Source: Okamejei kenojei (taxonomy: Eukaryota). From it: a stretch of DNA of 64,000 nucleotides. The notes below the pieces were generated by a model. It did no database searches. It was given only the letters and a program-made list of their open reading frames with translations, and had not been told where the DNA came from. A program made the translations under genes and the position numbers. Position 1 is the stretch's first letter. Each line of letters opens with the position of its first letter. Location of the stretch: contig CM069157.1 in the NCBI GenBank assembly GCA_035221665.1, positions 29,264,001 to 29,328,000 of the forward strand, in the 5' to 3' direction. Shown here one piece after another: positions 1-64,000 of the stretch.

Positions 1-2599
1 TGGTATTACGGGATTGTTTCTCATGGAATAAAAAAGTAGGATAAAGTTTCCAAGGTGATGAAGATTAAGAAATTATTCTCTCAGGTGACTGGGTCAGTAC
101 AATAATTTAAAATCAGGTCTGGACATGATCAACATTCCTCCACAGCGAAAACCATGAAAATATACATGTCTGGTCATTCATCCCATTCCTGCTTGTGTGA
201 CATAGTTGCTTAAAATTTGGCCAGTGTATTTGTCTACAAAATAAGCAACAGCACTAGAGGTGGATCAGTGGATTTCATTGTTTTCCTTCAGGGGCATCCT
301 AAAGCTGTGCAGGCTGCTTTGTGAATATAATTTCCATATGTCTCCATTCTTGCATAAGCTTGCATGTTCTTTACTTTGGCAGTACAATATCTCTTTTTAT
401 TAATTATGAACAAATGTGGAGATATGTCCTTGACAGGCATTTGCTTGACCTTGAAATTCTGCTCTGCTGTATCACACTGCTGTTGTCACAGGCAGATCCA
501 CTCTGTCAGTCAGCAACAAATGCAAACAGAAATGTGCTTGGTTCTTTGTAGTCAAGTTCACTTGTCGTAGCAGGAACTGACTATGACCCCCTGAAACGTA
601 GAGATTAACTTGTCATGTATACTGGAAAAGATTATTCGACAGGACATGTACTGATATAGTTGGGGAACAGATTGGAAAGAACAGCTAAGCCACCAATCAG
701 AGCGTGACAGCTGAACCAACAGAAGACTGGTGGCCATCAGTGAGGTGCTGTGGACAGATTTATTGTCCTTTAACTGTATAATTTTAATCAAGATCTCTTT
801 CTTGCTCTGCAAGCTCCTTCCACCTCCTCTGCCTCACTCCAGTTACCTTGATTTATTTTTATTTAAGTGGGATCAACATTTTGGAGAATAAGAGCCAGAA
901 TGTTGAAATCTGTCTCAAATGGCAGCTCAGCAATAAAAATGTCCTTTGCTCAGTATTTATTATCTCTATGTTGGCGAGAGCGCCTAGTTTTGGCTGCAAT
1001 TAAAGTATTTTATTTTTAATGCTGCTGTAGGTTTCAAGTGCTTTGTGGTGCTCTGGTAGCACTGTTATATCTTTAGTCAACGTGGACCTGGGGATTTAGG
1101 CAGAATATATTTGATCAATACGCTATGGCAGTACAGTTCACGGGGTTGGTATTCTGTTTTCTGAACAAGATGTTCGCTCATCTCGATCTGATTTGTAGTA
1201 GCTCACAATCTGGCAATGCCTCCATTTTTAAATTGGTTACGTTAGTTCCTTACACGGTTTCACCCCCTGCAGCCCTACACTCCTTGACGACCTTTGCTTT
1301 TCTTCAATTTGCCCTCTTGTGACTTCCTATTTAGTCAGTTATTTTTCAGCTGCAGGAACCCAAAACAGGGATTCCCCTCTTAAACGTCCCAACTTCTTCT
1401 GTTTCTCAGGCCAGGGAAATCAACTCTGGCCTTGTCTGCGGTCAACCTGAAAGTGAATAACATTTCATTCCTTATAACTTCAGCTTTCGGCAAAATGTCA
1501 GGTCATCTATGCTGATACTTTCTTCTTTCATAGATGCGGAGTGTATTGCATCATTTTACAACCTTAAAAATGCTATTAAAATGCAGGTCATAATTAAGAT
1601 GTTAACTGAGATTATGCGGTAGGAATTGAAGTGAGCCAGAGGTGTTTGAAAGAGATGGGAACACAGACGTGCAGTGTTTTGCAACTGTATCAGTTCAGAG
1701 GTGCTATTGACTGGAGACAGGGACCTGGTTGGTGAGTATTTTCTATTGTCTGATTTCTTTATAAATTATAAGTTGTAAAGTTACAGAATGACAGGCGCTC
1801 ACTCAGCGAGTGGAATGTAAATCCAGTGCCATGAGGAAAATCATGGATACTTCCAATTTCCTAAGCAGCCACAAGTGCAGGAATTGTCTACATCTGTAGC
1901 AGCTCAGGCCCGGTTTTAAAGCTGGAACAGTGGCAGGAGTTACCATGGTGCCTCTGAGACTGATGACTTTGGAAATCTGAAAAGGAGGATACACCACAGC
2001 TAGTGTGTGTGTCGGCAGGGGGATAGGAAGGCTCCCAATGCAGAAACGAACAAGCAGGGAGGTAATGAAGGTGCCCACTGCAAATATAAGTTTCTCTTTG
2101 AATACTGGTGAGAGTGAGGTTTCTTCAAGAGTGCAATGAGTGAAACTAAAGGGGCTAAAATCTGGACCTGATTACTTGCTTCCATGCTTTTAACGGACAT
2201 GGCAGCAGAGATAATAGATGCTTTGATTGCATCTGGATTTTGGAGAGATTATAAAGCAGGGAAAACTGCAAATGTAGCACTGCTCTTCAAGAGGAAGATG
2301 GTAAGCGTAAAATTGTAAGAAGTTTAGATTAACATCTTTAATTGGGAAAATTTGAAAATCCACGACTAAAAAGGTATGGCAAGTGATTTGGAAAATCTTA
2401 CGGTAATCAAGCAGAGTCAACATGTCTATAAAATAAATCATGTTTGATAAATATGTAGAGTTCTACTAGGATATTACAAACCGGGTGGATAAAGAGTACC
2501 AGTAGTTGTAGCATATTTAGATTTGCAGAAGCAAATAGGAGAATGCAAAGACATTACACTGGAGCCTGGGATTACAGATTTGGTGTGTAACGACAGTAT

Positions 2600-2900
2600 G
2601 AGTAGATGTGACCTAAAGATGTGAGCGCCCAGGAACGAAAGAGGTTACAGTGGTGGATGCTGTCTGGTCCATCACAGGTACTCACTTCTCCACTATTGAA
2701 GGGATCTTTGAGGCAGATTTGATCTGCCTCAAAGACAACCAGTATCATCAAGAACCCACACGACCTTGGCCATGCACTCATTTCACTCCTAACATTGGGA
2801 AGAAGGCTTGGGAGTCTGAAAACCGTAGACCACCAGGTTCAAGAATAGCTTCTTCCCAACAACTATCGGGTTCTTAAATACTGTGCAACACTGACCTCAA
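2600..2900 (+). mobile_element. Rex1-like LINE 3' fragment
   Basis: QERKRL..VVDAVWSITGTHFSTIEGIF..., accaccaggttcaagaatagcttcttccc motif. Confidence 0.65.
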
Positions 2901-4959
2901 CTATGAACAAAGAATAATTATTTTTTTGTACCAATTTTGTGGTTATTAGTTTATTGAATTGTTAATGTTTATTATATATTATCTATATTTATTGAGTTTA
3001 CAAGCCTACCAATTATATAGTTTACAAACCGCTAATTAAATGCTATTGACTCTTGGCCGTCTTGACTCATTTTATAGGTGATATTTTTGAAACATACCGG
3101 ATTTTTAGTGGATTTACAGCTTTCTTTTGGGAATACATTTCCGCTAGTGTGCTATGTAGAAATAGGGGCTATACTGATATCAGAATATCCATTGAAGATG
3201 GAGGAATTTCTCCTGAGGGTCATGATGCTTTGAATTCAGTACTCTAGAGAATTGTGCAGGCAGATTCATTGAATCGGTGGAAATTGATACATTTGAACTA
3301 TAATGGAGTCCATTGGTTTGGGAGGAAACCAAGAATGTTGTTGAAGACACACAGAATTTCAAATGCTGGAATCTTGAGCAAAACACAAAATGCTGGAGAA
3401 ACCTAGCGGGTATGGCAGCATGTGGTGAGGGATTGGGCAAAATATGTTGCTGGTGAGGATTTTTTGAGTTGGAGCCAAGATTGGTCTGATATCATCTCGC
3501 TGAATGGTGCAACAGACCTGTCAAGCCAATTGTTCTTCCAGGGCCTTGGCCAACATTTTTCACAATAACTGTGGCAATGAAGGCAGTCATTCATCTCCTC
3601 CTCAAACTAGCCAGTTACTAGAAGCGAAAATTACTCTTTTCCCGTAGCCCCTGAAGTAATACTTTGTCTATGGAGTTCTCCCTGTTGGATGTAAGGAAAA
3701 CCACAGCCTGTACCACATTACAGTCAAATTCCAAAGCATTTTCCTGTTCTATTTATCTGTTGAAAATGAATCGCATTGGACCATGATATTCTAATCCTAG
3801 ACACATGCTTTTAAAATTCTTACAATTTGTCCTTCAAGTCTTAAAAAAATGTTACACTGCACCATAATTGCTGCTTTGAGTCCCTTCCACTACAGATGCC
3901 AGTCCTGCTCTGTTTTTCAGTCATGTACTGTTAAAGCTTACTTTAGTCAAAATATGCCTTCTATTCTACAGATTTCTGTACTCTCTTGATTTACTAATTT
4001 TTGCATTCATTTTCTATTGCATTAATGTTTGTATCATTTGTAGAAATTAAAGCTGCATTGCCCGCTGTATTCAGTCATTGTTCCAATATTCGGGTCATTT
4101 ATGTACAGTTTAAAAAAAAAACCATTGAATACTTTACTGAAATTTGAAAAATTAGTCCCCTTTTCTTGTTTTAATGAATTGCCATGCAATGTACTGTCAT
4201 GAATTCTGCACGTGTTCGTCCCTGAGAGAACTCCATCATCTCATCAGTTAATCATCTCTGACAGCTATGTGAAATCTCCCATGGGCTTTGTTGGTACCAG
4301 TAAAGGTGACAACCGCCCTCTCGTAGTGGCTGCAGTGCTTTCTCTGTAGACCAGACACCCCAGTAATTTTATCCCTCAACCAGGATTTCCAAAACAGGCA
4401 TATTTGTGTGATGCTTGCATTTTTTGGGTTTACTGTTCTTCCCTGTACACCAGTGATTGCAGTGGAGAAAATGATTGATTCAAAGTGCTTGAGGGATCCT
4501 GAAGATGGAAAGTGTGATATAAATCCAAGTTCTGAAAATTAATATGCTGGAGGAAAATTAACTTGAAGTTTCTACCTACTAGTACAGTGTACTTGTTTTG
4601 GTTGTTATTAGACAGTTGTGGAGATGTGGACGTGCTCATCCTTTACTGTTAACTGGTGCCGATGTTGTGCACTATTGGATCAGCAAAGAGACCTCAGTAA
4701 TACGTTGATTCAATTTCTTATATACTGTGCAGCCTGCTCAATGCTTGAGTAGAAGCTGCTAAGAGTGGCTTAATTAACAGTCTGCCGCAGTACAGACAAA
4801 GTCAACATACTCTTAAACAGATTATATTAAACTGTCATACCTATTACATGCAAGCCTGAAGATTTGCATGAATGTATCAAGTTACTCTGCTGGGAGGCTA
4901 AGTTCGTATAATGGAATGAGAATCTGTGCAATCAGCCTTCAATGTTCTCTCAAAAAAAA

Positions 4960-5262
4960 GTGCAGCTGGTTGAGCTGCATCCTCACGGCGCCAGAGATCC
5001 GGGTCTGATCCTGCCCTGGGCTGCTGCCTGTGTGGAGTTTGGTCACACCTTCTCGCTGTGTCCATGTGGGTTTCCTCTGGGATTTCTGGTTTCCTCCCAC
5101 TTTCCAAAGACATGCAGTTTGTAAGTCAAATGGTCTCTGTACATTGCCCCTAGTGTGTGGGGAATGGATGTGAAAGTGTGGTATATAGAAATAGTGTAGA
5201 TGGTGATTGAAGGTTGGTGTGGACTTGGTGGGCCAAAGGGCCTATTTCCAGACTATCTTTAA
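4960..5262 (+). mobile_element. tRNA-derived SINE (HE1/V-SINE-like)
   Basis: A/B-box-like head (cagctggttgag...gggtctgatcc), core tgtgtggagttt...gtgggtttcctc..., CR1-like tail. Confidence 0.8.
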
Positions 5263-8200
5263 ATCATACTAGGAGTCAGGAACTGTCATCTGTCTCTTTA
5301 GTTTTAGCATTTTCTTTCTCCCATTCTATCTCTTGGATTCCCCTTTTTTCCTACCTTGATCTTTCCCTCCTGTTCTTTATGCCCTCTTCTTCCAAATCCA
5401 ATTTGCCGACATGGATGAGTTGGGCCAAAGAGTGTGATTCCATGCTCCGAATCCAAATCCCTCTGTAAACCTTTGAATACATCAGCTTGTTCCCACATGC
5501 TGTCTCTCATTCTCTTTGGTCCACTCCTCCCTCTCCCTTTTTCTTCTGTATCTCATTCCCCACCCCAAAGCTCCAAATTAAGAAGAGAGAAGTGATATTG
5601 AGGCCATATCTCAGTTCCAAGGATCTCATTGTAAGAATTCCTCTTGCCTATATTCTGGAGATAATTCTGAAGCTTCGGACTGTGGCATGGTGTCAATGTA
5701 GACAGACAAAAATAAACACAACAGATCACGGGCACAGCTCTGGGCATACAGGATAATGACAGTCTGAAATGATTTACCAGGTGGAGATGTTAGGAATTTA
5801 GACTTTGGGGAAATAGCAAAAGTTTTCAAATTACATTTGCCTCCACCCAGTAATTAACCTTTGTTCTCTTCTGGGAAGATTTATGTGGAGAGTTTTTTGT
5901 TTTCTCAACTCACAAGTTGGCAACCGGTAAAGACTGCGTTAGCTTACCTGGCTAAAGACTGTGACTTGGAGATGTTTAATTAATAACTGGAATGGAATTA
6001 CTGGGCACAAATTATTTTTAACCTACTCCCTGAGAAAGAAACCTCTGGTTGTAAATGAAACTTCAAAGTTCAAAACTCCTGTTACTCCTTTAACAGAGTA
6101 CAACTAAATTTTGATCGTGTGTCAGTTTTTAAAAGTATATATTACTATTGTTATATGTTTTATTAATTAAAAATTAAGTGTTGATAGAATGATTTCTACG
6201 TGGAAAAAAATAATATCCCAAATAAATATCACAAAAAATTCTGTCAAGGTACTTTCAGTAGGAGCATTAATTGGAGGTTTATTTTGAGTTCTTTAATGAA
6301 CACATTGAGCTGGTGTGATTTCTTTGAAGAACAAACAATGCAGCAGTGAGAGGCCACTTGGCTTTCATGTTTCAGTCTTTGAAAATGTTATCAAATCATT
6401 TCTTCTCCCTACTCATTGCTCGTAGCGCTCCAAATGGTTCCTGATCTTGGCAGACTTGCTTGTTTAAAAAAAAAAGTCCTCTCAAACTCTGTTTCCTGCA
6501 ATGAGACAGTGGACCATTTTTGTCTGAAATTCAAGAGATCTTGGGCGGAGCAGTGTAACACTCCCTCAAATGGAGGTTTACCAGATGCTGAACGAAAATG
6601 TTTGGTACTACATACAGAATTACCCAACGCGTCTATGTGTCATCTTTTTATTTTATCTAACCCAGGGTTAGATAAAATAAAGGAAAGGGAATTGAATGAC
6701 TGCAAATGCTAAACATTTAAGCTAAAACAAAATGCTGGAAGTAGCTTGGTCAGGAGAGAAAAACAGAATTAACATTTCAGTTTGATAACCTTTCATCAGG
6801 ACTGATAGACTAATACGATACACCTCTTTATTACTGCCATCCAGGGCCTCTGGTGCTATTTCCAGATATGAGAGAGAGATTTACTGGTACATTTGTGTTT
6901 GCTGTTCACAATGTGGTTAAATAATGAGCACTCTGCCTTCATTAAACATGTGACCCCAAATTGCAGATTTTCTGATGGCATAGTTTTACTGCTATGTGGA
7001 CTTTTTGCAATAAAAACTGAAGATACTGTCAATACTGCAGTGGGGAGAAACCAGAAGTGGAAAAGTGAGAAGGTTGTGTTTTAAGTGACAAAGTGGGTAG
7101 TTGGGGAGAGCAGGGGGATCAACTATGATACAGTAGAAACTTGGGTTGGCAGGGTGACAGGCACATGCTGTTGCTGTCCACTAAAATAGTGTGATGAAAG
7201 CTTGTTAATTAATCATAGCTGATCTGTCTGAGAGGTATAAATAGAGTGCTCTCTGCTCAGCCTGCTACATTGTTCCATTAAAGCACAATGCAAACTTCCC
7301 TCTTGTCTTCCCTCTCACATATCGGCTGCAACTTAAAACTTGTTCATTTCTATCATTCTTAACTTTTTTTTGTAAAATAAAAAGCCACCAGCAAGAGAAA
7401 TTAAGTCTGTCTCTTGCCGTCCTGAGATAATGTTGGCATATAGTATTTCCAGTATAATTTTAAACGTGCAAGCTCCTGTGCAAGGATCGAAGCACTGAAA
7501 AACTGGAAGCATTCGGCTGGTAAGGGGGTGTCTGTCGAAAGAGAAACTGATGAAAGGTCTCCCATCTGGACTGTTGATTCTACTTCTCTTTCCATAAATG
7601 CCTCCTGACATGCTGTATGTTTCCACGTCTTCTGTCTTTATTTCCAGTATTTTTGTTGTTGTTTGCTTGGCATTGCCCTCTTACACAGGTCAGCATATAC
7701 TTTTATATATCCGCCCAGGGTCACTATAGTATATGGACTTAGCTGTGACAGTAGGTTTATCCAGTGAGAGCTTATTTTCAGAACTCTTTATCCCACCACA
7801 CAACTGGAACCAGTAGTCCAGGATCAGTAAGTGTGAGAGTGTAGCTATTGTTACCAGTTTGTTAGTGTATACCTGGCTGGGCAGAAACCCGCCATCTGAG
7901 GCAGATTGCTAGAGCAGTATTGAATCAGGATTTTGGTATTAACAATATGTTGCCCATCAAATGTAGTGTTGCGCACTCCTAATGGTAAGATAGGCTCTGG
8001 GTCTGCTTTCACTTTCCGCAGCTCTTTGCCCCATCCCCATGTACCAGACAAAATCCTGGTTTAAGGAATACTCTTGGAAGATGGAAGCAGGACTTGTCAG
8101 CTCTGTTTCAGCTCTCTCCCAATTCTGGCTAGGATCTAGAAACCCAACTCCATACAGGCTCTCCCTATCTCTTCACATGTACAGTTCCCACTGGAAGCCC

Positions 8201-8512
8201 TGATACAGCAGGAGCTCAGAGTACATTGCTCTTCTCCCTGCAATCAAAATAAAAGCTGGTGTTTTTTTTTAATGGATAACATTTTTAAAATATAATAATC
8301 CAAGTAGGCTTGATGTGCATTGACGGACAGAATACCGTGTGTGGGTTCTGAGTTTTTGTTTCTTCACTGTATTTCACTAACATTCCTTTACTTATGCAAT
8401 TTAGGTCTCTAGTATTTTTGAACCACTTTCCTCTGGCATTTTTCTTAAATGTTTCTATCTTATTGATAGGTTCGAAGGAAGGTGATCACTTTGCCATTTC
8501 CACGTTTGAGAG

Positions 8513-8649
8513 ATGTCGAAGCCTGCAGGTTCAAAGTCCAGGTCGCAATCATCCCACTCAAGGTCCCGCTCTCGGTCCCGATCCCGATCTTTTACTAGAT
8601 CTCGCTCACGTTCTCGCTCACGTTCTCACTCAAGAAAACGGAAGTACAG
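8513..8649 (+). CDS. THRAP3: THRAP3 first coding exon (RS-rich N-terminus); exon starts at acceptor 8470
   Basis: gatag|g acceptor at 8469/8470; ATG 8513 reads MSKPAGSKSRSQSSHSRSRSRSRSRSFTRSRSRSRSRSHSRKRKY; donor AG|GTGAGA after 8649 (phase 2); resembles human THRAP3 MSKTNKSKSGSRSSRSRS...RKRRLS. Confidence 0.9.
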
Positions 8650-9434
8650 GTGAGAGAATTTCTTCAGATGATTACATTCTGATTTCATGATGTTTATGCT
8701 CTTGTGTGATATTAGTGATATTAAGAACCTTCGTGTTGCCTTGTATAGATAAGGTGTTTAATATTCATTAATTAAAATCTAACAACCACTGTTCTGCAGT
8801 GATTATCCACAAGCAAAATGCAGATGCTGGAATCCTGGGTAGAACACAAAGTGCCGGAGTAACTCAGTGGGTCAGCCGGCATCTCTAGAAGATTGTAAAG
8901 GCTGCGTTTTGGGTTGGAACCGTTCTTCAGACTCTGTGATAGTTGGATACAAGTATGGGGGGGGGTGGGGGGGGGGGTGGATTTGATTGGCAGATTGTGG
9001 ACAAAGGCTAGAGATAAAAAGGTGATGAAAGTGGACCAAAGGAGGCAAACCAATGTTGTCACTGAGAATCTCTAAAGACACTGGCCATTCTGTCTCTGGT
9101 TTCTTTGCATTTTAACCCAGGCTCTGTAAGCCCTTCATAAAATGTCAGTCTCAGTGCTAGAGATGTCTCTTTTGAGTGTGTAGGTTACTGTTCATGTTTT
9201 ACTTTTTAGAATTTGAGTGCCAAACCCAGCCTGAGAAGAGACGTTAAACCAAGACCTTGTTCCAGGTTGATTTAAAAGATCCTATGGCATTGTCCAAAGC
9301 AGATTCCAAGTGTTGCCCAACTGATAAACAGCCAAATAATTTGTTGCAATTTTTTGTCAATGCTGCTAGTGGGAAATTGCCATGTATAAACTGACTTTTG
9401 TCCTTCCAAAGTTATAACTGGCATTACGATTCTG

Positions 9435-9790
9435 GAGTCTAGAAGAACTGGGAGCTCACAGAAATCTATAAACTTCCAGAAGGACCATATAGTATAAATG
9501 TAGGGAGTATGTCCCGACAGCTGGGGAGTCCAGAACCAGGGGCCCCAATCTTAGAAAATGGGGTATTTACGATCTAGATCCAGAGAAATGTCTTCATCCG
9601 AAGTATGGAAAACCTACTCTGCCAAAGAAGGCAACATGCATTATTAATATGTTCAAGGAAGAGGTATATGTTACAATGTTCAATGGATATGGGGAAAAGG
9701 AGGAAGCAGAGTACTAAAGTGAATCAGCCATGATCATTGAATGGTGGAACAGCGCTAAAGGGCCTTGCTCCTAGTTCCTGTTTCACTGTC
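9435..9790 (+). mobile_element. Old CR1-type LINE 3' fragment
   Basis: Decayed 3' ORF end and tail (gaatcagccatgatcattgaatggtgg). Confidence 0.6.
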
Positions 9791-11339
9791 AATTACTTGA
9801 TAATACTTAATTTGGTGTAAGATACTGTGATTGTGAGATTATGCAAGGTTCCTTCCCAGCACCGGTAAATGGTTGTTTGGTGGAGGGTGCGGGTAATTAA
9901 CTTTTAGTGCTGGGCGTGAAGTTAGGAAGATAATTATCTGAGCCACTTGGATTTGGATGAGCAGATTGGGAACATTGGAGTCCTTTGGCAGGGGGAGCTG
10001 TACCATTGGTATGGGATTAGGAAATAAGTTATAATGGTTAGCAACTGTTTATTGATGACTGAGAATATAGAGCGTGATGAGCAGGCAGTGGAGAACATTA
10101 TAGGTAGAAGTAAGAGAAAGAAAAATATTTGAAACTAGTGAGAGTTTATAAGATTTCCTGGAAGCACCTACAAACAGTGGCAGAATTTATTTATGGCAAA
10201 TATTAAACACGCAGTAAACGGAGGGGAGTTGTAGTGGGGGGTGTCATTTCATAAAGCTAGTAAATCTTGGTATGTGCTCAGGATTTCCTCCAACAACATA
10301 TCCTATATCAGACAATGGAACAGACCGTAATGAGATAGCTGTAGCTAAATGGTGTGTGAATATTTATCAGGTATCAATGGCTATATGACACGTTCAATGT
10401 GGTGAAATTATTATTAAAATTCTAGGTTTAGGTGTGCTTGTCTTCTACGCCAGTGCTAGGGATAAAACCACAGAACAGCAAATAGTAAATATTGAAAAAA
10501 AGACAGTTATAAATACACTATACATGCCTTGAGAGACAAGAACTCTTGACACTAAGGAAAATGAACAACCAAAGATGTAATACCATTTAAAAAACTTTTT
10601 TTTTTTTTAAAGGCAAAGGTTTGCAGAGATCCAACAACTGAGAGATGCACCAAAGAAAAGCTGACTAAATCAAACTTTAAGAGACTGTGAAAGAGAGGAT
10701 CAAAATAAACTTACAACCAACAATAAAATAAATTTAAAATATTTTACTATCATATTCGAAGCAAAATTGACCCCTTATTAATGGTGTAGACAAAACTAAA
10801 TGGAAAATAAACAAATGGCAGTCAAATGTGATACTTGACGACATATGGCATAATGTTAGTCAGAGAAAACTAGATAGAATTCAGGGGAGACTTTCGCCAA
10901 AATTAGCATGGGTGAATTACACAGTGAAAAAAACCGTGGCATTGAAGAATAGCATGTCACTATGGAGATACAAGGAACTGCAGATGCTGGGTTTTTTTTT
11001 TTAACATGGTGCTGGAGTAACTCTGCTGGTCAGACAGCATCTATGGAGGACATGGATAGGCAATGTTTCTGGTTGGGACATTTCTTCAAACTCTATGGAT
11101 TGAAGAACTTTGGGACCACTTTCAGACTGCTTGGGGAAGCAACGTTTCAAACCTGAAACGTCACCTGTCCGTGTCCTCCAATAATGCTGCCTGGACGCTG
11201 TGTTACTCTAGCACTTTGTTTTTATTTTAAGCAAGTTACTATGGCCAAGTGGTTTTAATTCCATTACTAAAGAAAGTAGGTTAAAACATTTCAGTTGTCC
11301 GAATTATTCACTTCCAAAGTTATCTTAATTGGAAACCAT

Positions 11340-12260
11340 TAGAATTAAAAGTAGTATTTTGTTGCTTTAATTAAGGAAGGCAAGAGAGGAAACTAGAAAA
11401 AAAAACACAGAACTACATATGGTGGTCTAACATAATTTCAGGAAGTTACTGACATAGTTTTTTAAATTCACGATGTATAAAAAAACATTTGGACAGGTAC
11501 ATAGGATAGGTTTAGAAGGATATGGGTCAACACAGGCAGGTGGGACTAGTGAAAATGGGGTATCTTAGTCAGCATGGGCAAGTTGGGCTGAAGGGCCAAA
11601 CTGGATCACTCGGTGACTACTGGGTATAAAATTATCGACTGATGCTCTAAAAAAAATCATTTTTATAGCGAGCCACATGGATATCAGGGTGGATTATGTT
11701 TGACAAGCCTAATTGAAGAGGTGACTAAAATAATGAAAAGGGGAATGTCTATTTGTGTAGACTTTCATAAGCATTATATAAATCAAGAAGAGACTTAACC
11801 AAAGTTGAAATTCATGGAAATAAAAGCAATATGTTGACCTGGCGAAGAAAATGACAAGGTTGGGAGTAGGGACATATGTGCCAGTTGGCAGAATGTGATC
11901 GAGCTGTCATCCATCTGTGATCGGAGGGCTGTGTTGCTGTATTTATAATTGCTTTGATATGAAAGAAAACTGAAGAACCACAACTCCCAATAGCACAGAT
12001 AATCCACATTATAAGCAAACTATTACAAAAGGATACTTTATATTTTGAGTGAATGGGGAATTTTGAGGCTCATGGCTTTTAACCTAGGCAAATGTCAAGC
12101 CACCTATTTTAGGCCGGAAAATAAAACTTTTTAGTGGATGAACTAATTTTTAGGATACCATACAAAAGTAGGAAAGGGCATTAGAAAATCGAAGACAAAG
12201 TGCATGGTCTAAAAATTCATGGAAGTTAAAGCGATTTGCTGACCAGGTTCAGAAACTAAC
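11340..12260 (+). mobile_element. Old CR1-type LINE fragments
   Basis: CR1 tail at ~11480-11600 and decayed RT-like sequence (catggat...tgtttgacaagcctaattgaa). Confidence 0.5.
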
Positions 12261-13159
12261 AATGTAGAAAGGGGCAGAGTAAGAATAATGGGTGATTTCA
12301 GAAGGAGTGGGTGTAGTAGTTTATAGATTAGGCACCTAGTGGTCTGCCAGGGTATAATTAAAGCCGGCATGACCTAAACATGATCACTTGGTTCATTTTC
12401 TGATCCAACACAACCTGAGCCATAAAACATAATTATTTTTTTTTAAACTACATGTCAGTAACAAACAGGTTACCTTGACCTGGATAAAATACTGAGCCAG
12501 ACAGGCATGGCATTGTTCACCCAACATCCCCAAAAGGTCCCAGACTTTGGGCTTTGGGCTTGATCAGGCACCAATACCATACAGCCATGATCGCATCAAA
12601 TGGTGGAACAAATCTGAGCAGCTAAATGGCTTTGTTCCTCGAACATTTAAGTTGGATCAGGGCTTCATATAACAGTTGGTAGAAAATAGAGCAAATTCTA
12701 TGTTTTCACTGTATGTCTGGAACAGTTATAGAGGAATAGAGTTGATCCTAGAGTCACCTTACACCTACCCTGCAAAATGTACTCTGATTTGCAGGTAATT
12801 TGCTTGACCCCATATAGTCATAGAGTCATACAACATGAAACGGGGCCCATCGGTCCAAATTGCGCACGCTGACCAAGATTTCCCCATTTCAACTAATCCC
12901 ACTGCCTACATATGGCTCATATCCCTTTAAACCATTTCAATCCATGAACCTGTCCAAATGTCTCTTCAGTGTTGTATAGGTACCTGCCTTAGATACTTCT
13001 TCTGGCAACAACTGGCCTCAGGCAAGGAGGTTCCCTGATAGGCTGACTGTTGCTTAGGGGCAGGTGTGAGCCCAAGAGGTATGCATAGTTGTGAACTGAA
13101 GAACTAGATAACTAACTTTTAATGGGGGGGGGGGGGGAGAGAAGGTATTTGTAGAAATG

Positions 13160-13346
13160 ACCTAAAATTGGAAATTCAATGTTCATACCATTGGGTTGTA
13201 AGCTGTCCAAGTGAAATTTGAGATGCTGTGCCTCCAAGTTACATGCGGCCTTGCTCTGGCAACGGTGGAGGCCCAGTACTGAAAGGTCAATATGGGAATG
13301 GTAAGGGGAGTTTAAGTGGTTAGGAACCGGGAGATCCAGTAGCCTG
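13160..13346 (-). mobile_element. Penelope-like element fragment (C-terminus of GIY-YIG endonuclease)
   Basis: Manual translation LDLPVPNHLNSPYHSHIDLSVLGLHRCQSKAACNLEAQHLKFHLDSLQPNGMNIEF. Confidence 0.8.
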
Positions 13347-13934
13347 CCAAGGAATATTTTCTGTTTTTATTTCATTGCATATATTCTAATCACGTAACTA
13401 GGCATCGTACTGTTTAAAATTAGAATTACGATGATAGTTATAAGACTCGAGAAGAAGTTTCCTATTCCATTATTGTGGAATTTTATATTTTCCTCATTAG
13501 TTAGTTGTCTCTTTTCCTTTCCAATGGAATTAATCTTGATTTTATGCAAGCTAAGTTGCCTTGTCCTAGATTCCCCAAGGGCATGGTGGTAGGCCATCAT
13601 TTTGAACCATAAGCGTTTAATATAACTGTGGCTACCTGGTCCACATCAGTTTATGTGCGCCTGTTTTACATGTTGGCCAGATCACACACACAAAGATAAT
13701 TTTAGGTTGTAATTAGATTGTAATTTCTGTATTTTTAATATTGTTCTGAAAAAGACCATAGTAGAGATGCCAACTGGTACGGATTTCCCGTAATTTCTAC
13801 GGAAAATTGGCCAATTACGGGCGGTACGATTTTCATATCGTAAATCCCGGATTTTGCCGATTTTAAGTTAGCACATACTTGTTGTGTTTGTTTGGGAGTG
13901 TGTGAGTGAGTGTGTGTGTGTGAGTGTGTGAGTG

Positions 13935-15228
13935 CCAGTGATGGAAATGGGGGGGTACGCAGAGGGACGACGTTCTCCTACGTTCCAGTTTCCAGTTTCC
14001 ATCCTGTGTATGAATACCCAGCTTCATCCTGCGCTACTTAATCCAAGGACGAGCGAACAATCGGACAGACGGGCGAAAGGAACGATCATAGATGACATTT
14101 CGGATTGAGACCCTTCTTCAGACCGTCAGGGGAAAGAGGAACAATAGATATAGATGGCACTAAGGACAAACGAATGGAAGATATGCCTCCCGTTTCCCTT
14201 TCCCTTGATTGTCAGTCTGAAGAAGGGTCTCTGCCCAAAATGTCACCTATTGCGCTCTACGATGGTTGCTTTCGTCCGTCTGTCCATGCATTCACTCACT
14301 CTTGGTGCCGGCGCTTCTCCGCTCAGACTCCGACACACACACACACGCAGATCGGCGCGGGCCGGGACCAGGAGCAGGGTGCAGGATGACATCAAATGGG
14401 TGGCAGCTATAGAAAAAGTACGGAAATTATAGGGGGGGGGGGGGGGGCTGGGGTGGCTCAGTGGGACGGGCGCCGGCTCTGGGGAGTGGATGACTTTTCT
14501 GGTCGAGATCCTTCTGCAGATAATCACAAGTACTCTCACCGACGAGAGTTCAGTACCGTCTGAAAAAGAGTCTTCTCTCCAGTCGCTGCCTGTCCCGTTG
14601 AGTTACTCCAGCTGTATGTCTAACTTAAATTTCAAGAGTTAAATAAAAAAACAGAGTGCTGGAGGAACTCAGCGGGCTTCGCGGCATCTGTGGAGGGAAT
14701 GGATTACGAGTTGTTTCGGGCCAGGGTTCTTGTTCAATGGGAAGGAACTGCAGATCAAAGATACTAGAGCGGATACTAGTATCTTTGCTGCAGATCAGGC
14801 ATGATATTCTTCCGATTTAAATCGTAATTTCGATTTTATTGTTTTCCTATTTTTATTTTTTCGCGCCCGATTATTTGGTGGCCAATCAACGACTGTCTCT
14901 AAGGGGGTTGCGTCCAATCAACCGACCAGCTACCCTTAAAATTCCCGTCCAATCAATAAATCGGTCTCCTCCCGCCCAATCAGCCGCCGTCTCCAAGGGC
15001 ATTGTGTCCAATCACATAATGCGCTGGTCACTTGGCAGCCAATCAGACAGTCTCCTAGGGGCCTTTTGATCAATCACCGACCTGCTTCCCTCACTAAAGC
15101 AGACGATGGCTGCAGCCAACACACACACACAGACAGAGACAGAGTCGTCCCCCCCCCCCCCCCCCTTCCCAACCTCAGCTTCACGGACCCAGAGTACCCT
15201 TAGTTCCTAAACCCATTTCCATCACTGG
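13935..15228. mobile_element. Nested non-autonomous TIR element inside a (GAGTGT)n microsatellite
   Basis: Perfect 17-bp TIRs ccagtgatggaaatggg / cccatttccatcactgg; the GT-rich microsatellite continues on both sides. Confidence 0.75.
14756..14787. mobile_element. 32-bp TIR-only insert with an 8-bp TSD (transposon footprint or mini-element)
   Basis: ctgcagat|caaagatactag-agcggata-ctagtatctttg|ctgcagat. Confidence 0.75.
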
Positions 15229-16728
15229 AGTGTGTGTGTGAGTGTGTCTGTGTGTGTGAGTGTGTCTGTGTGTGTGAGTGTGCGCGTATATATGTGTGAG
15301 TGTGTGTGTATAAACATATCAAGACATATTGATAATGAACTCGTTCATCCAGTCTTTCAATAGAGCATTTTCAATGGTGAGTTAATACATGTTTATGTAA
15401 TACCAACTAATGAACATACAGGTATGTTAATGTTAACATTATGCGCTATCGCTTGCCTGTGGGAGCCGCGCTTGCCATCATGCAGAAAAAAAATTGCTTT
15501 GCGCAAAAAATTACTGTCTCAAATTACTGATTTTTAGCCTTATGATTACTGATTTGTGCTCTGGAAGGTTGGTATCTCTGCATAGTAGATTTTTCTCGCC
15601 CCAGGACCTCCATTACTATATCACATGTTTTTTTTACAGCAATATGAAAGCTTTGAGTTACTTTTACTGACTAGATTAGATTGGAATTTATTTTCTTTTT
15701 TTTAACTTTCTTTTTTTTAACTTGTTCTGAAAAAGACAATAGTAGTTTTAAGGTTATGTACAATTCTGTGGCCTGCTATTTTAGGAGGTGACAATATTTA
15801 TTTTAAATAAGTCTATGCCCCCATAACCATGGCATCCTCACTCTTAAGAGGCATTTCAGCCATCGTATCCGGTTCTGTTTCACTTTTTTAAAAGACTGCC
15901 TTCAACCAGCTCTAGATCCTCTTGAGTGCGATTTAATTATTCCCACAATTAAACAGCCCACTAGCCATGCTCCCATCCTCTTCTGTAGATGCAATGACTT
16001 TACCAGGCTGTCCATTCTCACCATTCTGTGATGTGCAGCCTTTGAAATGGAAAATACATTTCACGTGATGCCTTTCAAACCAATAGAGACATCCTTTCAA
16101 TCTGACTTGTCTCTGAACACCAATGTTGAAGATGACAGAATAAAGATTAGTGCCTGACCACCTTTCATTTATTAATCTTCTCTGATGTCCTGCCTGATGT
16201 TTGGCAGGACAATTCCACAATATCTTGACCTACACACTGTTAGCCGACATGGATGTAAGCACCAACTATAAACCTAGATGGTGAGCATTGGCAAAGTCTT
16301 TATCAATGAGATATTACATCAAATCCAAATCTTTAATTCTGTGACACTCGCTCGTATCGTTTTAAGGAGGCCTGTTGGATGGTGATTATGTGAGCCTATG
16401 GAAAGGTCAGAAAAATCACTAAATGCAGTAGCTACACACCATAATTTCCCAAATGGTGCCTTTGCCGGTCACATTTTTGTGGGTGAAACCAGCCAATTCA
16501 GCACAAACTTGAAGTTAGCACTGGGACCTGGTTGGTTTGTGTTGGACAGTGTCATAATGGTTAATGTTTCAGGTCGTTAATCTGAAACATTAGTCCTGTT
16601 GTTTCTCACCTGCTGCCGTCACCTAAGCATTTCCAGCAATTCCTGTCTTATGTGTGAGATTTCCGGAATCTATAGGTTTATAGAGTAGCGTAATGGGAGT
16701 GGATTTACTGACTGAGCTGCCAGATAAT

Positions 16729-17900
16729 GTGCCCTCCATAATGTTTGGGACAAAGAAAAAAAAATTTATTTATTTTCCGCTGTATTCCACAATTTGAGAT
16801 TTGTAATTAAATTTGTGGTTAAAGTGCACATTGTCAGATTTTAATAAAGGCCATTTTTATACATTTTGGTTTCACCATGTAGAGATTACAGCTGTGATTA
16901 TACACAGTCCCTCCCCCCCCCCCCCCCCCCCCCCCCAATTTCAGGGCACAATAATGTTTGGGATACTGCAATGTCATGTGAATGAAAGTAGTCATGTTTA
17001 GTATTTTGTTGCATATCCTTTGCATGCAATGACTGCTTGAAGTCTGTGATTCATGGACGTCATCAGTTGCTGAGTGTTTTCTCTGGTAATGCTCTGCCAG
17101 GCCTGTATTGTAGCCATCTTTGGTTTATGCTTGTTTTGGGGGCCTTCAGTTTTCTCTTCAGCATATGAAAGGCATGCTCAATTGGGTTCAGATCGGGTGA
17201 TTCTTGGCCACTCAAGAATTGACCATTTTTTAGCTTTGAAAAACTCCTTTGTTGCCTTAGCAGTATGTTTGGGATCATTGTCTTGCTGTAGAATGAACTG
17301 CCGGCCAATGAGTTTCGAGACATTTATTTGAACTTGAGCAGATAGGATGTGTCTATAAACTTCAGAATTCATTATGCTACTACCATCAACAGTTGTATCA
17401 TCAATGAAGATAAGTGAGCCAGTACCTTCAGCAGCCATACATGCCCAGGCCATAACACCCCCACCACCGTGTTTCACCACGTCCCATCTGTCCACAAGAT
17501 CTTTTTCCAGAACTCTTTTAAGTACTTCTTGGCAAACTGTAACCTGGCCAGCCTATGTTTGCGGCTAACCAGTGGTTTTCATCTTGCAGTATAACCTCTG
17601 TCCTTCTGTTCATGAAGTCTTCTGCGGACAGCGGTCATTGACAAATCCACTCTTGAAGAATGTTTCTGATCTGTCGGACAGGTGTTTGGAGATTTTTCTT
17701 TATTATAGAGAGAATTCTTCTGTCATGAGCTGTGGAGGTCTTCCTTGGCCTGCCAGTCCCTTTGCGATTAGTAAGCTCACCAGTGCTCTCTTTCTTCTTA
17801 ATGATGTTCCAAACAGTTGGATTTTGGTAAGCCTAAGGTTTGGCTGATGTATCTAACAGTTTTATTCTTGTTTCTAAGTCTCATAATGGCTTATTTGATT
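16729..17900 (-). mobile_element. Second, truncated copy of the same Tc1 family
   Basis: One TIR (gtgccctccataatgtttgggacaaag); VKHGGGGVMAWACM...FILQQDNDPKHT and SPDLNPIEH in two frames. Confidence 0.92.
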
Positions 17901-20900
17901 GTCAATAGATCTGAGTTTATTGCACAAAAGTAATTTCCGTTGAGGTTTTGGGCCCAGGAAGATTTAGTGCAGTGTGATTTACAATTGTATTATGAGGCAC
18001 ATGAGCAGATTTCCACACAGCAAACAACTGTGTTTGGACGTGTAAGTTTGGTGCAGCTGGGTTAACCCTAGATGAACTGCAGACTTTGCTGTTAGCACAG
18101 TGTATTTCAGTGACAGCATCAGCAGTCGTCCAGTTGAAAACACACTCGCCTCTCAGACGATTGGTAATGTACTGCACTTTCTCTGGGTTGTAATCACTTG
18201 GCCTGAGCTTACTTGGGTTTTAGCCAATAGACATTCCTTACTCTGATTATTACCTTGCTATTAATTGAAATAGTGCAATGAGTGACTTGAGTGACCAGTT
18301 TAGAAAGGTAGCTTTTCAAACGGTGCAGCATTGTTGACTAGGTTATGCATTGTTGACTAGGTTATGTTGACTAGGGCAGAGAGAGCCAATTAGTGGGCCT
18401 GTAGGGAACTGACAGTGTGACCAGTAGGGTATTCCAAACTTCGGCATGTACCACAGGAGTTAGGAACTCACTGGTGGTTAGATATCCATGCATCATTCTG
18501 TTCTTGGACTTAATAGTGAGTCTTGGAGTGTTCTGTAAATTGCTGAGCAAATTGCTTATTGATATACTCATGTCTGACTCCTCGGCTTTACACTATCCAT
18601 AGGTGGCGGGTCAAACCTGGACACGTTATGTCCCAAAGATTGATGTGGCTAACATGTCTGGTGCTGTCTTGCAACAGTGCAATGTGGCTCATACGTTTTG
18701 TGCTCAAGTCAGTGGAGTGGAAATTGGTCTCACAATCTGACTCAAAATGTGTCTGTTGAGCCACGGTCTGTTGAGGCCTCAGGATCAGTGTTTTAATAAA
18801 CTGCAGCTCATCCTGACTCACTTAAACTGCTTCATGGCCATGCATTTGAGGCATGCGGATCCATGGGCAACCAACTGTGCAAAAGCAGAAAAGCACCAAT
18901 TTTACAAGCAGTTTGAATCGAACTCGGTCGCCAGCTCCTGGTTGCTGGGTGTACTGCCTGCAGCTTAAAGAAACTAAGTGGAACCAGCTTTTCCCTCAGT
19001 AAATGAAAACCCGAGGGAGCTGATCCACTGTAACTCTTGTTGGCAGCACTGCTGCCAGGAAAAAAAAACCCTTCAGTCCTTGACTGGCTTGTGTCCCGAA
19101 CAGCCGGCCTCTTCCTGTGAGAGTTAGAGTCGAGGTGAACTGTTCACTTGATACTGTTAAAATGGGTTTAGCAGGCAGGCTGTAGCAGTCATTCCTCGCA
19201 ATGTGTTTGCTCACCGGGGCACACATTCCTCTCAATGAAAAACTCTGCCCGGTAAGTGCCGCAAGTCTTTTAAGTTCTCAGTTTGTTTTATTGATTTAAA
19301 AAGTAATTTCTTTAGCTGAAGAGGGTTTTTCTTCTGTTACCTTGGAGGACAGGCTTGCAGAACGGTTAATCCAGCTGTTACCACAAATTCCGTGCAGTGT
19401 GAGTTGTGCTAGCTTTTGAAATGCATTTACTTTTGTTCTTGAGCCACTAGTGATTCTGCAGCAAGGCACTAGAAGAGTCTTTAGAAATAACAATCCGCGA
19501 CTTTCACTTATTTGAAAAAAAATTCTATTAAAACCAACAAAAAGTCACTGTTTTTTCGCGGATTTGTTGCTTTGAAAGGTCACTAACTTTTTTGAGCTTC
19601 AGAAGATTGGGAGCTTAACACACCTCTGGTGTTCTTTGACTCACTTCATGCCTAAGGGGCCACAGTGGGAGGGGTGGTGAAGTTAGTGGTGGAAGGAAAA
19701 TAAGATTTATGTTAACTGTTTGTGTTCATGCTATAAATTTGGTCGTGTTGTGCTCTCTCTCAATATGGTCGTGAGGCATTGTGTTGAGAGTTTAAAGATG
19801 TCTGTGGGGCTCCCGAACCGACCCTTGCAACCCTACCTAGACAGTAATTAAAGGTGCTGGCACAAATAGGAAGGGTGTTCCTCCCCTCAATTAAATTGAA
19901 GTTCCACTGTTACATGAAGGCCAATGGTTAATTCATTATCTCAGGATTATGTTAAATAGAGTTGGAATCCTCTGCTGTCCCTGAAGATTTAACATGTTGA
20001 CTGCTACTGTTGTAACTCTGAGCCAGTCTCCAAGTGCCCACTGAGAATGTGCAATGCAACACTCCACACCTTCTGTCCCCTCTGGGTCCGAAGTCGAGGC
20101 TCATTCGAACGTGTGGAATCAGCCTGATACTTGATGGACTTGTGGATGTGTTTGGCACAGTTTCAAAATTCAGCTGCTGTATAGTAAGAGGCTGATCACA
20201 CAAGTGTCTTTCTAAGCTGGTGAACTCTCAAGTCTCAGTTGTACATTCTATATTCTTCCCCTGGAGTTCCTCCCTATTATTTCCATTGTTTCCTAAGGGG
20301 ATTGATTGATGGAGTTGATTGAAAGATGCAATTTGGAAACAAGCCCTTTAGCCCACCGAGTCCACAGGCCTCTAAAGCTTTGCAGCATTATTCAGGGAGC
20401 TTTTCTCCTCTGACTTCTGGTTCTCTTTCTGTGTATAGCCGCATGTGATGATTGCATTTATTGCCTATACCTATGCACAAGGAGCACATAAATATTGGCA
20501 GTTAAATATTGGCAATATTAGTGAGGTCATCCATACAGCAGACTGGATAATAACAGCAGATTTACCCCTAGAGGCCATAAAGGCAGGTGCTTTTTTTTAA
20601 ATATACTAGTCCAATGCTTCAGTTGTTGCACATTTCTTTAATTTCTTAAATTTGGATTCATTAGCTGTCATTATGGAATGAGAGCTTGCCTCTGGAATCA
20701 TTTGTCCATGCCTCTGGAATGCAGACCCACCAACCAAACCATTTCATTACTCTACCCATTTGTAAGAGATTTTTGAATATTAAACTTGCAGTTCCTGGAA
20801 ATGATCTACAGTTGTTAACCGTGATTTTTTTTTTCCTCCCAAGTAGTCAAGCCGAGTAAAAAAATTAGTATGTATGTTAAAATTAGTTGTAGAAATGCAA

Positions 20901-21156
20901 AATCTACAATGAGGTAAGTTAGATGATCGGGTCTACACTCTAACTTTTGGAGTAGCATCAGTAGTCTAATAATAGGGGAAGATGCATCCTGAATCTGGTG
21001 GTCTGGTCTTTCAAGCTATTGTATCTTGCTGACAGAAGAGGGAATGATCAGAGTGAAAATGGTCCTTGATTATGTTGGCTGGTTTTCCCAAGGCAGTGCA
21101 ATGTGTAGATAGGGTCACTGGTGAGGAGACTGGTCTGTGTGATAAACTGAACTACA

Positions 21157-22205
21157 TCATAAGATCATGTGATAGGAGCAGAATTAGGCCATTCAGCCCA
21201 TCATCTACTCCGCCATTCAATGATGGCTGATCTATCTCTCCCTCCTAGCTCCATTCTCCTGCCTTCTCTCCATAACCTCTGACATCGGTACTAATCAAGA
21301 ATCTATCTATCTCTGCCTTAAATATATCTACTGACTTGGCCTCAACAGCTTTCTGTGGCAAATAGATCCATAGATTCACCACCCTCTGACTAAAGAAATT
21401 CCTCCTCATCTCCGTCCTAAAAGAACCTCCTAGACTCTCCCACTAATGGAAACATCCTCTCCACATCCACTATATCCAAGCCATTCACTTATATACGTTT
21501 CAATGAGGTCCTCCCTCATTCTTCCAAACTTCAGCAAGTACAGGCCCAGTGCAGTTAGAATGCTCATCATATATGTTAACCTACTAATTCCTGGAATCAT
21601 TCATGTAAAGTTCCTCTGGACCCACTACTCGAGCCAGCACATCCTTCCTCAGATATGGTGCCCAAAACTGCTCACAATATTCCAAATCCGACCTGACACG
21701 TGCCTTCTAGAGCCTCAGCATTACATCCCAGTTTTTGTGTATAAGCCCTCTCGAATTAAATGCTAGCATTGCGTTTGCTTTCTTTACTACCGATTCAACG
21801 TGCAGATTAACTTTTTGGGATCCCGCACCAGCAGTCCCAAGTCCCTTTGCACCTCCGATTTCTGGATTCTCTCCCCATTTAGAAAATAATCTACGCCTTT
21901 ATTCCTCCTACCAAAATGCATGACTCCACACTTTGCTACACTATATTCCATCTCCCACTTCTCTGCTCACTCCCCCAACCTATGCAAGTCCTCCTACAGA
22001 GTCCCTGCTTTCTCTGCACTACCAGGCCCTCCACCTATTTTTGTATCATCTGCAAACTTGGCCACAAAGCCTTCAATCCCCTCGTCCAAATCATGAATAT
22101 ACAGCAGCCGCCCGTGTGGCACCTTATCATAGGCTTTCTGAAAATCTAGGTAAACAACATCTCCTGGCTCTCTGTGTCTGTACATCCACAACTTTGCAAT
22201 TTCTT
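21157..22205 (-). mobile_element. CR1-type LINE 3' fragment
   Basis: DVVYLDFQKAYDKVPH...DLDEGIEGFVAKFADDTKIGG; typical 3' tail (gaatggcctaattctgctcctatcac). Confidence 0.9.
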
Positions 22206-22755
22206 GGGCAGAGCTGTTGACAATCAAACTAACTGATAAATTCCAGCGTCTGTGATAGGATGTTCAATAGTAAGATTAAACGAGAACTTACCAAGTTCGA
22301 AGGTTGATCTTTATTTTATGAGGAGTTGCGGTGAGGGATTTCATGCCCTCAGCTCCCACCCTCTATCATAAGATCAACTGGTATGTTCTTCGTTCTTAAT
22401 CTTACTATTTCCAGTCATGGCGCGTTCTGTGATTCCACACCGCTGCTTTGAAGAATGTCGCGCATGCGTGCTGGCGGGGTCTTCACGAAATCCCTCACCG
22501 CAACTCCTCATAAAATAAAGATCAACCTTCGAACTTGGTAAGTTCTCGTTTAATCTTACTATTTTATTTCGGAGTCACGTGAGTGACTTCGTGAAGATTT
22601 CAAAGCTCTGTGATTTCACGCCCTGGACATCGTCCATGCTATCACACTGCCACAATATTGATGGAGGAAGGCTGTTAATGCATTCCAGACTGAACAGGCT
22701 GAAAAATAATGCATATTTAGAACACAAATAATAACAAACAAAACCCCAAACTCGT

Positions 22756-23634
22756 TCACGGAGCGGCTCCCAGCACAGCTTCTGCGAACGTTGCGGGGGC
22801 GACCAGCGGTTTATTGTAGAACCACTGGAAGGTTGCTTCACTAGCCCTGCCCGCGGTGGCGAGGATGTGGTCCACAGGCACCTCAATGGCCCTCGCCGCT
22901 GATGTGGACGCAGCCCTGGTAGAGTGAGAATTAAAAATGTTAGTATCTACTCCTGCTGCACCCAACACCGCCCTGAGCCACCTTGCGATAGTCTGCACAG
23001 TGGGGTATGCCCAAAATTCCAACTGCAGCCCATGAGCCCCAGGTCTGTGCTGCTTCAGTAGGTCCTCTACAAAGAAAGTTACCTTAGCAGGGGGGAAGAC
23101 CATGCTATCCATCCGCAGCTTCTGTAAGGCCTGGACTCGTTGAGCTGTAGTCAGTGCCATCAGCATCACCACTTTGAGGGTGAGCTTATTGAGTGGTAAC
23201 TCTGTCATAGGGGACCAGCTCCTCAGTAGGGTCAGTACTATCCCTACGACCCAGGTGATGTTGTATCTGGGTCGTGGAGGGTTGGTGTTGAACACTCCCC
23301 TCATGAATTTGGGCACCAGGTGGTTTGAGCCTACACCTATGTCCAGGTATGAGGATAGTGCACTCCTGGCGCTGTTAATGCCACTGTAGCTGAGGCCCTC
23401 ATTATAATGAAGGCCCGCTAGGAATTCCAGGACATCAGAGATTGTGGCCGAGTTGTAGGTCGTGTTGGTACGTGAGCAGAATGCCTCCCACTTCCTGACC
23501 TGGGTGAGGTACTGCCTCCTGGTTGATGCTCGGCACAACGCTGAGATGAGGTCCATGGTTCTGGGTGATATGCCGGCCTTGACAAGCGGCGTCTTTAGGA
23601 CCTGCAAGCCAACAGGTGTAGGTGACAATGGCAC
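22756..23634 (-). pseudogene. DIRS tyrosine recombinase (phage integrase-like), apparently with an internal deletion
   Basis: SAM-like N-terminus (STRRQY...WEAFC...YSGINSARSALS), LTTAQRVQAL (catalytic R), HSTRAASTS (HxxR) and TFQWFYNKP (catalytic Y); the segment between FWAYP and TVQTIARWL looks too short. Confidence 0.88.
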
Positions 23635-23699
23635 GGGTGGCGTTCCCCCGTAATGGGGTTAGTAATCAATTTGGGGTTTTATCAATTTGGACCCACGGA

Positions 23700-24790
23700 C
23701 GTTTCAAGATTTGGAGGACCACCGGGTACCATGGCCGTGTAGGCCAGTCGGGTAGGATCAAGATGCCTGTAGCAGAATCCAGTTGAATTTTCTGAATACC
23801 CGACTGATGAGGCAGAATGGGGGAAATGCGTAGCTAAACCATTTCCCCCCAATGGAGAGATAAAGCATCCATAGCTACTGCCCCAGGGTCTGGTTCCCAA
23901 GACACATATGTTGGTATCTGATGGTTCAACCTGGACGCAAAGAGGTCTATATCCGGTGTACCAAAGTTAGCTATAATTTCAGCAAAAATTTGGGGGTTCA
24001 ACATCCACTCGATGTTATCATTGAACACTCGTGACCTGGTGTCTGCCACTGTATTGAGCTTCCCTGGTAAATAGGGCGCTGATCCAAATATTTCTCTCAA
24101 AGCACCAGTGCCAGATTGTGTTTGCCAATTCGTCACAAGATAATGACCTGATACCACCCATATGATTTATATAAGGCACCACCGTCGTGTTATCTATTTG
24201 TAGACGGACATGTAAATGCTGTGAGGTAGCGCAGTAAGCCCGCAGTCCATGGAAAGCCCCTAACATGTCCAGATAGTTTATCCCTTGGGTCTGGAGGAGG
24301 GTAGACTCGTGTGGGTCCCATCTGCCACCACAACGGATCATGAGGTTTGTGTCAATGGTGAAACCCAGGTAGTCCATAACTTGAGAGGGATTTAGTGTAG
24401 ATTTGTCTGGATGGGTCACAAACTCTAACGTCTCGAATAAAGATTTGGTCGCTGGAACTGTCAGCGTTGCCAATTGAAGGGTCTGTCCCACGATAAGGAT
24501 ATCGTCCAAATATGCCATGACGATATGCTGTTGTCGGAGGAGTGCCAAAATTGGTTTTACTAATTTGGTAAATAGTCTGGGCTGTGGTTAATCCAGTGGT
24601 TAAGGCATTGTATTGCCATAACTGTCCCTTCCAGACAAATTTTAGGAACTTCCTGTGAGATTCTAGGATGGGAACTGCATAGTACGCATCTTTTAAATCG
24701 ATGCAAGCCATAAAGTACCCCGGGTAAAGCAGCTGCTTAGCAGTTTCAAAGGTTTCCATTTTGAAATGGGTATATTGTACAAAAGTAGAA
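23700..24790 (-). pseudogene. DIRS pol: reverse transcriptase, RNase H and methyltransferase-like domain, frameshifted
   Basis: HFKMET...FMACIDLKDAYYAVPI, YLDDILI (RT); LQIDNTTVVPYINHMGG and YLPGKLNTVAD (RNase H); TPDIDLFASRLN and YAFPPF (MT), spread over several frames. Confidence 0.9.
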
Positions 24791-24999
24791 TAAATGTGTC
24801 TGTGGTTATTGCATCCCAAGCACCACGAAATGCCCGCAGCCGTCCTCCTACTTGTGAGGTTACTATTGCTACGCCCTGAGATGAACCAGACCCCCTTACC
24901 TCCATGGTCAACGGCGGTTCTTGGTGTATGGCGTTGTGGGGGGACGTGGTGTAGCTGTGGCCACATCTTCCATGCGGGCCTCTGCAGGCCTTGTCCTAA

Positions 25000-26800
25000 A
25001 AAAGGCCGCTGTTGTTGAGGAAGTGGAGGTGGATAGGTCCTTGATGGTCTATCCGGCTGGCGTGGTTTACAGGTAGGATACGGCTGTTGTCGTTGGTATG
25101 GGTAAACTTTAGCCGGTGGTGGTTTCATAAGGCCAACGGTCTTGGCCTCCCCGTCCATGTCTTTGACTTTTTTTCCCCCGAGATCATCCCCTGTACAGCT
25201 GATGAGGTGGTGGAGGTACGGCACAACCCTGCAAAGTTTGGGTGGAGCGTCGGCCGGATGGAGCTCTTACGGAGGCAGTTCATTTCGAACTGCGCATTGC
25301 AGAGAAGTGCCAGGGCATCCTGCTGCTCGCTGGGCACATCATCCCCATCGAGGGTCCTGGCAAATGCTGTAATGCCCGTCGATAGGAGTTTGAGGATACG
25401 CTGTAGGCGGACGTCCTGCATCTTGGTGGTAGCACTCAAATTCCCCCAAATTTGAGCATTCCCCGTGGGCACACTTATAGTGATGCAGTTGTCGGGCGGT
25501 TTGAATTCGTCCATGGTGTCAGTGACTACCTGACCCAGAAGCTGGTGAGTGGTCAGATAGTCAATGGTTCCCGCCAGTTTTCGGGCATAGCGGCAGTGTG
25601 GGTAGCTGTGGCAAATTTTCCCACGACGTCCAGCGGGTCCGCACCTAGGACTGGATCTACGGCCTCCGGCATCTCTGGTTCGACATCGAAGTCAGTATCC
25701 CGGCAGCTTCTGGTATTGCTGGCTGGAGAAGACGATGTGCTAGGCGGTCTCCTGGCATGACTTGTGGAGGCCTGAGACTGCTGTTCATCCCGGTCCATAT
25801 CCCGTTGGAGCAGTTGCTCCACCAAGCGCTCCAACCGGGCAATGCGACCGTCCCCGCTACTCGCGGCGGACAAGCCGACTTCCCAGGCTCTGCAATTTCT
25901 CCGGGGCTTCCACCAGCGGACCACACCCCCATCAGGCGTAGACTAGGGTCCAGTGGTAGGTCGCCGTGGGCAACTGCTCCTGCAGGCCCATACGACTCCC
26001 GCATGGACATTCCGCTAGTCAGCCTTCGAGCTGACTGCAGCGGTCCCCCTGCCTGGTAGGAAGGCAGTGGAGATAAGTCGGCGTCGGCCCCCGGTACCGG
26101 GCTCCCCGAAGTCCGTGCATGCTTACCTCCACTTCTGACATATATTTCCATGGAGATGCATGGTCGGCAGCTGCCAGAGCTAAGCTGGTCGAACGCCTAC
26201 TGCTGCCACCGGCGCCCTTGACTGCAGCCTGACGCGGCATTGTGTCGGCAGTACCTGCTCCTGCAGGGCTGCTCGGCACAGCGGTAGCTCTACCGGCCTG
26301 CCATACGGCAGATATCCCCGGCAGCTGTACGTGGCATGCCGCGGCTGCGGGGCTCCCTTGTAGCGGTACCCGGCTCGGCCCCCGTGGATCCTGGACCACA
26401 CGGGGTGATGCCGCCGTTGGTGTGCGAGGCACGTCCCCACGTACCTTGCTCCCCCTCGTCCTGGGAGATGGGGGAATGAGGTCAGGATCTGGGTTATCCT
26501 GCTCCAGTGCGGAAGTCCAGTCTGGAGATAAGCGGGACGCTGGTGTCACAGATTCGCCCAACTTCCGCACCTGTTCCCCCGGCCGTCCGGATGCTGCCGG
26601 TGGTTCTCGCAGCTCCGGGAAAGTGGTCGCTGGCCTGTCGGCGTCCCGCGGCTCTTGGGAAGTTATCCTTGCCCTTTCCCGTTGTCGTTGCCTTCCATCC
26701 TGCAACCAACGAAAGGTTAGTGTACTTACCTTGACTGCATTGTTGAAGGTGCTGTGGAGAGAGCGCACTCCCCCCCCCCCCCAGCTTGTCGAGAGCAAAT
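25000..26800 (-). pseudogene. DIRS gag-like ORF1 region, GC-rich, disrupted
   Basis: ORF 25125-25514 (PDNC...VP..NAQIW...QDVRLQRILKLL...DALALLCNAQFEMNCLRKSSIRP) resembles DIRS ORF1; lies upstream of RT. Confidence 0.65.
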
Positions 26801-26875
26801 GCATGTGACGATATGTCGCGCATGCGTGCTGGCGGGGTCTTCACGAAGTCACTCACGTGACTCCGAAATAAAATA

Positions 26876-26990
26876 CAGTGCATCTGTAGAAGTTGGTAAG
26901 AGTTGTTGGAGATATGCCGAACTTCCTTAGTCTCCTGAGGAAGTCGAGGCGTTGGTGTGCTTTTTGGCTATAGTTTCCATGTGTTAGGGC
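26876..26990 (-). mobile_element. Rex1/Babar-like LINE fragment interrupted by the DIRS element
   Basis: KAHQRLDFLRRLRKFGISPTTLTNFYRCTV, continuing as LNILS on the far side of the DIRS (~22250-22269). Confidence 0.75.
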
Positions 26991-29900
26991 CAGAACAAAT
27001 TGTTTTTTCCCTTTTTTTTTACTTCTATTGATCGAGCAACCATACCCAGTCTGATCTGCTGGATGTTTCATGCTCCTGCATTTTCCAACTTCTACAGTCT
27101 TTGTTCTATGTTATTTTGCCATGTTCTAACTGTTGCCATTCACTCACTGACCCAGGTTTTACACTATCAGAGATGTACTTTCTTCCCCACCCTCTCTTGT
27201 GTCCTTTCCAGCTTTGGCAAATATTGACTCTGTTTCTGTCCCACAGATGCAGCCTAACCTGCGTACTTCTAGCATTCTCTGTTTTTATTTATGTTGTTCT
27301 GTCAGGAGCATGGCATCTGAGGGGCATTTTTAAAAAAATTGAGCAATGTTTTTACTCCACAATCCTGTAAGAGGCCTTCGGTAAACCCTTACAATAAAGG
27401 AACTCTACATAGCGTATTTTGATTATAGTGGACCGAGGCTCCCGTTGCACCATGCCACCCCCTCCCCATCTGCCAGTGACCAAATGAGATGACGCCATGT
27501 GACATCTGGTTGCTGGAGCGGAAAGAGCGAACAGCATGAAGACGCCATGAGTACCAGACCCATCCCTGGCACACTGCGTTTGGGGTCGGGGGATCTGCGG
27601 ATTCCCGGGCCTATGAATTTACCGTTTGTTTTAAACCCCTCCGCCCTACCTCCCAATGCTACGTTTCCTCCCTCCTGGTCTTGGGTTAATCTTTACGTCC
27701 TTCACTCGGCTGGGAGGTGATAGGTGGGGGCAACAAAGGGCTGCAGATGATGAAGCCATCCGATAGGAAAGAATCAAATAACGGAGGCAGCGTGGGCAGA
27801 TCGGAACAGTGGGAATATGGTTGAAGGATCCCAAAACCAAGTTATCAATTGTCCATTCACTTCTCAGATGCTGCTTGACTTGCTGAGCTCCTCCAGCAGC
27901 CTGTTTATCTCTTCTTTTAGATTCCAGCATATGCAGGCGTTTGTGCCTCCATTTTAATGTTATAGTTGTTGTCACATTAGACCAACTCCTACCCAGATCT
28001 CAGCTCAATACTGGGCCCTGCTGGGTGAGGAGGTCAGTCTCTGACAAAATTAATGCAGCTTAATATTATGTCTTTTCTATATTTGTTAGAAATTAGGAGA
28101 AGGTTCAGTCCAATGTTATGACTAAATGTCTGAAGATTTTATTAAATATTCTAATAAATGTAACAAAATAATGAAAGCCATTGAAATAATTATCACAGGC
28201 ATAGGAATGTATTAGTAAGTTGTATCTTTGAACTACAGTGAAAATCACTAATTTAATTTGGTTACAAAAAGCTTTTACTGTACTTTGATTATGAAAACAT
28301 CTTCCAAGTATAGTGAGTGTTTTCTGCCCTTTATTAGCACTTATTGACGTCTGTGATGGTGGCAGAAGATAACAGTTAACAATATTTTTCGAATGTATAA
28401 GCTGTAGTCCAAAATATTGTTACGCGAGTGAAAGGATATTCTGACTAACTGTTCTCATCAAACTCCCTCTTGCCTATCTCCCCACTCAATCCCTTGCTGA
28501 CCTTATTCCAACCTATTTGCCTGCCAGCTGCCCAACTCAATTCATATTCCTTGCACCCGCCACCCCATTTCCATGGCAACTAGCCCAAGTCTACTCCCTC
28601 GCCCACCCCCCCTCGCCCCACTTCTGCAAGCTCTGTCCGTTTCTCTTCCCTCAGTAATTTAACCTCCTTATTCTTCCCCCTCTTTATTTTCCTCTACTCT
28701 CTCATGACGGGATAGATTGCTGGCGAATAACCTGAAATTATTGAAAGGGATGGTTTTTAAGCATAATGTGAATGGTGGAGAGTAGGAATGATTAGGTCAA
28801 TTGTCTCAGAGGATCACACTGCAGCTGATGGCTCTGACCGTATTATTGGGAAGATCAGGGAGATGGATAAGGGAATTTAAGATATAGAAATGGAATTGTT
28901 CACAAGGTTGCATAGAAATACTTCTTTAGCCCACTGTCCGTATTGGCCGTCAGCCGATCAGTTACATTAATCCTACATTAATCTTGCATTTTTTTTATCT
29001 TTACACTTCAGTCACCTTCCCCCTGATTCTATTGCCCACCTACACCCTTGAGGCAATTAACAATGGCTATTTATCCTGTTAACCAATACATCTTTGGCAT
29101 GTGGGGAAAAATTGGTTGAAGGGAAAAACCTTGCTCAAACTCTGCTGACAGCACCTGTGATTGGGATTAAACTGGGTCTCTGGTGCTGCGAGACAGCAGC
29201 TCTACTCTGCTACCATAGATGTGTTATGACAAATTTGTACAGTGCATGAAAATCAAGTTCTGGTGGTCGGGATGATAGAACATATAATGAGTTCCTTTTA
29301 GAGAAACGGCTTTTGCTGAACTGGAATTAAGCAATCTTGTGTTATGTGAAAGTTATGGCGTCTGAAATAGACCTGTGTTTACACAGATGTCGCACAATAA
29401 TGTCCGCAGTCATTTTCCAGGCGCAGTAATTATGCCCTTGGTTTTTGCCGTTATCTTGCTCGGTGCTCCTTGCCTTTCTCTCGTCTTTTCACACAAGGTT
29501 AAAAAATAAAGCAAATGTTAATGCCCTTAGCGGCTCATTCACGGCAGTATCTTTCTGAGAAAAGGATGTTTGTAATAGGTTTGTCTGTTAAACTGTTCAG
29601 CAATGTTCCAATATACGGTGCAAAATTTTGGCGAAACTTGTTCAGCCCAGGCTGAGGGTGATTTTGTGGTTCATTGTTGCCAGAAATAATAGGGTCATCA
29701 GTTAGTGATTATCGTGTGGAAGGAATTCCTCAATGTCTCTTTTGGGAATTATTTGAAGATTTTGGCATTAAGCCTCAACAGTACCGGAGATTTCTCAGTC
29801 ACAGATCTTCGCCTCTGCGGACTGCCAAACTTGCTCCAAGATGCAACAATTCAGCTCCATTTTCCCAACTTCGAATGTAAAACCTCACCCGGCGTTCATA

Positions 29901-30142
29901 TTGCTGTGGAGTGACCCCTGCTGGAGAGGCCATACCAACTGATATGTAGGCACTGCAGCAGTTTGCACTGTAGTGTCCCACTGGTAAAGAACAATAAATG
30001 GCCACTTCAACTGTTTTACTAGAGTGAATGCAATTATGAGGAAGCCAAAGAATATCCATGCACCGTTTTGTGTCGCCGTATATTCACTCTGCCTATGTGG
30101 ACCCTTTAATCTTCTGGTAGAGGCAGGTGAAGTAATTGATTG

Positions 30143-30440
30143 ATTGAAAGATACAGTCTGGGAACAAGTGCTTTGGCCCACCGAGCCCACACCGACCATC
30201 GATCACCTGTTCACACCAGTTCTATGTTTTTTCACTTCCTACACACCGGGGCAATTTACAGAGGCAAAATAACCTACAAACCTGCACGTCTCTGGGATAT
30301 GGGAGGAAATTGGTGCACCCAGACGAAACCTATGCAATCACAGGGAGAATGTGCAATTTCCACACAGACGGCAACCGAGGTCAGGATCGAATCTGGGTCT
30401 CTGGTGCTGTGAGGCAGCAGCACTACCAGCTGCACCACCT
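30143..30440 (-). mobile_element. tRNA-derived SINE, same family
   Basis: Reverse complement of the SINE consensus seen at 4960. Confidence 0.8.
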
Positions 30441-30850
30441 TTAATGAAAAGTCCCAGTGAAGATTTAGTGTTAAAAAATTGCACTGTGACCCAGTAGAAG
30501 ATTAAATTATAGTTGCTGCAAGGAGGAGAGCAAAATGTACAAGTTGTGTCCACAATTTCCTCTAAATCTACTGCCTTTTGAGATTTTTCCATTGGCAGTC
30601 AGACCTTAAGATTTCTGGGTCTTAAAGTTCTGTCCCTAAATGTCTTAGCTTAGCCTTCTCCTCAAAGCCATTTCTTTAAATCTACTTGGCCAAATTGTGT
30701 TGTAAAGGCTTCCCAGATCTTGTGCTCTTCCCCAACTAAAAAATGTTGATCTCGGAAGGTAAATGTTGGTCGTCTTGAGGTAAATTATTAGCAAAAAACA
30801 ACCAGCTGCGAGTACTCAGCAAAGCGATGGTCAATGTTTCTTGTCCAATA

Positions 30851-31140
30851 GAAGGTAAACAAAAGTGCTGGAGAAATTCAGCAGGTGCAGCAGCATCTAT
30901 GGAGCGAAGTTCCTGCGCACCATAGATGCTGCTGCACCCGCTGAGTTTCTCCAGCACTTTTGTCTACCTTAAATTTTCCAGTATCTGCAGTTCCTTCTTA
31001 AACAAATTTCTTGTCCAATATGCTGGTGCTGGGTCTCGACCCGAAACGTCAACCTTCCCTTTACCTCCTTAGATGTTGCCTGTCTTGCTGTATTCTTCCA
31101 GCAGTTTGTTTCTTGCTTGAGATTCCAGCTTCTGTATTTC
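30851..31140. repeat. Palindromic Penelope-derived (MER6-like) repeats
   Basis: ~50-bp inverted arms aaaagtgctggagaaattcagc...catctatgg / ccatagatgctgc...ctccagcactttt; family also seen at ~8810, 10960, 14080, 14640, 27850, 47810, 59550, 61380, 62540, 63050. Confidence 0.8.
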
Positions 31141-31271
31141 CTTGGGATAAATGATTGCATCAAAGCCATTGTATAAATGCTGGTAGTTATTGCATCAGCC
31201 ACCAGAAAATAATAAAAAGTATATTCATATTACATTCACACTGTGATCTCTCTTCTGCTTTTGTCTTGCAG

Positions 31272-32252
31272 CCCCAGGTCTCGTTCCAGGTCCTATTCTC
31301 CGACTCATAACCGGGAGAGGAATTACCCGCGAGAGTACCAGCCTCGGGAGTTCAGAGGCCACCGTGGCTACAGGCGGCCCTTCATCCAGCGTCGTGGGCG
31401 AGGCTACTATCCCCGGGGCAACTGGAACAACCGTGGGGGCTACGGCAACTACGGCAATTACAACCATTACGGCAACTACCGGCCCAACTGGCACAACTAC
31501 CGCTCGACCTACAGTCCACGGCGGGGCCGGTCCCGCTCTCGCTCTCCCAAGCGGAGGTCGGCGTCGCCAAGGTCCAGGAGCCGCTCCAGGTACACTGACA
31601 AGTCATCGTCCAGCAGGTCGGGCAGGTCATCCTCATCCAGATCCCGCTCCTCTCCTCACCGCAGTCGCTCGGCCTCGCCAAAGCGGCGGAGCAAGAAAAA
31701 TAAATCTGCCCAGAAGGAGGCGGCTGCCTCTCAGCCGCCCAGTCAGGAGCCCGAAGACCAGCAGAAGAGGTCACCCGAGGACGGGCAGGCTGGCAACGGT
31801 GGCACAGAGACTCCCACTGGTCTGCCCCCCAAACGTGGCGACTCCTGGAAAGGTCTGACTGCCTACGACGCCAGCCCCAAGCATCCCAGCCCTGCCCCGC
31901 GCTCCACGGTGGTGCTGAAGACCAGTTCTCCCGTGCATTCCAGCCCCAGCCAGCAGAGCCCTCTACAATCGAGCGTGGTCCGCCACACTTCGCCTCATGG
32001 GAGCCCCTCGCAGATGAGTCCTCAGGGCCGCAGCCCCAGCAGGCTGAATACCTCTCACCCGAGCCCTCCGTCTATCAGCTCTACAATTCGTAGCCTGCCT
32101 CGTCAAACCTCGGCCAACCACAGCCCGCCGCAGAGGAGTCCACCGCTGACCGGTCTCCCACAGGGCATTGCACAGAAAGAGGAAATGCGGCCAGGAATAT
32201 CTGGCCTATTTCCGGAGCAGCCAGGCCCAACCATCCCTTCATATCTAAAGAG
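31272..32252 (+). CDS. THRAP3: THRAP3 coding exon 2 (RS/RG/YN-rich and SP-rich region)
   Basis: Polypyrimidine tract + ttgcag acceptor; [24 protein letters not shown]...[17 protein letters not shown] matches THRAP3; ends ...SYLK + AG|GTATGT, phase 2. Confidence 0.95.
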
Positions 32253-33019
32253 GTATGTTCCAAAAAGGTTAGTATTAAGTTCTTGATTTATCTTTACTTT
32301 CCATCCCTTTTGTTTATCTTTAATTAGCCTTCTCACAAAAGTGTTTGAAAAGTTGTCACAATTGCTCCTGTAGAATTGAATAGTAGGTAAATAGCATTTC
32401 TCAATGGTGAGACTTTGTGATTTGTAGTATCTAATGAAATATCTTCCAAGGCGCAGGTTCTGTAAACCCAACTAGTGACTTGTTAACCAATTATTTAGCA
32501 ATAGAATGGCTGTGTAACCGTGGATCACGGTAGAATGATTTGTTAACACTTGCGTGTTTGAAAAGGTATGATTGACCAAGTGACTGTCTGTTTGTCCTGA
32601 AAGAATAGTTCTTCCATTATGAATTTGGCTTTCATTTTGTAGCCTTTGTAATCCAGCTAGCTTGGCAAGGCTGGCAGAAGTTCAGAAATTGACAGTTTTT
32701 TGTCTTCCATGAATGTGGTACTCCTTACTTTTAAATATTCTGTGTAATGGAGTGGGATGGTTGGTGAAGTAAGAGAGCATTCCAGAATACAACTTATTTA
32801 ATGGCCTTGAATAAGATGTAACACACATTTAAGAAATGCTTCTATTGTGCATCCTCAATCGTCATCTGAGACTGGAGGTGCCCTGTTTCCAGCAGGGCTC
32901 AGTCTTAAGCTGTTATTACAGACATCAGAAACATCTTTCAACTTAAGCTTTTGGATGTGGGATGCTCCAAGAATAAAGGATGAAAATGCATTTTGTTGTA
33001 CATGGCTCTATAACACACG

Positions 33020-33850
33020 TAGATTACGTGAAAACTGGTGGCAATGTGGATGGCGAGGAAGTTGCCGAATAGGAAGCCGAGGAAGGACTGGATGGAAAGT
33101 TGGACAGGTAATTGGCGGATGGAATTTAATCCTGACAGGTGTGAGGTGTTAGTCAATTGAGAAAGTCAAATAGAGCAGGACGGGTACAGTAAGTGGTAGA
33201 GCGCTTAAGATTGTTAAAGAACAGAGGGACCTTGACGGGTCTAGTTCACCTGAAAATGGTATGAAGGGTGGTGAAGAAGGCATGCTTGTCGTTATTGGTC
33301 AGGGTATGGCATATACCATTTGGGATGTTGCAACTTTACTAAATGCTGTACTGGGATTATTGTGTGCGGTTATGGCCGCAACACTGTAGGAAGGTGATGT
33401 TTGTGTTGGTGAGCGTGCACAGGAAATTCACCATGAAGTTGCCTGGATTGGAGGATAAAGTTTATGGGGATAGGCTGAGTTTGTTTCCCCTAGAGGAAAA
33501 TAAAAGAGTACCTCATAGAAATGTATAAAATTGAGGGGTAGTAATGGGGCAGTTATATTCTTTCTCCCATGGCGGAGGTATCAAAAACAAGCCCACGGAT
33601 ATAAGGTCAAAGGAAGATGTTTTCAAGATGATTTGAGGGAAAAGTTTTATATGGAGTAGTTTATATGAGGAACTCGCTGCCACAGGAAGTGGTGAAATCA
33701 GATATGATTAGTATGTTTAAGAGACATTTATACAGCACCTAAGTAGGCACGGCATAGAAGGACATGCAGGCAAATGGGATTAGTCTAGACGATAAGACGA
33801 TCAGCATGAATGTCTTGGGTCAAAAGGCCCATTTCTGTGCTGTGCAACTC
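33020..33850 (+). mobile_element. Decayed CR1-type LINE 3' fragment
   Basis: ggcggatggaatttaatcctgacaggtgtgaggtg (W-MEFNP-KCEV), DYCVRLW..RK..RKFTMKLPGLE, CR1-like tail. Confidence 0.8.
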
Positions 33851-34900
33851 TGACTCTGGCACATGCGGGCTTATCCTCCATTTAATGCGCTCCTAAAATG
33901 GCATGTATGAGGTGGAGGGCATGGAAACTTTGGCTTGATTTTTAGACCCATTTAACTGTGTCTCAACTTGCTATAGCTTTGCAGTTCTCAATGTTTTGCG
34001 AGGGACCGCACTCCCAAATATGCAATGTACAATGTATTTCCCCATTTATCCATTTAAAACTGCCTTTGAAAGTCTTTAAAAGAGACTGGAGCAAATCGCA
34101 AACAACTGTCATATGTTTATGGTCAGGCTGGTTCTGAGGTGCTCTTTCAATAATTGATTAAAATGGTTTCAAAGTTGGCAATATTGATTAAAATGGTTTC
34201 ACTGTCTGGCAATATCTTGTTCTAATGCAATGTGTAACTGGATTTAACCCCTGCGTTTCCCCTCAATTCTTTTTGTGCAAACGTGTCAAGAGGTTTTTTT
34301 CCATCTGTATTAGATGGCAAGGAGTAGTCCTTGAATGTTGCTGTGGGATTGTGACCTATAAGCAAGCAAAGGAAAAGTGTGCATTATTAATCTGTAACTT
34401 TGTATTACACCTTGGAAAATATGGTTGTGTTTTTAAGTGTTCTAGTTTAGCACAACTGAAACTCTGCCCCAAGTCATCGTCTTATCCTTTACTTCCTTTT
34501 TTTTAAAAACCCCAGAGCTTTTGTAACCTAATCAGCACATGATATTCTTTATTCTTTTCTGTCTTTACCTTACATTTGTGTTGGCACTTCACCTAAACAT
34601 CTTTTCGAAAAAGTACTTTAATGGATCTCAAGTTGAGGTCTTGCTCCAAGCTTGGGTAAAGACGAGACCTTTGAGATGGATCATTGCTGTAAAATCTTCC
34701 ATTTTAGCCAGAAGCTGTATGGCATGATTTCTTTTTCTCTGCATATGTTATTGGGTTTTTAAAAACAGTGAATAAAAAGCTAAAATGTTACTGAAGGATA
34801 GGGCGAATGGAAGAGAAAAGGAGCAGAAAGGAACAGATTTTTTTTTTTTAAAGAAAGCGAGAGACCAGGCCAGTGCTTACAAAAGGCTTTCTGCTTGCAG

Positions 34901-35569
34901 TGTGGTGAAAACGGAATTCCATGTGAAAAATATTCCAGAGAAGGGCAACCGTAGCAGCCAATCCCCAAAACGATTCAAGGGTGGAGTTGCAGAGGATTTT
35001 GAAAAAGTGTCGAAAGCAGAGATGCGTCACAAATTTAGTTATGATGAAGAGGAAGTGGAGGATCATACTAAAGAATACCCGTCCAAGAACCAAAAGGAAT
35101 ATGGATATGATGATGAGCCCAGGTACCGGAGCAAATTAATCGCAAGTAAAACTCAGGAGAGATATGACCAGGAAGATGAGGAGGAGGAGGAAGATGATGA
35201 GAAAGATAGGTCACGCAAACGGGAAGAAGTGAATTTCTTTAAGCAGATTGCCATCTCCAAGGAAAAGTTTAGGGAGGTGGAGAATGTGGAGGATGAGGAA
35301 ATAATACCTGAAAGATTTAAAAAAGAGGACCGCTTTCAAACAAAGAAAGTAGATGGGAACAGATACCGGGAGGTATCGCCCATGAAAACATCAAAGTATA
35401 AGTCAGGCCGAGCAGAAAGTCCTCTTCCTCCAAGGAAGAGCACTGAGGCCAAAGAGCAGGAAGATGTCACTGCTCTGGAGGAGAGCTCCTCAGTGCTCAA
35501 ACCAACTCATCGTCCGACAGAGGTGACACTGAAAATGGATTCCTTGCAGTTTGGCGATGATGTTCTCGG
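34901..35569 (+). CDS. THRAP3: THRAP3 coding exon 3 (acidic/basic central region); 5' boundary uncertain (34901 or 34802)
   Basis: EKGNRSSQSPKRF...YDDEPRYRSKLI...VTLKMDS resembles THRAP3 EKPFRGSQSPKRY...FDDEPKFMSKVI...VKMDS; phase-2 acceptor ctttctgcttgcag ends 34900; donor GG|GTAAGA after 35569. Confidence 0.85.
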
Positions 35570-36904
35570 GTAAGAATTGGATTGTGTTTCATGTTTATTT
35601 CGTCATGGAGGTTTATGTGGTTTCTCTGCGGCTAATTCTGTAATGATTCAAATACTTTTTCTTCTATCTCCCCACCCCACCCTGAAATAGTATATTAAAC
35701 ATGTTAGGTGGGATTCTACATTTGTGTGGGGCTAAGGCCATTTAGTAATTTGTGGTTGCTTTAGAGAGCTGGTTGTAAGAACTTAATAGAACTTAATGCT
35801 CGTCATACATCCCTTTGAAACTGCACTATCATTCCATACAATGATGGTGATCTGATCATCGGCATCAGCTCTACTTTGCCACTTCATCCCCATTCCCCTG
35901 ATTAGTCTGAAAAAATCTACCTGTCTCAGTTGCGAATGTATTTTGTATTTCATCATCTGCTGCTCTCTTGGGTGCAGAGTTCTAAAAAAGTCACTATCCT
36001 CCGAGAGGGAAACTTGTCTCCAGTCTCAGTTGGGTGACCCTTTAATTCAAGACCATGTCTCATAGTTCCTGATTTCTCACTACTTCAATCTGTTGCAGTG
36101 AAGTAAAATTCTTAAAAAATATTCTGTAATCTTGATTCCGCTTTGTGTAATTTCCAACTGAAATTTGTTACTTGCATAAAATTTAAACAACACATTGGTT
36201 CCATCTGATAGATTGGTAAAAAATTGGGCATACATTATAGATCTCAGGGGTGCCGGGGTTATGGGAACATGGCAGGAGGATGGGGTTAGGAGAGATAGCC
36301 ATGATTGAATAATAGAGTGGATGATAGGCTGAAAAGCGTGATTTTGCTCCTATGATGTCTGCTAATTGTGTAACAGGCCACTAAAACATTGGCCTTGAGG
36401 CCCTCTGCTGCCTTATTGAAGCTTGATTCAGTGACCCAATAATTCTTTTGCATTGTTGTTCATATACCCTCATTTACTCTTTAGGATTTTTCCCCATCCT
36501 TCCCTGCCTCCATTTGATAATATGCCCAGATCATGTGCAATTGCTGTATTTTATGCTGTGGAGAGCATCAGCTATTTCTTGACTTTGAAAGCAATTTATC
36601 AGAGTGAGCAACAAGTTAAAATGTTTCTCTCCCATGCTTTTTCCCATGCTGCCACAACACCTCCATCACCATGGACTGGAAAATGATAGATTATCTATAT
36701 TTAAATTATTCAGTATCTTCATTATCTAAACTTTAACAAACCTGGTGACTTATCTTTGAGATATTGATGCATGATGGTGATCAGAAAAATGTTCCATGAT
36801 AGAATGAATGATGTCCTTGCTGTACTGAATACATTGAGTGACAGTTAGAGCATTGCATTGGAAGAGCCGACTTTCATGAGCAACTCTTTGTGTCATCCTT
36901 CCAG

Positions 36905-37077
36905 CTCTGCCAACGTCCTGACCCATGAACGACGGCTCTGTCGTGACCTTGTTCACAAACCCAAAAAAGATCAAGAGTTCCGTTCCATCTTCCAACATAT
37001 TCAGATGGCCCAGACTCGCCGTAGCCCTTCAGAACTGTTTGCTCAGCACATTGTGACATTGGTTCACCACGTGAAAG
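36905..37077 (+). CDS. THRAP3: THRAP3 coding exon 4 (conserved THRAP3/BCLAF1 block)
   Basis: ccttccag acceptor; [50 protein letters not shown]; donor G|GTAAGA, phase 1. Confidence 0.96.
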
Positions 37078-39616
37078 GTAAGATAACAAGTGACTGACTA
37101 TTTAGCAATTTTCCCCTTTCAGTGTGGTGTTTGTTTTAATTCTTTTTCTTTTGGGTCTGGTCCCTTTGCAACCATGTAACATGTTAAAATTGTGAATGCT
37201 GACAATTATACTCATTATAATCATTATATAAAAAACATAAAAATGCTCATTGGTATTCTTGCATCCATGCTGTAAATTAGTTGTGTTTCGATCACACAAA
37301 GGGGCTCAAATAGGGCATAATTTACTTAATTTACTATCATTACTATCATTTACACATAGTGACCCGTGAAACCACCAACCAGTGCCAGTAAATTAATTCT
37401 ATCAGAGTGTGTGCTGGTTACTGAAACAAGCTGCCAAATTAATGATGTATCTTTCATTCGTATCTGTTTCCCACATCATATGTTTTTGTAAGCTCATTCC
37501 TCTTGCTATTGAGTGAACCAAGGGGTGGGGGGAAACCGTGCATCTTAGTTCTTCCCCTCCACTTCCCCTCCACCATTCCCTAAGTAAAGATGATTTATCA
37601 TTGAGCATCTTTTATTTAAGCCTCTAGTTTTGGAAGTTGTAACAGTTCTACATCTACCAGTCAAGCCATTCATATATATATATTTTAAACTATAGAAGGG
37701 CACTTCACAGTCTTCTTCAGACAAGTAGAGTCTCAGCTTTTCATGATAAATTTATATTGGTCTTCTACTATACTTTAGGAAATGTTTTTGTATCAGCTCT
37801 GTAGTTATCTGATCTTTTTATACAATGGCTTTTTGCTCTGCAGATGGCACAGATCCACCTTGAGGCCCAATAAAAATATCTCGCCATCTTTAATAATAAA
37901 CTGATCCATGGACTATGATTGACCTTCACACATTTGATTTGCGGTCCAATTTTATGTTGTAACCAAAAATCTAGCACCTCAAAAGTACTTTTTTAAATGT
38001 GGCCACTAATGCTACAAAACCAGTTTGCAGGCTGTGAACCATTTGCATTTAATTCTCCATCCAGGTTTAAAGTTGAAACATTCAGCAAGTTGGACAGCTT
38101 GAAACAAAAAGCTTTCGTGAAGAAAGATAAATGATGATATTTCGGAGACTTTTTTTAATCAGAATAGTCTCATAGCGAATGAAGTTTCCTTGTTTGAGTT
38201 GACTTGCGTTCCCAGCAGTTTCTGTGTTTCAGATTTGTCATTTGCACTTGGTGCTTTTTTTGGCCCAAAAAGGTAGGGTATGGATATCTGGTACTGTTGG
38301 TTAACATGTCTCTAATTATTTTCCTATTTGTGTAGAGATATGACTGAATGGAAAAGAAGTGACCTGTGGTATAAGCCTTTTCCAACTTGTGATTTATATC
38401 TGGAATATATTAACTCCGGAGCTTTGCAGGACATAACGTGACGTCTTGTTGTGGGATAAGATGGTGCGGGTAACTTCACAAAATTGTTTGGCTGCCGACT
38501 GAAGTCATGGCACTTTTACTGCTTAATCGCTACAGCTAAATTGTTCATTGTGGTGATACCTACCAAAGAGTTAAATATTTAAAGGAACTTCATCCTTTAT
38601 TATCTGGATGAAATTGCTAGATGTCCTCATTGATGATGGATGGATCCAATGTTAAAATGACAGTGTTTGCATTTACAATGTATATTCTGAATTGATCGAG
38701 AAAACCCAATGGATAGTTCGTCTCCAGATGTTGCTGCATTGTGGCTATCGGATGGGAATGTTTGTTACTGGAAGACAAGCTGGCAATTTTTCTGCTGAAT
38801 GTAGTCTGTTGTTTTTATATCCACAAAGATCCGTGCCCGCCAGTCATCGTAAGCAAAAGTTGCTGAAAGGGATTTGAGTTCGTCAGGTTGTTTGAACGAA
38901 TATGCAAGGATAAAAGAAATGCGATTAAATAAGAAAATTAGATTTCATTCTTTTATTAAAAGAATCGAAACTGGGAACAAAGTATGTGTGATAATGATGG
39001 AGCAGGGAAAAGGAGATTACATTTTGATGGAGATGACAAAGAGATGCCTACCAGCATTTGTGCCAGTTATTGTACACTTCTAACCATGATTGTTCTGCAA
39101 TTTGTATTTTTATGGTAATCTTTTCACGCGAAAACCAAAAGGGTTTGAAGTAGTTGGCTTATCCTAAAGCACAAGTGCATAGAAGTTGCCGGGCAAGAAA
39201 AAACGGTCATCGATATGCTCAAATCGCCTATAAAGGAGCTTTGGAAGCCCCTTCGAAACAATGGGTCCCAGTCTCTTTGGAAGTACAACTCTTGCAATGA
39301 ATTCCATGCAATGATTGAGCTGAGACTGTTGGAATGAATGTATCACCAGGAGTGCTATGTTTGAGCACTTTGGAAATGAAAACATTAATATTAGACATCT
39401 TGGGTGTATATAAAAAATGTTTTGAGAGGTCGTAGAGTTGGTGTACCAACAGTGTGAGACTGCAATCCACGACAGTCTTCTTCCACTTGGGATGATATTC
39501 AAATATATAATCTTTACCTTCTTGATGGTATATTTTCTTTAAGGTTTGGATATCTCTCATTCTATTCACTCATACATCTCTTTAAAAGACCATGTTTCTT
39601 GTTTTGAAACCAACAG

Positions 39617-39725
39617 AACATTACTTCAAATCAGCAGCAGTTACATTAAATGAACGCTTTACAATGTACCAAAGGAGAACAGCTGAGCAGGAGGTTCCCA
39701 GACAGAAGAGCCCAGAAATTCATAG
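39617..39725 (+). CDS. THRAP3: THRAP3 coding exon 5
   Basis: caacag acceptor; EHYFKSAAVTLNERFTMYQRRTAEQEVPRQKSPEIHR; donor AG|GTATCT, phase 2. Confidence 0.95.
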
Positions 39726-40064
39726 GTATCTGATTTTCCTTTTTACTACTGGGGTATTGGTATGCTTCGGCAATCTTGCTTCAAGACTGTCAATAAAGAG
39801 ATTCTAGTTTCGTTCCTGATAATCAACTGTTGTCAACTGTTGGCCCTGAAATATTCCTTAATTCTGCAGTGAAAATTCAAAACCGGCCGCGACTAAAAAT
39901 AGGTTGCCGGTTTAAAAATGGGTAATTTTTTTGTCGAAACTGGTTGCGATGCTAGTTGAAGGTGGTGAGACCTCCCTGCTGGAATAAAACTGGTTGATAA
40001 AAAGGTCTTGCCTTCCACTACCTGCAACCTCCGGCAACCACCTTCAACTAGCATTGTTGAAGGC

Positions 40065-41780
40065 TTTCCATTTACTGTGCAGGTCCTGCCCTTGTTAGAC
40101 ATCCCAAAATGCAACACCTCACACTTGTCTGTATTAAATTCCATCAACCATTCCTCCACCCACCTGGCCAATCGTCCAAATCCCGCTGCAATCGTTCACA
40201 ACCACCTTCACTATCTGCAAAAGCACTAACTTTTGTATCATCAGTAAACTTGCTAATCTTGCCCTGTATGTTCTCATCCAAATCATTGATGTAGATGACA
40301 AACAGTAACGAACCCTGAGGCACACCACTAGTCATAGGCCTCCATTCTGAGAAGCAACCTTCCACCATTACCCTCTGCTTCATTCCATGGAGCCAATTTG
40401 CTATCCATTCAGCTATCTCTCCTTGGATCCCATGCAATCTAACCTTCCAGGGCAGCCTACCATGCGAAACATTGTCGAACGCAACATGTACACAACATCT
40501 ACAGCTCTGCCTTCATCAATCTTTTTGGTCACGTCTTCAAAAAAATCTATCAGATTTGTGAGCCACAACCTCCCACGTACAAAACCATGCTGACTCCCCT
40601 AATCAGCCCTTACCCATCAAATGCCTGTATATCCTATTCTGGACATTATGGAGGGCACTGATATAGAAAACATCAGTGCCCTCCATAATGTTTGGGACAA
40701 AGATCCATCATTTATTTATTTGTCTCTGTATTGAGATTTGTAATAGAAAAAAATCACATGTGGGTAAAGTGCACATTGTTAGGTTATAATAAAGGCCATT
40801 TTAATACATTTTTCACTAACTGGGACGTACACATCCTGAGCTTTCTTTAGTGCACTTTTAAAAATATCCCACTTAGCCGATGTTCCTTTCCCATCTAATA
40901 ACCTGCTCCGGTCAACTTGCGAGCCCTTCTCTCATACCCTCAAAGTTGAACAATTTAACACGTGGACCAGCTCTGTTCCTATCAATAATTATCTTAAACA
41001 TAATCGAACTGTGGTCACTGGTCCAAAAAGGCTCCTCCACACACACTTCATTAACTTGCCATTCCCAATACTGGATCCAGCGTTGCCCTCTCGCATGTGA
41101 GGGCCTCCACATACTGCTTAAGAAAACGTTCCTGAACACTTTTGAGGAATTGCACCCCATCTGAACCCCTCACGCTATGATGTTCCAAGTCTATATTGGG
41201 AAAGTTAAAACCCCCTGCTACAACAACCTTATTTGACCTGCTATCTTCAGGCACATTTATTCTTCTAGTTACTGTTGACTATTTGGGAACTACACCCCCA
41301 ACAAAGTGATCATCCCTTTCTTGTTCCTCAACTCCACCCATACAACCTCACTAGACAAACCATCCATAATGTCATCTCTGAACACAGCTGTGACATCCTC
41401 CTTTACCAACAATGCAAACCCCCCTCCTCTTTTTCCCCGCGCGCCTGTCTCTCCTCAAGCTCCTGTACCCCGGAACATTGAGCTGCCAGTCCTGCCCCTC
41501 CCTTAACCAGGTTTCAGTCATGGCTACAATGTCCCAGTCTCTCGTACCTATCCATGCCCTAAGCTCATCTGCCTTACCTGTCAGACCCCTTGCATTAAAA
41601 TACGTACAGTTTAAACCAATCTCCTTCCTCGCTCTCTGCCTTTCACTTGCCTATTCTGCCCACTAACCTTTCCCACACCATCCTCCATACCAAGTTCTAG
41701 CCTCTCACGTGCTTCTGTCCTGCACGAGATCCCACCCCCCTGCCAATCTAGTTTAAACCCTCCCGTGTAGCATTAGCAAA
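40065..41780 (-). mobile_element. CR1-type LINE fragment (APE endonuclease and RT remnants)
   Basis: SGVPQGS..LFVIYINDLD..KISKFTDDTK; MEFNTDKCEVLHFG; VVVAGGFNFPNID; FLKQYV...LD. Confidence 0.9.
40643..40815. mobile_element. Tc1 TIR fragment with an inverted copy of the TIR tip, inside a CR1 fragment
   Basis: acattatggagggcactgat-N9-atcagtgccctccataatgtttgggacaaag, then TIR body. Confidence 0.85.
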
Positions 41781-41992
41781 CCTTCCATTAGTTCTTTGCC
41801 CTCTGAAGTTTGGATGTAAAATTGGTGTGCACTTTCAAAATCAATTCAGTGCAATGTTTTTCCTACTGGTCATTAATCGATTGTGAATTAATAAGTTTAA
41901 TTCAAGTAGTAAACAAACAGTCTCAGGGGGAAATACAAGTGGACCACTTGGAGCACAAACACAGCAGAGGTAGAGTCTTGGGCTTTTTATTT

Positions 41993-42290
41993 AAAGAGAT
42001 GGCAACACGTCCCATTGTGTCCACGCTGGCCATGGATCACCTGTTCACACTAGTTCCATGTTATCCCACATTTACATCCACTTCCTACACATTAAGGGTG
42101 ATTTACAGAAGCCAATTAACCTACAAACTCACACGTCTTTGAGATGTGGAAGGAAAACTGAGCAGGATAAACACACAGTCACAGAGAGAACATGGAAACT
42201 CCACACCAACAGCATCCGAGGTCAGAACCGAACATAGGTCTCTAGCGCAGTGAGGCAGCAGCTCTACCAGCTTCTCCACTTTGCTGCCCA
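41993..42290 (-). mobile_element. tRNA-derived SINE, same family
   Basis: gatcacctgttcacactagttc...gaggcagcagctctaccag. Confidence 0.78.
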
Positions 42291-42513
42291 CAATAGCTCT
42301 TGTTTAAACAGAGCTTTACTCTTCACTTGGCTGTGCTGTACCCGTTCAGTCTTAGAGACATCAATACTGATACTGAATAGCTGAAATAGTAGGTCTGCTT
42401 TTACTCTTGTTAACCTCTTGTTACGCACAACATCCATCAAAATGAATGCGGCATCTTTAAAGAGTTTGCTCTTTTGTTATGCTTCATTCTGATGTTGGTC
42501 TCCAATTTTTAAG

Positions 42514-42598
42514 GCGGATTGATATATCACCCAGTGCTCTAAAGAAACGCATGCATCTCCGTGATGACATAAAGAATCCGAAGGAAAGCAGTTATAAG
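42514..42598 (+). CDS. THRAP3: THRAP3 coding exon 6
   Basis: tttttaag acceptor; RIDISPSALKKRMHLRDDIKNPKESSYK; donor AAG|GTAACT, phase 0. Confidence 0.95.
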
Positions 42599-45500
42599 GT
42601 AACTTGGTGTTCAGTTATGATTTTACTAATGATGTGTTTTGTGTTTTTAATGCATGGATATCGGGTAATGACTGCGTAATGCAAATAACTTAATTTTTGT
42701 TTGAAGTTTCTCCTATCATAAGTTTGTGTTTTTCTTTTAAGGCCCCAAAACAATTGTTCTAAAAAAAACTGAGCTGCAAAGTGTTTAATTTATTAAATTA
42801 ATCCTCACCTCTGTGACGTGCTTAAAAGTATGGCAAATGCTGTCAGAGCCTGTTGAGGTGAGATTGAGACACTGGGAGACATTTTTGGAAAAAAAAATCT
42901 TTAGAAAAATGCAAAAATATATAAAAAATGCGAGTGACTGATGCAGGAAAACTACTTTTCTGACTGAGCTGTAAGTATTTTGGATTTTTTTCTGAAGAAA
43001 ATTTTAATACTTTCAAATGTAGTTGACATTTTAAGAATTCTGTTTTGTCATCCCTGATGTAGTATTAGGATATTTGTACTCATTTCTGATGTCTTGCTCC
43101 TTGGAAAATTAACAAATGAATCTAGGCCATTGTGGCATTGGATGTCTCCAGAGCCTGTATGTATTTTATAAAAAAAATAACATAGGAATTCAGAATGATT
43201 TTTTTATACCATTTATTTACGTGTACGAAAAGAGATTCTGAGTGGCGATATATTAGGTATGAGTCCATTCTGACCCCTCGACCTGGTGTATGGACAATGA
43301 TTCCATGAATAAACCAGATCAAAGGAGTACGTGAAGGACTAAACTGCCTGCCCCCTTACCATGCATTATAAGTACTGGAGAAAGGTTTCTCAGCATGCCT
43401 ATATTCCTAAATAGTTTTGAATTGTATAGTGAATATGAAGGAAACTGCAGCTCTTTCCTCTTTTCCAATCCAGTTATTACATTAAATACAATGCTGACAT
43501 TTGATGGAAAACATCAGCGCCACTGTAATCCATATTGTGAGCTATAGGCTGACTCGTCAAATTGGTTTGGATCACTCTGTACGCACCGTTCTCTGCTGCC
43601 TGTGGAGACTGGCGACGCAGGCCAAACATGCCTGGGATCTACTAGCTATACTGCAGAGATACATTTTATTGAGCGGGCATAGCTTACTCGATGATAAAAA
43701 TCGTCTGGATTTGCTGAGTGCACTCCGACCCCTGTTCATTTATGCTTAATAATTCATTTAAGCTACATGTTAGTTGTAGAAACATGGGTTCCTGAGTCCC
43801 GACACAATGTAGTTGCTGAGTGAACTCATCAGAGGGAAAGAATTTTCATTGACATGATAGTTCACAAAACAAATTCTAACTCTATTTTCCTTCACCTTCT
43901 CTGTGTGCCTGCACTTCTCTTTGCTCTTGCTATGTTCTTGGGGGTTTAATTCTAGTCCAGTCCATAACTTGTAAAGCTCGCTCTAATATTTGCATTTCCT
44001 TTTGTTGGTTCAAAGCCTGTACTTCCTAGAGATGACCAATACAGTGATGTTCATGATCGAGGCATGCTGTAGGTACCAAAAAGGCTGTTAGTGAAATCAC
44101 TCTCAATACATGTCAGCAGCATAAGGAGAAAGGGGAAATGCTGGCTGCGCTGAGCCTTGAACTCATAATTTTAGACATGTGTCAGCAGACAGCCTGAAAA
44201 GCAGAGGTGGGTGGAACCTGCAAGATGTCATTTGTACCAGAATTATTTTCCAGATGTGCAAATATCCTATTCGTTCCAGTATTTGTGGACCAGATTTATT
44301 TATTTTTTGCCAAAGCTCTTCTGGCAGTTAAGAACTGCATTACTTGTGATAGAACATTGCTTGGCCTGCAAAGCCTATACACTTCATGCATGCAGGCTCT
44401 TCTGAGCTGGTCTGGGCCTTGCTTTTTAAACATCTGGTCACTCTTAGCTGGCTCCGAGACACTGCAAGTCTTTGGCTGTTGTTCATTTGCAGTGTTGTCA
44501 GTAGGTAATTTTCGAATTGCACAAAACTGAAATTGATGTAAAGAGAGAGACAGATTGCTCCTTGAAGCTGAGAATGAATATGAAGGCATGCACAGTCTAT
44601 GGCAGTTCCTCTGACAGCACCATGGCAAAATATTTCACTGCAACAGAAAAGGATGTAGATCATCATGCAGAGAAGCCAAACTCGTTAGTTAATTCCTCTT
44701 GCTTCTCGCTGTGTTTTGAGAATTTATGACTTCAAGAGATGCAGAGATCTGGTTACCATAACCTCTTGTGTCAACTGCTTCAAATCGGAAAGCAACATCT
44801 GAATGCAAATTGGTGAAGTGACCAGACCAGCACTCACCAGTGTTTGCCTATCACCCTTGGTGGAAGAATAGGGTATAATATCAGGAAGAGACCATTCAGC
44901 GTACTTTGATCCTGATCTAATCCAAATTTTAATTTAACTTCCTGATTACGCCCTTTATTCCCTACTGAAGTGGAAGCTGATTCAACTGTTTAATTGCTTC
45001 AGTCAATGATTATTGGACTGGACTGATCTTTTCCAATAATTGGTGACTGAAAAAGTCACCTTAACCTCTGGCTCATGGTTTCCAATCAATGATTATTTCA
45101 ATCATCTTCCTCCTGATGCACCACTGTGTTTATGACAGTAACATTTATTAAAAGGGCACCACCTTGATTCAATTTTTTTCAAATTATTGACCAGCTCCAT
45201 CAGTCCTCGTTCAAAGGTATCTAATGATAATGTGACTGGAATGAGGAACCCATTGAGGGAGGGGGAGGAAACATCTACAGTGGTATTTTAGTCTCTTCCA
45301 ACACGCCATCCGACCCTATGTTTGTGGAAGGCCAAGGTGGGATTGACGGGATGCCTTGCGTGGAACAAACTAGTAGTAACGGTGAGGAAATGGCAAGTGA
45401 AATTGCAAGTTAAGGAGCCGACCCTTCTTATCCGTTCTATTGTAGGAGTTGGAATAATAAAGAAGGAACTAGATAGTTCCTATCAAAGCACGCAGGTGTG

Positions 45501-46044
45501 GCTGTTCTGGTCATGTTTACAGAGGTCACTTATTGGCTTATAAATTCTGTACTCCTGAATCTTATCATCTATGTCAACAGGAGTTCAAATCTACTTGCTA
45601 TCGACCATTATTATTTTTTTCACTCGCAAAATATTCAGAAAAGCACAAGACTTCAGGAGAAGGGGGCAAAGAAAAATTGTGGTGTTTCTGAATGATATAG
45701 ATTTTTAGACCTCATTTGAGGCAGATTGTTATATTGTGATGTGGGGTTATACTTGTAATGCAGGTAACTGGAGATTGACTATGAGGTTAAGAAAAAAAAA
45801 CTAGATGGGAGTAAAGGCCATATCTACAGCGTTGCAACCAATTCCAACCAATTCTTGGCTGTGCACGCATTTTCCAGGTGTGCTACAGCACCACTGAGAG
45901 AGACTGAAGCTAGTCAGATGAATTGCAGAGTAAGTCATGGAAATGTGAGTCCACGTTGTCATCTCCTGAAGAGGTTTGGGTTCTTCAACCTCCTTCGCCA
46001 GGAGTCTATTTTAAATGCACTTGTTTTTAATTTGAATCCGACAG

Positions 46045-46238
46045 GGAGAAGGAAAATTAAGGGATGAGCTGGATGACCTTCGCCAAGATATTGAGCAACG
46101 TAGAAAATATAAAAGCAAGGAAGGAGAGCATAAAAAGGATAGCTCCAAAGACTCAAGAGATTCAAGCCATTCACGTGAGCGCTCAAAGGAAAAATCTGGA
46201 AAAGTTGCTAAAGCTTACAAGGAATCGAAGAAGCCAAG
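46045..46238 (+). CDS. THRAP3: THRAP3 coding exon 7
   Basis: ccgacag acceptor; GEGKLRDELDDLRQDIEQRRKYKSK...DSRDSSHSRERSKEK; donor AG|GTAATA, phase 2 (this frame is not in the ORF track). Confidence 0.93.
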
Positions 46239-46389
46239 GTAATATTTCATTTCCTTCGTTCCAATGGATCACATGTCTCCCCTCAGTCTCCCCTTTCCAT
46301 GACTACATGGGCCTTACCTAATGGGGAAACAGTAGTCATGAATCTGGTGAGATACTATCTCATGCGGCTGAAATTTTGTTTCATTTTGA

Positions 46390-47700
46390 GTCCTACTGAC
46401 TCTTCACCCAACACCCATGCCCAACCAAGATGCCTATCTAACCATTTACCTGCATTTGACCCATATCCCTTCAAAACATTTCCTGTCCACACAACCGTCC
46501 AACTGCCTTTTGATGTACATGCCTCAACCTACATAGTCTGGAAGGTCATTCCACATATGTACCACCTATGTGTGAAAGGGTTGCCCTTAAACCCCCATCC
46601 TTCTGGAATCCTATAGAATTGCTCCTCTCATCTTAAACCTATGTTCTTTAGTCAATGATTATCCAACCCTGGGAAAAGGGTGCATTCACTCCATCTATAT
46701 CCCTCATGATTCCTTACATCTCCCTAAGGTTACCGCACAGTCCCGTACACTCCAGGTTCTAGCCTGCCTAACCTCACCCCATAACACACTCCCTAACCCT
46801 ATAACTCAGTCCTTTAAGTTACTTAAAAGCACCTTTCTTATAGCAGGGTGACCAAAGCTAAAAGCAATACTCCCGTAGAGTCTCTCCAACGTCTTGTACA
46901 ACTGGAACACAACATCCTAACTTCTGTACTCGATGCTCTTACCAATGGCCAGCATGACGAACTTAGAGGGTGATAGATCGCTCTTAAGAAACTTGTGGAA
47001 TCTTAGCTTTGTCAGACTAGACAAAGGAAAATCCTATCTTGTCCTATTTTTCTCCAAAAATGTATTCTACATCTTTTGTACTTGTCCAAGGATTTGCTTG
47101 ACACCAGCTGCCGATGCTTGGTGAATGTCTTAGTTTTCTGACTAGCACTTTAACAAGGGTTAAAAGGGTTTAATCCATGTTGTCTCTGAGCTCTCCCAAT
47201 CACACCTTTATAAAAAATCTCCCAATTGCCAGACTTCCCTTTACCTGTGAAGAACATTTCCCAGTCAACCTATGCACGTTCCTGTCTCATGGCCCAGTTT
47301 AGGACTTGCTTTATGGACCAGACCTTTCTTTCTCCGTAACTATTTAAACGCTAATAGAATTTGGGGGTCACTGGTCCTAACATGTTCAGCTGCTGATGCT
47401 GCAGTTACATGCTCTGCCTCATTCCCAAGTTAGGAGGTCTAGTGTTGTGCCCTATCTAATAGAGCGCTATACATATTGTTTACAAAATCTTTCCTGGACA
47501 TATTTAAGAAATTCCAACCAGTTCAAGCCTTTGCAGTGTGAGATTCCCAGTCAATAAATTCACAATGTGCGGGAAGTTAAAATCACCTTTGACACTTTAT
47601 TTCTTACTGCCACCTGCGATCTCCCTACATATTTGCTCCTAATTTCTACTGACTTTTGGGGGGGGATCCTCATAATACAACCCTATCATTCCTACAGCTG
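46390..47700 (-). mobile_element. Decayed CR1-type LINE fragments
   Basis: Reverse-complement CR1 tail and body similar to other copies in the window. Confidence 0.6.
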
Positions 47701-48044
47701 TCTCGGGTCTCACTACATATGTTTAATGTGGATGAGGCTGAATCCCTTAACAGATTATGGTATTTATTAAGTGTTAATTAATGCTTGAGAAAACATGGGT
47801 TTAAAACAAAAGCGCTCAAAGTGCTGGAAAAAATCAGGCAATATTTCTGGAGAACAAAGACAGGTGATATTTTAGGTTGCGATCCTTCTTCAGTCTGAAA
47901 CATCACCTATTTATGTTTTCCAGAGATGCTGCTTGACCAACTGAGTTACTCCACCACTTTGTGTCCCACTTTTTAACCAACATCCACAGTTCTACATTGG
48001 GTCTAACAAAAAAACGTTTTAAATCTTTATGTAACTTTGAACAG

Positions 48045-48240
48045 GAAGCGCAAGAAAGCCAGGGCAAGGACCAGCTCTTCAAGCTCCTCATCTTCCTCCT
48101 CTTCCCCGGCGCACGAGCCAAAAGAAGAAAGAGAAGAGGGGGCAGGCCGGGAAGAACCCACTCCTGGCTTTAACAAAGCTCGCCTTGGGACAAGAGAATT
48201 CACCGGCCCACCGACTCGAGGCCGAGCACGTGGAGTTTTT
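48045..48240 (+). CDS. THRAP3: THRAP3 coding exon 8
   Basis: tttgaacag acceptor; KRKKARARTSSSSSS...GFNKARLGTREFTGPPTRGRARGVF; donor TTT|GTAAGC, phase 0. Confidence 0.95.
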
Positions 48241-49239
48241 GTAAGCAAACACTGAGCATTGATGGTGCCTTCTGCCGTCACATCTCTAGCATTAGGACTT
48301 CCTTGATTTCTAATTTTTGGACAAAATGGATGACTGCTTTTTGTAATATTCAGATTAAGCCACTGAGTTTGTGTTCAAATCTGGCCCAGAATCACCCAGT
48401 CTGATACTAAAGTGATTTGAGTTATTAACTCTTGTATAGAAATGTGATTAATGTACCTTTTTTTCTAGAGCCCAGGATTGGAGTTGAGTGTCTTCAAATG
48501 ATTCTGGTTGGAACCACCTCATCCTTGAATGGAAACAATTGCTTGTGGGCTTTGACCAAGTCCTAACTCTGTATTGACACTGTGGCACAGAGTTCCACAT
48601 TGATTTTTTGGGAATAGTGATCTTGGATATCAAGGTTAAGATGCTTCCATCCAGAGTTTCTATTTAATGCCCATGTCTGACCTCCAGCTTGCGTGATATT
48701 TGCTCCTAATTTATACAGAGAACCAAAGTAGAAACCCACAGTTGTTTAGCAATTAGAAGTGATACTTAGAGAGAGGGTTTTGGGGTGGTTTTACCCGTTG
48801 CCTTTTCTTTCTCTTTCTCACTCCCCCACCTCATTCTCCTATTCTCTCCTTTCCCCCACTCCGTATCTCATGGCAAAACAGTGCTTGAATGCATCTCTCC
48901 CTCTTTCTTTCCCCTCTGTCTCTCTCTCTTTCATTCCTTGCTCTCTTTTTTTCCTCTTTTTTCTCTTTCTCACTCTCACTCTCTCTCTCTCGACTAGACA
49001 GTGCTTAGGAATTCAGAGAATTGAGATGCTTTGCTGCATGAGGGCACTATCATAAAATGGCAGTGTTTGGGTGGAGTTGCATGACCAAGTTAGTGTGAGA
49101 AAGCCACCTCCACCCTGTCACCATGGTACATTGAGTCAGTTTCATCTCTGTCACTGGTACTTGCATCAAGATCTGAAAATGTAACCCGTTGAAGTTGAAT
49201 ACCTGTCCCAATCACGCCTTCCTTTTTATGCTAATGCAG

Positions 49240-49389
49240 CAGTTCAGAATAAGAGGAAGAGGATATGGCAGGGGAGCGTTTCCTGGTCCCAGCAATAGCA
49301 GTAACCCAGGTAACACAACCTTCCAAAAGCGACCCCGTGAAGAGGACTGGGATCCCGAGTACACGCCAAAAAGCAAAAAGTACTATCTG
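49240..49389 (+). CDS. THRAP3: THRAP3 coding exon 9 (150 nt, symmetric phase 0/0; CAGCAG acceptor)
   Basis: [16 protein letters not shown]...[23 protein letters not shown]; donor CTG|GTACGT. Confidence 0.96.
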
Positions 49390-50569
49390 GTACGTGTCCA
49401 CAAGCATCCAGGCTCAGGCCTGGGTCAGTGCCATGTTCAGTCTGTGCTGAGGGGATTTCAGACAATGTCCTAAGTAACATAGGGATAGGCAGGTGTCCAC
49501 CCCCCCTCCCCCCCCAAGAGCTCAGCAAGTTGAAACAGTGAGTGATTGATGTGCATAGAGTAGATGTGGCTGGTTTGTGTCTTTGTATTTAGAAGTGTTT
49601 TTGATGTCACTGCAAAATAGTTGAGTCCTGAATCGTAAGTTGTGCATACCGAGCTAATAGGGTGTAATGTAGGCTAAGGCTGTTTTGTAGTGACACCAGG
49701 AAGCACTTCTACCCTGGAAGTGTGATAACCTAGAGGCTAGTCGGAATCAGGGGGTCAATTAAAAGTTTCACAATCCAGATGGGCAAATCTTTGTCAGGCA
49801 AAGTTTATAATCCATGACTCACTCTGGATGGAAGCACTTTAATCTTGTACAGTTGCCATCAGGCAGTGACCCAATTTTTACCATATCATATTGGCCATAT
49901 GCTACAGGGTTTCATTTTGATGCTTGGTCTGCCTATCAAGGTTAAGATGCTTCTATCCAGAGTTTTGTGTTGGAAGTTCACCTCAGTATTAAAATGCCGA
50001 CCACTTGCCGATATAGCTGTTGCTGCAAATTTGTACAAACGTCTGTAATGGAAATATCTAACCTGTGGGTTGCCAGTGACACTGAGCAGCTTTGGGGAGA
50101 GGGTAAAGTACAAGCGTAACTGCTTAATAGGATTTAATAATTTATCACTAATCCAAGCAAGTCATTTTTTTTCCCATGCTGGGAGGGAGAGTTAAGCAAA
50201 ATCTAATTGGTGTGTTAGTTTGGTGGGGGTTAATGGATTATCCTGTTGCTTAGAGAGTAATTGGGCCTCATTTTATGTCATTTGTCTTTCCACCCTACCT
50301 GGGGAATGCAAAGGTGACTTGTGTCCTCATGACGTGTAGCCAAAAGAACACAGATTTGTGGGAGCTAATTGGTAGAGGCACTGACTAAAGCTGAAGCAGA
50401 CTTCGAATATAATTGGCAAGAGCCATTAAATTTACAGCAGTGATCATTTAATAGTAAATACCGGCTTCTGTTACAGTATCAAACCAGCGTCCTCTGTCAT
50501 GCCCGTTAGTTTGATTCCCTGTGTTCCTGCTTCCTTATGGAAACTCATTTTGTCTGTTGACGCAAAAGT

Positions 50570-51100
50570 TCAAACTGAGGGAAGAACTCGGGAAGAACAT
50601 GCAGCATCCATGGAAGAAAATGAACAGATGACATTTCGGGTCAGGACCCTTCGCCAAAACTAGAGTAGAGTGGATTTAGCTGGTAGTTAATTGCGAGGGA
50701 AATGGGGTGGGGCATGTGCTGAAAGTGATAGGTAGGTGGGAAGGGGGACATGAAGTGGGAGGGGTGGGTGATGAGTAGAAGGAGGTGAAGAAGTTAACAC
50801 GGTAGTGGAAAGAAGGGTGTGAGCGAGAGGGCCTGGGTAGATCAGAAGAAAAGAGGATTATCTGAAATTAGAGAATTCAGTGCTTATGCTATTACATGTT
50901 AGCTACCCAAGCGGAATACGAGGTACTCTGGCAATGGTGGCCGGTGACAGACTGGTCCGTGAGCGAATGGGAAGGAGAAATAAAATGCATTGTAACTGGG
51001 AGCTCCATCTAGTCTCGGCAGTCAACGCGCAAATGTTTGGCGAAGCCGTCGCCAAGTCTACTGTTGGTCTCACTGACATATAGGCAGCCACTGGGCGCAC
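50570..51100 (-). mobile_element. Penelope-like element 3' part (GIY-YIG remnant, pyrimidine-rich UTR, terminal repeat with decayed hammerhead-like motif)
   Basis: - strand reads CLYVSETNSRLGDGFAKHLR; downstream gaagggtcctgacccgaaatgtcatc. Confidence 0.75.
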
Positions 51101-51316
51101 CAAGCAATTTGTCTTCTGCTCAAGATTCCAACAGCAGCTGTCCCTTGTGTCTCCATGTTTCCGTTTAGTGTCTTGTATGGTCTCAGGAATACCAACGTGC
51201 GATGCATCTGAAGTAGTACATTTATAGTGTAGTCACTATTGGAGAGGATGTAGTAACCAAGGCAAACAGCTGTGATATAAAACCAGATAATCTGTAACAG
51301 GTGTTGGCTGAGAAGG

Positions 51317-51470
51317 CAGAGATAGATAGATTCTTGATTAGTACGGGTGTTAGAGGTTATGGGGAGAAGGCGAGAGAATGGAGTTAGGAGGGAGAGATAG
51401 ATCAGCCATGATTGAATGGCAGATTAGACTTGATGGGCCGAATGACCTAATTCTACTCCTATCACTCATG
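51317..51470 (+). mobile_element. CR1-type LINE 3' tail
   Basis: Close to the reverse complement of the 21160-21320 tail. Confidence 0.85.
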
Positions 51471-51886
51471 GCTTTATGAGAGAGATACTGGGAGAACTTC
51501 TGTTTTGCTGGTGATGGGTGGGAGGCAGAGGGGGTGTTGGGGGGGGGGGGGGGGGGAATTGGCAGCATCTTGATTAAAGGACTAATCCATGAAAGCTACA
51601 TGGTTGAATCTATTATCTTCTCAGAGGGGAAGGGGAGTAGGAGATCTCTACCAATGAAGCCAGGGTGGCTGGCTGAGGGACTAATCAGCTGTGTCATCAG
51701 AGACATGATTGCATTCCCATATAATCGTTATGAAGCTACACAAGATGGTAAAATGCTTGTTGACTTTCTGAATAGATTGAATTAAAAGGCTGACCATGGT
51801 GATAATTTGCGTTTAATTACACTTGCTATAATTTTTCTCCCCTGTTCCCTCCGCCCTACCTCCCTGCCCTACTTTCTCCTCTGCAG

Positions 51887-52132
51887 CATGATGACCGTGA
51901 GGGAGAAGGAGACAACTACTGGGCAAACAAAAGGGGTCGCGGAGCTTTCCAGCGAGGCAGAGGTCGTTTCCTGTACAAAAAGTCCAACACCAGCCCCAAG
52001 TGGACACATGACAAGTATCAAGGCAGCGGACAGGAAGGCGTGGAGGAGGAAGAGGAAGAGGAGGAGGAGGATGGGCAAATTGCTGGCATCGCCACCCAGG
52101 AAGAGAAAAATATGGGTGCGTTGGAACAGTAG
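51887..52132 (+). CDS. THRAP3: THRAP3 last coding exon
   Basis: Long pyrimidine tract + ctgcag; [48 protein letters not shown]...ALEQ*; TAG at 52130-52132. Confidence 0.95.
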
Positions 52133-53991
52133 AGGTGGAAGGACTGGGCCTATCTCATGGCAACAGTGCATTGATTTGAGTATAGAAGCTGATCACTAGG
52201 ATCAGAGGAGATTTCTTCATCCAGATCTCTATAGGGTTTACAGTGTAGTAGGTTATTTGTTTTGGTGGGGGTAAGGGTATAGGACCCTTTTGAGATTGAA
52301 AGGACCAAAAACATCTGTCTTTAATGCAACTTACTATATAAAGTGCGGTGCGGGCGTCGTACCTGTGTCGTAAATACCACACGAGTCGACATCGATAACG
52401 CCACAGGTTGCCCTGGGGCTGTGATTCCCCTCCCCCATGTATTTAGAGACATTAAAACAATATATAAGAGTGCATGTTGATGCGACTTGTGCAGATCGAC
52501 TTTGCAAGCCTTCCTGAGCTACTGGGTTCAGTTTGTGATAGGAAACTGCTTCCAAAAAATGTGAACTGACAAGGGAAGGAGAAAATGAGTACTCCCTTCA
52601 CAAGTCGCACTCTGCAATCTAGAAGACATTTCTTCCCAAATTGTTGTTTTTCTGAGCCCCCGATATTGCCGCATGCTTATTTTATCATTATGGGTTTTAA
52701 AACACTTTCACTTTTGAAGCCAGCTTTATAGTGGTACATGTTTCAAGGATTCTCCTTCATTTCCTTTCACTAGTTCCTTTTGCAATCTGCACATCTCCAT
52801 ATTTGGTTACGACGCTTGGCTTATGCTTTATTACCAATGTGATTGACGGCGAGAGTGGTTTCTATATTTTTTTGATTTCGTTTTTTTAAAAAGCAACTAG
52901 CAGTTCCTCATGGGCCTAATTCGCTGTTTGTTTGTAGTGTTGATCAAAAGGTGTGAACCAGCTGTGAATCTGTTCTGATAGTTCAGGTATGAAATTGTCC
53001 GAGTCAACAAACTTAATGCCCAGAAGGATCACTTTAAACCCGTGTGCTCGGCCCCAATCTTCTACCCCCCCTCCCAGCTTGCCAAGAACAATAATCTAAA
53101 TTGAAACATTACATTTTAGGTTGTAAGTTAGAGACGGCTCAACGAGTGTATTCATTGAGCTGGTTCCTGGCCAGTGCTGCCATTGCTGTGGCCTCTATTT
53201 CTTGTTTTCTCACTGTGCTCAGGGGAAGGGATCCAGCCAGTATTTCTGTTCTTGATCACATTACACTGCCTCTGCCCAAGAGGCTATGTATTTAAATGCT
53301 GCTTAAGAACTGCGTTGATCATGAGCAAAGAACTGGAGAAGGGGAAAGGGTGAGAGAGTTGGGAGAAAAATCACTTGAAAAAGGAAGAAAGGTTTTAACT
53401 TGGCTCCGAGCGTTATTTGTGCCAGCCTCTAATATTTGGCAAGGCCTCTTTTTTTTTCTCCCTCTATCCCTCCCTCCCTTCCTCTGGTCACAGTTAGCAA
53501 AGATTATTGGAATGGTTTGAGAGAGGCTGGACAAGGAATAGGAACTGAAATTAAAATTAATGGGGAGATTCAACTGTTCTCAAAGAATTCTTTAAATTTA
53601 ACACATCTGCAAAAAATATTTACCTGAAGCAAAAGATGTCAATTAATTTAGTTTGCTCATTTCTGGCAAAAATTCGAGGTGTTGATTGGAATTGTGGAGT
53701 ATTGGATCAATGGGAGTGCTTGCAAGAGTACTCTTGCAGTGCAGATCTGACGTTTGAAATACAGTTCGATTGTCCATGTAGGCAAGTAGTCTGTGATACC
53801 TCCTCCATAAATGGTCCCATTAAAACTTAAGCCTACGGGCAACAACCCCCCTCCCCCTCCCCCAGATTATGGCATGGCTTCAGACTTGTGTTACCTGTTC
53901 ACTATCCACCATTCTTCTGTCCCAATTTCCTGCCGCCACCCCCAAAAATTGGGAACTTCCCAACTGGGAAAGTGGGCGCAATACATATATT

Positions 53992-53997
53992 AATAAA
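53992..53997 (+). promoter_or_regulatory. Candidate polyadenylation signal of THRAP3 (3' UTR of about 1.9 kb)
   Basis: AATAAA followed by a U/GU-rich tract at ~54010-54045, after a stretch with no recognised repeats downstream of the stop. Confidence 0.45.
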
Positions 53998-56792
53998 GAA
54001 TGGATTTAAGTTCCTTTTGATTTTTTTTTTTTTTTTGTTATTGGGAGATTCTTTCGTCATCTGACTTTAAATGTTGAGTCACTTGTTGCTTTAGACCTTG
54101 AAATTAATGTTATTGAACAGACATTGGTTAAACATTTAAGTACATTTTATATTGACAATCAGCTGTCTCACCTCTACTCTGTGCCTAACACCCATTCTCT
54201 ATTGCATCTTGCTTAATCCCTTTATTTTGTATCTTTTTATGTATGTATCAAAAAATTATTAAAAAAGTGACATATGCTCTCGGCTGCAGGAAGTATGTTG
54301 AATTTTTTTTTATACATAGAAGTAAATAGTTTTGAGGGGAGGGGAACATGAAATGGGAGGAGTATGACGGCTGCACTATTTTTGTAATATTTTGCTGACT
54401 ACCTTATCACTAAGATTCGTTAAAAATCACTCTTGTCCAGAATTTAACCTGATTTGTATCTCTCCAGTTATTTGTGTTCAGTTTTGTTACTGTGGTCTCG
54501 TCCCTAGTCTAAAATGGCATTCTGTCATTAAATTTAGTCCCCCTGACTCTCCCTCAAACTGTGATTTTGCTGAGGTTCAAAGCATTGTGTTAAATTTTAA
54601 TTAAACTTCTGTGCCAGCGTCACCAGTTGTACATGTGCATTATTGACTCTGCCTTGACTGAACAATTCCCATTTATGTAGTGACACTCAAATGGATATTT
54701 GTTATCCATACTCACACAAGTGTAATGTCTTGAGGTTTGTGTGCCTTATAGAGATGGGCCACTATGAAAGTCACAAGGATGATAATGGTTAGGAGAGGGT
54801 CATAGCATAGTACGTGTTACACGACCAGGGTAGGAATGGTGATGCCCATATTGGTAGGAAGAATGGCAAAGCTAAGCTGTAAACCGTTGGTGCTCTTAGT
54901 GATCTGGACAACCTTTTGACTGGCAAAGTCATTAAGGAGACAAATGGTGCCTTTATTGGGAAGGACATGCAGTGCAAGATGAGGATTGGTTTTTAATGAG
55001 CCATTTCCAGGAGTGCTAAATTGTTTTGGTGTTTGAGAAGGGAGTGGGGCAGGAGGCGGGAACTGTGGAGGTTTATTTAAATTGGTAAAACGGTTCATCC
55101 TTGGAATTTGGAGAGGAAATATTGAGCGTGCTGAACAGATTGACGGGTTTTCTCACGGAAAAATGTATGGTTCTGAGGGGCTTGGCGGGAAGTGCTGCGA
55201 GGAATTTCCAGTGGTGGGGGGTGGGTATGAGAAAGAACTCTTCCTGGGAAGGAATCGCAAGTGTGGAATTTATAGGGATTGGGTAAGAAAGAAGTTAAGG
55301 ACAAAGATAACATCAGTCATGACAGTGAATTATGGCCCCAACACCCACTTCTGCTGAAACCTGCATTTGTGTAAGCATGACATTTTTACAATAGGGTGTT
55401 TTATGTAAAGGGTGGAAATGTTGGGAGAGAGTTTGAAAGCGATTTGATGATGATGGCAGAGGTGACTTGAAGAGGTTTGGGGAGCATCAAATCCTGGTAG
55501 AAATGGGGAGTGTGTGAAAGAACGGTGTGTCTGTGGTATAGATTGTTGACCATAAACTCAACACCAAACATCCCTGGTTCTCAGTTTTCAAAAAAATGTC
55601 TGCATTTCACAGCATGAACAAACAATGGACCCAAAGCAGACTTTGTTGAACAAACCAATTCATATTTTGTGAATTTATGAATGCCCCACTAAAAAAACCC
55701 ATTTTAGTCTACATCAAAGGAGGAAATGAGCAAATTTGGTAAAAGTCATGCGAAAAGTCCAACAAATTCATCATCATGGATATCTGTACAAAATTGAAAG
55801 CCATCAATTGATAAATTAAATCTGCCTTGTGCGTGCAAGTTCTAACTATCAACTGGGAGTTTCCCAGTGGCCATTCAAATACCAGCAGAGTGAATCAGCT
55901 GATGTAAAATCAACATTTAAACAAAGGTGCTGATAATTGGTGTGACGAATATACCCAACATCAATAGACAATTATGTAAAAACATTTGCACAAATCAAAT
56001 TGATCATTAAGCAGATTGCCGCAACACATTGGAATCCAGCCAGAGAGAGTCAGGTTTTTAATAAGTACTGTTTTTATTCTGAGAATGAAACCAGGTGTTG
56101 AAAATGGTTCCAGTCAGACTGTGTTGCTGCTGCCAACAGAGGAAGTCATATTTCACCTTAATTCTTTTATCAGAACAGGCAGATACTGCAAATACACAGA
56201 ATGTTTAAAAAAAAGACAAGTAGCAAGGAGGAGGAAAACTGCCACATCGATGAATGTAGGTCCCGCGAGGTGCCTGAGTGGGGGACGGATGAGGGCAGTA
56301 GTGAGAGACTGTCATCTATCCAGATGCTCATTCCGGGATTACTTACTACAATGATGGGAGTTAATTAGTCACAGCAATTTACAACACTTGGAAGTGAGAA
56401 AACTCGCACTGGTGGCAAGCTTTTGAACCGAGCTTCACATCTCAGGAAGACAGTGAGTTTTTATTGCACTGTGAGTACACTTCCTTGGAGTTTAGTGAGT
56501 TTTATACCACGTCTTGTCAAAGCTCCGTCTAATTCTAAGTGCATAGTGTGGGCAGCGGTGCCAGTGTGGTTTGTCAGCAAAGGCCTCTTTCTAAGCACCA
56601 AGCAAATTAAATGACCTCCCTATTTCAGTAATATCAGCACACACGGTCAGAGATTTCTGTTACAGTGTAAGAGGAACTTTAATACCCTATAAATTGCAGA
56701 TTTAGTGAAAGAGATACACGGCACAAACAGGCCCTTCAACCCACTATGCCCATGCTGACTTAGACTAATCCCATTTGCCTACATTCGGACTA

Positions 56793-58308
56793 CAGTGCCC
56801 TCCATAATGTTTGCGACAAAGAACCATCATTTATTTATTGGTCTCTGTACTCCACAATTTGAGAATTGTAATAGAAAAAAATCACTTGTGGGTAAAGTGC
56901 ACATTGTAATAAATGCCATTTTTATATATTTTGGTTTCACCATGTAGAAATTACAGCCGTGTTTATACATAGTCCCCCTATTTCAGGGCACCATAATGTG
57001 TGGGACACAGCAATGTCATGTAAATGAAAGTACTCATGTTTAGTATTTGGTTGCATATTCTTTGTTTGGGATCATTGTCTTGCTGTAGAATGAACTGCTG
57101 GCCAATGAGTTTTGAGGCATTTGTTTCACTTCAGAATTCATTATGCTACTACCATCAGCAGTTGTATTTTCAATGAAGATAAGTGAGCCAGTACCTTCAG
57201 CAACCATACAAGCCCAGGCCATAACACCCCCATCACTGTGTTTCGCACATGAGGTGGTATGCTTTAGATCTTGGGCAGTTCTTTCCCTCCTCCATACTTT
57301 GCTCTTGCCATCACTCTGATATAAGTTAATCTCCGTCTCATCTGTCCACAAGACCTTTTTCCAAAACTTTGGTTGCTCTTTTAAATACTTCTTGGCAAAC
57401 TGTAACCTGACCATCCTATTTTTGCGGCTATCCAGTGGTTTACACATCTTGCAGTGTAGCCATAAACCATATAACAATTACAGCACGGAAACAGGCCCTC
57501 TCGGCCCTTCCAGTCCGTGCCGACCATTTGTTTTCCCCTAGTCCTACCTGCACTCAGACCATACCCCTCCATTCCCTTCCCTTCCATACACCTATCCACT
57601 GTAGCCTCTATTTCTGTTCATTAAGTCTTGTGCGGACAGTGGTCTTTGACAAATCCACTCCTGAAGAGTGTTTCTGATCTATCTGACGTCTTTAGGGATT
57701 TTTCTTTATTACAGAGAGAATTCTGTCATCCGCTGTGGAGGTCTTCCTTGGCCTGTCAGTCCCTTTGCAATTAGTAAGCTCTTTCTTCTTAATGATGTTC
57801 CAAACCTTTTTTATTATTATTTGATTTTGGTACGTCTAAGGTTTGGCTGATGTCTCTAACAATTTTATTCTTGTTTCGCGTAATGACTTCTTTGACTTTC
57901 ATTGGCACAACTTTGGTCCTCTTGTTGATAAACAGCAATAAAAGTTTCCAAAGGTGATGTAGAGACTAGGTGCTGAGAGCTCTCTTATCCCTGCATTAAG
58001 GAGGCAATTAAACACACCTGAGCAATGACAAACACCTGTGAAGCCATGTGTCCCGAACATTATCTTGCCCTGAAATGGGGGACTATGTATAAACACTGCT
58101 GGAATTTCTACATGGTGAAACCAAAATGTATAAAAATACCCTTTAATAAATGGTGAAACCAAAATGTATAAAAATACCCTTTAATAAAATCTGACAATGT
58201 GCACTTTATTTTTTTTGTATAATATGTGATTTTTTTTCTATTACAAATCTCAAATTGTGAGGTATAGAGGCAAATAAATATTTGTCCCAAACATTATGGA
58301 GGGCACTG
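56793..58308 (-). mobile_element. Tc1-like (DD34E, IR/DR type) DNA transposon, defective
   Basis: TA|CAGTGCCCTCCATAATGTTTG...CAAACATTATGGAGGGCACTG|TA; ~200+ bp TIRs with inner direct repeats; transposase remnants WKKVLWTDETEINL and GGVMAWACM; 38-bp tandem duplication at 58113-58188. Confidence 0.93.
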
Positions 58309-58714
58309 TATATCTTTCTCTAGTCTGCCTATTTAATGTCTTTTGTTAGATTTTGGCAGCCAGATATTAACCACTTACTGTGTGTAAAGAAGAAAACTTA
58401 TCTCTCAGATCCCCTTTAAAATTCTTTCCTCCCGCAAGCCCTCTAGCAGTACGCCAATCCAGGCAACAGCGTGGTGAATTCTGCAATTTGTCACTGCCTA
58501 TGCAGCATTTGAACTACTCTACTATGCCAACAGCCCCATGAAATCTCATGATGTTAGGTCAGATTCAGGCATACGGATTGATATGTTGCCAGTTGACGGG
58601 GCAATACTCGAAGGAGAATATTAAGAGCATGGTATGCATTCTGGGATGACCATCACTAAGAGTGTTTCAGTGCTCGTCCACAGCCGGCCAAACTGAGTTC
58701 TACTAGACTTTGAG

Positions 58715-59017
58715 GGCAGCATAGTGACACAGCTGGTTGAGCTGTTGCTCACAGTGCCACAGACTGGTTCGATCCTGGCCTTGGGTGCTGTCTGAGTGGA
58801 GTTTGCATGTTCTCCCTGTGACCGTGGGCTTCCTCCCATGCCCCAACGCTTGAGAGTTTAGGTAAATTGCCCCTAGTGTAGAGGGAGTGAATGAGAAAAT
58901 GATAATTCTGCTCCTATCACTTATGACCTTATAAAATAGAACTTGTGTGAAACAGGTGATCGATGGTCAGTGTGAACTCGATGGGCCAAAGGGCCTGTTT
59001 CCATGCTGTATCTCTAA
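58715..59017 (+). mobile_element. tRNA-derived SINE, same family
   Basis: cagctggttgagctg...ggttcgatcc B-box; core and tail. Confidence 0.8.
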
Positions 59018-60174
59018 ATTAAACTAGTGTTGCAACAGGTGCCGAAAGTAATGTGAAAGAAAAGGCTTGCTGGATTTTCATCCTTGTCTAATAGAAATGC
59101 ATCTGTCCATGAAGGGATTAACCGTGGTCTTAGTGGAGACCACGTCTTAGTACTGAGACAAAATGAGTTACTTGGGATTGATTCAAAATAAATCAAGTAG
59201 CTTTAGTAGGATGTAAGCTTAGCACTAGAATTTATTCCACTAAATCTTTTAACCGCCTGGTTTAGCACGCTACTCATTTTCTTACTATCACAGCAGAGGG
59301 CAGCTTGGGTTCGATGGGGAGTGTGGAAGTGTAGGTTAGCAACAGGACTAAGCAGATCTGAACCAAGATGCCAAACATCTGGTGATGTTGCCATACAAAG
59401 CTGTTGTGTGCTAAACATTTGCTGGCCAATCTGGAATGGTCATCAACAAAGTGATGGGAGGTAGTAATGACAGTACTCTCAACAGGAACTTGCCAGTAGC
59501 CAACTCTCACTATGTGTTTTACAAAGAATATTTTCATTCCAGTCTTGGTCCAAACATGGAACTCAATGGGTCAGGCAGCATCTGTGAAGGGAATGGACAG
59601 ACACACTTTCGATTCAGACCCGAAACATCATCTGTCCGTCGACTCCATAGATGCTGCCTGAGCCGTTGAGTTCCTCCGGCACGTTGTGTTTTGCTCCAGA
59701 TTCTAGCATCTGCAGTTCCTGGTGACTCCTGGCAATCCCCACTCCGTGCACATGTCCCGCAGCAGTTCAAGTGGGTGACGCACCAGCACCTTCTCAAGAC
59801 CAAGTCGGAATGGCCAATAAATGCTGGATGTGAATGAAAACCATGCCCAAGAAAGTCTCTAAAAAGCAATGTACGACTAATGGCAGGCGCGTATATATAA
59901 GTTAAAGTCAACGGACTCAAAACTGAAAAATGCAGAATGTTAATTAAAAAAAACCAAAATGCTGGATGGACTCAACAGCTTGGTGGGTGATATGTGGAAC
60001 CAGGTAAAAAAATGTCCCCTTTTTCTTTAATTCATCACTGCATTCCTGAACCAAATCTACATGGTTCCATATGCCCTGTGGAATTCTTGTACAGAGCCAC
60101 AGGAACCAGGGAAGCCCAAAACAAGCATTTCAAGGAATGCAATAAAGTCAGCCTCACACACGACTCGGAACTGG

Positions 60175-60690
60175 ACAGGTTGCAGTATCGTGTGCCGTTG
60201 TGATCACCCCATTACAGGAAGGATGTGGAAGGCTTGGAGAGGTCGCAGAGGTGCACCAGAATGTTGCCTGGATTAGGGGGTATTAGCTTTCAGGAGTGAT
60301 TGGACAGAGCTGGATTGATTTCGCTGGAATGCCAGAGGTTGAGGGGAGACCTGATAGAGTTATATAACATTGTGAGAGGCGTGTACAGGGTTGACAGTCA
60401 GAACCATTTTCCTTGGGTGCAAATATCAAAAACTAGACAGCAAAGCATTAGGTGAGTGGGGCAAAGCTTAAAGGAAATGTCCAGGGCAAGTTATTTATGC
60501 AAAGAGTGATGAGTGCCTGGAATGCGTTGCCAAGGATGGTGGTGGAAGCAGTTTAAGAAGCATTTAGATAGTCACATGGACATGCAGGGAATTGAGGGAT
60601 ATGGGTCATGTACAGGTCGATGAGATGAGTTTAAATTGGCATGTTCGGCACAGAAATTGTGAATTGAAGGGTCTATGTTCCTATGTCCAG
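60175..60690 (+). mobile_element. CR1-type LINE 3' fragment
   Basis: ttacaggaaggatgtggaaggcttggagagg...gaggttgaggggagacctgatagag...tail. Confidence 0.8.
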
Positions 60691-60769
60691 CTCACAACAC
60701 GTGCTTTGACCAAAAGGGCAGCGGATGGGACCGAGTAACCAGATCAAGAGAATGTATTTCGGCATCCGC

Positions 60770-61100
60770 ATACACCACAGCCCCCTCCCCTGTGCCCCCC
60801 CCCCCCCAGTGTGTCTCTACCTGCCAGAGCTCACTCCCCTTGTCCCGAGTGTGTGTCTCAACCCATCCCAACCCCCCCCCCCCCCCACCCTCCACACGCT
60901 ACTCTCTTGTGTGTCTCCACCTGTCACACCCCTTCCTCGAGCCCTCACTGTCCCCAGTGTGCGTCTCCACCCCCCACACCCCCTACCCCTGCCTCCCCTT
61001 TACCCAGTGTGTGTCTCCACCCGCTACAGTCCCTTCCCCTCACCCCCACTCTCCACATTGTGTGGCCACACAGCCCCTCTCCACCTGCCCCCCACTCTGG
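60770..61100. repeat. Imperfect C-rich minisatellite
   Basis: Recurring cccagtgtgtgtctccacc motif separated by C runs. Confidence 0.65.
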
Positions 61101-62379
61101 CTGTCGCGTGTCTTCCAGTCTAGGCTCTAATGCAGTCTTCACTCTAATGCTGTCTGGGGGAGTGCAGTGTCATTGGAGGTGCTGCTGCTGTGGTGAGCTG
61201 CCAAATCAAACCCCTCTCTGTTGTCAGTAAGAGATCCAAATGGCAACACTTTGAAGCAACTGCAGGATCTTCGCAGTCTCCTGACCGATACTTATCTCCC
61301 CCCCCCCCCCCCCCCCCATGCCACTCACATATATCAGCTGCCCCGGTGCAGAGTCTCGATGCAAAACATTGGCATCGATTGTCCCCCCATGGATGCTGCC
61401 TGACCTGCTAAGTTCCTCCAGCACTTTGTGTTTTGTTCCATATTTCAGCATCTGCAGTCTCTCATCTCATCATACATATTTGTGAGATTGTGTAATATTT
61501 TACAGTATAATAGTGTAACCAATCTAACAAAACACTCAGATCGCTCATTGGGTTGTCCTGTGGCTACAGAAAGTGCTATTTACACATTCACATACGTCCT
61601 TTTCCTTGTGTAACTATCTCTCGCCCAACCTTCAAATCACCCCAGTTATTTATTATATAATTTTCATTAGCGGAAGAGTATTTCTCCAAACCTGCCTCAC
61701 CTGTTTGTATGGATCGTTCGACCCCTCCCAACTTGCTGCGGGTCATGTGTTAATTCTTCCATGATCTGCGGAATTTCCTGACGGCCTCGCACTTTTTTTT
61801 TTGTCGCTGATTTTTTAAGAGGGGCCGTTCCTAAACAGACCTCTGGCTGGAGTGGTGACAATGTATCTCGGAGCAAAGAGCGCGGGTAAGTCAGCGTATC
61901 TGGCTCTGGGGCCGGGAACCGGGTAGATCAGAGGAGCAATGGGAAACACATTGATGCAGAAGGGGAAGGTGTGTGCGGGCTCTCGGGGTGGTATGTTCAG
62001 CCTGAAGGGGAGCAAGTGACAACAAGCTAGCAGGAGACTCAGCAGTCTAACCAGGGACAAGCTGTCCATCTCCTGGAGAACATTCACACTGTCCAATGGA
62101 CATCCAGACTCATCCATAACTTTACCCCAACCACTCCAAGGACAGCTTAGATAGATTGTCCCAGCAAAGCATTTAGGTTATCATTTCTGGGGGCAAAGTA
62201 CACGAATAGAGAAGAAAGTTGCTTTCATGTCACCAATCCCCTGTGGCGATAATTCTGGTGAGATATTACAAGCGATTTTGATTTGTGTGGTGACGAGATT
62301 GATATTTACTTCAAGATCCTCAGTTAACAGGCTGGAGAGTTCAGGAAGAAACATAATAGACTGATAGAAGATGGTTCAG

Positions 62380-62760
62380 AATGGTTACAAGCCCATCAGC
62401 TCACTGAAACCTCGTTGACCATCGACCACCTGTTCACACTTGCTATAGGTTATCCCACTTACTCATCCACTCCCTACATACTAGGGGCAATTTTACGGAG
62501 GCCATTTAAACAACACGCCAGCACATCTTCGGGATGTTCAAGAAGGAACTGCAGATGCTGGAAAGTCGAAGGTAGACTAAAAGTGCTGGAGAAGCTCAGC
62601 GGGTGTGGCAGCATCTATGGGATGTGTGAGGAAACCAGAGCACCCAGAGGAAACCCACGCTGTCCCAGGGAGAATGTGCAAACTCTACACAGGTTAAGAT
62701 TGAACCTGGGTGCCCGGCGCTGCGAGACAGTGCTCTACCAGCTGCGCCATTGTGCCATTC
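62380..62760 (-). mobile_element. tRNA-derived SINE with an 81-bp palindromic-repeat half inserted (62538-62618)
   Basis: SINE body split by an insert flanked by gggatgt direct repeats. Confidence 0.72.
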
Positions 62761-63569
62761 TCAATTGGATTAATGGAGATTGAACATTACTCCCTTAATT
62801 AGCGCAAGAGTCAGGCTCACTCAGAGCTTGGTGAGTGAAAACATGTAGTGGAGTGCATCACCCGAGTTAAATGATACTCCAGTTATCAAAGTGTTGCTGA
62901 CCTCAGAGACAACTTGTGGATTCCTTAAGCTATTAAAAACACATTTATGTTTTAAAATTCTGTGTGTGAGTAAAACATGGTTATTGGATGTCTGAAATTC
63001 TCGATCCTCGAACTCCTTTTCCTTATTGACCCAATTGTTTTTCCAGTCTGAAGAAGGGTCCCGACCCACAATGTCACCCATCCCTTTTTCTGCAGAGGTG
63101 CTCCCTGATCTGCTGAGTTACTCCAGCACTTTGTGTCTAGTTCCAGTATATTACCAGCAACTGCAGTTCCTTTATGTACTGTTATTCCAACCAGATTTTC
63201 TATAATGCAAGATATCTTAGGAACACAACTATTACAAAATACTACTATAGCAAAACTTCCTGCACCCATCTATTCTAATCCCATGTACCACTGCTTGGTC
63301 TTGAACGGTCTAGGAAATAGTGATTCAAAAGCTGATCCAGATACTTATGAAGTGCTATGAGAGTTTCTCCCTCCACCACCCTCTTAAGCAGTGCGTTCTA
63401 GATTCCAAGTACACTGGACAAAAGAGTTCTTCCTCAACTTTCCTCCGAGCCCCTCACGCTTCACCCTCAGCCTAATCCTTTACCCCTCTTCTTCTCTTCT
63501 TCCAGAACTGCTACTCTATGCTGATCAAGTCTCACCTTTGGTTCTCTGCCGCTTAATTACAGTGGACAA

Positions 63570-64000
63570 TTAACCTTCCAGCAAGCCTTTGGGATGTGAG
63601 AGGAACTTGTAGCACCTGGGGTGGCAGCAAGGAGGTGAAAAATGTACAGAGACCACATTGGAAGTCAGGATCGAACCCGCATGCCTGGAGCTACGAGGCA
63701 GCAGCACTAACTGCTGCACCATCATGCAGCTGCAGAAATCTGCTGACAGCACCTCGTTCATACAGTAAAAACATGTTAACTGGCTAGCAGGCAGTACATT
63801 AGTTCAAGATAAAGATGGCAGGACATTGTTGCCCAACAGCAGTAGAGACCCCCGGTTCGATCCTTGCATGTCCTGCCTGTGGTTTTCCCCTGGGTGCTCC
63901 GGTTTCCTCCCACATCCCAAAAACATGCAGCTTTGTAGGTTAATTGTACTCTGTAAATGTCCCCTAGTGTGTAGGAGAGGATGCGTAAATGGGATAACAT
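63570..64000. mobile_element. Two divergent tRNA-derived SINE copies (63570-63722 on -, 63825-64000 on +)
   Basis: ggatcgaacc / ggttcgatcc B-boxes and core sequence. Confidence 0.72.

Follow-up and report, generated by a model that had tools for sequence, protein, structure and literature searches.

A duplicated intronic hairpin around an optional THRAP3 exon in Okamejei kenojei: candidate competing pairings that may tune exon skipping

Introduction

Competing RNA structures in splicing have so far been described mostly from clusters of mutually exclusive exons. The introns on either side of a 150-nt coding exon of THRAP3 in Okamejei kenojei raise the question of whether the same principle can act on a plain cassette exon, and of how such an arrangement could come about. 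The window, a stretch of 64,000 nucleotides (contig CM069157.1, positions 29,264,001 to 29,328,000 of the forward strand; coordinates below count from its first letter, and the exons, boxes and units lie on its plus strand), holds two near-identical boxes, A upstream of the exon and C downstream, that are both complementary to a third box, B. The initial annotation, made from the letters of the window, proposed that A:B pairing loops the exon out while B:C pairing frees it. What follows considers the exon, the boxes, their origin, and the explanations that compete for them.

An optional exon of THRAP3

By similarity, the locus is the THRAP3 orthologue, as had been proposed. Its last coding exon (51887..52132; 81 amino acids plus stop) is 83-89% identical to its best 21 protein matches, 19 of which are named THRAP3, from sharks, and the locus also matches PF15440. 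A BCLAF1-type last exon lies at a second locus, on contig C5 of the same genome; the assignment is one by closest named proteins plus a separate paralog locus. The upstream exon (48045..48240) is bounded by the joint 46236>48043 (cut +2), and its donor is joined either to the cassette exon (49240..49389) or to the last exon. The 150 nt of the cassette exon encode 50 amino acids and preserve the frame, so that the inclusion and skip products are both in frame and differ by a 50-aa RG-rich segment. The exon carries a tandem AG acceptor (NAG-CAG) both in THRAP3 (49237-49242, where the letters are CAG-CAG) and in the BCLAF1 paralog (locus L004, 1498-1503), and annotated proteins are known both with and without its first Gln.

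The predicted skipping junction is present in RNA. The joint 48240>51887, with GT..AG ends, occurs in assembled contigs of all four of the four runs that bear on it (4 studies, 3 organism labels), and the inclusion joint 49389>51887 in three of these and in a fifth run (X8). Contig depths for skip versus include are 93.5 vs 41.1, 1006.7 vs 663.8, 32.5 vs 16.7, and 331 vs none listed; crude as these figures are, skipping is not a rare form. No run is recorded as RNA, and X6, X7, X8, X17 and X18 were treated as such because their contigs join exons, although a retrocopy could in principle give contigs of this kind. The joint 48240>49240 is not among the 15 of 67 joints listed; an exon-alone contig, with 28 extra upstream letters, was seen in X18 only. 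Exon 49240-49389 is a cassette exon.

It appears to have been one for a long time. Among 120 listed proteins, 10 of 29 THRAP3 and 35 of 91 BCLAF1 sequences lack the exon, as do 3 of 38 cluster members (a count that leaves out 4 of 42 members, those lacking the last-exon motif), and THRAP3 skip forms are annotated, as predicted models, in 7 shark species, gar and a caecilian. In human, BCLAF1 exon 11 is skipped upon CLK inhibition (PMC5991599) and SF3A3 knockdown affects a 147-nt exon of BCLAF1 (PMC8052449, supplement), which, with the protein counts, bears out the statement in the initial annotation that BCLAF1 has a cassette exon at the homologous place. The BCLAF1 introns of the same genome contain no comparable pair of boxes, their best duplex reaching -26.5 vs -40.5 kcal/mol in THRAP3. 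Given that annotated skip isoforms extend over the jawed vertebrates and include the paralog, which lacks the boxes, the boxes at most modulate skipping; the notion that they are needed for it finds no support, and the exon was in all probability already optional before they arose.

Three boxes and one shared partner

Box A (48628..48659) and box C (49934..49965) are identical at 31 of 32 positions, and box B (49821..49847) is complementary to both through the same 27 nt. A:B comprises 24 Watson-Crick pairs, 2 G-U pairs and one A-C mismatch, and C:B 23 Watson-Crick pairs, 3 G-U pairs and one mismatch, the sole difference between A and C leaving the pairing intact at the cost of a Watson-Crick pair turned into G-U; in all this the initial annotation was accurate. 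The predicted duplex energies are -40.5 (A:B) and -38.2 kcal/mol (C:B). A:B is the best duplex of 2784 window pairs, and the B..C hairpin folds with z = -3.65, none of 200 shuffles being equally stable. An A:B helix would close a loop of 1163 nt with the cassette exon inside it, and the B:C hairpin leaves the exon outside its loop. The two are mutually exclusive and close in predicted energy: enforced folds over 48440-50020 give -453.0 vs -450.3 kcal/mol, a gap of 2.7 kcal/mol, in a setting of 1-kb loops for which energy models are poor. B begins 432 nt downstream of the cassette exon donor and A lies 581 nt from the nearest splice site of that exon, so no splice site is directly masked.

Each helix had also been credited with an extension of its own. 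The letters are there, but they do not rise above chance: the inner extension of A:B is equalled or beaten by 223 of 1000 shuffles and that of B:C by 390 of 1000. Further, G>A at 49931 in three related organisms breaks a pair of the B:C extension.

The boxes do not belong to a high-copy repeat. In the window the 27-mer, at up to 3 mismatches, occurs at only these three places, and none of 100 shuffles contained any match; with up to 2 mismatches, the 32-mer occurs in the whole 2.76-Gb genome only as A and C; and a 22-mer has, besides A and C, a single match with 2 mismatches on a different contig. Metagenome searches for the boxes returned 0 matches. In Rfam the best hit scored 18.1 bits against a gathering score of 65, with no miRNA or snoRNA family near threshold, and identity with either class was rejected on that ground.

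An old hairpin duplicate and its decayed arm

What the initial annotation did not contain is a fourth box and an old duplication. The downstream hairpin region, unit 2 (49816..50086; B, an 89-nt spacer, C and flank, delimited by profile search), has a direct duplicate upstream of the exon, unit 1 (48496..48770; B', loop, A and flank), which nhmmer aligns to it with an E-value of about 1e-12 at 63% identity over 311 columns. A and C also have similar flanks, a likeness that none of 300 shuffles equalled on either side, and the homology continues about 120 nt beyond C. The order of elements is thus B'-loop-A, exon, B-loop-C. Box B' (48501..48527) is a decayed copy of B, identical to it at 20 of 27 positions, and its duplex with A is predicted at -27.8 kcal/mol with 6 mismatches; unit 1 folds with z = -1.32. 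No copy of the cassette exon was found in either flanking intron, and the homology of the duplicated unit reaches no exon. An entire intronic hairpin was copied, and the redundant arm B' then decayed.

In 710 kb of sampled genome the unit profile had no further match (best E 6.9), nor did a whole-genome DNA search, which is insensitive to old copies, yield one. An origin of the boxes as a transposon terminal inverted repeat (TIR) or other old repeat was accordingly rejected, the boxes being single-copy and the unit without other copies; very old low-copy families could escape such searches.

The surroundings contain several repeats in their own right. An old interspersed LINE-like repeat lies at 47040-47740 and 40800-41600, its copies 65-75% identical; the family has at least 40 scored copies and 22 matches in the 710 kb, a 24-sequence profile of it has no match on unit 1 or unit 2, and the reverse strand of one copy reads like what we take to be a LINE endonuclease. 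A 22/24 direct repeat, unique in the genome, joins 47629-47652, inside the LINE-like fragment, to 48696-48719, in the flank of unit 1, and may be chance or a short templated copy. About 2.5 kb at 48000-50570 is free of interspersed repeats as judged against the sampled genomic DNA, unlike the neighbouring introns. On the minus strand, 22266-26840 contains open frames and an 80-nt inverted repeat, 99% identical, at 22266-22563; the frames resemble a tyrosine recombinase, RT/RNase H and gag and presumably belong to a DIRS-type retrotransposon. Fragments with long inverted repeats at 16820-17552 and 56832-58280 are presumably pieces of Tc1/mariner-like transposases.

Selection, conversion and other explanations

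Within the duplicate, A and C form an island of identity. They differ at 1 of 32 positions, whereas B', loop and flank differ at 77 of 181 aligned columns (Fisher p = 4e-6); the simulated chance of any such 32-column window is 3e-5, and the identity stops within 2-3 nt of both ends of the stretch complementary to B. B' permits the direction of change to be read. With B' as reference, 2 of the 27 sites of B have changed, each by C>U and each to a G-U pair; since B' has C at both G-U sites of B, B most simply underwent C>U twice with pairing kept. The sole difference between A and C is likewise C/U opposite G. B' has changed at 5 sites, 4 of them pair-breaking, which matches the neutral rate; it was therefore not B' that kept A constant. 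That A and C were corrected from B was considered and rejected, as the A-C mismatch is common to B'. Taken together, the island speaks either for selection on A:B as well as B:C or for a recent conversion between C and A, and the decayed arm with the old duplication is probably the best evidence for selection.

Related organisms add little resolution at their distance. Of the 25 substitutions or indels listed for related runs, none falls in A, B or C (P = 0.036, an optimistic figure, as the relatives are only about 2% apart, organisms labelled C, D and E share most differences and count as about one lineage, and differences within about 30 nt of piece ends, which take in the last 5 bases of box C and, in one run, the first bases of A, are unlisted). 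Among these relatives, about 2% apart, no compensatory change was seen. The same three organisms have an 11-nt insertion at 49726, 95 nt upstream of B.

Were a single helix selected, most simply B:C, the other arm would have to have been overwritten from its paralogous arm by a short gene conversion or template switch shortly before the species split, and the second pairing would be a by-product. A difference of 1 in 32 (3%) is indeed about the divergence among the sampled species, the arms would have been the most similar part of the duplicate and hence the likeliest seed, and skipping is ancestral and happens without the boxes. However, the converted tract must then fit a helix arm to within 2-3 nt at both ends, in surroundings about 57% identical and across 1.3 kb. 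In 76 other 10-kb stretches, nine local direct repeats were found, of which eight have an even 79-91% identity and the ninth is an isolated 34-mer, and an identity island inside a duplicate of about 60% identity occurs in none of them (0/9); as the scan relies on an exact 10-nt seed and failed to pick up even B:C, its count is an underestimate. One other direct-plus-inverted triple turned up in it, built of TIR-like arms. Even a converted A would leave A:B a predicted helix of -40.5 kcal/mol. Such an overwriting is judged unlikely; if A is nonetheless a conversion product, the locus would be a modest curiosity beside a conserved intronic hairpin. It is a good deal less probable still that A and C were kept for their primary sequence, as a protein site or as the active strand of a small RNA with B as star arm. 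Their likeness does exceed what pairing calls for, and drift is greater in the partner arms B and B', as it is in the star arms of paralogous miRNA precursors relative to the active arms. Against this, no Rfam match comes near any threshold, the 89-nt spacer and the 32-nt conserved length are unlike animal pre-miRNAs and misfit such a precursor, and the decay of B' is compatible with neutrality, which implies that unit 1 (z = -1.32) was not kept as one.

Both helices might likewise be selected for another output, namely back-splicing of the 150-nt exon or an effect on intron removal or editing. Complementary sequences flanking an exon are described as promoting back-splicing (PMC10790352), and the geometry here is suitable for it. 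The contigs, however, show linear skipping. No back-splice joint was found among the 15 of 67 joints listed or in the related runs (in which two repeat joints were dropped), and no A>G at 48641 or 49947 is listed among the differences of the related runs; contigs drop rare forms, and therefore neither absence counts either way. The A-C mismatch had been called a typical ADAR context, a description that finds no support, as the mismatched A sits in G-A-U and a 5' G neighbour is disfavoured by ADAR, which also speaks against editing. Outputs of this kind are held to be very improbable.

How competing pairings might act

Single-copy boxes, a duplicated hairpin with a decayed B', near-identity of A and C, and exon skipping in RNA contigs are what the locus presents. 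The reading preferred here, and thought on balance somewhat more probable than its negation, is that a hairpin was duplicated across an already optional exon and that the surviving arm A competes with C for B, thereby tuning skipping. Selection would have kept A and C both complementary to B. A is transcribed first and is predicted to have no strong partner until B appears; in folds of successively longer prefixes, the centre of A stays unpaired until B is made and then pairs with B. C is made 89 nt after B and lies closer to it, and A:B would thus form in the short interval before C appears. Once formed, A:B would enclose the exon with its two splice sites in a loop of 1.16 kb and favour the joint 48240>51887, while B:C would sequester B and favour inclusion; elongation speed or RNA-binding proteins could shift the ratio of the two. 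Pairing would in this way alter the splicing outcome. In human data, exons that paired conserved complementary regions loop out have a lower mean inclusion (PMC8052449). The fuller proposition, of a two-state switch at one coding cassette exon, with a traceable origin in whole-hairpin duplication, kept through deep cartilaginous-fish evolution and setting the THRAP3 isoform ratio, is a tentative one and rather doubtful as a whole.

Relation to known systems

The nearest precedent for near-balanced competition is human ATE1. As described in PMC7797038, its R1R3 and R3R4 structures are of nearly equal energy, one long-range and one local, with two elements competing for one partner as A and C would for B; an origin by arm duplication is proposed there, although the origin of R1, R3 and R4 is untraceable. 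ATE1, however, has two mutually exclusive duplicated exons and elements that overlap polypyrimidine tracts (PMC7797038), whereas THRAP3 has one cassette exon, boxes more than 400 nt from its splice sites, and an origin that can be traced. The locus likewise resembles the docking-site/selector model of Ivanov and Pervouchine, in which, according to PMC6071210, duplication of an intronic stem-loop yields two selectors for one docking site; A and C do share the single partner B. That model duplicates an exon together with one arm (PMC6071210), and in THRAP3 the whole hairpin was duplicated, with no detectable exon copy and with B' decaying afterwards. Because there is no cluster of mutually exclusive duplicated exons, the THRAP3 arrangement falls outside the strict docking/selector class of Dscam and ATE1.

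Its outcome is closer to that of single-exon loop-outs. BRD2 exon 3b (PMC10789245) is an alternative exon of a gene-expression regulator with complementary boxes in both flanking introns, and THRAP3 has the corresponding features, a stable predicted pair between the flanking introns (-40.5 kcal/mol) and an enclosed exon that is skipped (4/4 runs). The BRD2 exon is a poison exon for which the abstract names a single pair, whereas the THRAP3 exon codes for protein, preserves the frame and has a third box as putative competitor; by analogy, then, THRAP3 would be a single-exon loop-out plus a competitor. Triples of MITE TIRs also give this direct-plus-inverted layout within about 1 kb, as at 7144-8073 of locus L088 in the same genome, but that cluster has at least 5 TIR-like arm copies and is a mobile-element insertion, while the THRAP3 boxes are single-copy and their homology runs about 120 nt past C. 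In the literature covered, which takes in few subscription papers, no title deals with RNA structure at this exon of THRAP3, and THRAP3 is absent from the main text and 5 supplements of PMC8052449, the full catalogue of pairs possibly lying elsewhere.

If the pairing does tune the exon, the docking/selector principle would extend to a plain cassette exon in a small and directly testable model, and one lineage would have brought under the control of RNA structure an exon that was optional in jawed vertebrates beforehand. Set beside ATE1, Dscam and BRD2, the distinctive point is an origin that can still be read, whole-hairpin duplication followed by loss of the redundant arm, at a locus where the entire record survives: the two copies, the arm that decayed, and the direction in which B has changed.
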